Shown: positions 1 through 64,000, numbered from the stretch's first letter. The stretch is 64,000 nt of DNA from Blepharisma stoltei ATCC 30299 (GCA_965603825.1 CBFDEM010000035.1:62001-126000); one strand, 5' to 3'. Made by a program: numbers and translations. The notes: generated from the sequence alone by a model not told the origin.

Positions 1-245
1 TCTGAAGCTGAGGACTGCCTCTGATGCCTCATTTCTTGCACTTGGGGTGTTGGAGGAATTAGCGTCGCTAAGTCATCTGTCGAAGATATTGGCATATTAA
101 TGTGACATTGTGCCTTAATTATGTCAGCAAAGTCGCTAATCTCGATTGATTGGCATTTTTCTTTTATTCCTACAGCTGTTTTTCTGCGAATCGAAAACTC
201 AGGGGTATTCCTCTGGAACTTGGAAGCTGAGATGGCCGCTTGCAT
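1..245 (-). CDS. Hypothetical protein, N-terminal part (runs off window edge)
   Basis: ATG at 245 after AT-rich leader; open frame MQAAISASKFQRNTPEF... to position 1; higher GC than flank. Confidence 0.65.
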   Translation of the reverse strand, partial: MQAAISASKFQRNTPEFSIRRKTAVGIKEKCQSIEISDFADIIKAQCHINMPISSTDDLATLIPPTPQVQEMRHQRQSSAS

Positions 246-363
246 ATTTATGAATTAAATAATAATATCATGCATTATGATGCCGTAATTAATGAAAATA
301 ATTGAAATATACTGGAATAGAGAAAATTCAACTTTTAACATGAGATAATAATTTCTCAATAAA

Positions 364-1575
364 ATGGCAGGTATGATTAAGAAAATACAAAAACTCAAAG
401 AAAGCCAAGATCCATCTGCCTTTGAAGATATTGATAAAGATTCAAGTCTAGAGTATGAAAGTGAGGATAACAAATCTAATGCTGAAGAAGAAAACGAAGA
501 AGAAGAGTTAGTCGAAGAAATGAACCAAGCCTCATTAAAATCATTTCAAAATCAAAAAATTGAGTTGTCAAAATCCAGTATAAACCCTTTAGAATCTGGA
601 GAAATTCCTGACTATATAGCAGCAAATGTTGAAGCTCGCTCATCTCTTGCCAATCTGCAATTTAAGCTTGACCCTCTCAGAGCAAAAGATGACTCAATCC
701 ATAGCACAAGTTACAATGAATTAGGCTTTGAAAAGGAATTTGATTATTGAAAAGAAACTTTATTGCAAGGGTTTAATTTACTTTTATATGGACCTGGATC
801 AAAACTTGAAGTGTTAGAAACATTTTATGAGTATTTAGAAAATGATGACCCTCCAAGGATGATTATTAAAGCTTATCACCCATTAATGACAATTAGAAAA
901 GTTTTAGAAGGAATTTGGGAGAATTTAGGAAAAGACCCTCCTATGAGTGGAAAACCAGAAACTCTTGTAACTAAAACCTTGAACTTATTGACAGAAATTT
1001 CTAAGGTTAGCCCATTTCATTTTTTTATAATAATACACAATATTGAAGGGCAAAATTTTACTTTAACAGAAACACAGGACATTTTAAGCAGAATTGCTAA
1101 TCATCCTGCAGTCCATTTAGTGGCGTCTCTCGACAATCCATATTTATTATTCAGATGGTCAATTGATACAAATATTCGATATAATTTCATTTATATCCCT
1201 GCCACTACTTTTTATCCATATACAGAAGAGCTTTCAGTTGTGGAAAATTTGCCAATTTTTCACAAATCAACTACTTTTGCTCAAATTAGAGGAACAAAAT
1301 ACGTTCTTCAAAGTATGACGCGAATCCAAAGAGATATTCTGCTGCAGCTGGCTAATATTCATGTAACGCAGCCTAAAGGGATACTTTTTAGTGAATTCTA
1401 TAAGATCTGTGAAGACGAGATATTGGTGACTAACCAAAAGCAACTGAAGGATTTTTTAATAGAAGCAAGAGACCATCAAATGATTGTTTATAAAAACAGT
1501 CAGAGTGGAGAAAGTATGATAGTGATGAAGACTGATCCAAATATTTTAATTGAGTTAATTAATGAAGATAGCTAG
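364..1575 (+). CDS. ORC2: Origin recognition complex subunit 2
   Basis: ORFs 364-750 and 763-1575 join via TGA748=Trp giving FDY-W-KETLLQGFNLLLYGPGSK (ORC2 motif); also IIIHNIEG and LVASLDN. Confidence 0.9.
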
Positions 1576-1772
1576 GCAATACAGTCTTATGGTATTTTTC
1601 TGGGATTTTTATTTTCTTAGTCTTGATATAAAGAGATTTTAAATCCTTCAGCCCAATAAATAAGCAGATGAACCCAAACCAGGTTTATAGCCATTTTTTA
1701 ACCAACTTCTTGAGTATCAAGTATTGAAAACTTGCAGCATAATTTTCTATTATTAGTGCAATTTTCTTATAA

Positions 1773-2825
1773 ATGGCAAAGAGCCTCTTAGCCTTGATTT
1801 TTCTCTTAGCTTTTGCTTATTCTATTGAGCCAGCTGGTAAAGCAAAGCTTGAAAAGCTCCGTGCCCTGTCTTCAGCATCCCAAGGCATGATTCGTTTAAA
1901 TACAACAGGCTATTACCATTATATCGTAGACTCTCCACGTCCTTATATCGTAGTTGTCTACTTCACAGCAGATGTCACCAAATTCAAGTGCTTACAATGT
2001 GAACAAATCCATGGACTGCTCGACCAAGTTATTTATTCGTACAAAACAGCTGGAGCCGAGTCCAACTCTGACGACCCTACTCAATTGCCTGTATTTTTCG
2101 CAGAAATTGAATATTTAACAGAAACCCAAGAAATTTTTCAAAAACACGAATTTATGTCAGCCCCAAATCTCTTCGTCAGCAAGCCAAAAAATATTCTCAA
2201 CAATGGGAAAACCTTCACAGTCAAGAGAGAAGATATGTGGGAATTTAATATGGGAAGTGACGCCCACGCTTACAAATTATTAGAATTTATTAACAACAGG
2301 TCAGGCAGAAATATCCAAATGCAGACCCCAGTGCTGCAGTCTTTGATGATGTTTATTTATATGGTCGCTATATTTTTGTTTATTGCTACATTGGTCTATA
2401 AGCTGAAAGACTTGCTATTAGTGCCTTATATGTGGCTTTTCGGCAGCATTTTGGTGTATTTCGTGTGCATTTCAGGTGTTGTGTATGATATTATTCACGG
2501 AGTCCCAATGGTGGGGTCAGGCCAAAAAGGAGTTCCAGAGCTTATTCATTCAGGCCAGAGAAGCCAATATGGCGCTGAAGGATTTTTAATGGGATTTTTA
2601 ATCACGATAGGAGGGCTAGGAGTTGTGGCACTTGGAGCATTAAGTAAGCTTCCTCCTTATAGAATTAGACTGTTTGGGTTCGCAATTTTACTGGCTGTTA
2701 TATATTCTGCCTATACAATAGTCTCAGTTTACAGAATTAAAGCTAGATGGTATGGGCCAGGATTTTACCCACCAGATTATTATACAAGAGGACCATTAAT
2801 GAGAGACCAAGGGTACAGCTTTTAG
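1773..2825 (+). CDS. Oligosaccharyltransferase OST3/OST6 (MAGT1/TUSC3-like) subunit
   Basis: Signal peptide, thioredoxin-like lumenal domain with CLQC, 4 C-terminal TM helices, QYGAEG motif. Confidence 0.9.
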   Translation: MAKSLLALIFLLAFAYSIEPAGKAKLEKLRALSSASQGMIRLNTTGYYHYIVDSPRPYIVVVYFTADVTKFKCLQCEQIHGLLDQVIYSYKTAGAESNSDDPTQLPVFFAEIEYLTETQEIFQKHEFMSAPNLFVSKPKNILNNGKTFTVKREDMWEFNMGSDAHAYKLLEFINNRSGRNIQMQTPVLQSLMMFIYMVAIFLFIATLVYKLKDLLLVPYMWLFGSILVYFVCISGVVYDIIHGVPMVGSGQKGVPELIHSGQRSQYGAEGFLMGFLITIGGLGVVALGALSKLPPYRIRLFGFAILLAVIYSAYTIVSVYRIKARWYGPGFYPPDYYTRGPLMRDQGYSF

Positions 2826-2855
2826 TTAATCTAATCTCATCAAATAAAATAAACA

Positions 2856-3629
2856 TTAATTATAGGGTGTTTCGATGAAAATTGAAGCTGCTGAAGGGTT
2901 GAGGTTAAAAGTCCATAATTTGTCTTCTTTGTGGTAGTCTGGACTTGGAGGGCTATTTTTAACTGGGGATGGCAAATCTGTCAGTTTATTTTTGAAAATT
3001 GCTTTTTGTTTTTGTATGTACTTAGTAAATTCTATAAATAATTCATCGTCTTTGTTTGATAATCTTCTCTTTTGTAACAGAGGTGTCTCAAGCTTTTGTT
3101 TTTTAGGGCTTTTAAAGCTCCGAACCATCTGGACTTCTTCGAAATCAGAGCTTTTATTTTTTCTTTTCATATGGTAGCTTGTTTTTACTCTTTCGTAAGG
3201 AATTTTATTTTCTGTTTCATATAATGATATTTTTTGGAAATTATTGTAATATTTGTATCGAGCTTTTTCTTTTTTTCTTGGGCTTTCGATGAATTCTTTA
3301 ACAATATCGCACCTTGGGAGTTTTAATATAGCCTGGTTATCATTATTTTTTATTGTTTCTTTTGAATCAGTTTCTCAGCTTGGGCACGGGATCTTCAATA
3401 AATGCGAAATTTTAGGTTTTTTATAAAATTTTGTCGGGTCATAAGGAGATTTTACTCTCTCTTTTGATTTTGTGTGGAGATGTTTAGATTTCCCTGAAAT
3501 TATAGCTGTCTCCATCATTTTTGCTTTAATTTTCTCTTTAGAACGCACAATAAAGGTCAAATTTTGGTTAAAATTATCTTCAAATTGGTCATTTGCGTGA
3601 AGATTCTCACTAGAAGTATATGTATTCAT
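2856..3629 (-). CDS. Hypothetical Lys/Ser-rich protein
   Basis: ORFs 3375-3668 and 2856-3170 are in one frame, joined by TGA3375=Trp with no TAA/TAG between; start taken at MNTYTSSE. Confidence 0.7.
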
Positions 3630-3686
3630 ATTTATAATGGCTATTAAATCATTTTTAATAAATTTCATTTAATAATTGAATTAATT

Positions 3687-4667
3687 TTAGTCCTTTACTC
3701 TAGGTTGATAAAAAAGCAGATTTTTCAGCAGCATATTAATCAACCCTTGGCCCTGTTGTGAGCCTATCTTAGCAGCATCCTGCGCAATCTTCGAAAGCTG
3801 GTTTTTTTCTCCTCCATGCATTGCCCATGGTCCTCTTCCCCCTCTGCCTTGTCTTTCAAACCTTTCTAATTTTTCTGATAAATCCGCAATAGCTGAATTC
3901 GCGTAATCTTTATTTTTAAGCAATGTGGACGAACTTAAGGTCTGTGTCCAGTATTTATTCCACAAAAGATCCAAAATATTTGTATCCATTGATGACTTAA
4001 AAATCGTATGTTCTAAGGTATAATAATGCTTATAATGAACGCCAAAATCTTCGATTTTATTTAGCGGAATATGCTGGTATTCTGACTCTTCAGCTTCAGG
4101 GGGGTGATAATTGTCAGTAAAAGTCCTGAAGCAGCCAATTTCGACCTTTCCGGAAGAAATTGTTCTGATTGGGTCTATTACAATAGCAAGATAAGGATCT
4201 TCAGCTTGCTGGTGGAGTTTTTGGGTATTTACGTCAATTCCTGATAGCCAGCAGCCGTAGCCTGGGTGGCTGTGATACCAGCCACAGGTGCCTTCAGTTT
4301 TGCCTACACTTTCTCCCATAGTAACATGATTAACCATATATTCATTAGCGCTTGCCCCTGCATTTACTCTGGTTTCGGTTCCTTCGACTGGTAGCCCAAA
4401 TGCGTCTAATACAATGAATTCTCTGCCAATAACTTTACCTTGCATTAAGCCCATGACTTCAATATTCCCTCCTGAGACTGCATGCATGACCATCTTGATT
4501 AGGGCTACAGCAGAAATACGGACTTTTGTGAAATAGCGCTCATCAGAAGTCCAAGGGTGCTGGTCGAGTAAACGGTCGTTGGCGTCTTCGTCGAAACGGT
4601 AGACGTTGACTTCTTCAGCTGAAAGCATAACTGAGTTCCAAATCCTGTTGCTTGTCGAACTCTCCAT
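3687..4667 (-). CDS. COPS5: COP9 signalosome subunit 5 (JAMM/MPN+ deneddylase)
   Basis: [60 protein letters not shown]. Confidence 0.97.
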
Positions 4668-4670
4668 TTA

Positions 4671-5570
4671 TTAAGAAATTAAATTTAGCTTTTTATCTTT
4701 GCTTTCTGGAGCTTGTTTGGCTTCAATTCTAACTACAGGCTCAGCTATCAAAATATTGAATATTGATAAAGAATTTGAACAAACCCCACAGATTGCTACG
4801 AAAATATGGCTCATCCCTTTCGTCCATGGAAAATTTAGAGCTTTTGCAAGCATGAGGAATCTTAATATTGTAACAATAATATCGATTTTTTTAAATCTCA
4901 GTTCACGTCTGCAATCAATTAAATTTTCAACTAATTTCTGATATTTTTCATCTTTCTCGTGAATCACTTTTGTCGAATTTTCTTGAAGGATATCAGTCGC
5001 TGCCTTAATATGTTTATTAGTTCTTATTGCTGTAATAAAATCAATGGTAAATTGTAGTATGCACCTTGCTATGCAAGAAATGTCTTTAGTGTCTTTTCAT
5101 CTAATATTGGCTGTAGATATGAATTTGCTTATAATTCCAATATCAGCGAGCCAAACTAGGTTGTCTAGAATATAATAAACAGTGCTAGCAAAATGTGCCA
5201 GAATTCTCAAAATTTTTACAAAATCAAGCGTCCGGTTTGTAGTCCAAATTTTTTCAATTACGTTGAGCTCGTCAAAAAACATAAGGACTCTCATCAATTT
5301 TCGCCCATTTTTCATAGATTTTTCGATTTCGTGGAAATTTTTGACTTTTATTGGTCATTCTTGGATTTTGTTTGCCTTTAAGTAGTCAAACATAGTGAGT
5401 TTATAAAGCTCAGAGGAGTATTGGGCTAGGGCTAGTAGTTTTTCTTTCCCTTTTGTGGTTCTCATTACATGGCTTATTGAATTAGAAGTGATAGATACAA
5501 AAAGGCCAGCAGGGGAAACTGCTGTATTAATAAACTTAGGGATATCTTGTAAAGTGCTGCTTCTTTTCAT
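4671..5570 (-). CDS. PEX11: Peroxisomal biogenesis factor PEX11 family protein
   Basis: Three in-frame ORFs joined by TGA5355 and TGA5097; TTKGKEKLLALAQY and NGRKLMR motifs, YYILDNLVWL, C-terminal hydrophobic helix. Confidence 0.75.
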
Positions 5571-5803
5571 GTCTATCAACGGTAATTAATTATTCCAATG
5601 ATAAGTTTATTGATATCGCACAAATATGTCTTTTCTTATTTGTTGCTTATAAATCACAGTAATATTTGTCTAGAAAAGGGTGAAATTAATAGGGGAATTT
5701 TAAAAATAACGGATAAACTTATTGTAAGATTTTTGATAGGAAATTAAATAGAAATCATAAGTAAAATAAATCTAAATTATGGGATTAATTATTCAAATAC
5801 AAA

Positions 5804-6637
5804 TTATGGATAATTTAGGTTTCTGGGGTAATTAGCCTGCAGAGTCTTGGCTTTGCAGATGGGCTTATTTGGATTATATTTGGAAACGCAAGGCAAATCA
5901 GCTAACGTATGCATGATTGGCTGTTTGTTTAGGTCTTCTCCTAAAAGACTATGATTTCTTCTGTAGTCTTTTATATTTTTCGCAATTTTCTTTCATTTTT
6001 CTTGCTTTTTTTTCTTTTTCTCAGCTAAAGACAGTTCAATACTTTTTTGACCGGAAGGCTTAGACAAATTTAAATCGGTTTTTGTAAAATCATTATGGTT
6101 TTGATGTTTCACCGATTTTAATCTATCATAAATAAGTTTGCTAAACTTATTTAAATTTTCTTGTTTAATTCAATTTAAATTGTTTATGCTTCCATCGTCC
6201 TCTTCTGCATCAAAATCATATAAATTTTCCCAAATAACAGTACTGAAATTTGTCCTTTTTTTAAAAATGTGATGATTTGGGCTGTTCATAAAATTTATAT
6301 CTAGAGCTGTATCATTTGAAAAATATCTATTATGATTGCCTTTAAAGCAAGATTTTATATATGATGAGCAGTCTCCAGACTTAAGGTTTTTCAAAGAATC
6401 AAAATTTTTTGGAAATTTCGGTTTTCAATGAACTCTTATGGATGATTTTTTGTGGAATGTTTCTTTCCTTTGCATATGCCGTAATAGTTTTAAATCTTTT
6501 AAAGGGTGCATATTATTCAAATTTTGTGCCTTTTCCACCATCTGCAAATGCTTTTTATCATTTATTTTCGCTTTTTCTCTATCAAGCTTCCCTTTTTCCT
6601 CACTTTCCCACTGCTTAAAAACTGGATTTTCTGACAT
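5804..6637 (-). CDS. Hypothetical basic protein (~277 aa)
   Basis: ORFs 6425-6709 and 6170-6394 in frame; readthrough of three TGA to TAA at 5804. Confidence 0.65.
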
Positions 6638-6668
6638 AAATTTTTTTCTTAAATTAATCTTTATTAAC

Positions 6669-7574
6669 TTAATTATTTTGCTGGGCGTCTTTCTCGTCAT
6701 GACTTTCAATAGTCAGTCTTAAAGCTGCAGTTGATGGCCTATTCAATTGTGCTCTTGGTGTAAACAGAACTTTAGAAGAAGCAGTGTTTTCCGTCTTATA
6801 AAGCCCAGAGCCTGTTGTATGTTTCCCATAAAATCTATTTTTTTGCAGCTTGTGGGCGTTTTTCTGTTCAGCTTTCAGGTTTTGGTATCTTTTTAGTAAA
6901 CTTTCCATTTCAGCTGCACGCAGTTTTTTAAGCTCATCAAAGCCTTTGCCAGCTTTTAATTTAAATGCTTCTAGCTCGTGTTCGTGCCTTTTGCTAAGAG
7001 TTGACAAGGCTAAAGAAATTTGGGTGTCTCTGTCCTTTCCCCAGTCTTTTTTTTCGTTTTCTTCAAGGTCAATCATTTGTTGTTGGATTGCATGGGCTTC
7101 GACGTATTCTTTGTTTCTTACAAGGGTATCTTGGATTCTTTTAAGGTTTAAATATTCTGAGGAGTGCTTAGGAATTATTGGAATTGACTCTTCAAGGCTT
7201 TTCTTCGTGGTTTCGAACTCATTTTCTTGTTTTCCCTTCATCTGCTGCTCCATTTCTTTGCAGTTTTCTTTATAAGTATTCATACGGTTATCCCAGTCAT
7301 CATTGAATGCTTTGAATTCTTCTTCAAAAGTGGTTTCTAAATCAGCGGCTTCTTTGGCTTGTCTTTCTGAAAGCTCGTCTTCACGCCTCTGTTTTTGTTC
7401 AGCTTTGAAATGGAGGATTCTTTGATGGACTTTTTCAGCTTCCAGAAACTCTCCTGATTTCTCATAGGTGCTTCTTTGGGCTTCTAATTGTTTTCTATAT
7501 AAGTTTTACATTATTTCGTCAGTTTCGTCTGAAGATCCTAATCCAAGTGGTGGAACTAAGCTATCGCTCTCCAT
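6669..7574 (-). CDS. Coiled-coil protein, one 15-nt intron
   Basis: ATG 7574; removing intron 7495-7509 restores frame into ORF 6669-7283; E/K/Q-rich heptads. Confidence 0.8.
7495..7509 (-). other. 15-nt spliceosomal intron GTAAAACTTATATAG
   Basis: GT..AG, A at position 10, contains the only in-frame TAA interrupting the CDS. Confidence 0.85.
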
Positions 7575-7778
7575 TAATTTTATTACTTTAAGCCATTATT
7601 TAATTTAAATATTAAACACTGATAAAGATTTTTGGTGTCTTTGAAGAGAAAATTGATAAAGAATGATATTTATATTGAAAAATAGAGCTGAAATATAAAA
7701 AAGAATATAAATTTAGATGGGTTTACTGACAAGAATATTTAGATACGATTAAATTATAAACAAAATACGATAATTAAA

Positions 7779-8195
7779 TTATTCAAATTTAATCTTGCCT
7801 TGCAAGTTAATATACTGATCTACAGCATACTTTAACGTGTAGCACGGCTTTAATTGAGATTTCAATAATTTTTGTCGTGTTAAGGGGCAGTAGTCATGAC
7901 CATCAAGCCACTGCTCAATGTATTCTTTTTGGAAGCAGTGCCCATATGGAGTTATCACTGGGTTTGTCATTAATTCATGAGAAATAGGACATAGCAAAGC
8001 TTCCATCCCTTCAGCCTCATTCTCAGTTTCAGGGTTATGTCCTCTTTTAGTTGAAACTTTAGCTTCTTTTCCTTTCAGCTTTCTTTTCAATCATTTTGCA
8101 AACTGACTCAGCCTTGCTTTTATATTCTCTTCATTTGCAGCAACAGCAGCTAAAAGCACCCCGGTTATAGCAATTTTTATGAAAAACACAGCCAT
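7779..8195 (-). CDS. Small U-box protein with N-terminal hydrophobic anchor
   Basis: LLCPISHELMTNPVITPYGHCFQKEYIEQWL..CPLTRQKL U-box; TGA8091=Trp extends to MAVFFIKIAITGVLLAAVAA. Confidence 0.85.
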
Positions 8196-8392
8196 TTTAA
8201 TATAAATTCGGGATTAAACAAGCAAATTTTTGAATAAAAAATGTTAAAATAGCTTATTTGAAATTTTTTATATAAAATGCTTGATTTATATAAAAGCAGA
8301 AAATTTCAAATGATAAAGCAAAATATTTAATCAAGTAAATTGTCTAGCCAAAGAGAAAATTAATATTAATAAAATATTATAATAAATTTACA

Positions 8393-9421
8393 ATGCAAAA
8401 GGTCAGAGATGTCATTGAAAAGTGGAAAAATATTGATGATGCAGTTGAAGAATTCAAGAAAGGCTGGGCAAAAAGCCTGCCAAGAGTTTTGGATGGCTTC
8501 AAGGAAATATTGGACCAAGCCGAAGCCAAATGAAATTCCCCGATTGTGGATGAAAAAGTTTTCTTTACTTATGCTGAAAGAAATGGACACATTTTAAAAG
8601 AAATCATAAGAAATATTGACGAAGGCTCATTATCCTTAGAAATTTCACCACTACAAGAATCCTTCGAAAAAATCCTGAATTGTGAATGAAATGCTGATTT
8701 TAGCCTCAATAAAAAGCAGTTCTCCGATCTAAAATCATTTGTGATAAAGCAGCTTTCAGAAGGATTAAAACAACTAATTAAAATTCTCGGTACAAGTTCT
8801 TCGCATCCCCAAATTTTGGCCATGACTTCAAGGCTGCTAACCACCTCAGGATTTTCTGAACAAAATAATAAGCTATTAAAAGAGCTATTAAAAGCTACAG
8901 GAAACATTGCAACTGATTTAAGTTTTTCATACATAGACACTCACGAATTATGCGAAAAAATTATTGAAGATCTTAACAGACTTACTTCTTCAGATGACGT
9001 TGTCCTTGGTAACGCAAAATCTTTAAGGTTAAAAAAGCCAGGAAATGCAGCCCAACATAGAAGGAAAAAAATTATGATGAGAAAATCAATCTCATTTAAG
9101 CTTTCTCAAGTAAATGAGGCTCAGCAAGCATCTACCACAAATATCGCTTCAATTATTTCTACCTTAAACCTATTTTCACAGTATTTCTTGTCAAACCCTA
9201 TCCAAGCTTTGCCTCTGGAAAACCTATTCTTGGTGCAAGTCCCAAAAATCCCATACGAGCTTGTCCCTTCATACATAAAATCATTAACTCTTTTCTCTCT
9301 ACACACAAATAAAGGCAAAAAACGAGTTGTGGCGCTTCTTTCTTCTCTGCTCAAAAATACAGAATTGCGTGCGACCTGCAGATTTTACCTTTATATCATT
9401 AATAACCAATTAGGACACTAA
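8393..9421 (+). CDS. Hypothetical alpha-helical protein
   Basis: ATG 8393 in frame with ORF 8741-9421 through TGA8687. Confidence 0.7.
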
Positions 9422-9452
9422 TTATTTCCTTATAATAATCAGAATTGAATAG

Positions 9453-10652
9453 ATGGATAATGAGACCCTCCTAATCGCTCACAATTTCTTATCGTCAGCA
9501 TTAAATAAAAAAACTTATGCTTTGCAGTCACAGAATTTGCCTTCTTTTATAGCTTTATTTTCACAACTTTTGCAGCATCACAATTTAAATTTGAAGGTAA
9601 AAATTGAAATTTTTGGAAAAAATTGCTTATTTTGTGGGAAATATATAGCGAAATCTGACTTATCCCAAGCTGTTGCGTTGAATTGTAATGATTTAGAGCA
9701 TTATTTTTGTGGGCATGAATGTATAAGAAGACATGCCTTATTATGCACAAATAATACTTTACTAGATATTGAGTATGTAAGATGTCCAGAGTGCAGAAAC
9801 AGCATACCATATGAAATTTTAAATGAAGCATTTAATGGCAGAATAAAAGATATCCAAAACGACGCCTGCGATCGAGCCCTTAACAGTCTCCTTGACGACG
9901 AAGCCAAAGCTTTATTAAGCCCAAAATTCACCTGCCAAGTCTGCTACACCGAAGTAAAAATCGAAGACGGGATCACCTTGGACTGTGATCACCGTTTTTG
10001 TACAAATTGTATCAAAATGCATATAGAAATGCTTATAGAATCCGCACAGGTTAGTGATGAAAAATTAAAATGCCCAGCTTGCACTCAGCCTTTAAATGTG
10101 TATGAAATTGAAGACGCAGTGGGTCCTGAAATTTACCAAAAATATGAAAAATTCTTATTAAGAGGTTTACAGTTGTCAGAAATTGATAATGATAGTATAA
10201 TTTTCCATTGTCCAGGAGCTGATTGTGAGTATATTTGTATAGTGGAAAAAGGTGAAAAAGAATATGAATGCCCTCAGTGTAAATTTAAATGCTGCCCTAT
10301 GTGTAAAGATGATGTTCATAAAGATTTGACGTGTGAAGAATTTAAAGAATGAAAAATAGAAAATTCAGATGCTGATAGGCTTTTTAATGAGCTAATAGAG
10401 CAGGAAGGGCTATTAAGATGCCCACAGTGTGGAGCTGCTGTTCAGAGAATTTCTGGGTGTAAATTTATGGTATGTACGTCTCCTCAATGCCAAGGAAGGA
10501 CTTATTTTTGTTATGACTGTGGAATTAAGCTAAAAGGAGACCATGCTGCTCATACTTGTCGTAAAAGGCTGAAAAAAAGAAAAAAAGCAGTAAAAAAAGC
10601 ACCTGTAAGGACTGAGCCTCCTGCATTGAGAAGAGGAAGAAGGAAAAAATAA
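9453..10652 (+). CDS. RBR (RING-IBR-RING) E3 ubiquitin ligase with an extra N-terminal RING-like finger
   Basis: CQVC..CDHRFCTNC..KCPAC RING1; CPGADC..CPQC..CCPMC..H..TCEEFKE-W(TGA10350); RING2 CPQC..RISGCKFMVC..FCYDC. Confidence 0.92.
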
Positions 10653-10658
10653 TTTTAA

Positions 10659-11264
10659 TTATTGAATTATATAATTATTGGATAATAAACTTATGCAACA
10701 CCTGATAATTTCTTGTGTATCAGAAATTGCACCAATCCCTGTTTCTTGGCATGCCAGAGTTTTTGCTATTGGCCCTACTATATGAGCATTATAAACTTCT
10801 CTAACTTTATTAAGATGCTCATTTGTAAACGGATTTTCCCACATCATAGTATTCATAGCAGGTGCCAAAACCATTGGCTTGCTTAAATCCCAAGCTCTAA
10901 CCACACAGGTCTAAATTATTTTTACCAATAAATTGTCACATAGCCCATTTGCCATCTTCGCAAGAGTATTTGCATCTAGAGGAGCAATTAGTAAGATATC
11001 AGCCCATTTCCGTAAATTTATATGCAAAACTTGATGATTGTTTTTTCATTGGCTTCAATGGGATTGTTCGTCATAAACTTCACATATTGGGGACTCTTCA
11101 GATATGAAATTTTTAGCACTTTCAGTAACTGCAATTTTTACATTGTAGCCTGCTTCAATAAAACCACGGGCAATTGGGATGGTCCTTACAGCTGCTACTG
11201 AGCCTGTAGCACCAATTAATATGTTTTTCTTTGTTTCAGAGCTGTTTTTTAGATCTTCTTCCAT
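10659..11264 (-). CDS. PPCDC: Phosphopantothenoylcysteine decarboxylase (HFCD flavoprotein), one 15-nt intron
   Basis: [11 protein letters not shown], two TGA Trp before [31 protein letters not shown]|TCVVRAWD across the intron, [11 protein letters not shown]. Confidence 0.93.
10911..10925 (-). other. 15-nt intron GTAAAAATAATTTAG
   Basis: Removal recreates the conserved [12 protein letters not shown] motif exactly; A at position 10. Confidence 0.95.
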
Positions 11265-11298
11265 TATTTTTATAATCTTTTCTTCATTACAATTCAAA

Positions 11299-13287
11299 AT
11301 GGAAGAAGATTGCTTGAAAAATATCATATTATGGGAAGATCTTGATGAAGAAATAAAAGACCAAATAATTCTAAAAAACCCAGGCGGCAACCCAATTTAT
11401 CTGTGGAAAAATATGATACTTTCTTATCACCAAAAGCATCGAGTAAGATGGCAAGGAAATCAGCATTTAGATTTTTATAAGGATTTACTCAGAGATATGA
11501 GAATGAAAATGGAGCTTTATCCTTATCATCTTTGTAGAAGTCTTACAATGAATGGATGCTCTGGGCCATTTGATTATTATATAGAAATGCTATGTGATGC
11601 ATTAAGAACGCAAAAACAATATGAAGAAATCCCTAGTTTTACAGCTGCAGATATCCTAAGACTAACAGGAATCCAAAGAACCAATTATATAGAAACCTTG
11701 CAAAAATGCAAAGACCGAGGCTGGGCCGCCAAAATTTCTAAAGCAATCCGCGGACTTTTACCTACAGCCCCACTTTCTATATCTGTAGAACACTGGTGAA
11801 GTGTCTTCCCTATTTTATCAAATAATCGTGGTATTAATATTAGGAGGTCAGCGAGTCGAGATGAGCTCACAAATTTGCAAGAATTATATACAACTTTTGC
11901 GACAAAGGGATTTTCTAATGCTTTTCTTTTCGATAAAAATTCACTGGATGGGCTATATAAGTCTGGGATAATTGAGTATGATATTTTTATTGAAGAAAAT
12001 GACCAGTTTGATGAGCCTCCAGACAATGTAAAAAATTTCAATACAAATATTGGGAATTCTTATTTTGAAAACGCTATTATGAGCGTACTAAAACTGTTAA
12101 AGCCAGAAGTTTCACCAAAATTAATAAGCAAAGAATGTGGAATACCAATAGAAATTATTATTGACGCAATTAGTATACTATGTAGGTTAGGACTTATTAA
12201 GAAAATCACAGAAAAAAATATAAATGAGTGAAATTCATCGTGAAAATTAAATTTAAATGATGAGGATGACTTATTAAGCTCAGCGTTTAGTTCGCCTCAG
12301 CATTCTCTTGACACATGAAAATCTGAAATTGATGATCCCATTCATGTAACTTTGATAGTAGGGGGAGAAATTTGTGGTCTCATATGTGAAATCTCCAAAG
12401 AGCCTTTAGAAGATTCCATAAATAACGGAATTAGCTATGAGAAGCTTGATTTGCTATCAATAGAACTTGAGAAAAGTCATGATCCTCGTTTACAATCACT
12501 GAAAAAAGTTATTGAAATTTTTGCAAGCAGAAATCTAGAAATAAGAGGAGGAAGCCAAAACACTAGATGCGGATTAATTCTGGCACAAGGAGGAATGGAG
12601 CCTGTAATATTTACTGAATTACCTAAAGCTGAGGCTCCGATTTATAGAATGTTTAAGCTTGAGCACTCAAAACAAAGCTTCCCATCAGTTTATTATATGA
12701 GAGGAAATATTGTGAATTTTTTTCCAGTAGGCATAAAAGGGTGTCAGTCTTATATGATTTTTGAAGAAGACCAGCCGCCGCGTGTTTATAGTTCTAGTGA
12801 AGCTTTATTGGTAGTAAATGATATTTTGCCGCAATCTTCTGCATTTATTGTGGCAATTAATCAGAAAGAAGATAAAATTCATCGTGATATAATAAAGGTG
12901 CCATTACCATTAAACTTCTGTGAAATTCAAAACCGAGCTTTAGCTGAATATTTGCGAGATCTTAATGTAACAGAGCATCTAGAATATGCTATTGGCTATT
13001 TAGAAATCTTCAAAACTTCTTGCACACATAATAACTCAGATCTGCCTCACAACTGCCCCAAAGATTTTCATTTTTTAACACAAAGTCATGGGCTTCCTTT
13101 AGATGACCCAATTTTATGCCAAAAAATATTACAAAACATAAACGAAAATGAATGATTCAAATATTCCCATCTAGAATCCCTCCTGGAAGCCCAACAAAAT
13201 GAAGTCTTCCAATTCAGAGAATTTATGTGCAAAATTGAAATGCATAGGAACTTAGTCTACACAGATTCATCTGTGAAAATAATTTAA
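11299..13287 (+). CDS. FAM91A1: FAM91A1-like protein
   Basis: LYPYHL..PFDYYIEML..YEEIPSFTAADILRLTGI matches the FAM91 N-terminal motif; three ORFs in one frame joined by TGA; ends TAA 13285-13287. Confidence 0.8.
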
Positions 13288-13294
13288 TATAAAT

Positions 13295-13882
13295 ATGCAT
13301 TTTATTTTATTTCTGCTAAATCTTGCTCAAGCTGTTTATTTTACCCTTCCTGGGCACATGGAGAATTGCTACTATCTAATGGCAGCTAAAGGAAGCGAGG
13401 TTGTAGGTGCTTATGTGATTTCTGGGGATGGCGACCAAAATGTGATCACAAGACTTTTTGGGCCTGACGCAAGCATTCTCTACCAAAGCCAAAGGAAAAC
13501 GAGAGAAGGGCACTTTGAGATTTTGTCAGAAAACGGTGGAAAATACAAATTTTGCTTCCGAGCTATAGATGGAGCACCAAAAACAGTGAGCTTTGAGTAT
13601 AAAACTACAGACAAAGTGAGTGAAAAAGAATTGGCTAAGGAAGAAGAAATTGCACCATTAGCAGAAGGGCTGACAAAAATGACAAAGAAGCTTGATATGA
13701 TTTATAGGAATATTCATTTTTATGAAAGAAGGGAAAAAGTCCATCGAGATTTAACTGAAAGAACTTGCGATAGAGTTATTTATAGTGCAATTTTAAAGAT
13801 TTTGGTATTAGGATTGATATCGCTGATGCAGATTTATATGCTGAGGAGGTTCTTTTCAAATAAGGGAACAAGCAGAGTTTAG
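13295..13882 (+). CDS. p24/emp24/TMED GOLD-domain cargo receptor
   Basis: Signal peptide, GOLD Cys pair (ENCYY, YKFCF), coiled coil, TM, LRRFF tail. Confidence 0.93.
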   Translation: MHFILFLLNLAQAVYFTLPGHMENCYYLMAAKGSEVVGAYVISGDGDQNVITRLFGPDASILYQSQRKTREGHFEILSENGGKYKFCFRAIDGAPKTVSFEYKTTDKVSEKELAKEEEIAPLAEGLTKMTKKLDMIYRNIHFYERREKVHRDLTERTCDRVIYSAILKILVLGLISLMQIYMLRRFFSNKGTSRV

Positions 13883-13953
13883 TACAAATTAAATAGAAAT
13901 AGTTAGATTTTTAAGCATTTTGGCTTAATTTAATTTTATCTAAATATTTTAGC

Positions 13954-14118
13954 CTAATTTTTTAAGCTTTCTTGCTTTTCCTTCAATAGTGCATTTAAAT
14001 AGTTGATTCTATCAGTAATCTCCTTAGATGAATAAGCGTATTCTCCTTTAAGAATCCAAAATCCAATTATGCCTCCAACTCCAGCTCCAGTTAAGAGAGT
14101 ATAAACTTCTTGAAGCAT
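13954..14118 (-). CDS. Small (54 aa) single-TM protein
   Basis: MLQEVYTLLTGAGVGGIIGFWIL (Gly-rich TM) followed by a short coiled coil. Confidence 0.6.
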   Translation of the reverse strand: MLQEVYTLLTGAGVGGIIGFWILKGEYAYSSKEITDRINYLNALLKEKQESLKN

Positions 14119-14283
14119 TTTATTAATTATAAAATGCCATTTTTGAAGTGACATTGTATTGATTGATCAATTTTGAATAAAGTAGATTGCATTATCTTTT
14201 CTTATCTAATCTTTCTCAAATATGGAACTGTTTATAATGATTTTTAGTTGCCGGTGCCTCCCGGCTTGCTGTTACTAAGCGAG

Positions 14284-14805
14284 ATGTCTGAAGAGCCTCA
14301 AGGGGCATCTTCACCAAACCAGTTTATACCTTATTCCATAAACTGTAAATCCAAAGAATTCTCCTTATTGATACGCAGAACCAAAAAGAAAATCATCCTT
14401 GAAGAACAACGAAGGGTTGAGCAAGAACAAACAAAACTGCAAGAAGAGCTTTTTAACGAAGCAAGGCAAAAATTAAAAATTTGAGATGATGAAAACAAGG
14501 CTTCAGTACTTTCTAAAGAAAATTACATAAATAAATCAGCGAGAAACATGGCAATTATGTATATGAAAAGCGAAAAATACAACGGTGAATGCACTTATGA
14601 TCAAATTTTTTCAGTTTATAAAATTCTGAATGCAAGTGAAGAATTTATAAAAGTGAAATATTTATCAGAAGAGAAAAAAGAGCAGCTTGCTTCAACTTTT
14701 AGACAGCTTGCAAGAGTGTTGCACCCAGATAAGAATAAGCATCCTTTAGCAAGAGAAGCGTTTCTTAAGGTTTCCAATACGTACGCAGCTGTCACTTCAA
14801 GCTAG
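14284..14805 (+). CDS. DnaJ-domain protein (C-terminal J domain)
   Basis: FRQLARVLHPDKNKHPLAREAF; joined via TGA14482; start MSEEPQG is inferred. Confidence 0.8.
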
Positions 14806-14902
14806 TTAAGGACTTTAATAATAAAAGAAAACCCATAAAATATGAACTGTGAAAACTTTTAAATTTTGCTTCCCATTTATATTGCTTTACACATAAAAAT
14901 CC

Positions 14903-16099
14903 ATGGTTAACAAAGCAGCAGCTTTCCAAAAAGGCCGTCAATTATTGACTGATGCAGTACAAAAAACGCTCGAAGGAGACCTAGAAGCTGTCAAAAATCT
15001 TCTATCTCCAGATTTTGAAGATAATTTAAACGAAATCATGGAAGGAAATGGAAGAAAGCTTATCCATTTCGCAGCTACAGGAGGCCATAAGCACATCTTG
15101 GAATGGATGATAGAAAATCATGCAGATCCAAACTCCCTTGACAATGATGGAAATTCTTTTCTTTCTTTAGCAATTTACCACGAAAAACTCGAAATCATTA
15201 AATACGCTGCTGAATCATATCCAAATCTGATGGCTTTAAAAAACAAAAAAGGTCTTTCCCCCATTCACATTGCAGCAGAAACAGGGAATATAGAAGTTCT
15301 TGAGTATCTTAGAAGCATTCATCCAAATATTGATGAAGAAAGTGAGCATGGGACTCCTCTCGAATATGCCCTTGTCTGGAAAAAAACTGATATGTTTCTT
15401 CATTTGCTAGCTTTAGGGGCGAATCCGAATGGCAGCCAAGGAAAAAATATTCCTCCACCTTTAGTCATTGCAGCTTCTATGAACTATACAGAAGCTGTAC
15501 ACGCTTTAGTGAACGCAAACTGTAATGTTAACTTGCCTGACAAAGATGGCTGTACAGCTTTAGAAGTTGCTTCTGAGTTCGATTTTAGAGAATTATTTGA
15601 ATTTTTATTAGAAAGAGGAGCAACTGTTAATGGAAGAACAATTTTGGCTGCCTATAAAAATAATAAAACAGAAGTTGTAGATAGGCTGCTTCCTTTAACC
15701 AAAGTGGATGATATTGCAATTGAGCCTTTATCACAAATAAATCCAGAAATTGCTGAGGAGTTTAAAGTTCAAGGAAATGAAGCTTTTGCAGCAAAAGAAT
15801 ATGGCAAAGCTATTGAGTTCTACACAAAAGCGATCGCAAACAATCATAAATCAATCTATTTTTCAAATAGGAGCCAAGCGTATATTTCGAATTTTGAGCC
15901 AAAAGAAGCTCTTTTAGATGCAAAAATTGCAAGAGTTTTAGACCCAAGCAATTTTAAGGCTTATTTGCGTGAGGGACAAGCTTTGGATAGCCTTGAACAA
16001 AAGCGAGATGCTGCAGCCTGCATATGGCAAGCTTTAAAAATGACAAAGGACAAGTCAATACAAAAAGTTTTTGTGTCAACTCTTAAAGAGATTAATTAA
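14903..16099 (+). CDS. Ankyrin-repeat plus TPR protein
   Basis: Multiple ANK motifs (IHFAATGGH, SPIHIAAETGN, TPLEYA); TPR AEEFKVQGNEAF..AIEFYTKAI..YFSNRSQAY. Confidence 0.92.
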   Translation: MVNKAAAFQKGRQLLTDAVQKTLEGDLEAVKNLLSPDFEDNLNEIMEGNGRKLIHFAATGGHKHILEWMIENHADPNSLDNDGNSFLSLAIYHEKLEIIKYAAESYPNLMALKNKKGLSPIHIAAETGNIEVLEYLRSIHPNIDEESEHGTPLEYALVWKKTDMFLHLLALGANPNGSQGKNIPPPLVIAASMNYTEAVHALVNANCNVNLPDKDGCTALEVASEFDFRELFEFLLERGATVNGRTILAAYKNNKTEVVDRLLPLTKVDDIAIEPLSQINPEIAEEFKVQGNEAFAAKEYGKAIEFYTKAIANNHKSIYFSNRSQAYISNFEPKEALLDAKIARVLDPSNFKAYLREGQALDSLEQKRDAAACIWQALKMTKDKSIQKVFVSTLKEIN

Positions 16100-16125
16100 C
16101 AAATATAGATTTATCTCATAAGAAA

Positions 16126-17589
16126 TTAATTATTAACTTCTTCATTATAAATAAGCTCCATATTTTTGGAATCTTTGTTAAACCTGTAGCAATACATTTT
16201 TGGCCTTACAATAAAACTAATATAAAGATTTTCCATATAATTGCTATAAGCAATGTCATCAGGTGTTTTTCTAATTCCAAAATCAATGCTACCGATTGCA
16301 TTCCATTTAAATGGGTTATTTCCTTCGCTTTCATATATTTTTCCATGCTGAATTCACAAATAAGCCTTTAAATTATCTGTAAAAAGAAATTTCTGACTTT
16401 CTATATCTTGAAAAAATGAAATTTCTGAATATGTTTCAATTATAAGGTCGTAAAGATAAAATTTTGAATTGTTACTGTTGCTTACTAAAATGTAATTTCT
16501 GAAAAGAACAGCAAAAACTCTGCCATACAGCTGTGGAAACGGTATTTCATAGAATAAATTGCTATTTATATCAAACCTTACGCAGCTGATTATCTTAAAT
16601 ACATATAAATAGTTTTCGTAAAAAATAAAGTCAGAGATTTTCATACAGTTTCAGATATTAAACTGTAGTCTTACTGCTTGAGTTTTTATGTCCATTAAAT
16701 AAACTTTGCCTTCATTGTTTCAATTTCCTATTATAAGTAAATGCGAGTTTGAAACTTTTAATATATTTGTTATATTATCCAGCAAACGATGCGGGGGATG
16801 ATATGATTTTATTGTGATTGTTGAAGTTCTTGTACCTTTCTCAATATCATACATGTATATCTCTGTTCCTTTGAGGTTTTCATCATAATTGCAAAGATAG
16901 TTAAAATCTATAATATGACTTTTATAGTTTTGATTGTAAATTTTTAAAACTGATTTGTCCAATAAGGACTGAATATTTTTACATTTTTGGATATAATTTT
17001 TTCGAGATGAGTTAATATAAGTGTTTTCCTTCGCCAAAGCAAATATATAGCTATCACACTTGTCAAAATAAGAAATTTGGAGAAATTCAGCTTGAAGCTG
17101 GTAGTGTTCATTAATGTCATTTAAGAAGTCCAGTTTTTTTAAAAATTCATCAATTTGGCTATTTTTTTCTTTCAAAATAAAATCTGCTAGATAGTCTATA
17201 TTCTTATTAAGTACTTTGTGAATAGCTTCTACTTCTGGTGCATCAATATTTAAATAAAGCTTTCCTTTATTATAATCTTCGATAAGTTTTTCGATCATGT
17301 TGATGCTCTCGTATATTTCTAATAGTTTTAATCTTAGTGACTCTTGAGGAGACTGCTCAAAATCCACAGTCAGAATATTTTTCATTTCTATCATGAGTGA
17401 CTTCTCCATTCTGAAAGTCTTAATAATATGTTCCTCTAATGAAAAATTTTTTATTTCATGCGATTTTAAAGATTTGAGATGATTTTTTCTATGATATCCG
17501 CACATCAATGTTTCAGGAGTTGTGCAGTTGCAAATAAATTCCACTTGCTTTGTGCATGAAGCAGAAACGCATGAAAATCTACCAATCAT
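16126..17589 (-). CDS. Lineage-specific family protein: N-terminal Cys/His zinc-binding motif, coiled coil, beta-propeller-like C-terminus
   Basis: C..C..FICNC..MCGYH..H N-terminus; joined through three TGA; close paralogue at 18004-19594. Confidence 0.75.
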
Positions 17590-17761
17590 TAATTATTTAT
17601 AACAGATACAAATTTCCAAAAGAATTATTATAAGTTTAGTTTGGATAAAAAAGACTTCAGGATTGGATTAAAGAAAAGAGAGTTTCAATATTAAAAATTG
17701 GATAAATGGTTTAAATTTGATTTAAAATAGCATTTATTTTATTTTATTCAAAAAATTATTC

Positions 17762-17870
17762 TTACGATTAACTTCTTGCTCATAAATTAAGCTCTATTTC
17801 TTTTTCCACCTTATTAAACCTATAGCAAGACATTTTTGGCCTGGCAATAAAACTAATATAAAGATTTCAT
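17762..17870 (-). pseudogene. Orphan 3'-end fragment of the same family
   Basis: NLYISFIARPKMSCYRFNK.. aligns to the C-termini of both neighbours; 1-nt insertion; no upstream coding part. Confidence 0.8.
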
Positions 17871-18003
17871 TCACAGAATTGAATGAACTATATTTAAAAC
17901 TTATCTTTTTCATTGACTGATTTGAAACGCTTATTAAATAAAGGAGTTAATAGAAGCAATTGCGAATTAAGATTTTATATTTAATAAATTATTTTTTTAA
18001 TAA

Positions 18004-19594
18004 TTACAGACTTACTTTGTCTTCATAAATAAGCTCCATTCCTTTTTCTTCTTTATTAAACCTATAGCAATACATTTTTGGCCTACTGATAAAACTAATA
18101 TAAAGATTTCCCATATAGTAACTATAAGTAATTTCATTAATCTTCACTTGAATCCCAAAATCATTATTTCCTATTACATTTCATTGGAATGGGTTGTTTT
18201 CTTCACTTTCATATATTAACCCATTTTTAATTCACAAATAAGCTCTTTTATTATCAGCAAAAAAGAATTTTTGAAGTCCATGTGCTGAAACATAATCAAT
18301 TTTTGAATAATTGTCAATCATAAGGTCATATAAATAAAATATTGATTGACTTTCACGGCTTACTAAAATAAAATTTTTAAAAAGAACTGCAGAAATCTTG
18401 CCAAATAGCACTAAGAAAGAAAAATTATGGCATATCTTGGTATTTATGTTAAAATATATGCTTTTAGATCCATCACCGCTAAAGATAAATAATTTATTTT
18501 CATAAAAAATAATATCGTTGAATTTGCCAAACATTGAGAAATTAAATTCTTCTCTTATCGCTGAAGTTTTAATATCCATTAAAAACGCTTTTCCTTCTTT
18601 AATGCGATTTCCTACTATAAGTAAATGTTAATTTGAAATTTTTATTATTTGTTATTTTATCTAGCAGACGATATGGGCAATTCTGATATGATTTTGTTAT
18701 AACTGATGAGGTTCGTAAGCCAGATTCAATATCGTATATATATATTTCTGTTCCGTTAAGGTTTTCATCATAATTATAAAGATAATTAAAATCTATATTG
18801 CAGTGCTTATAGGTTTTATCGTGGGTCTTTAATATTGAATTTCTAAAGGATTTTGGGATTTTTTCATATTTTTTAACTAAATTGCACTGAAATGTGTTAG
18901 AAAGAATGTCTCTGAGAGCAAAAGAAAAACTGTATTTATCAAGTTTGAATATTGATTCTTCAAATAAAACTTGAAGATTTTTGCATTTTTTGGTAAATTT
19001 GTTTCGTTTTGAATTAATGTCAATATTTTCCTGAGCTAATAAAAAGATGTAATTATCATACTTATCAAATGTGGAAATTTCAATGAGTTCAGCTTTAAGC
19101 TGGCGATGCTCACTAATATCTTTTAAAGACCCAAGTTTTTTAATAAATGCATCAATTTGAGTATTTTTTTCTTTCAAAATCAAATCTGCTAAATAGTTTT
19201 TATTTTTATTTACTTCTTTTTCAATAATTTTTAATGCTGATCCTCTACTATTTATAAAAATATTCCTTCTTTTATAGTCTTGAATGATTTTTTCAATTAT
19301 GTTTATACTTTCTTCTATTTCTAATAGTTTCAATCTAAGTAATTCCTTAAAAGATTGACCAAAGCTTACATTGAGAGTATTTTTAATTTCTATAAGCAAG
19401 CATTTCTCTAAGTTAAAAGTTTTAATTATGTGATCTTTCTCTGATATTAAATTTGCTATTTTGTGCGTATTTAGAGATATGAGATGCTTATTTATATGAT
19501 CTCTACACATCATCGTTTCAGGAACTGTACAATTACAAATAAATTCCACTGGCTTTTTGCATGGACTAGAAAAGCATGAAAATCTATCAATCAT
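18004..19594 (-). pseudogene. Disrupted paralogue of 16126-17589
   Basis: 2-nt deletion near 18645 relative to the paralogue, plus TCG>TAA in the ancestral frame near 18629; downstream half still open to TAA 18004. Confidence 0.75.
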
Positions 19595-19778
19595 TAATTA
19601 ATTATAATCTGAGACATTTTATGGTTGCTCAAAGAATAATTAATTTGATATTCATAATTATGGCTTAAAAGAGCAAACCCTATCTAGAGTCAAGCATTTT
19701 ATAAGCTCGATTTTTTAATAATTTATTGGAATAAATAAACCACATTTTTTCAAATTGGATATATATATATAATCTAAT

Positions 19779-21053
19779 ATGGGCTGTGTGTTTAATAGAC
19801 AACCAGAAGAAGTTCTTAGGAAGCATGACATAATTTACCCTCAAAAAGTCCCACTAAAAATCCAAAAAAATAAATCAACATATGAACATCTTAAACTTAA
19901 GCTTTTAAAGCCATTAATAGAGAATCACAGAGAAATTATACAAGAAAACATAAAATTCAAAATATCTGCATGCTGCATTCCAGGACAAGACCCTAAAGGC
20001 CAGCACGAATGGTCATGTAAAGATAGCCTATTTTGTACTATTTGCCAAGACAAAATTTTGGCAATGGTTTTTGATGGGCATGGGATTGAAGGCGACAAAA
20101 TAGTAAATTTTTCTAAAGATTTTATGATAAAATTTTTCACAAACAATATTTTGTTATTTAATGAAAATCCTGAACAAGCATTTGATAAAATGTATATAGA
20201 ATGCCACAACGCCCTATGCAGCTCTGATATAGATTCACACATGTCAGGAACTACTGCCTTAGGGGTAATGCTCTCATCTAAAAAACTCCATATTGCAAGC
20301 GTAGGAGACTGTAAAGCATTAATAGGGACTTTAGTCGAAATGAATAATTTGCATAATATTCCTACAGAATTTAAACATAAAGTCAGACATTTAGTAAATG
20401 TCCAAGGAGAAATTTTGAGTGGGGATCACAAGCCAAATGATGAGCCAGAAATGGAAAGAATTAAAAAATGTGGAGGAGTCATAAAAAAACTTGTAGACCA
20501 TAATCAACAACCTATAGGGCCTTTTAGAGTTTTCATGAGAGGAGCAAATATCCCTGGGCTTAGAATTTCTAGGTCGCTAGGGGATGAAATTGGGAAAAGG
20601 ATTGGGATTATTCCTAACCCCATTTTTACCTCTTTTAATTATTACCCAGGAACTGATCAGTTTTTAGTAATTGCTTCTGACGGAATTTGAGACGTAATGA
20701 CTCCTAACGAAGTTTCCCAATTCGTAGAAAGCTGCAGAAAAATGTGTGAGCCTTCAGAATATCTCGTAAGGCCAGTTATAAAGCCTGAAAATTCATCAAT
20801 TTGCCGATTGCTATGTGAAGAAGCACGAAAAAAATGGCTCAATATAATAGAAAACGAAGACTTAATGATTGACGATTTTTCATGCATTATAATTGAATTT
20901 GAAGGGGAAGAAGAAGTCCAAACAGGAGGGTTAATCCGCCACGTTCAAAAATTCCGATCTTTTCACGAAATTGAAAATGATGGAATTTATGAAAAATTTT
21001 TATCAAAAAGAGAGCTGATAAAGCTCAGGCATTTGCAGAATACAAAAAATTAA
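19779..21053 (+). CDS. Protein phosphatase 2C (PPM) with MGC N-terminus
   Basis: VFDGHG, SGTTA, VGDC, DHKP..E..RI, GLRISRSLGD, ASDGI-W(TGA20688)-D, DDFSCIII. Confidence 0.95.
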
Positions 21054-21898
21054 TTATTTGCATATTTTTCTTCAATTTTGCCTATTCTGTCTGTTACAAG
21101 CATTTCATGCTGGTCTTCTATATAATAATCTCCATTTCCTAGTGCCCTATCTATTTGTCTTAATAAATTTAGCATTGTTTCGTTATCAGATACAGAAACA
21201 AGTTGAAAAGAAATTAGCCCAAAATCCTCTATTATTTCACAGATCTTGCTTGAAAGTTTGGCAAGCTTATTGTTATACTTAAAATCATCTTGATTTAACA
21301 ATCGAGATATTTTTGTTATATCAGTATAAAATTCTAGCCCAAATCTCAAGGAGTCATAAAATGATCCTAATAAATCAATTTTAGATAAAGCATTTATATG
21401 AGGAAACTCTAAATGTGTCATCATTGATAATGAAATCAAGCAAGCTGAAATGAAAGTAGATGGGGATGTCATTAGGCTTGAATCCATCAGATTTAAAACA
21501 GCAGCTTTTACGTCACATTTTTCTTCTATATGTTTTATGATTTTTTTTAATAAATCACTGTGTGTATAAAGCTCGATTTGGCCTGGACAGTCAATTAAAA
21601 GGGTAGATCCGCTATATTGAGTTAGCCGATTTTCAAGCCACTTGATATTTTTGTATATAAAATCCATACAGTATAATAGTCCACCATTTGGGCCGAGTGA
21701 GGTGGATTCCATCACATCATCAAGATTGATGAGTTCTTCTATGTCTATGTCAGGGTCATAAGGCAAACTTTCATTTGCTGGGTCTAAGTTTATAAGGCAA
21801 AATGGTCTATTTATTTTGAGAAATAGCTGAGATATTGCTGAACAAAAGGTGCTTTTGCCTGATCCAGGCGGACCTATTAGTATTAAAGCTGTAGTCAT
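21050..21898 (-). CDS. GPN2: GPN-loop GTPase 2
   Basis: IGPPGSGKST, INLDPANE, LGPNGGLLYCM, DCPGQIELYTH, PHINALSKIDLL. Confidence 0.88.
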   Translation of the reverse strand: MTTALILIGPPGSGKSTFCSAISQLFLKINRPFCLINLDPANESLPYDPDIDIEELINLDDVMESTSLGPNGGLLYCMDFIYKNIKWLENRLTQYSGSTLLIDCPGQIELYTHSDLLKKIIKHIEEKCDVKAAVLNLMDSSLMTSPSTFISACLISLSMMTHLEFPHINALSKIDLLGSFYDSLRFGLEFYTDITKISRLLNQDDFKYNNKLAKLSSKICEIIEDFGLISFQLVSVSDNETMLNLLRQIDRALGNGDYYIEDQHEMLVTDRIGKIEEKYANN

Positions 21899-22025
21899 AT
21901 CTTTAATTATATGATAAATATGAAAATAAAGAGCTTTGAGTAACAAAATACCTTAATTTTTATAAAATTTTTATAATTCTATTTAAATAAACTCACTATT
22001 GTTGCTTATACTGCACACTCTTAAA

Positions 22026-22739
22026 TTAATTTTCTTTATTTTCTTTTTTATAATTTCCTTGATTTATATCTGAAGCCAACTTTTTCATCCTAGAAATATA
22101 ACTTTCCTTCAGAAAAACTCTTACACCTAATAGCAATAGCGTAGCTTGGCATATCATCATAAGCGGCCACTGCATATTTTTGACCCAAGTTGGTATCAAT
22201 CCTCTATAATGTGAGCTAATGCATCATAATGATGTAAACGATTGGAGCCCTGTATAAATCATGATCCCAGACCAACTTTCTTTATCAAAACTTCTAATCC
22301 CATAAACCCCTAACATGCATTGACCAAAACTTGCAAAGAGTCTTGAAGATCTCACAAAAACATTATAGCTTGGATATGCATAAAAAGGCGGCTTATATCT
22401 AAGCATTTCTAAGCCTGCTCATACTGAGCCCATAAAAGTTGAATAAAAGCAGCACCAATATCCTGCAATTTTTAGAAATTTGCTAAATTGATAAGAAAAA
22501 TAGTCTGCGCCACATGCACCAAGTGTAAAAATCACTGGAGGAATTACGCAAAATTTTAAGGGTATTCTTATTGCGTCTGGGACTGGAATTTCTGGTGCTT
22601 CTTCAACAGGAATCTCTGGTTTTTGTACTTCTGCTGCATTTGGGTTTTTCCTAATTCTTAATCTTTCTTGAAAATCTCTATATTCTTGTGTACCCCTTTT
22701 AGGATTATGCTTAAACCTCAATAAAGGGATTCTAAACAT
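22026..22739 (-). CDS. TMEM69/DUF3429-like membrane protein, probable mitochondrial presequence
   Basis: Basic amphipathic N-terminus; FYSTFMGSV-W(TGA)-AG and GLIPTWVK resemble DUF3429 motifs; about 5 TM segments; ends TAA 22026. Confidence 0.55.
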
Positions 22740-22757
22740 TATTAAAAAATAATTAAT

Positions 22758-23447
22758 TTATAGCAGCATGCAGTGTTTAGATTGGCAGGACGCACATTTT
22801 GTAGTACGTTTTTTGACAGCAACAGGCAGAGGAGGCTTAGCAGCTGATACTACAACAACAGGCTCTGGCTTTGGCTCTTGCTGCTGCACTACTTCTGTAT
22901 AGTCTAATTCGCTGAAAATATCAAAATAAAATAATTGGAATTGTTCAAACGTTAATGATGATTTCATTGGTCATGAAATCCCAAGTTCTCTGCCTTTTTG
23001 GATTAAATATCTCTCATTAAGCTTTATTAATCTGCCAATTCTTTTTACTCTTTCGAAGGAGATTTCGTGTCTTTCAGAGCCAGCTAATAATTGATATAGC
23101 ATTTTCCCATGCATATAAAGCATAACCTTCATCTGTTTTGTTTCAAGAGACGCATATAGAAAAACCAGCATTAAAAATTCTTTAAGTGTTATTGTTGGCT
23201 CTTGGCACAGGGTATCAAAAGTTTCTCAAGCTTCAGGCTCAGTCATTTCATTAACTACAAGTTTCATTAATTTGAAAAATGCATATTCATCAAGCTCGCT
23301 TCCGCCCATTGTAAGAAATCAGCTCTGTAGTGCATCAAAGCCATGAGGTGTATGAATAAGTTCATAGAAATTCAAACTGACGCCTTGCATGGAGTTTTCG
23401 CATTTTTTGACTATCCAGTTTTTAAAATCAGTTTTTAAGAATTCCAT
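22758..23447 (-). CDS. Degenerate EF-hand protein resembling EFCAB9, C-terminal CaaX (CMLL)
   Basis: Joined via three TGA; ELDEYAFFKLM..ETFDTL..ITLKEFLMLV..MLYMHGKMLYQLL..LTFEQFQLF follows EFCAB9-type spacing. Confidence 0.6.
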
Positions 23448-23459
23448 TATTTTTTAAAA

Positions 23460-24404
23460 TTAATCCAATTTTAAGATTTTTTGCTGCACAAGCTTGCCGA
23501 ATGGATACACAAGCAAAACTAAAAGCCAAGGAAAATGGTTCCAAAATGCCAGAATTGTAAGCACTGAAAAGCTGCTTTCTAAGAAAATATTTAAAAACCT
23601 ATGATAATAAGGCCAATACATTGTCTGGCATTTTTTTATGACATAAAACACAATTGCGGTCAGCACAGATTTCTATATAAATTTTACAGCTCTGAGATGT
23701 TTAGGTAGCCACACTCCATTGAAATAAAGCAAAAGCACCACAAATAATTCTTCAATTTTTATGACTGAATGCCTGCATTATTTTTACCAAAACCTATATT
23801 GCTCTTTCAGCCCAGATTTATTATAAACTGCTTCACGATAATGATATTTATCTTCAGAAATTATCATAGGGGCAATAATTCCTATTGCAGTCCAAAAACT
23901 TAGGGTAACCAAAATTGCGCACCCTTGAAGATGGCTTTGTACAGGGGAAAAATCAGCATAGTCTTTTACAATAAAAATAAAAATATCAGGGACTATCAAT
24001 TCATAATAAAAAAACAAGCCTTTTACTTTTTCTTCAGTAAAACTATATAGGAATCTTAAAAGTGCTGCAATTAAAAATAGGCTGAGATTCAAGATTAAAA
24101 TAAAGTAAAAACCTTCATCACTAAAAGAACTGTAATTTCCTTTGAAAATGTGTAAATAATGATAAAGAGGAAATGAATAGCTTATAAATAAATCTGATAG
24201 CCATGTGAATTCTGGGAAAATTGTGTAAAATTCTTTTGTGAGTCCAATCAGCAATACTGTAAATTTTATATAAATGTGTATCCCTCTCAGCATATTTCAC
24301 AGCACTGTCTCATTAGAAATCCCAGACCTAAGGCAAAGCCTCAACCCAATTCCTAAAACTGGCAAAATTTGCAAAGTATTCACAAGTCGTATTACGTCAG
24401 TCAT
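23460..24404 (-). CDS. Multi-pass membrane protein, two 15-nt introns
   Basis: ATG 24404, one TGA; removing introns 23773-23787 and 23673-23687 gives one frame with about 7-8 hydrophobic segments. Confidence 0.75.
23673..23687 (-). other. 15-nt intron GTAAAATTTATATAG
   Basis: GT..AG, A at position 10, removes an in-frame TAG. Confidence 0.85.
23773..23787 (-). other. 15-nt intron GTAAAAATAATGCAG
   Basis: GT..AG, A at position 10, removes an in-frame TAA. Confidence 0.85.
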
Positions 24405-24428
24405 ATTTTATATAAATTTAATAATAAA

Positions 24429-26114
24429 TTATAGTAATGAACATATAGTCGGTAGCGGAAGCTGAACTTCTCCTTTAATGTAATTTTCCTGCTTAATCTG
24501 CTTAATGTTCATTTTCGTCTTTGTAATTATAGCCATCTGTACAAGGTTTCCAAACGTGTAGTTTCTTAGTAGCAGCCCTGTCGATAAATCTCTTACACAG
24601 ATCCCTACAGCTGTATTTCTTAGTACTTCATTATCTACGACGTTAGGCTGGCTATTCCCAGCCACAATAATCCCACTTCTTCTGTTATCGTATATAGAAT
24701 TCATCGTTATAAAAGGGTGACTGTCAATAAGCAAAATCCCATCACTGTTCTCATAAATTTGGTTTCTTTTGATTCAGGAAGTGCCTCCTTGGCAATTAAA
24801 AATTCCTTCACTTTTTCCTCTGAAAATCGAGTTTTCTATAATAGTGGTATCACTATTTTCACACCCTCCAAATGCGATATTTGCTTTTTGGTTATTATGA
24901 ATACTATTTCTTTCTATATGTGAAGATGAGCCTTTTACTAATAAAATCCCTTGGGTGCCGTTCTCAAAAATATCATTTCGAAAAATCACACAGTGGGCGC
25001 CATTGACTATTTCAACGCCAGCCTTTTTATTATTAGAAATTTTGCCATTACCGACTATCTTTGTATGGCACGTTGAGCCTGAGCAGACTATTCCTTTATC
25101 ATTTTCAGTGATATCATTACTCATGATTTTTCCATCACATCTATAATCTTTATCGCCTTTCATAAAGCAGCCTTCTTCAGAATTGGATTTTATTATATTC
25201 AAAAATACAAAAGGGTCGCCATTATCAACTTCAATTCCTTTTTCGTTATTTTTTATTTCATTGGCTTTAATCTGCGCACAACAATAAAGCCCCACTTTTA
25301 TGCCTGGTCCATCGTTACTCCCAATCACTGATCTTTGTATTGTGGGTCTTGACTCTTCACCGAAGCAATAAATCCCACAATTGATATTGTTCATGATTTG
25401 GCTCTCTGTAACCATAATTGAGTTATCAGGAGTCCCATATAACGCTAAACCACCTCCTCTATGTTTAAAAATTTTTGATTTTCTGCAATATAAATTAGCT
25501 TCACTTACGTAAATTCCTACAGTTGGTATTTCTCCGTGTCCTTTAATTGTGCATTTTTCTACTTTTAAGCTTCCATTACTACAGACTACCCCTGGTAATG
25601 GAGTTTTGGCAGCAGTCAACGAAATTTTGCAGCCATCAAGATGTGTCACCCCTCCATCTGCTCATACAGCACAATTCATATTTCTCGATATTTTAAGTGA
25701 CCTTATCCAATGCTCATTTCCTTTTGGCGTTTCTGATAAATCAAAAAAACTTTCGTCAGTCGCACTGCTGAAACTTTCAATTTTTTTACCTGCGGATGAG
25801 GTATGGATCAGTTTTAAGCCTTTTATAGTACAGCTTTCTTCGTCTTTTAAAGAAACTGTTATTATAGGTCCTTGAGGGCACGTTATTTGGACTTCGCTGT
25901 CGATTTCGCGAGGTTCGAGAATCAGGTCAGGCTTGTTTATGGTGATACTTTGTATATATAACGCTGATGCTATCTGAATTCGAGTGCCAGGGGATGCTGC
26001 GTTAATCGCTTCTTGAATAGTGTAGTAAGGCCCTTTTCCAGGGACCACATGCAGGACTTTGTAGGTTTCCTCTTCAAATGGAGGATCAGGTTGGCCAGGG
26101 TTGAGATCAAGCAT
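24429..26114 (-). CDS. Right-handed parallel beta-helix (PbH1/CASH, pectin-lyase-like) repeat protein
   Basis: YYTIQEAINAA..G..I cap motif; many I..N.I..N...GI repeats; joined via TGA25662 and TGA24774; ends CSLL. Confidence 0.88.
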
Positions 26115-26174
26115 TTTCGCCGTAATGCTAAAAAATTATGAATTATTAAAAATTATTAGATTTTGATTATAAGC

Positions 26175-26945
26175 TTACATTTGGTTAATAAAATTATCAA
26201 AAACAGTATCATTGTCAGTGCCGATCATACAGAAATCGATATCATCATTAAACGGCGACTCTTGAAGCTCAGGAGGCGATGTGCAGCTTAGTGGAGAGTC
26301 TCCGCTATCAACTGAAGAAGCTCCATGAGGAATATAATTCACAAGGTCCTTACTGGCATAATCATAATAAACGTATCATAAATCAGAGCCAGGCTTGCAT
26401 TTTTTCGATAAATCCTCATGTCCATGGTTCTGAAACCAGTCTCGGAAAGCAGCGACAAAAATAGGCTCAGCGAATAGGAAATTTTTATACCTTTTGCCGT
26501 ATGATAAAAATTGGTTTCCTTTGCCCGGCTTGCCACTTGGGCCTAAATATTCTAACCAAAATAATTGTTCGTTCTGAGTTAGCCTAGGTTTTAATTTTGA
26601 GTATCTAGTTTTCATGTATGCCCGAAATACTCTTAGCCAGTATTTATCTTTTTCTTCAGTCTTCTTTTTGATGGGGTCGTTAGGTCTTATAGGTTTTCTG
26701 CCTCGTTTTTTGCGGTTTTCGGAGCCAGGGGATAAAGGTTCAGGTTTAGGCTCTGCTGATGGGCTTACCATCAGATTTTTCAGGTTCAGATCGAGGTTTG
26801 CTTCTAAATTCAAACTTAAAGGTTGGCTATTAGGGTTTGGGAGGTTTTCTAACAGATCTGTGCTAGGAAATTCTAGATTTTCCTCTTTAAGAATTGCATT
26901 TAGACGATAGTCAAGCTCTTCTTTGTCAATTTCATGATGAGCCAT
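26175..26945 (-). CDS. Hypothetical nuclear protein with RKKRGRKP (AT-hook/NLS-like) motif
   Basis: ORF 26376-26945 extended through TGA to TAA 26175; acidic C-terminus. Confidence 0.7.
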
Positions 26946-27078
26946 TATTTTTTATTAAGAAATGTTAATTTATTAATTTTAATGTTATATAAGATGAGAA
27001 TCCTTGGCATAATGATAATAATTGTCAAGATTTGCAGCTTTTTAAATTAACGATGGCAAATTTTAGTTAAATAAATAT

Positions 27079-27930
27079 ATGGATAAAGACCAACAAAAGA
27101 GCTATACTGGGATGATTCTTAGTGGAATTTCATTAGGACTTATGGGATATTTTGAGATAAAAAATTGGCTTGATAATAAAGAGTTTAATGATTTTAAGAA
27201 GAATTTCATTGTGCCTCTAGATTATGATGTGAAAAATGAAGGAAAGCCTGTTTTTGTAAAAGGAGTTCTTAAAAATACATCCAATAAGGAACTAGAAGAC
27301 CCTTTGCTTGAAATTAAACAAAGCAGCCTCTATTTGAAAAGAACTGTAGAAATGTTCCAGTTTATCAAAGAAAAATCTGGAGAATTTAGGCAAATTTGGA
27401 GCGAAAAACCTATTCCAAGTGATGATTTTCCTGATGATAAAAAGAATGCAGAGTGGAAATACCAGTCTGAGGAATATTTTATGGATGCTCCTTATGCAGT
27501 TTATCCTTTATTTGTTGGAAACGAAATTCTAAAACATATAAATAGTACTTGAACAGTTAAACCAATTGAGCATAAGGTCAAATTTCAAAAAGATTTAAGA
27601 AAAAAAGGCTTTGCAATTTATCATGATGATGAATATTATTATCTTTCAAGATTTGATAGAAAAAATAAGGCTTACCAGCCAAGATTTGGTGATTACAGAA
27701 TAAAATATACATATAATCCAGAAATGGTTATTATGAGTATTATTGGAGGGCAAACTGGATCTCAAATAGCTCCTTATAGAGGAAAAGTTTATATGGCTAA
27801 AGAAGGCAGCTTTGAGCCTGAAGAAATGATCCAAAAGTATGAAACAGAACACTATACCAATATGACTTTTAAACGAATTTTATATGGCTTTGGACTGGTT
27901 TCAGGTCTTTATTTTACCTATAATAGTTAA
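27079..27930 (+). CDS. TMEM43 (LUMA/DUF1625)-like membrane protein
   Basis: NEGKPVFVKG..LEDP..LKRTVEMFQF..WSE and PRFGDYRIKY motifs; N- and C-terminal TM; TGA27550=Trp. Confidence 0.8.
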
Positions 27931-28091
27931 TTAGAAATATTAGTTTAAGTAAGTATCTTAATAATAAACATGACTTTTAAATATATAAAAGTTGCTCAAT
28001 TTTTGAGTTGTCATAATGATTAAATGCATACAAATACAACTAAGAATAGTTTTAAAATATTTAAAGAAAATAAAAATTTTTAACTTTACTT

Positions 28092-28577
28092 TTAAAAAAT
28101 TGAGCATCCACAAACTTCATTTTTCACAATGTCGAACCCCGACTGCTTCAGAAGTTTAGCTTGATATTGATTTAATTGTGTCACAAAATTATTATTCGGT
28201 TGAGTTTCTGGGTGTTTTTTCTTCAAAAACTCTAACGCATGCGCAAATGAGAAATGTTTACTTGCCATAACATAAGCAATCGCAATGGTTGGAGCCCTTG
28301 AAATTCCAGTATCACAGTGTATCAGCACTTTTCCTTTATTTTCGATACTTTGACGAATAAATTCATTACACCTATCAAAATGTTCCAGTAAATTCGAAGA
28401 ATTGAGATCATAAATGCTCAATTGCATGTATGAAAAATGATCAGGGAATTTTTGAGATAGACCATCACCTACAACTAATATATGTGTTATCCCATGATGT
28501 TTTAAAAGTACTAGGTCAGAGGCAGCTTCATAATCTCCTAAATAGACTCTTGACAAAATTTTATGCAATGTGTACAT
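28092..28577 (-). CDS. Dual-specificity protein phosphatase
   Basis: VYLGD, GITHIL, VLIHCDTGISRAPT (CX5R), PNNNFVTQL; ends CSIF. Confidence 0.95.
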   Translation of the reverse strand: MYTLHKILSRVYLGDYEAASDLVLLKHHGITHILVVGDGLSQKFPDHFSYMQLSIYDLNSSNLLEHFDRCNEFIRQSIENKGKVLIHCDTGISRAPTIAIAYVMASKHFSFAHALEFLKKKHPETQPNNNFVTQLNQYQAKLLKQSGFDIVKNEVCGCSIF

Positions 28578-29116
28578 AAAGTTTGATATTTTTTATTCAA
28601 CAATTTTTTAATATTAATTATTAAAGAAATTGCAAAAAAATATAGGGGATTCATATACTCTGTATTAGATATCACCTTTCTTGGATTATTTTCGAATAAT
28701 TGCTTGAGCAATGATTAGGCATGTGAATACTCACTCAAAATATTTTTAGATTTTTGTTATTAATTAAAGATAATGATTTCAATAGTAACAGATAAAAAAG
28801 TATGCTTAAGCATTATTTCAACTGTTGGATTTATTAATTAATAGACAATTAATTAGAGTGTTGAGATATTGCATTTAGAATACTTGGATATTCTAATTTT
28901 TATGTAAAAACTCCTATCCTAACCTGAATCTTTGTGAATGAATTTCAATATCTCCTTTAAAAAATACTAGCAATTGATATACTTTCTAGCTTTTTGAGTC
29001 TCATTTTCTAAATTCAATCACAATTTCCTAAACTTCCCAATATAAATATAAATTAATCCCAAAAAATTTATAAGTCGTTGGATCAACATTTTAACAAAAA
29101 TGCATAAAATTAAATT

Positions 29117-30355
29117 ATGTTAAAACCACGCAAGAGAGTCCCAATTCTTCCTCAATTTTCCACTGAAGATTTTATTAGCCTTTCAAATGACAAAACCCAA
29201 AAAAGTCCATGTTTTGGATTTCCATTTACACCCCAAAAATCACGATTAGTCGCTTTAAACCCCAAAACAGCTTCCCCAACTCAAACTCCAAAATCTACTA
29301 AATCTAGATCAAGGCCTCAACGTTTTTTATCACCTTATAATAAGCCAAACCCAAGTCTAAACCGATCGTCTTCTTCAACAGCTATGAAAAGAAACTGCAG
29401 CGAAGAAGGATTTGATTCTCCAAAGCGAGTAAAAGACCGCAAGAAAAGCTCAGGAATGGATTTTCTGCAGCAAAGTACTTTTGATAATGGGACTTTGCTT
29501 CAAAATTCGTCCCTTTGTACAGAAATTAATGAAGAATTAGCGAAATTGACCCCTGCCAGTAAAGAAAAACAAATTTTGATATGCAAAATTAACTTATCGA
29601 AACCAAGGAAAAGAGTCCATATTTTGCCACAATTTTCAGGGAAAGATTATGTTTATAGCTCAGTTGACAGATCTATAAAAAGCCCCAGCATTGGATTCCC
29701 TATTACACCTAATGAAAAATCACGGATATCTGCTATAAATCCTAAGACCGCCTCTCCTACACAAACTCCGAAGTCTACTAAAGCTAGATCAAGGCCTCAA
29801 CGTTTTGCATCACCTTATGCAAAGCCAAGACTTAACTTAAATCGATCATCTTCTTCTAGCACTATGAAAAGAAATCAGAGTGAAGAAGGATTTGTATCTC
29901 CAAAGAAAGGAAAAGACCGTATGAAAAGCTTAGGTTTAGATTTTTCACATTATAATTCTTTTGATAATGGCAGCATCCTACAAAATTCTATGATTAATGA
30001 AGGCCCAGGCAAATTGACACCTGTAAATAAAGATGAAAAAATTCTAATATGTATATTAGATGAAGGCTCCCAGCGAAAAAAATCCACAACCCCTCATCCT
30101 GCTAAGCCAAAATTTGAAGAAATTCCAAAATTGGATTTATCAAGACTAGACTCCAAAAAAAATTTTATAGATTCTAATGGTAAAAATTCTTCGTTTACAG
30201 ATAATAAATCATTTGCAGACATACAAGAAATTAGTGGAAATACTGGAAACAAACCAAAGGAAGGTCCGATTTGTTTCCAAGAAGAATTCATGTCAAAATT
30301 CCAAGAGTTTTCTGAGTCATGGAGAAATATGATACAAGACCAGACCAGAACTTAA
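29117..30355 (+). CDS. Ser/Lys/Pro-rich protein, rearranged paralogue of 36783-37940
   Basis: Two tandem ~155-aa copies of the N-terminal region; shared C-terminus ICFQEEFMSKFQEFSESWRN. Confidence 0.8.
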   Translation: MLKPRKRVPILPQFSTEDFISLSNDKTQKSPCFGFPFTPQKSRLVALNPKTASPTQTPKSTKSRSRPQRFLSPYNKPNPSLNRSSSSTAMKRNCSEEGFDSPKRVKDRKKSSGMDFLQQSTFDNGTLLQNSSLCTEINEELAKLTPASKEKQILICKINLSKPRKRVHILPQFSGKDYVYSSVDRSIKSPSIGFPITPNEKSRISAINPKTASPTQTPKSTKARSRPQRFASPYAKPRLNLNRSSSSSTMKRNQSEEGFVSPKKGKDRMKSLGLDFSHYNSFDNGSILQNSMINEGPGKLTPVNKDEKILICILDEGSQRKKSTTPHPAKPKFEEIPKLDLSRLDSKKNFIDSNGKNSSFTDNKSFADIQEISGNTGNKPKEGPICFQEEFMSKFQEFSESWRNMIQDQTRT

Positions 30356-30460
30356 ATTGATTTTTTGATTAATTAAATAAATATTCTTTGTTCCGGTTAT
30401 ATATTCACTCTACTATGGTTAGGCTGGATCATCAATAATCTGCCTAAACTGAATAATTAT

Positions 30461-33400
30461 TTAAAAAATTACTATTAAAAACCCCAACCCAGTACTAAAA
30501 ACTATCCAAACTGCGCTATCTCCCACTATAAAAACATCGCAGTCTTTGCAGGTATCCCCTACTGCAGTCCTAACCCCAATATACTCAGCTGCATTATACA
30601 CCACCGCTTTATTATTCCCTGGATTATCATTTGACGCTGAAATATATACATCATACCTCTTATCATTATCAAGCCCTTCATAAGTAACAAACACCCTGCT
30701 GCCTCCTTCTGTATACACATAAGCGTGCATTGCCTCATTATTTTCTCCATCAACCCCCCATACAATTTGTTGAGGACTTGGAGATTTTGCCTCAGTCTCC
30801 AATATGACCATATGTATATACCCAGGACTTCTCAGGGCTCCTGCACAAGTTATAGAGGAATTTGTAACAGACCACACAGACCCCATTTCTAGCCAATCAG
30901 GCCGGGAATTTCCAATAGTAATTAAATTAGAAATACTATAAGCAGTGATCCCGATTTTAGAAATATAAGAATTTAAGGTAGGTAAAGGTAAATTTCCTAT
31001 TAGAGAAGCTGGGCTTGGCAAGTCTGCATATTTATCATTTGCGATATAGCAGGCGACTTCATTGGAATTGTGGCTTTGTAGCTGTCTAGAAGTGGCTGCT
31101 GATTTTAAAGAAACTCTGGAAGGGTGGATTGCCATAGCTTTGGCGAGGGTTGGGATTAAAGAATTATTAAGAAAATCTGAGGAGCCTTGGGTGACTGGGT
31201 TGTATTCATTAAAAGCGATATAAGTTAGGATACTTTGGTAGTCTTCTAATGTGATGAATTCGTAGGAATAGATTAGGGACATGTTATCGCTTGTATCTAC
31301 AAGGGTAAAATAGGTAATGTATTCAGTTTCTGCAGCGAGGTTGGTAATGGTGATTGTGTTTATATTGGTAGAGCTTAATAGGTTTATTCTGGATGCGTAG
31401 CCTTCATCATAGCTTGCTACTAGTGCGACTGGATTTGGTGATCTTGTATATCTTAGCTCTAGCTGGTAATATAAAGTTCCTTTCACTGAAGTATTGATCT
31501 GAAAAGTCACATAGTGTTGGCCTATATCAATGGTTTTCACGTTTGCGATAATTGGTGTTGCATCCCTTCTCCCAGTTGCCTGGATTTCTGAGTTTGATGG
31601 TTTTTTATATGCTTTGGCTTCATTTCCTGACAATTTTCATTCAATTTCAAATTTTACCTTAGAAATTCCTCCTCCATAAATAATCAGCTCTTTTTCTGTT
31701 TCCCCTCCAGAAAACACCAACAAAATAGGTTTAAACGACACTTCTAATTCCCCTGACGTCTCAGCAGGCGTTATAATTAGCTCTGAATGTGGAGCATTAC
31801 TCAAAGTCACAATAATCGGCAAAGAATGCCCATTTTCAGGAATTGGCGTTATCTCAGATATAGAAATCGTGGCAAGCCCTTCAATTACATTGATAATTGT
31901 TCTTCCTAAATCTGCATAAATCGTATCCTGAGGATTATTAAGGTCATAGCTATCCCCAGATTTTATCCATTCTAAATTATAAATCCCTGGGGTTGTAGAA
32001 TAAGGAACTGATAAGGTAAATTCTACCTGAGGCTGAGATATTGGCCAAGTCAAGACTTCAGAAGGATGCAGCCTTGCACCTGAAATTTTGGGCATATTCA
32101 TGGTCAGCTGAAGATTTACCCTCATAGGCGACAAGCTTGTTTTTGCAGTTATGGTAGATGAAGATGTGCCTTTAATTATGGTAATTGAGTTTCCTATATT
32201 GATAAGGATTTCTTCACCAGAAAGAGATAAACTGAAAGAAAACGGGTAGTTTAGCAGGGGGTAGGTGGTGTCAAGGAGGATTTTATTGTAATCGTCATAA
32301 GTTTTAATCAGAAAAGGGAGGCTAGAAGTGCTGGCTTGAGGCCCAGGGACGTCAAAAATTTTAATTTGTAATTTTTTATCTGAGCTAGGGATATAATAAT
32401 CCCCACCACTTATTTCGATTCTATTAGAATCTTTATTTATACACTTAACACTACCCCAGGGTGTAATTGTATCATAACCCTTTATCATTTTTGCTGAACA
32501 AGAATAAGTCCAAGCTGTCCCTAAATTTTTTAAAACATAATCTGATGGAAAATCGACCCAAATTCTACCTTTATTAAGGTCGCTTGGGATAAATGAGACT
32601 GGCTCAAATTCAAAGGTAAAATTATTGAGAATTCTTGCATAAGGACTGTCAATCGTAATATCAGAAATTTTTAAAGGCTGGGGTATTGAGGAAGATGACA
32701 AATTGCCTGCATTTGAGGTATATAGAATAAGCTTACCGTTGCTGTCTTGCAAAGCAAAGCGAAATTTGCCGATTTTGCCTTTAGGGTTTATGATGTTTCC
32801 TATATAAATAGAGATTGATAAATCTGCTGCAATTTCGTTGAAGCCACTTATAATGAGTTTTCTATTGCTTAATAGCTGACAGCTTATTTGGTACCCAACA
32901 AGCTGAATTGGATCTCCCCAGCATGAAATACTTTGAGAGCCTGTCAAAGCCTCATCGAATTCATTAGGAAACCAAACTACTACTTTTACAGTCTCATCAA
33001 TTTTTACTGGCAAATTAATAATAAATTTATATGTAGCAGAAACTCCTTGATTTTTTGGGTAAAATTCAATACTTTCTATAGGAAAAGTGCCGATTTTAGG
33101 CAATGGGCTAAATGTATACAAAGCAGTAGCTTTAGTTTTATCAATAAGTGTATTTTTATTCGTAATTGTGATGGTAAATGAGCTTGTAGTTTCTACATTA
33201 GGGATATTAAAAACTTGGTAAAGTGTTAATAAAATTATTTCTTCAGCTTCAACTGCTTCAGACAAAACAGCTGTTATTAGGTGCTCTGAAGCTGTGCAGA
33301 GACTTATTGCGTAGTTTAAGGTGCAAGAGCTTGAAGCTAAAGCATCAAATTCTCATGGAATATTTATTTGTATAGTACTTGATGGTGCAAGTCTGTGTGA

Positions 33401-36400
33401 TGATGAAAATGAAATTGAAAAATCAGCGTTTTGGATATACAAGTTTGGAGGCTCAAAAGATATGCTTAAAATTTTTATTTCCCCGTATGCAAATTGGGAA
33501 GTAAGCTGACCATTTAAAGTAACTGAATCTATATTTCGACCAGAGCTATCTGTGGTTAATATCATAAAATTCGTCAAAGAAGCCGTCCCAGGATTCTGCA
33601 CATTATCAACATAAATGTCAATCTCAGTCTTCGGCTCCACCTGCTTTAAATTGCTCAATGTAAACACATTCCCAGACAAACTCACTGTAATTATGTTTTT
33701 AAAGCTATGTGACAATATTGATGTAGAGAGCCCAGTCAAGCTTCCTGAAAGGCTCAAAATTATTTTTCCATTTTCAGGAATTCCATTTAGGCTTGTAAAA
33801 TTAAATTTATACTGTGCGCCAGGATTGTTGGTTTCTGGAGGATTTATAGTAAGTGAAGGGTTTATAATAGCACCTTGGGTTGAGGCTTGTAAATTATCAG
33901 TTGAAGAGTAGGCGACCATGGATTGGGAAGCTCCTATTAAGCCAATATTTAAAGGGACTCCAGTCGCATACCCAACTGGCATTGGATTTTTAAGCCCATT
34001 TATAGTCAAAGATGAGCTGGCAGCAGTTGAAATTCCTCCAGCTGCCAGCAGAACTTTTACAATCGGCGCATAATCATTATTAAACACTTCAAGACTACTT
34101 GTCGAGCTTAATGCTGAAATTGATGAAACCCCTGACAAATCCCAGCCAATAGGAAAAATTGCGTAAAATTCCCAATTGTTTAAAACTGCTGTAGGAGATA
34201 TTAGTGACAATACCAAGGATATTGACTCGTTTATCACAAGTGAGCTTCTAGAAGCTATTAGTGAGCTTGCCCATGAAGCTGGGCTTGTCCCGACAGTAAT
34301 AGTGCTCCCAGTAGTTTGGCCTATGAGTTTAAATATACGATTTTCTATATACCCAATTTTTATTTGATAAAAAAATGTAACACCTGCAGTGCTTGGGCTT
34401 TTTAATATAAGCCGGACTGTGTTGCTATTAGTTGTAAGAGCTCCTAATGATAATAGCCAAAGAGCTGCATCTGTTCCTATTGAATTTGAAGCTGATAATT
34501 TACAGGAAGATTTTTCTGATGTCCCTGTGAATTTACAGTTAGGTGTTCCAATTCCAAGATTTAAAGGAAACCCTGGCGATCCAGAAGTCCCTGTACTAAA
34601 GCTCACAAGAACAGCAGAATTTTGAGAATCAGTAGTAATAGGAGATTTAAAGGTAATTGTAAAAGGCATGTATATGCCAGGAGCATCAGAATCTCCTAAA
34701 ATATTATTAGTAAGGCTTGACAAGCTTGAAGCTTCTACATTTTCTATGAGACATTGGGTGTTAATTATGCTGCTTCCTGAAATAGCTCTTATACAAATTT
34801 CATATGAATTTTCTGAATTAGTATGGACTTTAGGAAGGGTCAGTGACAAGGTAAATACTGAATTTTCTGAGGTCGAGATCGAGTCTGTTTTTGTAGTCAT
34901 TTTTACAGTTTTTTCAGAAATTTCACATGAAATTGGAAATGTTCCAGTTCCTAAATACGCAGTCTGGGAGCATGGTGAGCTATCTATAAGAAATTCCTTT
35001 GGAAATGAAATATAAATAAGTGACCCAATCGGTAGCACAGAAGTAGGCTTTAAACTGGCTGTAAAAGTCCCATAAGAGCTTATTACTCCACTCCCAGGAT
35101 ATGACACTGATAAACTTGGAAAAATATTCGCAGATATACTTTGGGTTATAATAACTTGGCTGCCTACATCAATTGTACTGGCTCCATAATTAGACGACAC
35201 TGATAATGATATAGAATTTGTGGATATAGAAATAGGGACTTGGATTGTTATAGTCGTGCTGGCATAAATTTTGTTAAAATTAGAAATAATGATTTGAGAA
35301 GAGGATAAAAAGCAGGATGCTTGGGAGGATGGACTGTCAGAAATACCTGAATAAATAAAGCAGTCTGAGGAAGATGTGCTGAAAGAGGAGGACTGAAGGG
35401 TCATTGCTATTGTAGAGCCTAATGGGATTTCGTGAGGATTTTGGAATGATATAAGGTAAGATATTGTGTTACCAACAATAGGGTCTGCTAAACTGTTTAC
35501 TGGGGTGGCAGAAATGCTGGTAATTGATCCTGAAATAATGCTAGGGGTTGTAGTAGAAAACTGCTTAAGCACCACTATTGTCCCTTGTTGCACAATATCT
35601 ATCCCAATACTAAAAATCCCTCCATTTATAGCCCAGCCTGGGTTTTTTACATCTGTAATTAAAATCCCAATTCTCACTGGGCTGCTAGCTGTAGCTTTTA
35701 TATTTTGGCTTAAACCTTTTAAATATACATAATCTTCGTCACTTTCACAATAAAAACTCCCTGCAGGCACAAAATTATAATACAAATAGCTGACCATTTT
35801 ACAATGATAGTCAGCTCCTACTGTTTTTCCTCAATAATCAGGGAAATTAAACCTAAAAAATGTCCCTTTATCAATATTATCAGTGATAACAATCCCAAAT
35901 AAATAGTCTGATTTTTCCCCTACTATATTGCTAAATCCAGAATAATCAGTCAATAAATTAGCTGTTAAAACGCTTGATAATCTCTCAGCAAAGGCGAGAT
36001 TTCCAAAGGCAAAATTTTGGCTTGTATACCTAATATCATTGGTTTTTGTGGTAAAAATTGAAAATAAGCTGGTTGTTTTATAAGTCAAAGGGTTTTGGAC
36101 GCCGCTTAGAATTATGGTAAGTTTTATAGGTGGGAATGAGACAGGGATTATGAGCTTTATGATAGGGTAAGAAATTATACAAGAGGAGCTGTATGCTATA
36201 GGGTTGGATTTAGGAGTAGATATTAAAGAACAAGAAGATAGACTAAGAGATTCGTATTCAGAAGGAAATTGGATGTTTAAGATATCATTTGCGTCAAGAG
36301 ATATGGTGGTTTCTATATGAAAGAAATAGTCTGTGACTTGGTAAAGTTGGACTGAGCTTAAGCTGATTGGGTTTAAATAGTCTGAGTCTTGGAGGATAAG

Positions 36401-36439
36401 CTCTCCATAGGCTATTCCAAGTAAAAGAAAAGGGATCAT
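30461..36439 (-). CDS. Giant (~1992 aa) Ser/Thr/Ile-rich surface protein with signal peptide and C-terminal hydrophobic (TM/GPI) tail
   Basis: Four in-frame ORFs joined by TGA35831, TGA33353 and TGA31637; recurring ~140-aa beta-rich units ending V.NP; FN3-like end (TITITNLAAETEY). Confidence 0.85.
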
Positions 36440-36782
36440 TTAATTAGACAAATATTAAGAAAATTATATTTCATGCTGCTTAATAAGCTAATATGTATTT
36501 ATAATGGAAAGTATATAATAAATAATTAGTATCTCAATCTATCCAAATATTTAATAAAATTTATTAAATGATTTTTGCTAATTTCTTAGACTAAAGATTA
36601 GCTTGATTTATTATTATTTGTAGATATATATCATTTATTTTTTTCAAAAAATAAATAAAAAGTGGCTCATTCTGCATGCTTTTGAATATATTCGAGTCCA
36701 CTTTATTGTTTATTTCAATTTAATTTCTCTATACTATTAATTTAAGGATAAACATTTTATTGTTATGATGCAAAATTAAATT

Positions 36783-37940
36783 ATGTCACAACCACGCAAA
36801 AGAGCTCATATCCTGCCTCAATTTTCAGCTAAAGATTATATCCACAGCTCAGTCGATCGATCTCTAAAAAGCCCAAGCTTTGGGTTTCCATTTACATCTC
36901 ATAAATCACGATTAGTCGCCTTAAACCCTAAGACAGCCTCTCCAACACATACCCCAAAAACTACCAAAGCCAGGTCAAGACCTCACCGTTTTGCATCACC
37001 TTATTCAAAACCTCGGACAAATTTAAATAGATCTTTTTCTTCAAGCACAATGAAAAGAAATCATAGCGAGGAAGCATTTACTTCTCCAAAGAGAACAAAA
37101 GACCGTATGAACAGCTTAGCGTTAGATTTTTCGCAGTGCAATACCTTTGACAATGAAAATCTGCTTCAAAATTCTACCCTGTGTACTAAACTTAACGGCA
37201 GACTAGCCAAATTAACCCCAGCGAATAAAGAAAAACAATTTTTAATATGCAAAGAAGCACTCCAGGAATTAATTGACTCTGTAAAGCCACTTTCGGATTT
37301 ATTGGAGTCTATTAAAAAAGGATATGAAACTTATATTGATGAAAAAGAAACAATTATAGAGGCACAAAGGAAACAAATATATGACTTAAGAGGGGTGACA
37401 CAAGTAAGCACCATGGCCTCAGATGCTTCAAGAACACCTCAAGGAAAATATATAGAAATCCCTCAGTCAAGACTTAAAAAATCAAGGGTTCCGAGTAACC
37501 CAAAATTCGAAGTTACACCTGCAAATGACAAAGTAAATGATCTTAATAAACAAATAAACGATATGAAGCAGAGAGAAAAAGTTTATCAAAACTGCTTATC
37601 AGAATTAATTAAAAAAGGATACCCTGTCAACCAAGCTCTATTAAATGATGGTTTAAATAGAAAAAATTCGAAAACTCCTCATCCAATAAAACCAAGATTA
37701 GAAGAAATCCCAAAACTTGATTTAACGAGATTAGAAACTAAAAAGAAATATATAGACTCTAAAGACCAAAATATATCACTGACAGAAAGCAAATCAGGTG
37801 AAAATGTACATATGCAGAATGGAAATTCAGAAAATAAACCAAAGGAAAATCGAATTTGTTTTCAGGAAGAATTTATGTCAAAGTTCCAAGAGTTTTCAGA
37901 GTCTTGGAGAAATTTGATACAAGACCAGACTAGAACTTAA
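36783..37940 (+). CDS. Ser/Lys-rich coiled-coil protein with a possible TSNAXIP1_N-like segment
   Basis: Intact ORF; ICKEALQELIDSVKPLSDLLESIKKGYE helix; paralogue of 29117-30355. Confidence 0.8.
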   Translation: MSQPRKRAHILPQFSAKDYIHSSVDRSLKSPSFGFPFTSHKSRLVALNPKTASPTHTPKTTKARSRPHRFASPYSKPRTNLNRSFSSSTMKRNHSEEAFTSPKRTKDRMNSLALDFSQCNTFDNENLLQNSTLCTKLNGRLAKLTPANKEKQFLICKEALQELIDSVKPLSDLLESIKKGYETYIDEKETIIEAQRKQIYDLRGVTQVSTMASDASRTPQGKYIEIPQSRLKKSRVPSNPKFEVTPANDKVNDLNKQINDMKQREKVYQNCLSELIKKGYPVNQALLNDGLNRKNSKTPHPIKPRLEEIPKLDLTRLETKKKYIDSKDQNISLTESKSGENVHMQNGNSENKPKENRICFQEEFMSKFQEFSESWRNLIQDQTRT

Positions 37941-38428
37941 TTGTTAATAATTTAAATTTTTGTTTTAAATTAGGAGTTATCGTGCAATGATTTCTTATTG
38001 ATTAAAAAGTAAATGGGTTGTAAATAAACTATTATTTGTAATAAATTTAAATGAGGGCTAATATATCTCTATGGGATTGAGGCTAATAAACCGAAGCATA
38101 GTCTAAATCATAAGATCGCAAACTGATAAAATTTCGCCAAATCAATAAAATTCGCCAAAGTCTGATATTTTATTCTCTAATTCTAACCTAAACTCATTAC
38201 AATTCTCCATTTGTACAGTCTGAAATATTTTTTAATTTTATAAATTTCGCCTCATATAATTTCATTTATCGTCATTTTTTAAAGATAAATACATATCACT
38301 AGTCCTTATAACATATTTGCTTCATAAACTCTGTTCAGATAAGAAGTAGTTAAATGGAGTTTCAAAATAAAAGCTTTTTTGCTATAAACTTAATGTCCAA
38401 TTTAACTTATTAAACCAAATTAATAAAT

Positions 38429-41400
38429 ATGAGTGCACATAATGCAACTTCTAACTCTTGTTCTTCATCATCAGAGTTTGAGCCTCCTCCTAGCCATGAA
38501 GATCTTGATCTTAAGTTTAATATGAAATCTTTACTTGACGATATTAAAGCTGAACAATACTTGGAACCAAGGACTTATGTATTAGGAAAAGAAGCAGTAA
38601 GTGTCACGTTTAGCCGAAATATGAATTATATTATAGGAGCCTTGAAAAGCGGAAATTTGTGGATTTATGACAAAAAAGAGGAAACAGACTATATACTTAC
38701 TTATAATTCGAATTATGTAGGCAAAATTAGATGCACACAATTATCAGATGATGGAAAGTTGCTATTTGGAGGCACAAGCCAAGGTTTTATAAAAATTTGA
38801 AACCTCGAAAACAACAAAATAGACCCAGTTGATATAAATTTACATAACGGGCCTATAACTTCTATTTCTTCAAGCTATAATGGCCTTCACTATTTTATCG
38901 GTCACCGCTCAGGTATTATATCTCTATGAAACCTCACGGAGTATAAATTTTCCTCAGAAATCAACGAGCATCAAGACGCGATTAACTGTTTATTAATTAC
39001 CCACAACAAAAAATACCTCATATCTGCAGGAAAAGACAGAGAAATAAAAGTATGGAACACAAAAGACCTTGCTTTAAATGCTGTGTTAGATGACCACGAA
39101 GAGCCAATTTACTGCTTAGAAATGTCACAGGATGATAAATTATTATTTTCTGGAGGAGAAGATCGTACTATAATAGTCTGGAATTTCCCTGCAAAATCTC
39201 AAAAATTCAGACTTAATGGTCATGTCTCTAGAATCCTAAGTTTAAAGTTGACGTCTGACTGCCAGTTTTTATTTTCTTCTGGGCTTGATAAATCTATAAG
39301 GGTCTGAAATATTCAGTCAACTAGTGTAATTGAGCCCGCTCTTTTAGCAGGTAATGAAATTAATGTAAAAGGACTAGCTTTAGCTCAAGATAACTCAGTC
39401 ATTGTAAGTGCGTCCAAAGTGGGGGTGAGAATTTGGAAATTAAATCAAACTTATGTGGATGAAAATGAAAATAATTTCCATGGGAGCAAAATATTGAGCA
39501 TTTCTCAGGTCGAAAAGAAACATGCAGAGTCGGTATTTGCAGATGAAATAATAAGATGAAGGCTCTCAAGTCATAAAAAAGGAATAAGTTTTAACATTCA
39601 AAAAAATGCCCTTTGCTCTGCTCATTCTTTAGAAAATAACGAAATCGCTTTAGGCTACTCAAACGGGCATATCGTAATCTATTCTTATATCGGCAAAGAC
39701 TATGAGCTAAAAGAACGAATTGAAGCTCAAGATTCCCCAATATCCTCAATAATTTTCAATTCAAAATTTCTAGTGTCAGGCTCTCAGTCTGGGAATATTG
39801 TTTTTTCGAGATTCGATAGCAGCTCTCGAATTGTGCTGTCTTTACATAAAGCAAGTATTACGTCACTAGTTCTATACAATAATGATAGCATGATATTGTC
39901 AGGGAGTGAGGATAAAAAATTATGCTGCTGGGATATAATCTCTGGGAGTGGAACTCTTTTCCCTGTTATTCATAAAGATCGTATTTTAAGCTTGGCCATT
40001 ACAAATGATGAAATTTATGCTGTGACTGGAAGCGCTGATAATAATGTAATTTTATGGAATCTTAATGAGCGTAAAGAGGTGGTTACTTTGACAGGCCATA
40101 GTATGGATGTTAATTCAGTTATGACGTATGGGAATAAATTTATTATTTCTGGAGGATTAGATAAGCTGGTTTGTATTTGGTCAATTAAAGACCAAATTTT
40201 GCTGTCAAATATTCATGTTGAGTCTAGTATTACTTGTATGGCGTTTTCGAGGTTAAAAAAAGAAATTTTTATAGGAGGGATTGATGGGAAAATTTATTCA
40301 ATTAATAATCCTCTTAATACTCAAACACCTATGCACGTGTGCCCTTATAAATATTCCATACTTTTTCTACTTTTTATAAAAAGTGCTTTAGATAAAAAAG
40401 TTGAGTTTTTTGATGGTTATTGAAAAGATTATGTATTTTATCCTATGAGAACAAGTATCCTTAATATTTTTTGCCATGAAAAAAATGCAAGTTTGCTTTT
40501 AGAAGCAATAAAGTCAGGTGCAAAATATTTTGATAATTCCAATTCAGAGCATCCTTTATTAATTGCTCATCATAAAAGGAATCGTCAATGCACTGAATTT
40601 CTAATAAAAAATCTTCCAAAACATTTGCTGATTAACAGCCCACAAATTTATTTATATATTGAGCCAATGTTGAAAAAGTTAAATAAAACATCAGTTGAGT
40701 CTCTGGCTATAGTTTATGAGCAAGCTTACACACAAGTGACTGGGAAACATTTGCCAGAATGAGGAATAATAAAAGGAAAATCCCCAATTCTTATGAAGAC
40801 ATTGACAAATGAAATTGACCCAGCCAATTTTGTAACCTCAAAAGCTATGCTCACTGCCCAAAAGCAAAAAGGGAAAAAAATTGATATAATTATATGAGAT
40901 AAAGAAGATGACGAATTCCAATGGGATGAACAAGACATAGCATTTTTTTTATCTAAAGTAAAAATCCCACTATCATTAGGGAATAAAACTAGCATTACAT
41001 TTTTAAGATCCTTAGTTATGTGTAAAAATGAAGAAATTTTTACTACGAATTTAATCAAAGGGATGATTGAGTATAAATGAAGAAGAGCTGTTTGGATCAT
41101 TTTTTTGCAATTTATTCTTTATCTTATTAATATTGTTTTACAGCTTTTACTAGTGTTTCAAAGTAGTGTAAATGGCTATTTTCAAGTCGCTCTCTTTATT
41201 GCTAATACATTTTTTATGTTTAGAGAAGCTCTTCTGTTTACAGCCTCTATTAGATACTATATTCGAATATTTTGGAATGCCTTAGAAATAGTAAAAATTG
41301 TTGTGATTTATACGTATTTAGGCGTTGCTTATTGATCAGATGATGATTACGCAAAAAATCGAGTACTACTTCCTCTGTCAATTATGATTACATGAATAAG

Positions 41401-42223
41401 AGGTTTTGGATATTTCAGAATATTTAAAAAAACTAGAGTTCTGATGAGGCTGATTTTTGAGGTCATTAAAGATATGGGCCCATTTACCTTAGTAATTATT
41501 ACATCATCTGTCGTTTTCGGGATCATATTTTACGATGTGGAGCTGCTTCCTAACTTTGGAGATAATTTAGCAAAAGCTTATGTTGTTGCATACGGAGAAT
41601 TCAATCTTGATGCAAATTATACTGGTTGACAAGATCTAATGTATGTTTTGGCTTCATTACTGAACACCTTGGTTCTTTTAAGCTTGATTATTTCACTTAT
41701 GGGAGACACTTATGATAGAGTATCAGGAGGCATTGACATTGCTGAAACCAAAGAATTCGCAATGCTAATTTTGGAGAGTGAAACCCTTTTGTTTTGGAAA
41801 AGAAATAATAAGGCGCCGTTAGCATATTTACAAGAATGTAGCTTGGAAAGAGAAGCTGGAGAAGGCGACCAATGAAAAGGGAAAATTAATGTGATAAGAA
41901 GGCAAGTAAAAGTTACAGAAAATTGTTGTGATGAAGCGCTAAAAGATATTAGTTCTTTTAACAAATTTTTCCAAGAATTCCCTAAGCTAATTGGTGCAAA
42001 AATGGCAAAACTTATTAAGAAAAATTCTTTAGAAAATAATGAAGACATGGCAAAAGATGAAGAATATTTTATGGTTGCTTTAGCGAGAATTCAGAAAAAG
42101 TTTGAAGAGCTTGAAGAGGCCAAAAATAATATTTCTGTCATTAAGAAAGATATGGGAGAGCTAAAAACAAAAGTAACAAGAATAGTATCTAGAAGCAACA
42201 CTCACGATGGTGAAAACGAATAA
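38429..42223 (+). CDS. WD40-repeat plus TRP-like 6TM cation channel (~1264 aa)
   Basis: Eight ORFs in one frame joined by at least 12 TGA; WD repeats (LFSGGEDRTIIVWN, AVTGSADNNVILWN); S4-S6 IRGFGYFRIF..IKDMGPF..AYGEF..LLSLIISLMGDTYDRV. Confidence 0.88.
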
Positions 42224-43035
42224 AATTTAGTTTTTAGAATAATTATTATTCTATTAAATTATAATATTTTAATAGAAATAACTAGCAGCTCAAAAATTGA
42301 TGTGAAATAATAAATAGAATACAATTTATGAAGAAAAACATAAGAGTTGTGGCTTTTTTTAAAAAATGCTCTATGTATCCTTCAGGAATTGTAATATTTC
42401 TTATAAGCAGATTCGGTAAACAATTAAATCTATTTTAAGAGGAAAAATCAGCAAGAAATATTTAAATAGAGAACAGAATTACCAAAAATATATAGCTTTG
42501 CTAAATTATTTCTTAAATGATAAAATTCAAAAATTGAAACGCCTCCGATAAATATATGAAACAAATGAAAAAAACCCACTTAATATAAAGCTATCAAATA
42601 AAGGATAAAAATTGAAAGCCTGCAACAGTGGTATTAATTATTTTAAATTTAATTTATTTGAATTGAAAATAGATTTAAAATTAATCTTCTTATCCATTTT
42701 TAAATAAAAATGTTTGAAAAATAGTTCTATGAGCTCCATTATAATTTTTATTATTAAAATTATGATGATTTTTGAGAGCTATGATGATAAAGACTTATAG
42801 ATAATTTTATTCAGTTTTAAAGGCAGTGATTTTATACTTAACTCCATATCATGCAGATTTAATAGTCCCCTATAAAACAATTTTTAAAATCAATCATTAG
42901 AACCCGTCTGAGATTAATTATATATTTTTAAATATTTAATAATAAAATAATTATTGATTTTTATGTGCAGCATATTCTTCTTTCAATATTATTGCCCTAA
43001 GTTTAAACTAAAACATATGGTGAAAATTTAATAAT

Positions 43036-44577
43036 ATGGCGAAAAGAGTTCTTCTTATTGGCTTAGTAAGCTGTTCGACTGCTTGGCTTTATTTGAAACG
43101 GCCACTTCCACTGCCTAATCCTGCTGGTCTACCCTATCAAGAGCTTCCAAAGCTCCCTTATAAAGACCACCCCAACAAGCATTTTATTACTAAAGTCCCT
43201 CAAAAAATCGGAATAATAGGCGCAGGACTTTCAGGCCTGATAACAGCCAAAATATTAAATACTCAAGGATATGACATTGAAATCCTTGATCAGCAGTCCC
43301 AGCCAGGTGGAATTTGGACCGAAAATTATGATCAATCAGGTCTCCAATTTCTGTTTAGTTTTTACTATTTGCCTGATGACCCAATAGAAAACGCTCCAGA
43401 ACTTCCTAAATGTGATTATCTTAAAAACTGAATAAGCCAAAGTATTATTCAGAAGTTCAATCTAGACCATTTGCTGACCCTTAATTCCCGAGTCTCAGCA
43501 ATTGACCAAAACCAAGACGGTTCTTGGAATGTTCATTTAGACAGCGGAATTAAAAAATCATATGATTTTCTTATAGTTTGCACGGGGGTAAATTATAAGC
43601 CAAACATTCCAGAAGTAAAAGGAGAAAATAATTTTCAAGGAAAAATTCTCCATAGTAGCCAATTTAAAAATGCCCAAAATTTGTGTCAAGATAAACACGT
43701 TATTGTGGTAGGAGGCCAAAAAAGTGCTTATGATATACTAGAAATCGCTCAAAACTATGATGCAAAGGTGATGAGCGTCCAAAGAAGCATCCATTGACCT
43801 CAGCCTTTATCTCAAAAGTCCATCTTTGGGATCGATATGTCCCATTGGCTTTATACAAGGCTAGGAACGTATTTTATGCTCCCAACTGACAATAGATTTT
43901 GGATTTACAATTATTGTAGGCCACTTGTCAATTGGTATTATAATTTAATTGAAAAAAAGTTAAAAGAAGATATCCCTGAAAGGCTTTATCCAACGATGGA
44001 TTATGCGAAAACCAGAGGAATTTCTTCGAGTAAAAAAGAAGTTGTAAAAAAGTTTATTTCAAGTGAAATTAAGCTTGTAAAAGGCTCCATTGATGAAATG
44101 AAACCCGACGGAGTAATGATCAATGGAAAATTTTATAAAGCGGATTTAGTAGTTTTTGCTACTGGTTTTAAATTTGATTACTTGGGAATTGAGCAAGAAA
44201 AAGATGGGATATGGATGTATAGACATACGATTATCCCTGAAAAGAAGAACTTAGCATTTGTAGGCTTTACGAGAGCTCCTGCTTGGTCACTTGGATGTTC
44301 GATACAGGCTTGTTGACTTGCAGAAATGCTAAGAGGAAAAGTTAAACTCCCAAGTGTTTCAGAAATGAGAGCTGATATAGAAAATCGTAAAAAAATTACA
44401 AGATCTCATTATTATGCTGTCTCCAACCTTAGTGTCCTTACAAATGGACTCCTTTTTCATGACGCATTTTTAGAAGACATGGGCTTACAAATCCGAAGAA
44501 AAAAGACTCTTTTTGAGCATTTCTTCGGAAATTTTAAGGTGGAGGACTATAAAACAGTCATAACTCATCGAGTTTAA
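43036..44577 (+). CDS. Flavin-containing monooxygenase (class B FMO)
   Basis: IGIIGAGLSG (FAD), GGIW, DFLIVCTG, FQGKILHSSQFK (FMO fingerprint), VVGGQKSAYD (NADPH), DLVVFATGF; three TGA. Confidence 0.93.
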
Positions 44578-44666
44578 GACTAGATAATTTTATTTTTATT
44601 CGAATTTTCAAAGCTTTCTTTCTTTTAATTTAAGAATTAATTAACTGTAATGATAAATAAAATTTT

Positions 44667-45557
44667 ATGAAAAGATTTTTATTTTTTCACACCGAATCAG
44701 CTCACGTAATCTACTTCAAAGACTACAACACAGAAACTGCAGATGAGCATAGGCTGGCTTTTGAAAGCTATTCACTATTAATCACGACTGATTTTGAGTT
44801 GCGATCTATTGAATCTGAAGAGCTTTTCTGCTTCGCAAAGGCGAGAGGCAAGCCTCTCGCTATCACAATAGTTTTCGGAAAAGGCACAACTACTAAAGAA
44901 GAAGGCTGCGGACTCGCAGAGTCCATGATTCAGCTATTTGTGCAGCAATTTGGACATAGGCTTAATGAAAAGCTGCCTATAAGCTCATTCAGAACTTTTC
45001 AAACCACATTAAAGCCGCTTCTTGATTCTTATTTAGAATCTGAAATGAAGAAATTTTCTGAAGCGACTGGTAATATCCCTTTTTTGCATTTGACAATGCT
45101 GCATTCTGTAATTGCTCATCAAAGGGCTAGTAAAAATAAAAGAGTGGAAAGTGTGTCAATAACTTCAGCAGCAAGTTCTTTAAATACAGATTTATCAGCA
45201 ATAGAGAAAGCCCCAAGAATTTTAGTCAGCCAAACCTTGAAGAGAAAATATCCGTTTGATGAATCTAAGCAGCAAACGTCATTTGTATTCCCAAGGAAAA
45301 ATTTCCAAAGAATTGTGCATAGAGATGAGCCACCTAATGAAGAATTAATTGAGGCGATTTCTGTTTTGGCTGCAATTGCATCTGATTTATTAGGGCTTGA
45401 AAAGGATTCATTACAAAGCATATGACTTCCAATGAATAAAACAAATATTTTAGCTTTGAGATTCCAGGAGATGTTACTATTACTAGCAGACCCTAACCAA
45501 GTGCCTAGAAATTCTATGATGCAAGGGTTGCATGACTGGGCGAGATTACTTGTATAA
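44667..45557 (+). CDS. Hypothetical protein, N-terminus possibly longin-like
   Basis: ORF 44667-45425 extended via TGA to TAA 45555-45557; N-terminal beta-beta-alpha-beta-beta-beta-alpha pattern. Confidence 0.7.
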
Positions 45558-45616
45558 ATATAAAATAATAACTGAAATTTTTAAATTTAAATACTTTTTT
45601 ATAGTCAAATATTACA

Positions 45617-46969
45617 TTAATTATCACAGATATTTACATTTGCTTTAACTACATTTATTATTTTTCTTGGATTTTTCATAGGTGCAAAATTTGTTGATAA
45701 AATAATAGTTTTCCTGGCTTGCAAAATATCAGAATCACCCATTAAGCTTTGGCTCCTATGGTTTACTTCTTCTATCTCTCTGTCGCTATTTTTTGCTGTA
45801 GAGCTTCTTTTTGCTTTGCATAAAGTAGAAAGCCAAGGATGATCTAAGGCTTTTTTTGGTGTTAATCTTTTATTAGGCTGAGTATCTGTTAAGTTTTGTA
45901 TTAAATTTATGGCATTTTTAGAAATTTTCTTCCAAACCTCATCACGATAACTTATCAAACAGTCCCTATTCCTTAAAAGCACTCCTTCAGCGGATTTGCT
46001 GAAAAATGGCATATGCCCAGACAGTAATACATAAAGTATAATGCCAGCTGAAAATACATCGGCTTCTACCCCATATGAGCATTTTCTTAAAATTTCTGGG
46101 GCTATATATCCAGGGGATCCACATCTTAAGGTCAAATTTTCATTAGTGACTTCGGCAGCTAGGCCAAAATCAGCTAGCTTAAAATTATAATCATTGTTTT
46201 TAGATATCATAAGAATGTTTTCTGGCTTGATATCTCTATGCACAACGCCGCATGATTGGGTATAACTAAGGACTTTTAATAACTTCTTGGAAAATTTGAT
46301 AACTGTGGACTCAGGTAACGATCCTTTTTCAAGAATTCTTGAATACAAATCTCCACCTTTTACGTAGTCTAAAACTAGGTAAATGTTATGTGGGCTCTCA
46401 TAGACTCTATGAAGCTTAATGATATTTGGATGATTCAGCTTTCTCATTATCTTAATTTCATTTATCAAATTTTCTAAGTTAATTTTGCTCTTTTGGATTT
46501 TCTTTTTACTGACTTTTTTAATCGCAAATTTTTTAGAGTCTTGAATCCTTACACCTAAATGGACAACTGAAGAATTCCCACTGCCAATTTGCTGGCTGAT
46601 CTGATAGTCGTCTTCAATATCAGACATAATGCAAATACTAGATAAGCAGTCAACCCATTTGTCTAGCTCACTGCTAGATTTTACATAAAAATCTTTCGAT
46701 GAGTTTTTATGCCCAAGGGAAAAACCATACAGTTTTTCATCTTGGTTTTCGTCAATGAAAGGGTTTAAGGGCTTCCATTCTAGCTTAGCCATTTTTGCCT
46801 TTTGCTTTGAGCTGGTTCACCTTACAAGAGATTTTCCTATAACAGTATAAAATTTTTCCTGAAATAATCCGGATTTAAGGTCAAAGAGGCTACCTTCAAA
46901 AAAAGTGGGCTCGTTAGAAGAAATATAAGGAGCCCAAAAATGATCGGTACCACAAGAATTTGAATCCAT
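45617..46969 (-). CDS. PH-like domain plus CAMK-group Ser/Thr protein kinase
   Basis: GSGNSS, FAIK, HRDIKPEN, DFG, CGSPGYIAPE; PH-type FYVKSSSELDKWVDCL; extended via TGA to ATG 46969. Confidence 0.93.
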
Positions 46970-47473
46970 TAATTCAAATATTGAATTCATAATAATATTA
47001 ATATTTTATTTTGATCAGAATTCATGTTGAAGTATTAAACGTGCTTTAAACCTAAAATAATGATAAGCAATAACTGCTATTATACTAACTATGCATTTAT
47101 TTTTAATTTTTATATGCAATAGGTCTTCTTTCTGGAAAGAGATAATATTATCAATGACAATTTTTTTATAAAAAATGTAATTATTAGCTCTTATTTTTAT
47201 ATCGAAAATAAATAGGTTTTCCTATAAATTTATCTAATAATAAGATAATCCAAAATAGTTACAAGTATATGAATAAAACTTCATATTATTTCTTAAATGC
47301 TTTAAATTATTAAGCGAAATTAACATTATTTCAATAAAGTATTATATTTAAAATGGCAAACCTAAATGAAGCTATGCGTTAAGATATTAAAACTTCAAAG
47401 TCTTGCTAATTATAAAATTCATATAAATTCACTTTGTGATTTAATTTATTTATATATCTTTAACTTATAGACA

Positions 47474-49453
47474 CTATATTTCTTTGCATATAAGACTTTT
47501 CATAGCTCCTAACTGTGACATAATCCCTTGAATGTCATCTTGACTTACCTGAAACTCAGATAGCGTCAAGTAAAACATTTCAGCATAGCAATTGAATTCT
47601 CTCTCATTAATTCCATAATTATGATGCGCTGTCCTCAATCTTCCTCTTAGCTCCAAATTCAAATTTCCACTAAAAATCCTAAACATCCCTTTCACAATCC
47701 CCTGAAAGCTCTCAATTTTTGAGTCTTTAAAATATTTATTCAAAATTTCGCAGCCTAGAACTTTATTATAAAGCGAAATAATAAATTTACTCCAAAAACC
47801 CTCCCCTCCGTATTTATTCATCAAGCTTTCTCTTTTCTTTTTAATTTTATTGACACTTTGCTTTAGCTCTTCATTTTGTTCTGCAGCTTCTGAAAAATAT
47901 CTCATTTTTGTACAAATAAATGGGTCGTTAGAAGGACTTTGGTCACGGTTTTTTGAGCGAGATGTAGATATTGGGGTTAAATCTAATATCGGGACAAAGT
48001 TTTTGCAGGTTTTTAAACAAGCTGCTTCATCCTGAATTATAGGAGAAAATTCAACATTTATATCTTGATTTTTCGTGCTTTTTTGTGTATTTAAACAGTC
48101 GATTTTTTCGTTCATTTGTTTGAATTTTTCATAAATATTTTTCATTTTGATGCTTTCTTTTCTTTTTTTCGCTAAATTTAGCCTGTCGACCCTAAGCATT
48201 ATTTTTGCGCAATTTGGATGATTAATATCACTTGTGCGGGTTTCTGTAGTTTGTGACCTATCAGAAGTATCGATTCCAGATATTTTAAGTGGGAGTTTAA
48301 TTCTTTTTGTTTTTTCTAAAGGCATTGATTGATCAATTCAATGTTCTCGGCAGTCCAGTAAAAATCATTTATTATTAATATCCTTCACAAAATCAAGAAC
48401 AAGCCCTTTTACTGTTTTTTTAAATACATGATAAGTAAAAAAATCAGCAATTTGTTCAACCATAAGCTCAATGTCATCGATTTTTACAAAACTTTCACTC
48501 GCAACGCAGCTGGCGATATTTTTTGTGTCAACAATATATTCTTTGAAATTATTTGTGTGTGCAGCTATATTTACTTCTGCTAAATTATCGTAGCTTCTAA
48601 CAGATTTTGTATCATTTCCAAAAGTTTTAAAAATATCATCTTTATGGGCTTTATTCTTTAGTTTGCAAGAAGCATGGAGATCTGGCAAATTTTTATCATT
48701 TTTCATTCGAATTGGAAAATGTTTTATTGGATTAGATGATGTTGCTATAGGCCATTGGGTAGCAGAATATCTGCAAATAGCATGCTTTGATTTTTTAGTT
48801 GACAAGCTTGAAGAATGGTGATGATGGAGCTCTTTTTTTGTGGCTAGTTTTTTGTTAATTATAGTGAAATATTTGTTTTTTTCTCCTTTTCTCCATAACA
48901 CCCTTGTAACTGAGGCAGGATTTGCGTTACTTTGTATGAAAAATTGTATCAAGCTATTATCGCCGGCTGATTTTCATAATTTTGCAACTGTTTCTTTTGA
49001 GAATGCAACTGTGATTTCTTTATTAGAATTTTTATAGCAATAGCATGGATATCCTACACTATTACTTTCATTAGTAAAGCTAAAAAATTCATTTTCTGTG
49101 CATTCTCTTGATTCAATTAAATTATTTTGGTTTGCTTTAATTAGCATAAAAGATGGCAAAGATTCTGATTTTATAAGGGTCGCAGGAATATTTATATTTA
49201 GTCGAGCTGAATTTGCATATGCCGCCAGCAAGCTAAAAAAATTAATTTCTTTGTGATTAGGAGGTTTTGGAAGAAGATCATTAATCCTACTAATCATGCT
49301 GTTCCAACTGACATCAGTCCCAACGCTGCTAAGGATTTTATTTGATTCAGCCAATAAGTGCTTTAATTCAAGGCTAAAGTCAGGGATTTTGCTTTGATCG
49401 TTTTGATTCTGGTGAAAATCGTTGAGGTGTTCTAGTATCCTTGGAATATCCAT
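47474..49453 (-). CDS. Multidomain protein (~659 aa): putative ATP-grasp-like N-terminus plus C-terminal truncated (2/2) haemoglobin
   Basis: Three in-frame ORFs joined by TGA; globin SLMNKYGG..LYNKVL..LNKYF..LRTAH..GINEREF..TL at ~47477-47830. Confidence 0.8.
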
Positions 49454-49797
49454 TTTACAAAGAAATGGCAAGCAAGTAATCTATTTTGAAACTCACAATT
49501 TTAAATAACCTCGTTTCAAAATTTAATTGATTAATTTTGTGATTTGAGACGTTTCTATAATTAAAAATATAAAATAAATTTTAATTTTTGATTAAATTAT
49601 TTCAGTGATTGCTGGCTGAAATGGTATAAATCGATTTTAATAAAAAAAAATTTGCCTTAATGATAAACTGTATAAGAATTATGAATAAATAATTAAAATT
49701 AGCTCAAAATGAGGAATTAAAATGATTTTAAATTAGATTTTAGCTTATAGTCTAAGAAATTTATATTTAATATAGATTTATCAATAACAATTCAAAA

Positions 49798-51840
49798 CTA
49801 ATGAATAGTTTGACATATTAAACTTTTCATCAGTCTTATTTGCGACATAACCCCTTGCTTATCTTCTTCTTGTATTTTAAACTCAGTTATTGTTTCCTCA
49901 AAAATATCACAATAACAATTAAACTCTACCTCTGTTATTCCTTTCGCATAATGGGCTGCCCTTAACCTTCTCCTTAATTCCAAATTTAAATTCCCTTCAA
50001 TTATTTTAAACATTCCTACTACAATCATTTCAAAGCTTTCTATTTTAGAATCCTTAAAATGCCTATTCAAAATTTCACATGACAAAATTTTTTGATATAA
50101 AGCCACAATAAATTTATTCCAAAATTCAGCTCCGCCATATTTCCTGACTATACTTTGCTGCTTAACTCTGGCTATTTTTACATTGGTTTTCATTTGGTCA
50201 AAATTCTCGACAGCTTCTGCAAAATATTTTTTAATACAAAATTCATTGTCTGGGGTTTGAGTCTGATCAGTTGCTATAAAAGATCTTGATTCGCTTAAAG
50301 GTCGAGTTGAGTTTAATAGAGGATTATCTAAATCTGATGGCTTTTGGCTTGTGAAATGCTTGATATAGTAATTAATACCATCTTGTTTTCCTATGATAAA
50401 TGCACTTCGAGGGGAACGGATTCCACAAGGATGCTTTATTTTTTGATTAATTTTATTTAAGCGGTCAAGAAGCTCTTTTTCAGTCATTGATGTAGACCCA
50501 CTTCTTCTAGGGCGGCTTCTTATTTTAAATGGGCAGGACTGAGGACTCTCGAGCAAAGGACTTTGCTCTTCTGCCGTGAATTTTAAAGTTCTTTTTTCGG
50601 ATTCTGATCTCAGTTTTGGGTTGTCCTTATGAACTTCTATTTTTGGGGAAATTAGAGGATTTTTAGAAGTGTCAATCTTTATAGTAGGTTTTTTCGTTTT
50701 CAATTTTTGCAGTATAGCCTCCGTATAATACTCTCTGCTGTCCAATAAAAACCAAGTATTGTTCCTATCTTTTATAAAATCAATAACTATTCCTTTAAGC
50801 TTATTATTCTGGAACACCTGAGAATCCAAAAAATCAACAATTTCGCCAATCATGGCCTCGATTTCATTAATTACTGCTGAACTTTTACAAGCATAGCAGC
50901 TTTCTGTATTTCTTGTTAATACAAGATAATCCTCGGCTGATTCTTCTTGTCAGTGAGGGGAATAGCGATTTGTGGTAGGGCTGCATGAGTCTAGGTCTTT
51001 ATTTTTATATGATGTTAAAGAATTTTGCCTTTTTTTTCCGTATTGTCCAAATCACTTTAATGGGCAGACAGTTAGGTGTTTTCTTTTATTATTGCGGCCT
51101 TCAGGTAGAGGACTTAATTCATCTTCTGGTGATTGAGATATTACCATTGGGGAGTTAAGAAAAGCTGTGGATCTTTTATTAGGCCGTGGACGTCTAATAG
51201 TAGGATGTGAAGAATTGCTTTGTGATTTATGTAATTTTTTCCCTGCTTTTTTACGGTTACTAATAGTGTAATATTTATTTTTCATTCCTCTTCTCCACAA
51301 AACTCTTGTAATAGCAACTGGATTAGCTTTGCTTTGTATATAGCTCTGCATTACAGCAGAATTAAATGATGAGTTTCATATTTCTAAAGCATTTTCCTTT
51401 GAAAATACAGCTACAGGATTTTTCCCTGCAGTTTTATAGCAGAAAATAGGAAATTCACTCTCATCGTTTATTTCTCTAAAAAATTCTTCCTCTGAGCATT
51501 CCTGAGACTGGATGTATTTTTCTTTCTTTGTTTGCAGCATATACATTTTAGCCTCAAATCTCACAAGTGTTGTAGGGATATTCGCATAAATTTTTGAAGC
51601 ATTTGAGTATTTTGCTAACAAATTGAATAATCCTGGCTCTTTATTTGTTGATTTTGGTAATAAATTATTCAATCTTTTAATCATATTGTTGGATGTGACA
51701 TCAGGACTATAGGCTTGGCGAGTATAAGTGGATTCTGCGATTATATTTTTGAGATCCTCTCCAAAGTTAAATGGGATGCTTTTATTGGTAGAGATCTGAT
51801 GATAATCATTAAGATTCTCTAATATTTTTGGAAGATCCAT
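49798..51840 (-). CDS. Tandem paralogue (~680 aa): ATP-grasp-like region plus truncated haemoglobin
   Basis: Three in-frame ORFs joined by TGA; globin SIVRKYGG..LYQKIL..LNRHF..LRAAH..GITEVEF; aligns with 47474-49453. Confidence 0.8.
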
Positions 51841-52889
51841 TAATATTTAGTATTTAATTTTAGTCATAAAAATTCAAGAATCTAATAATAATTAATTTTA
51901 ATGCAAATGATTATTATGCTAATTCATTATATTATTTAATTTCTGTTAAGTAGTAAATTTATTTGTTTGATAAGTCTCAGGATAAGAATTTTATATTTTT
52001 GAATATAATAAAGCGCTTTGTTTATTTTTAATCTTATTTAATATGCCAAAGCATTTATAATCAATAAAAAAGAGATATGATAGGCTTTTAAACAGTTACT
52101 TAAGATATCGAAACATTTTCTATTCAAATAAAAAAACGGCTATAAAGCTATATGTGCCATTATAGCTCTAACTTTTAATAAGTGCAATTTGCTAGTTTTA
52201 TAGCTAATATTACTTTTAATGATTTCATCTCTTATAATTGCAAATAATATACAAGCTGAGGCTATTAAAGGCTTTTTAGTAGTTTTCTTCCTTATTAGCA
52301 AATTGAGAATTTTTTAAAATTAAACTTGTATGGGATCACAAATTATAATCTGGTTCTTCGATATTAAATAATGTTTAAAATATAGTTCATTGGTTTTGGC
52401 TTTTGAGCAAGAGGAGTAAAATTGTATTTAAGCTAGACAAGCTTAGTGCTTTAGATTCATTTGTGGAAATGTGCATAAGTAGTTGATTTATACTAGAATT
52501 ATTGAAAATTAGCCAGCATAGCTTTATAGATTATCTTCTTTTTAATGATATCGCTTTATTAAGAATTTACCATTTTTAGTTCTAATAATAATATTTTTGA
52601 ATGGGATCTTATTAGCTATAAATTTAATGATTTTTCTTAATGAAAATACAGTAAATAATCTAATTATTTATTTAATGAAAATACTCAGATAAATCGGGTA
52701 AACTTTTCTAATATAATTCAAATTATTTTCTAAGTAATTGAGATCATGAAATTACTATCCATTAAAAATATTTATCTATTCTTTTCACTATTAATTTAAA
52801 TCAATAGCTGGGAGTCTTGAGATTCCGAAAGCTATTATATGATCAATATTAGGCCGAATTACTAAAATCATGGTGTAATTTAATTAAGG

Positions 52890-53549
52890 ATGATGAAAAG
52901 AAGCCGTTCGGAAGCCGATTCATATTTAGACCATGACCAACGCCAAAAGATTTTCTCTGACGAAAATATAAATTTCCCTATGAATTCGTTCTCCAATCTT
53001 CAATCCTCACATATTGATCTCAAAGAATCAATAAGTTCCTGTACAAAAACAAATAAAAACAGATGGTCAATTGACGAAGACTTCTTATTACTTCACCTCT
53101 ACATAGAGCATGGGGCGAAATGGGTCTTTATTGCTTCTCAGTTAAAAAATAGAGCTCCAACCTCAATAAAGAATCACTTTTATTTATTGAGAAATCGCAT
53201 GACATTAGAAGAAGCAGAATGAATGAAAAACCAAATTCGAGTAAACAGAATTAAAAGAAATTTTGATACAAATAATGAGAAAGTCAGCTTAACTACAAAT
53301 GAAGTTAAAGATGAACAAAATGATAATTCCCTTATTGTGTCACGAGCTATAAGAATATGGAGTGATGATATTGTTTTAGCTAAAGTTTATGATGTGAAGG
53401 ATAACAACAAAAATTTCTCAATTGAAAATGATAAAGCGTGGGCAAAAATTTGTGAATTAAGAATCAAAGAAGCCTTTTTGGAGAATCAGCTTTTGGAAAA
53501 GAAGAGGGAATTAAGCGAATTCAAAACAGAGCATGGTATTATAGACTAA
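52890..53549 (+). CDS. Myb/SANT-domain protein
   Basis: RWSIDEDFLLLHLYIEHGAKWVFIASQLKNRAPTSIKNHFY; joined via TGA53220. Confidence 0.9.
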
Positions 53550-54133
53550 GTATTTCTTTACATGATTTTCTGTATAAAATGTCTATAGTATTTCGATTTT
53601 CAATAAAATTATACAGATTACGATTTTTATAAATTTTCTTAAGTCAAGACAAACCATTATAAAATACATAATTAATTAAAACGGGATCAAAATTATCCCA
53701 TAACCAAAAAAATCTCATGATAAAAAATTTATAGTTAAAACCCAATTTATTAATTTTAGCAATCAATAGAGGTAGACTTAAATTCAAACAAATAAAAATC
53801 CTTAATGAATATTTAGCCAGCAACTAGAATTTAACCATAACAAAATCACTATAAGGACAAAGAGGTTAATATAAGATAAGCTTTATAGTAATCCTCTAGG
53901 AAATCAGCTCCTAAATGCATTAACTATACTCACTAAATTATTTATTCAGAATTTTTTATATATTTCTCGTTTTATACTTCTTGAATACTATTCTAGTTAA
54001 ATTTCTGTTGGGATCCTTATATTCCAATTAATTAGCCTATAATTTTTACTTTAAAAATGCTGACAACAGATTTATGTCCATAATGCCAGTATGGCATATT
54101 TTAAGTCAACTTCTCTTTTTGTGTAATTAAACT

Positions 54134-54532
54134 ATGGAAGAGTTCAGATGCAGCTACCCTGGCTGCGATCATCGATACAGCACTAAATTTAACTTAAATC
54201 GTCACGTCAAAGTCTGCCACGTTGGGGTTAGATTTGAATGTGATGAGTGCGATAGAAAATTATCATCGGCCCAGAACCTGCAAGATCACATGTACGTCCA
54301 CACAGGAGAAAAGCCTTATGCGTGCAAGGCGAGAGGATGCAAAAAAAGATATCGTCAAATTAGTCAATTGTCAGTTCACAGGAAAAAGCATAGAGCAAAT
54401 AAGGCCAAAATGGAGGACCTGTTTGTGGAGTTGAAAATCAAGATTTTCATTGATGATAAATGTGAAGATTATAAGATCCCATTAGGACCTTTTACCGCAG
54501 AAAATAGCATACTACCACCGCTACTGATATAA
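54134..54532 (+). CDS. Three-finger C2H2 zinc-finger protein
   Basis: CSYPGC..H..H, CDEC..H..HTGEKPY, CKARGC..H..H. Confidence 0.92.
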   Translation: MEEFRCSYPGCDHRYSTKFNLNRHVKVCHVGVRFECDECDRKLSSAQNLQDHMYVHTGEKPYACKARGCKKRYRQISQLSVHRKKHRANKAKMEDLFVELKIKIFIDDKCEDYKIPLGPFTAENSILPPLLI

Positions 54533-54726
54533 AATTATTATTATTTTCTTAAAAAAACAACTGGAGTTATTTTATTAATTTTATAGGAAAAAACCAAAAT
54601 TTTATATTTTTTTGAATAGTGTTTTTTAGATGTTTTGAAGAAAGGCATACAAAAACTAAAAAATTAGCTGAAGTGAGCAAACTATTTAGGAAACTTAATT
54701 ATAGGTGCAAGATGAGCCATTAAATT

Positions 54727-55140
54727 CTAAAACTTCGTATTTTTTAATTTAAAATAAATTTGACCCAAGACTTTTGTTGCTAAATCATAATCATTATATA
54801 AAGCTGTATTTTGTTCTGTTAAATCTTCATTTATTTTAAAATACAACATAAAAGTATAAATAAATCCTTTGCAAAATAATTTTGTCGTTAAAATTGCTTC
54901 GTTTGAGCTTTTCCAGTACTGAAGTGAGCTGCCTTTAAAAACAAGTAAAAAATTGTAATCATCATGCACAAATGTGTTTTGATTTTCAAAATTTTCATAA
55001 AAAGCTCTAACAAGACTCAATTTTGGGAGATGCTGCGTAGTAGAAATGACTATTATTGGCTGCAAATAATGATAAATTCACCCTGCTGGAAGATTTGCAG
55101 AGATCGCTGATTTTATTATCGGTTCAAGCTTTTCTCCCAT
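54727..55140 (-). CDS. Hypothetical protein (137 aa)
   Basis: ATG 55140 in frame through one TGA with ORF 54727-55065. Confidence 0.55.
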
Positions 55141-55213
55141 ATTATTAAATTTCTTATTAAATTTCCCATTTAAATGATATTTCCCTACTTCCTATCAATT
55201 TATTTATATCTGC

Positions 55214-56170
55214 ATGAAAATTATGGTAACAAATGCTGCTATGAATCAAACTTTGCCAAAATTAGACAAAGCCAGGTCAACTAAAAACAATGCAAACTAC
55301 ATAAAAGACATTTACACTTCCCTTGAGAAGAGAAACCTAAAAAATCCTTTATTTGAAGTCCAAAACAAATCTTTAGAACAATTATGTACAAATGCAAAAA
55401 AGGAATGGGAAGAAGAAAAATCCCAAATCGCGAATTTTAAGCGGCAAAAGAAAAGTTTTAGCCAAATAATTACCCCAAATGTCGCTATTTGTAAATTAAA
55501 CCGGGAAATGGATAATATGACTCCCCAGCAATTGAAATCGTTTGATGTGAATGAAAAATTTAAAACCCCAATTATTAATTACAAAAACAGCATGATAAGA
55601 TATAATACGTCTGAATCAAATTTGCTGCCTAAAGCATTTCTAACGCTATCATTTATTCCTCAGTTTGAGGCTACTTTTAATAGACCAAAACTAAAAAAAC
55701 ATAAAGAAATAATTAATTGTACATCATTTCCTGAACCAATTAAGCCTATATATCATTTACAAAGATCAGACAGCTATTTAGCGAATTTAAAGATAAAAAA
55801 AGAAAAAAATTATTCTAATTTGGGACAGTCACAATCACTGAATACATCAGCAGATGATATAGAGGAAAAGCAAAATCCTTATGTACCATATAGTTTTTCT
55901 CGGCCAAATACCAAACTTTTGCGTAAAAAATACGACAATTTCTCAAGAAAAAATACTAAAATAGCAGAAAGTTCTTTTCTTTTAGAAGAAAGTGACAATT
56001 CATGTGAAATTGATTCAAAAATTGAAGGCTGAGATAATCATAATTCGACCTTTGATATAGGCTCAGATTTTAAGATGTCAAAACTTCCTCCGCATAGAAT
56101 GGCGATAGAGAATAATATTTTTTCAAAAATCAGAAGAAAAAGAAAAAGACTAAAGCAGCTTATTGCGTAA
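55214..56170 (+). CDS. Hypothetical basic protein
   Basis: ORF 55214-56032 extended via TGA to TAA 56168-56170. Confidence 0.7.
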
Positions 56171-56514
56171 AATTGATGTAATTTCAAGAAATTTAATATT
56201 AAAATTAAATTTTATAAAAAAATGCATAAGAGGTTGCTTTTTAATTTTCGAAAATGGTGTGATGTCATTTTGCACTGAAAAAGATAAGCGTTTTTTAATT
56301 ATGCCAATGGAATTTAAAGTTAAAATTATAATAATACATAAAAATGCCATCTTAAAAATCCCAATCTGCTAAATAATATCTTTAATAGACTTAACACATG
56401 CAACAGTCTCTATTAAGTTAGCAGAGGCCATACCCTTATAATACCTATATAAATTTTTGCTAGATTTTTAATTATTGCTGATAATTTTACACCTTATTTT
56501 TGTCGAATAAAATA

Positions 56515-58527
56515 ATGTTTATTTTATTGGCTCTCAGCCTTGCTGCCTTTGTAAACGCCTACCCTCCCCTTGCAATGACTTACTTGTGGCATCTAGATCA
56601 GCCGATCTATTGGCCAGCCCAAAGCCGTATCTACTCTCGTACCTACCAATTCGCCATGGAGTCGATTCAGTTGAAGAACCAACAGAACGGCCACCCTCAG
56701 AACAATTTAGAAGACATTTTTGGCTCTGACGACCGTAAAGCGATTTATCAATACCGTGCTAAAGATTCTTTAAATACTGTCTCCCAGTCAAGCGCTCCAA
56801 AATTTGGGGCTCAGCTAACTTACCCTGGAGAGCTGGTTGAAAATGTTCAATCTCTCGCCCAAAATTATTACTTAGGCTACTATCAAAATTGGCAGACCGC
56901 CTATCAACAAGCCAGCAAACAAACCACTCTCTCAGGCTTCCCAAGGCTTGACATCATTGGTTTCCCTTACCATCATACTTTAGCACCGCTAACTGATAGA
57001 AACGGCTTTGAAATGGAAGTAGCAATCCAACAAGTAATTAACCAAAATTGGTGGGGCACTAAAAGTGAAGGCTTTTTCCCGTCAGAAATGGCGTTTTCTG
57101 AGACTTTGATCCCAAGTCTTGTCAAAGCTGGCTATAAATATGTTGTTGTGTCTAATTTACATATTTCTAGAGCTGTTAAAAATTACCCTTATTCTAAAAG
57201 TGGGGATAATAACACTCCGCCAAACCAGGCAGACCAAGTAAACCCAGCCCAAGATAAATGGTTCACCATGAGTGTATCTAGAGGCTGCTCCCCTACCAAT
57301 TGTTACCCTTATTCCTATGTCCCACATTATGCCAAATTTGTCGACCCAGATACTGAGCAGGAATATAAAATTATTGTAGTCCCCAGTGACCAAGCTATGT
57401 CCTGGCAAGACGGCTATGCCTGTTACTCTACCAATGAAATGAACAAGATTGCAGGGACTGGTGACAAGCCAATTTTTATAGTCCTAGCCCATGATGGAGA
57501 TAACGCCTTTGGAGGTGGCTACAGCTATTATCAAGAATGTGTCCCTAACCTAGTAAACCAATGCCTTAATTCAGGCTATGAGCCTACCACCATTAGTCAG
57601 TATTTGCACGATTATCCTATTGATGCAAATGATATTGTCCATGTCGAAGATGGAGCTTGGATCAATGCAGACGGGGATTTTGGAGACCCAACCTTTGTAA
57701 ACTGGAACTGGCCTTTGTTTTCTGCTAATGGGACTTTTGATATTCCTAATGGATGGTCTGATAAGCAAAGAACTTATGCAATAGCGACTGCAACGCAGAA
57801 TTGGGTCGATACTGCAGAATTGGTATATGGGAAATCAAGACCAAGCCAAGTACAAAATCCTGATAATTCAGCTACACCAGCAGAACTTGGGTATCACTTT
57901 ATGCTGGCGTCACTGAATTCTGGGTTTGTGTATTATGGGACTAACACTCTTGATATGTGCTTGAAAACTACAGTAGGGTGCAATATTGCATATAATTATA
58001 TTTCGCAAGCAATTGGGACAACTCCGAGTGACTCGGCTTCGCCAACTATTTGGAGACCTTATAGGATGCCTTATAATCCAGGTGGATATCAGATGGGTGT
58101 GCTTTCTAAATATCAATATGTGAAACAGCCAACTGATTTTTATGTATACACCTTTGTGTATGATGTTAGTGGGCTAAAGAGAGTACAATTATTCGTCAGG
58201 ACGGACAACGACGGAATTAACCCAACCTCTGAGAACTACAACGACATCTATAGATGTGATAACAACTACGTCAGTGACTGGACTGTACTAGATATGACTG
58301 AAAGAGACTTCCCGCCTGGAAACCCATATAACTGGAGTGGAAGCTGCTTTGGAAATCTCCAAGAACTTCCTATTGTTATTGCTGACGAGTACTGGGTTTA
58401 CGTCAAAGGTTACCAAAATGTGCTTCTGGATTACTATATTGAAGCAGAAGACAGCCATGGGCACATAAAGAGGTCTGATATCTTCCACGTCTGGGTTGGA
58501 AATAACACTCAGACAGTAAGTGAATAA
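56515..58527 (+). CDS. Secreted glycoside hydrolase family 57 (alpha-glucan-active) protein
   Basis: Signal peptide MFILLALSLAAFVNA; WHLDQPIY (first GH57 motif), YHHTLAPL, GFFPSEMAF (nucleophile Glu), LAHDGDN (acid/base Asp). Confidence 0.8.
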   Translation: MFILLALSLAAFVNAYPPLAMTYLWHLDQPIYWPAQSRIYSRTYQFAMESIQLKNQQNGHPQNNLEDIFGSDDRKAIYQYRAKDSLNTVSQSSAPKFGAQLTYPGELVENVQSLAQNYYLGYYQNWQTAYQQASKQTTLSGFPRLDIIGFPYHHTLAPLTDRNGFEMEVAIQQVINQNWWGTKSEGFFPSEMAFSETLIPSLVKAGYKYVVVSNLHISRAVKNYPYSKSGDNNTPPNQADQVNPAQDKWFTMSVSRGCSPTNCYPYSYVPHYAKFVDPDTEQEYKIIVVPSDQAMSWQDGYACYSTNEMNKIAGTGDKPIFIVLAHDGDNAFGGGYSYYQECVPNLVNQCLNSGYEPTTISQYLHDYPIDANDIVHVEDGAWINADGDFGDPTFVNWNWPLFSANGTFDIPNGWSDKQRTYAIATATQNWVDTAELVYGKSRPSQVQNPDNSATPAELGYHFMLASLNSGFVYYGTNTLDMCLKTTVGCNIAYNYISQAIGTTPSDSASPTIWRPYRMPYNPGGYQMGVLSKYQYVKQPTDFYVYTFVYDVSGLKRVQLFVRTDNDGINPTSENYNDIYRCDNNYVSDWTVLDMTERDFPPGNPYNWSGSCFGNLQELPIVIADEYWVYVKGYQNVLLDYYIEAEDSHGHIKRSDIFHVWVGNNTQTVSE

Positions 58528-58629
58528 GCGTTAAGCTAATCATTCTCATAAATTATGGTAAAATCAAGTAAAAAACCAAGCTCCGATTTCCCTTTTAATT
58601 TTTAAATTTAACTATCAAAAGAGTTTAGC

Positions 58630-59253
58630 TTAATTCCCACTGCTTATGGCTTGGAAGAAACTGGTCCATCCGGCAACAGTCGTAATATTATAAGCATCAG
58701 GGACCCATACGCCGTTCAACAAATAGCTTGGAGTGCCAGGAATGTTTCTCGAAGCTCCGAATTTCCATGAAACTCTTGCTTTGGTATTAAAGTCTTGGTT
58801 CGACAAGGCCTGAGTAACTTGATTTATTGGTAGCCCTGTTGATTGTGAGGTAAATTGCGCAATTTTATTATTTGCAGTATAAAAATCGTAGCTGGCAGTG
58901 TTATTAGTAAAGGATTGTTGGTGCTGGAACCAATAGTAAACCCAGTCAAGGTATCTTTCGGATTTCTTTTCTAAAACAAATTTTCCAGCCTGCGAGACAG
59001 GGAATGAGAAAGTGTTGTAAGACATTGGAGACTGGTGGATTATTAGCTCGAGCCAGTGCTGGTTCTGAGTGTAATACTGAATTAAGGCTGGGAAGGCTGC
59101 GGCAGATTTAGGACACAATAGGTCAATAAATGTTTCTAAGGTGTAATTGCTATGTGCTGGACCAAGGTAATAGCCGTCATAATATTTTGGAATTGGGACA
59201 ACTTGAATAGCAGAAGCTAAGGAGAGCACTAGAACTCCTAAAAGGATCTTCAT
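58630..59253 (-). CDS. Secreted DsbA-like thioredoxin-fold protein (CxxS)
   Basis: Signal peptide, ETFIDLLCPKS, IPGTPSYLLNG (cis-Pro loop). Confidence 0.8.
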   Translation of the reverse strand: MKILLGVLVLSLASAIQVVPIPKYYDGYYLGPAHSNYTLETFIDLLCPKSAAAFPALIQYYTQNQHWLELIIHQSPMSYNTFSFPVSQAGKFVLEKKSERYLDWVYYWFQHQQSFTNNTASYDFYTANNKIAQFTSQSTGLPINQVTQALSNQDFNTKARVSWKFGASRNIPGTPSYLLNGVWVPDAYNITTVAGWTSFFQAISSGN

Positions 59254-59315
59254 ATTTGTTTCCCCATGAATATGGGAGAAAGCTAATTAGTGATTATGTG
59301 GATTATTTAAGAATT

Positions 59316-59684
59316 TTAATTGTTTTTGGCGTTTATAGCTTCAATTTTTTTACGAAGACGCAATGTCCCATACACCACAGCCCAATTCACAAAATTGAAA
59401 AAAGATGAATAAAAATTGCGACCTTTTCTCCATTCTCTAGCTTTTGCTTCAAGTCTGATTGCAACAGTTTCTCCGACAATATGATCTTCTTCTAGATAGA
59501 AAAATGCTGCGTAAATAGTAAATACCACAAGTGATGCAATGAAAAATCCTGTGAAAATTTGAGGATTGAGTCTTTGTATGTAAAGCTTGAGAAACCTAGG
59601 GAAAGGAAAGAGGAGAAGGGAATTTATGAGGAGTGATAGTGGAATGGAAAACCAAACCAAGAATATCATGCCTAGATCTTGCAT
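59316..59684 (-). CDS. BAP29/BAP31-like ER membrane protein (short)
   Basis: Three TM segments, LLLFPFP, WRKGRNFY (compare R.QRN.Y), K-rich C-terminus. Confidence 0.65.
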   Translation of the reverse strand: MQDLGMIFLVWFSIPLSLLINSLLLFPFPRFLKLYIQRLNPQIFTGFFIASLVVFTIYAAFFYLEEDHIVGETVAIRLEAKAREWRKGRNFYSSFFNFVNWAVVYGTLRLRKKIEAINAKNN

Positions 59685-59826
59685 ATTTTTATTATTTATT
59701 TTGATTAGCCTCATTTATATGAGAGATTGGATTAAGTATGTGCAAAAATCAATAAATTAAGGTTGCTGATCACTTAGGATGTAATCACTCCAAGTCGACC
59801 TTACAGTAAAAATCATTTCAGTTCTG

Positions 59827-60048
59827 ATGCCAAAACCACACTTCTGCCCGACTAGTCATGATAAAGAAAATAATCGAGCGAGAGAAGAGCCATTACAATA
59901 TTTGAAGAACTTCAGCGATGAAGGGAATAAGAATATAAAAGCTTGGGTTCCAACCAGATATTTAAATGCAGCAAAAGCTACTGAGGCATTCAGCCTCTGA
60001 GTAAATATAAGATATACAAGACTTTTTTGCTATTATGCAAAAGTCTAG
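59827..60048 (+). CDS. Possible small hypothetical protein (73 aa)
   Basis: Open only with TGA=Trp; GC higher than flanks; no recognisable motif. Confidence 0.3.
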
Positions 60049-60508
60049 TAACAGAGTTATTTGCTAGATAATTTTCCCAAAAATTAATCAATTCAAGAAA
60101 ATTGAATCTGAATATAGGAATATATATCAAATTAAGAATATTATTATTATTATTGAATTGATTATTAGCATCCTTAGCTATATTTTATATTTTAAAGCCT
60201 TTTTGTTAAAAAAAGCTTTTTCATCTCATTATCTTTTACAAGCAACTTGTCACTTTTTTTCAACCTCATTATAAAAATATGCTTTTCCTTTTTAAATTTC
60301 AAAAAATTTTCCAATTTTGAAACCCATCTTTATCTAATTTAATCTAACAACCTTATAATAAATGATTTTTTAACAAAAATTTCAAAAATTGGTTATAAAA
60401 TGAACTCAAACTGTAAAGCATCCTCAAAACTCTCAAATCTTATCTTAAAACTTACAGAAGCCACCATTTTAAAAATGTCAGCATAACCATTTTGAGTGAA
60501 GCTTTAAA

Positions 60509-61012
60509 TTAGATATAAAATCCTTTTTTACACTTCTTGAGGACGCTATTAAAAGCTGGCAAGTTTATCTCTTGATCTTGACTGCTTTGAATAACTGGCA
60601 ACTGTGGCTGATTTTTTTGTAATTCTTCCCAACATATCTTTTCAAAATCTTTTATTATAGGCTGAGGTATTTGCACATGAGCATTTTCTGCTGCCTCAAC
60701 GGCTATATTATTTCCATCTTTAATGTGAACCCTTTTATGGAGCGTTAGTTGGCTTGTTTGTCTATACGCTTTTCCACAATGATTACATACGAATGGTTTA
60801 ACATCATTATGAATATTCATGTGTTCTCTAAGATTCTGCCTGCTTGATAGATTTTTTTTGCATATTTCACATTCGAACTTTTTGACCTTTAAATGTATGG
60901 ACTCTATGTGATGCCTCAGATTGAACTTCGTCGTATATGTATTGTTACAGTTTAAATAATAACAGCAGTAGAGAACAGTTGACTCTAAGCACTCTCTTGA
61001 TATGTTTTCCAT
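60509..61012 (-). CDS. Three-finger C2H2 zinc-finger protein, paralogue of 54134
   Basis: YTTKFNLRHH, CEICKKNLSSRQNLREHMNIH, CNHC..YRQTSQLTLH. Confidence 0.92.
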   Translation of the reverse strand: MENISRECLESTVLYCCYYLNCNNTYTTKFNLRHHIESIHLKVKKFECEICKKNLSSRQNLREHMNIHNDVKPFVCNHCGKAYRQTSQLTLHKRVHIKDGNNIAVEAAENAHVQIPQPIIKDFEKICWEELQKNQPQLPVIQSSQDQEINLPAFNSVLKKCKKGFYI

Positions 61013-61922
61013 TGTTTGAATTATAATAAAACGAATATATAGAGAAATTATGGTTTTTAATTATCGCAATATGGAATTGCGCTATTTTCTTAATGCTAGA
61101 AAGAGAATTTATTTAGATTACAAAGGAATCACTTGTATAGATACCTCAATTTCGAAGCAAAATATTTATATAAAAATGAAACTCACAAAATGCCAGTTTA
61201 AGATACGATAAGATTGTGCAGCAAAAAATTTGAGATTTTGATGCAGAACTAAGAAATGGATCTATAAAATTTATTTCCTATGCTTAAAATACAATTAGAA
61301 CTTAAAAAACAGCTGAAAATAATTTTTCATAAAATTTATAAATTTTTGCAATTTCAGTTTAAATATAGTTTTAAGATCACTCATTATGGTTTTGCATTTA
61401 AATTCTCTATTTATCTTGAGGCCAAAGCTTTTAATTTTGAATTTAATTCAAATTTTAAATTTGCGTTTCAATTTAAAAATTAAAGAAGTTGATGAGCCAA
61501 GGGTTTCTCGTCGATTTGAGGTGAGATCTTTGGTAAAATATAATTTTGAAATTCGAGTGGCTGGCGTTGTCCTAAAAATTTAAACCTAATGAAATATAAT
61601 ATTTAATTTTATTTAATTTATTGAAAACAAATTATGCACCCTTTTTAAATAAAATTGAGAAGCAAAATTTGAGATTCCGCTTTTTTAACTTTATCAGCCT
61701 TTCTTTTAACTTTAAATGTCTAAAAGAGAATCGATTAAGCTTAATTTAATTAGTTATTCTAAAAACTATAATAAAAAATTTTCTTCTCTTGTGATTCAGC
61801 CTATTTTCACTATAACAAATATAATATGATTAAATTAAAATTAATATTCGCGAGATTATAGTAAAAAGATTATATGAGTACCATTTAATAATAATATAAT
61901 AACTTTAAGCAAAGCTTTAGAA

Positions 61923-62379
61923 TTAGATATTTTAATCCATTTTACACTTTTTGAGCAGAAAGTAAGCTCACAAATGCTTTGAAGAATTGGCGGTTGAGCC
62001 TGATTTGATTCTAGCTCATCTCAACTTATATTTTCAAATTCATTATGACGTGAACTATTTTTAATGGAACAGTCTCTAATTCATCAAAGGCTTCATTGTT
62101 TTCATCTTTAATGTGAGCTCGTTTATGGAAAGTTAGCTGACCTACTTTTCTATCAGTTTTCCCATATCAATAGCATGCGTGTGGTTTGCCTCCATAATGA
62201 ATATTCATATATTCTCTCAAGTTTTGCCTGCTAGATATATTTTTTACAAATATTGCTTACATGGTCTCTATATGATGCTGCTTCAGGTTGTGCTTTGCTG
62301 TATATGTATTTGCGCAGTCTAAATAATAGTAATAGTAGAAAGTGTTTGACACTAAGAGTCCTCTTGATATATGCTCTAT
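61923..62379 (-). pseudogene. Decayed copy of the 60509-61012 zinc-finger gene
   Basis: Start ATG>ATA, in-frame TAA, deletions, lost Cys/His; still reads SSRQNLREYMNIH..QLTFHKRAHIKD; upstream ~200 bp also homologous. Confidence 0.88.
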
Positions 62380-64000
62380 AATATTAATTTATTATAATAA
62401 AACGAATATATATACGATACTATGGTTGCTTATTACTCATATTGAGTAACTCGATTTTCTTAATGTAGAAAGAGAATTTATTTAAATATCGTATGAATTA
62501 CTTAGCGGATATCTCATTCGGAAGGAAAAATAATTATTAAAAATAAAACCCAGAAAAATGCTAATTAGATTTTATAAGATTTTGCTCAGAAAATACTAAA
62601 TAAATATAGAAGATGCAATAATCGGTCAAAAGTTAATTTAATAGCCTAGTAAATAATTGTGAATGTAGATCTATATTTAGAATTATCATTAATGTTTGGA
62701 AATTTTTATGCAAAATTTTGTTTATTTTCTTAATTGAGCTTTTTTTTAATATATTTCTGCAGTCTGGATAATAACAGTATAGAGAATACCTGCATTAATA
62801 GAATTTTTGATATTTTTCCCTTGATTATTAATGTGATATAAATTTCATAATCATATTAGACATTTTATTTAAATATCTTATAACCTGCTTGAGTGGTGGG
62901 TTCTTGGAAGTAAAAAATAATTAAAACTCACGCAATAGCAATTATATTTTATAAAATTTGCGCTATTGAAAATTTTAAAAAATATGTAAAAATGCTATTT
63001 AGTAGCTCTTAAGAATTAGGTTTGGGCAGAATTTGATAGTTATTATGCTCACTAATGTTTAAAATTTAGAGCATATGCAAGTGAACTGCTGGAACAAAGC
63101 TGGCTCCAAGTTTCACAAACAGGATAGATAAAAGGATGCACAAAAAGTAACTTTCATTATAACCCAATGCATTGAAGCGAAAGATTAAAATTTTGATTAA
63201 TAAAGCATTAAATTGAATTTCTAAATTTAAATGTAAACAAAAATAATCCATTTTTCTAATAGAATCAAAATGCATCGAGTTTTAATTTTTTAGTGAATTA
63301 TCAATATTTTGAAGCAGAATTGTAATAAACTTAATAAAGATGCTCTTTTTCTAAGATTTCACTATTACTTATAGTTAGTGATTTTTAAAAAATTATTTTC
63401 TTATAAACCAAAGTTTTACTTAAAGAAAATTAAAAAACATAATAAATTAAGATCATAATTAGAAAATAAGCATCGAAATGATTTTGTCTTTAAAGTTCAA
63501 TCCTAATAAAATATGCAGGCATAAGCTTAAAGTAGAGCTTTTAAAAGACCAGATAATTATAGACAAATTTACAATAATTTGAGCAAAGAATTATGAATAG
63601 AAATTGATGAGACCGAAAAAGGCTTAGTAAAAGCGCAGAAATTTTCAATTTAACCTGATTTTAAAGTATATTGGTGAATAAAAATATCATAGCTCTAATA
63701 AATTTTTCCCCAGAGTCATCAGATTGATAAATTTAGCCTATTTTTCATAGGAAACAATAAAAACTCAATAAAACAAAAGTCCTACGCATTTTTTTATTGC
63801 TTAATAATTCTTTTTAATTATATAAGGATAATTACTGAAAATTAATTTTGATTCGCTCTTCGCTTCCCAAGAATATATTACTTATAAAACAATCAGAATA
63901 ATTTAAGTAAAGTTTAATAGTTAGATATTGTTTTCCTTTTTAAGCTTCTTGAGAATGCTGTAAAAAGAAGGTAAGTTTGTCAATTGTTTATAACTTCTTT

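Follow-up and report, generated by a model that had tools for sequence, protein, structure and literature searches.

The analysed window is a stretch of 64,000 nucleotides from the ciliate Blepharisma stoltei, and it contains two adjoining paralogous genes, named here A and B, each encoded in a single frame of the minus strand (Table 1). The internal stop codons of the two genes (three per gene) are TGA in 6 cases out of 6. The first TGA of gene A is aligned with the first TGA of gene B and vice versa, and the TGA found in the motif NNK-TGA-FLLD of gene A faces the TGG codon (Trp) of NNTWFLLD in gene B. At other loci of the genome, two paralogues are encoded by ORFs without interruption (687 and 662 aa), and gene A is present in the public protein set as a 659-aa entry (P0006). 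UGA is read as tryptophan in the B. stoltei genome. The merging of the ORF fragments into two paralogous genes of 659 and 680 aa, proposed by a first-pass annotation of the sequence, was recovered with identical lengths. The same annotation described a tandem pair. The two paralogues do adjoin, but the pair is not isolated, since both genes belong to a family that counts 52 fusion genes in B. stoltei, 51 of which have an intact globin domain.

Part of this family lies in two duplicated arrays, each with 16-17 genes. Whole-unit duplication affected these arrays as well as the two-gene block, and the copies were retained. More than 50 paralogues in tandem arrays are unusual for a stoichiometric axonemal subunit. 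A survey of ciliate and other proteins for the globin fusion was positive for Stentor and for environmental eukaryotes: the same architecture is found in a homologue of Stentor coeruleus and in many environmental homologues from uncultured eukaryotes that read through TAA/TAG.

In each protein the parts follow the same order, namely a short helical N-terminus, an ATP-grasp-fold module split by a disordered basic insert (~100 aa), a basic linker (~150 aa) and a C-terminal globin. The insert has a pI of ~10 and contains 18-20% of Lys and Arg, and in most paralogues the linker region includes the motif CPFKIRxKP and the helix ERLNKVNxKI. Between genes A and B, the pN/pS ratio is 0.36 for the globin, 0.5 for the N-terminal core and 0.92 for the insert, synonymous sites being saturated. 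These values fit purifying selection on the globin and the N-terminal core only, not on the insert. The alignments of paralogues and the composition thus bear out the conserved N-terminal blocks, the basic low-complexity insert and the poorly conserved linker noticed in the first pass, and the low ratios of both domains agree with its suggestion that the domains are kept by selection while the regions between them diverge.

Table 1. Features of genes A and B (positions counted from the first nucleotide of the window).
Feature	Position	Strand	Description
Gene A	47474..49453	-	659 aa; ATG at 49453, TAG at 47474-47476; UGA = Trp; public protein P0006
Gene A, residues 1-62	49268..49453	-	conserved acidic helical N-terminus (MDIPxILExLNDxHQ...); low-confidence model
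Gene A, residues 63-197	48863..49267	-	DC4-like ATP-grasp-fold core, first conserved half (NIPxTL, (F/Y)xYK, W, IQxFIQS, TRVLWR, KYFTIxN)
Gene A, residues 198-300	48554..48862	-	basic low-complexity insert within the ATP-grasp fold; predicted disordered; pI 9.9
Gene A, residues 301-375	48329..48553	-	ATP-grasp-fold core, second conserved half: helix, then KGLVLDFVKD..NKW(TGA)FLLDCRE
Gene A, residues 376-520	47894..48328	-	basic linker, poorly conserved
Gene A, residues 521-659	47477..47893	-	long pre-A helix and group I truncated-haemoglobin domain (KYGG, Tyr B10, Phe CD1, His F8 in LRTAH)
Gene A, in-frame TGA (Trp)	48974..48976	-	opposite gene B TGA 51376-51378; Trp in paralogues (W160, 47/52)
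Gene A, in-frame TGA	48365..48367	-	falls on the W-F-L-L-D Trp, which is invariant (52/52 paralogues); gene B has TGG
Gene A, third in-frame TGA	48338..48340	-	directly downstream of the ATP-grasp-fold core
Gene B	49798..51840	-	680 aa; ATG at 51840, TAG at 49798-49800; UGA = Trp
Gene B, residues 62-192	51265..51657	-	DC4-like ATP-grasp-fold core, first half
Gene B, residues 193-300	50941..51264	-	basic disordered insert; pI 10.3; two in-frame TGA codons
Gene B, residues 301-372	50725..50940	-	ATP-grasp-fold core, second half (KGIVIDFIKDRNNTW(TGG)FLLDSRE)
Gene B, residues 373-540	50221..50724	-	basic linker; CPFKIRSRP motif and ELLDRLNKINQKI helix
Gene B, residues 541-680	49801..50220	-	pre-A helix and group I truncated-haemoglobin domain
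Gene B, in-frame TGA (Trp)	51376..51378	-	aligned with gene A 48974-48976
Gene B, in-frame TGA of the insert	51052..51054	-	
Gene B, in-frame TGA of the insert	50950..50952	-	

The C-terminal globin domain

According to the sequence profile and the predicted fold, the C-terminal ~120 aa of each gene product is a group I truncated haemoglobin (trHb, 2/2 globin), in agreement with the globin pattern described in the first pass. The cyanobacterial GlbN was matched at E 2e-6 in a single-sequence search. A profile built from 59 sequences of the family matched only group I trHbs in the PDB, the best matches being Tetrahymena 3aq5 (E 8e-12) and M. tuberculosis HbN (E 1e-9). The AF2 model of residues 531-680 of gene B (49801-50250) has a pLDDT of 88 and keeps the 2/2 helical arrangement. 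Both a structural comparison and a Pfam search had been suggested as checks of the globin. With the former (Foldseek against the PDB), the top 44 matches of the gene B model are all truncated haemoglobins, group I leading, with a target-normalised TM of 0.75-0.81. With the latter (PF01152, Bac_globin, cut-off of 21 bits), genes A and B do not reach the cut-off and their own pieces gave no match, the paralogues L015 and L013 score 21.2 and 13.3 bits, respectively, and 6 of 61 distant homologues match.

The positions of the globin fold were assigned by alignment to the Tetrahymena trHb and its mutants Y25F, Q46E and Q50E. The motifs KYGG, LY (B9-B10), Phe CD1, LR(T/A)AH with the proximal His, and G-I-x4-F are all present and align with the solved group I trHbs. 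All 51 paralogues aligned at these positions have His F8; Phe CD1 occurs in 50 of them, Tyr B10 in 47, and the YGG glycines in 51 and 49. The proximal His is conserved in at least 90% of the 59-sequence alignment, distant homologues included. On the distal side, E7 (Phe or deleted), E10 (Ile in 50/52 family genes) and E11 (Val/Ile) are all apolar. Most paralogues have a conserved Cys, localized three residues past the position aligned with the haem-linking His117 of the cyanobacterial GlbN.

The N-terminal module and its closest relatives

The N-terminal ~375 aa are predicted to adopt an ATP-grasp fold (pLDDT of 85-91 in the core of the AF2 model), and the structural matches of this model to ATP-grasp proteins confirm the first-pass observation of blocks ordered as in this fold. 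With VIA-align, the model is closest to the chains 9e78_5K (Z 16.8, 208 residues aligned) and 9e5c_7c (Z 15.5), whereas the enzymes and all others have Z values of at most 11.3 (synapsin 11.3, TTLL11 10.6, DdlA 10.4). The ATP-grasp matches (synapsin, TTLL6/11, Ddl, RimK, LysX, ITPK1) have Z values of 8-11.3 over 150-190 aligned residues and Foldseek probabilities of 0.9-1.0. In Foldseek, the same two chains have E values of 7e-7 and 3e-6, whereas the enzymes reach 8e-3 at best. The molecule names given in the PDB are 'distal DC4 / ODA dDC4' for 9e78 5K and 'TbDC65' for 9e5c 7c, and the identity of the DC4 chain was taken from these names and from the residues built (11-276).

At the sequence level, a family profile of 49 sequences was searched against 177,635 PDB sequences. 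dDC4 ranks first (E 0.029) and displays a second collinear stretch, TbDC65 has an E value of 1.9, and a smaller profile of 9 sequences found no match. A protein of the euglenid Ploeotia was matched at E 5.5e-4. The neighbours by shape in the ESM Atlas are unnamed clusters from ciliates and oomycetes. The nearest relative of the N-domain thus appears to be the trypanosomatid outer-dynein-arm docking subunit DC4/DC65, a link that comes mainly from the predicted structure, with weak sequence homology (E 0.029). dDC4 is described as an ATP-grasp-like subunit of the docking complex, where it is bound to dDC1/dDC2 and touches the heavy chain of ODA-alpha; swimming is slower when it is lost (PMC7617938). 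Orthologues of DC4 have been reported from other flagellates (PMC11971395). None of the solved axoneme structures of the ciliate Tetrahymena was found among the fold matches of the N-domain, so that a docking-complex location in ciliates is purely inferential.

Candidate roles of the fusion family

The equivalences between the N-domain and an ATP site were deduced from the motif order and from an hhalign alignment with the TTLLs of the same genome, in which the motif order is collinear but the probability is just 6.9%. In the 52 paralogues, the aligned positions are Lys142 (49 K and 2 R), Gln170 (52/52, contained in a hinge-like Q-x-[FY]-[IV]), Arg184 (52/52), Asp366 (49 D and 3 E) and Glu382 (49 E and 2 D). 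Because these residues are conserved in the Blepharisma clade, the module may bind a nucleotide and might even be catalytic. The protein would then be a haem-regulated ATP-grasp enzyme, that is a working ligase or kinase such as a divergent TTLL-like modifier of tubulin or of another protein, switched by the globin in response to O2, NO or redox; the fold itself (Z 8-11 to synapsin, TTLL6/11, Ddl, RimK and ITPK1) is in favor of such an enzyme. We consider it quite unlikely. The Pfam models of ATP-grasp and TTL have no match in genes A and B, in the paralogues or in the distant homologues, and none of the 57 matches to PF03133 (TTL) in the genome lies at a locus of the family. The glycine-rich phosphate loop that follows the Lys strand is absent, 46/52 paralogues have Lys/Arg in place of the Asn in the Mg-binding E-x-N, and the E position of this motif (379), acidic in 35/52 paralogues, varies across the wider family. 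The disordered basic insert is found where TTLs hold substrate loops, and dDC4, to which the module is most closely related, has a structural role and lacks even the Asp. Given the missing loop, the substitution in E-x-N, the variable acidic position and the structural nature of the relative, the module is most likely a non-catalytic pseudo-enzyme scaffold, judging from sequence and model. Of the "enzyme or pseudo-enzyme module" of the first-pass annotation, the second term is therefore the better supported.

The family could also represent soluble multi-copy haemoproteins unrelated to cilia, acting in bulk O2 storage, as NO dioxygenases or in peroxidase-type detoxification, with an N-domain serving oligomerisation or stability and a copy number serving dosage. 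Such proteins could protect against the oxidative stress due to the photosensitising pigment blepharismin. The trHbN proteins, for instance M. tuberculosis HbN, which is among the best matches of the globin profile, are NO dioxygenases, and families driven by dosage or related to stress typically form large tandem arrays in which duplicates are kept. A 'bacteria-like globin', not known to belong to the present family, has been cited as an example of stable and constitutive expression in B. stoltei (PMC9942806). However, eight stand-alone trHb genes (115-127 aa) of the genome could serve instead, and the divergence of the paralogues (42-73% identity in the globin) is that of old genes, not of recent dosage copies. 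Moreover, the N-domain is under purifying selection, and Stentor as well as distant environmental homologues conserve it together with the globin. This points to a specific function of the fusion and makes a soluble haemoprotein unlikely. Another possibility, a globin-fold domain that has lost haem and persists as a structural or ligand-binding relic in a purely structural ciliary or cytoskeletal component, would account for Pfam scores at or under the cut-off and for the loss of the distal polar side chains that ciliate trHbs usually carry (Gln at E7, Gln or Thr at E11), where the family has Phe or a deletion at the first position and Val/Ile at the second. It is very unlikely in view of the proximal His, invariant in the intact domains and conserved up to the distant homologues, of the nearly invariant Phe CD1 and Tyr B10, and of the predicted 2/2 arrangement.

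The reading that we prefer, with a probability of about one half, is a large family in which a DC4-type scaffold is fused to a haem globin and tethers it to the ciliary dynein-docking region. The globin would bind haem b, probably five-coordinate because neither His nor Lys is found at E10, and this haem would be reactive towards O2, NO or redox agents. Acting with the basic disordered segments, the ATP-grasp-like module would anchor the haem domain on a microtubule or coiled-coil structure, of which the dynein-docking region of the axoneme is the most plausible. A haem reactive to gases or redox agents would then sit at the ciliary motor, either as a sensor tuning the beat or as a local scavenger or buffer of NO/O2, and the many paralogues may act at different structures or positions of the cilia, much as proximal and distal DC4 do in trypanosomes. 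The fusion family hints at a part that reacts with oxygen or NO and is anchored to the ciliary machinery. A more specific version, which we regard as rather improbable, is an axonemal haem sensor whose DC4-like module docks at the outer-dynein-arm docking complex or at another ciliary coiled-coil or microtubule site, and in which the binding of O2, NO or a redox agent to the globin alters dynein activity and beat. If true, such a sensor would provide a direct, motor-level mechanism for aerotaxis or for redox or photophobic responses in heterotrich ciliates, and the ~50 paralogues would be specialised by ciliary organelle or by proximal/distal zone (compare pDC4/dDC4 in trypanosomes).

Comparison with known proteins

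The family shares the 2/2 fold with the group I trHbs of Tetrahymena pyriformis (3aq5), Paramecium caudatum (Hb, 1dlw), M. tuberculosis (HbN, 1idr) and Chlamydomonas (THB1, 4xdi), as well as Tyr B10, Phe CD1 and the proximal His F8 followed by G-I-x4-F. The Gly-Gly motif ahead of helix B is KYGG in the family and KLGG in group I trHbs, and the identity to solved trHbs is just 12-20%. Ile E10 provides no distal His or Lys ligand. Unlike the solved trHbs, the Blepharisma globin forms the last 120 aa of a protein of 660-680 aa, behind a long pre-A helix.

Multidomain globins are known in other contexts. In globin-coupled sensors (HemAT, GCS diguanylate cyclases and kinases) the general idea is alike, a haem globin being covalently joined to a second module. 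However, these essentially prokaryotic proteins combine an N-terminal 3/3 globin of the S family with a C-terminal transmitter, whereas the Blepharisma family combines a scaffold-like N-terminal ATP-grasp fold with a C-terminal 2/2 globin of the T family. No transmitter domain (MCP, GGDEF, kinase or cyclase) was matched by Pfam in genes A and B or in the paralogues. Membership in this sensor family is ruled out by the C-terminal T-family globin and the absence of a transmitter domain, and the "globin-coupled sensor system" of the first-pass annotation does not hold in that sense. Androglobin is also a large multidomain protein that includes a globin, and it has been linked to ciliogenesis, but it displays a circularly permuted 3/3 globin and a calpain-like domain, unlike the 2/2 fusion described here. 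In ciliates, chimeric and multi-unit or multidomain T1 (group 1) truncated globins have been mentioned in reviews (PMC7475203). The statements of the ciliate survey on multidomain TrHb1s name no DC4-like or ATP-grasp partner, and we found no description of such a partner for a truncated globin in the literature.

The ATP-grasp enzymes (TTL/TTLL, the C domain of synapsin, D-Ala-D-Ala ligase and RimK) have in common with the N-domain the fold of the central and C-terminal ATP-binding subdomains, and the motif order (strand Lys, Q-x-[FY]-I hinge, D-F, W-x-L-L-[DE]) is like that of TTLLs. In contrast to these enzymes, the N-domain displays no profile-level sequence similarity, no glycine-rich loop and no E-x-N Asn, its fold holds a disordered basic insert of ~100 aa, and no counterpart of the pre-ATP-grasp N-terminal subdomain was matched.

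In trypanosomatid flagella, DC4 sits on the DC1/DC2 coiled coil within the docking complex of the outer dynein arm. Both its place in the axoneme and its role have been established experimentally (PMC7617938, PMC11971395), whereas the Blepharisma proteins are known from sequence and models. DC4 has two paralogues (proximal and distal), against ~50 in the Blepharisma family, and no detectable globin, the dDC4 chain being outside the 24 matches of the globin profile. The Asp of the D-F motif, present in the Blepharisma family, is missing in dDC4. Neither DC4 nor the Blepharisma N-domain has a Pfam ATP-grasp signature. The likeness of the N-domain to Leishmania dDC4 (LtaP31.0090, 9e78 5K) and T. 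brucei DC65 (9e5c 7c) extends over ~208 residues with 14-16% identity, and includes the motif LQxFIxP...RVxW and a second collinear block, DF/YF...W.LL.C.

Two genes and a family of fusion proteins

The first-pass annotation had proposed two genes interrupted by TGA codons and encoding proteins of 659 and 680 aa, and exactly these lengths were recovered for genes A and B, each composed of an N-terminal domain (N-domain) and a C-terminal truncated haemoglobin (trHb). The frames are broken by TGA only, at 48974, 48365 and 48338 in gene A and at 51376, 51052 and 50950 in gene B. In the pairwise alignment of A and B, the TGA of the A motif NNK-TGA-FLLD is found opposite the TGG (Trp) of the B motif NNTWFLLD, and the first TGA in A is opposite the first TGA in B. 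In the 52 paralogues, these two positions are occupied by Trp in 52 and 47 copies, respectively. TGA-free paralogues display unbroken ORFs of 687 and 662 aa, gene A is represented in the public protein set by the 659-aa protein P0006, and the homologue of Stentor coeruleus, a ciliate using the standard genetic code, is one 699-aa protein. The alternative of six separate genes, with TGA acting as true stops, is ruled out by the TGG/TGA alignment, the unbroken paralogues and the standard-code Stentor orthologue. These data, together with the Trp of the paralogues and with P0006, make the reading of the region as two genes in which UGA encodes Trp a sound one at the sequence level.

The gene B globin domain matched 63 places in the somatic genome of B. 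stoltei (41.5 Mb, 64 contigs), of which the window covers positions 62001-126000 of contig 35. Translated with UGA as Trp, the fetched places contain 52 ORFs of 558-710 aa with both domains in the same order, so that A and B are members of a large family and not the single tandem pair initially described. A maximum-likelihood tree was obtained from all the 52 fusion proteins, none omitted. Genes B and A are each sister to one of two neighbouring genes of contig 12 (C12), which indicates that the A/B tandem duplication predates a later copying of the two-gene block. The members of the two head-to-tail arrays of contigs 58 and 22 pair one to one, indicating that a whole array was duplicated and retained. 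The kinase gene that adjoins gene A has more than 100 relatives in the genome; no close copy of it was detected beside the C12 pair, and the duplication is thus seen for the two-gene unit only.

The identity of genes A and B is 38-67% by block; it reaches 60-67% in the globin, is about 45% in the N-terminal blocks and falls to 12-20% in the insert of the N-domain and in the linker. The pN/pS values between A and B, obtained with saturated synonymous sites, are 0.36 for the globin, about 0.5 for the N-terminal core, 0.92 for the insert and 0.71 for the linker. In agreement with the initial proposal, this pattern is consistent with purifying selection acting on the two domains only.

Positions of the genes and gene copies (Cnn, contigs of the B. 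stoltei genome; Lnnn, fetched loci; Pnnnn, proteins of the public set)
Feature	Position	Strand	Description
Gene A	window 47474-49453	-	ATG at 49453, end TAG; 659 aa with UGA = Trp
Gene B	window 49798-51840	-	ATG at 51840, end TAG; 680 aa with UGA = Trp
CaMK-like Ser/Thr kinase	window 45617-47005	-	N-terminal extension; adjoins gene A
Sister of gene B	C12:764872-766923		fusion gene
Sister of gene A	C12:767314-769305		fusion gene, neighbour of the preceding one
Array	contig 58, 651-690 kb		17 genes head to tail (array loci L016-L023, L044-L047)
Array	contig 22, 175-213 kb		16 genes head to tail (array loci as above)
Damaged copy	C22:178819-180651		in L020; TAG within globin; annotated 610 aa, P0008
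Partial copy	C36:1044965-1046080		L028; 371 aa; linker + globin, no N-domain
Partial copy	C58:840008-840973		L032; 321 aa; linker + globin, no N-domain
Stand-alone trHb genes (n=8, 115-127 aa)	C18:829279-829635, C41:398437-398784, C38:533025-533381, C32:292994-293350, C54:165901-167130, C11:15365-17303		L037-L042
Metagenome tandem pair	ERZ27250493 k141_252871:4264-7629		L048; 562 + 542 aa

The C-terminal globin domain

In the PDB sequence set, the last 128 aa of gene A match group I trHbs, among them the cyanobacterial GlbN (E 2e-6). A profile of 59 sequences, built from the C-terminal 150 aa of the family, matched 24 PDB sequences, all of them group I trHbs, with the Tetrahymena pyriformis trHb (E 8e-12) and M. 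tuberculosis HbN (1e-9) at the top. The AF2 model of the last 150 aa of gene B (mean pLDDT 88) displays globin helices preceded by a long pre-A helix, and the 44 PDB entries that it matches best in Foldseek are truncated haemoglobins without exception, group I leading. The C-terminal globin announced by the first-pass annotation is thus confirmed by profile and by predicted structure. Concerning the Pfam model Bac_globin, to which the same annotation referred, the outcome is borderline: no match was obtained in the gene A and B pieces of the window, and the paralogues score 13-21 bits for a cut-off of 21. The domain is a divergent group I truncated haemoglobin.

Topological positions were assigned from three Tetrahymena mutants of solved structure (Y25F, Q46E and Q50E) in the profile alignment. 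The fusion family is characterized by Tyr at B10, Phe at CD1, His at F8, Phe at E7, Ile at E10 and Val at E11. His F8 is conserved in the 51 paralogues that align at this position (the 52nd copy is shortened by a TAG), Phe CD1 and Ile E10 in 50 of the 52 each and Tyr B10 in 47, whereas E11 is Val or Ile in 34 copies and E7 is Phe in 29 and removed by a 3-residue deletion in 22. These counts reveal retention of the haem-holding residues and loss of the polar ones customary on the distal side (Gln E7, Gln or Thr E11). From the alignment, Tyr B10 would be the sole remaining residue to contact a bound ligand, and the fusion globin probably binds haem. With Tyr B10 and apolar E7 and E11, these proteins constitute a natural series of distal-pocket variants for biochemistry.

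In cyanobacterial GlbN, His117 forms a covalent link to haem. In the GlbN alignment, a Cys of the C-terminal motif ...MK(S/C)LIC (window 47486-47488 in gene A), kept in 42 of the 52 paralogues, lies three residues past the position of His117. The stand-alone trHb genes include two tandem pairs; four of the eight proteins start with a YG..FW block like the fusion globins, two of them retaining the full KYGG..FW. Contrary to the fusion globins, these four possess Val at E7, with Asn or Gln at E11.

The N-terminal domain

No Pfam family was found for the N-domain, either with the pieces of both genes or with the full-length paralogues. The match to DUF7225 (16.9 bits for a cut-off of 27) occurs in one piece only and is absent from 61 homologues, and was considered as noise. 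The paralogue L013, free of TGA, was modelled by AF2 over residues 1-385. The core of the model is confident (residues ~70-200 and ~320-380, pLDDT 85-91), the N-terminal helices are of low confidence, and a disordered stretch of pLDDT about 30 covers residues 204-310. The predicted fold is that of ATP-grasp proteins, as the first-pass annotation had deduced, with Z scores of 8-11 to synapsin, TTLL6/11, D-Ala-D-Ala ligases, RimK, LysX and ITPK1 over the central and C-terminal subdomains.

Well above these enzymes, the L013 model resembles the chains 9e78_5K (Z 16.8 over 208 residues) and, with Z 15.5, 9e5c_7c; the Foldseek E values are 7e-7 and 3e-6, respectively, compared with 8e-3 or weaker for the enzymes. 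In the PDB sequence file these chains are named 'distal DC4 / ODA dDC4' and 'TbDC65', DC4 being a subunit of the outer-dynein-arm docking complex of trypanosomatids. With a profile of 49 sequences of the wider family, dDC4 comes out at the top of 177,635 PDB sequences, weakly (E 0.029); the profile aligns LQrFIqp...llRVhWk to the dDC4 segment LQKFIFPKGYQNSVIRVVWS, followed by a second collinear block; a narrower N-domain profile of 9 sequences gave no match among the PDB sequences. From the Z scores, the Foldseek values and this weak ranking, we read the N-domain, mainly on predicted structure, as a member of the DC4 family or a close sister of it. The DC4 family was recognized only in 2025. 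In the docking complex, the dDC4 protein (LtaP31.0090) sits on the coiled coil formed by dDC1/dDC2 and touches the ODA-alpha heavy chain, and it is required for normal swimming speed (PMC7617938); its residues 11 to 276, 266 in all, were built, in agreement with chain 9e78_5K (PMC7617938 supplement). Orthologues of DC4 are reported in other flagellates, Chlamydomonas included (PMC11971395). In the ESM Atlas, the N-domain has unnamed ciliate and oomycete clusters as shape neighbours, and a euglenid protein occurs among the sequence matches. Three B. stoltei proteins (P0036, P0049 and P0052, 585-605 aa) contain a DC4-like N-domain with no detectable globin and could be plain DC4 orthologues.

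The ATP-grasp fold raises the question of catalysis. In the N-domain, Gln170, Arg184, Trp187, Phe367 and Trp375 are conserved in all 52 paralogues, and Lys142 (49 K, 2 R), Asp366 (49 D, 3 E) and Glu382 (49 E, 2 D) in nearly all. The motifs IPxT, strand Lys, Q-x-[FY]-I, D-F and W-x-L-L-[DE]-C-[KR] are collinear with those of the TTLLs of the genome. With hhalign against 12 of the TTLL catalytic cores of the genome, local mode gave a probability of only 6.9%, taken as a guide to motif order and not as a sign of homology, and global mode gave no match. Other features speak against catalysis. After the Lys strand, the N-domain has no glycine-rich loop of the kind seen in TTLLs, and the Asn of the Mg-binding E-x-N is replaced by Lys or Arg in 46 of the 52 paralogues. 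Only 35 paralogues have D/E at the acidic position, which varies across the wider family, and in dDC4 the Asp itself is missing. An N-domain acting as a catalytically dead scaffold is thus more likely than an active one, and of the "enzyme or pseudo-enzyme" module proposed initially it is the second term that the site residues favour. Such a scaffold may still bind a nucleotide, and its role would be one of non-catalytic tethering. Insert and linker, with pI values of about 10 and 9.6-9.8, respectively, are basic and disordered, and might suit acidic tubulin tails or other acidic partners. The genome itself possesses a large TTLL repertoire, with at least 57 matches to PF03133 (TTL), none of them at the fusion-gene loci.

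Distribution and comparison with known systems

Word-indexed homologue searches yielded few proteins, whereas an exhaustive profile search, which recovered 113 cluster representatives, revealed relatives in Stentor and in environmental sequences. Outside Blepharisma, many proteins of 490-720 aa carry both domains; they comprise OMJ86194.1 of Stentor coeruleus, the others coming from metagenome assemblies. One metagenome contig (k141_252871, about 50% GC) contains a tandem pair with the DC4-like and trHb architecture of A/B. In its flippase (P4-ATPase) gene, both TAG and TAA occur in frame and are read through. On this sequence, the source organism appears to translate TAA/TAG, whereas UGA stands for Trp in Blepharisma and Stentor uses the standard code.

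The fusion associates a trHb type known as a stand-alone protein with a relative of the subunit that holds outer dynein arms on flagellar microtubules, and it has been retained and, through duplication and diversification, now counts more than 50 genes. The structural data, together with the weak sequence signal, would thereby widen the range of the DC4 family, from kinetoplastids to ciliates. The fusion proteins are plausibly ciliary or axonemal. If the tether reaches the axoneme, gas or redox chemistry would be physically linked to the ciliary motor, offering a testable route to the steering of ciliates in oxygen gradients; the main interest of the family is that such a connection of the motor with haem chemistry becomes testable.

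In ciliates, the known truncated haemoglobins are small and stand alone, with a physiological function that is still under debate. Chimeric and multi-unit T1 globins reportedly occur in ciliates according to the survey of microbial eukaryote globins by Vinogradov and colleagues. The same statement is made in a review (PMC7475203). The genome paper of B. stoltei mentions one "bacteria-like globin" with stable constitutive expression (PMC9942806), which is not known to belong to the fusion family. No naming of the DC4-like/ATP-grasp partner domain or of the fusion family was found in the literature. Contrary to the globin-coupled sensors, with which the first-pass annotation had compared genes A and B, the fusion proteins have another globin class, another domain order and no transmitter domain; they are therefore not globin-coupled sensors in the family sense. 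The fusion family joins the known chimeric truncated haemoglobins, among which its cilia-related partner is unexpected.
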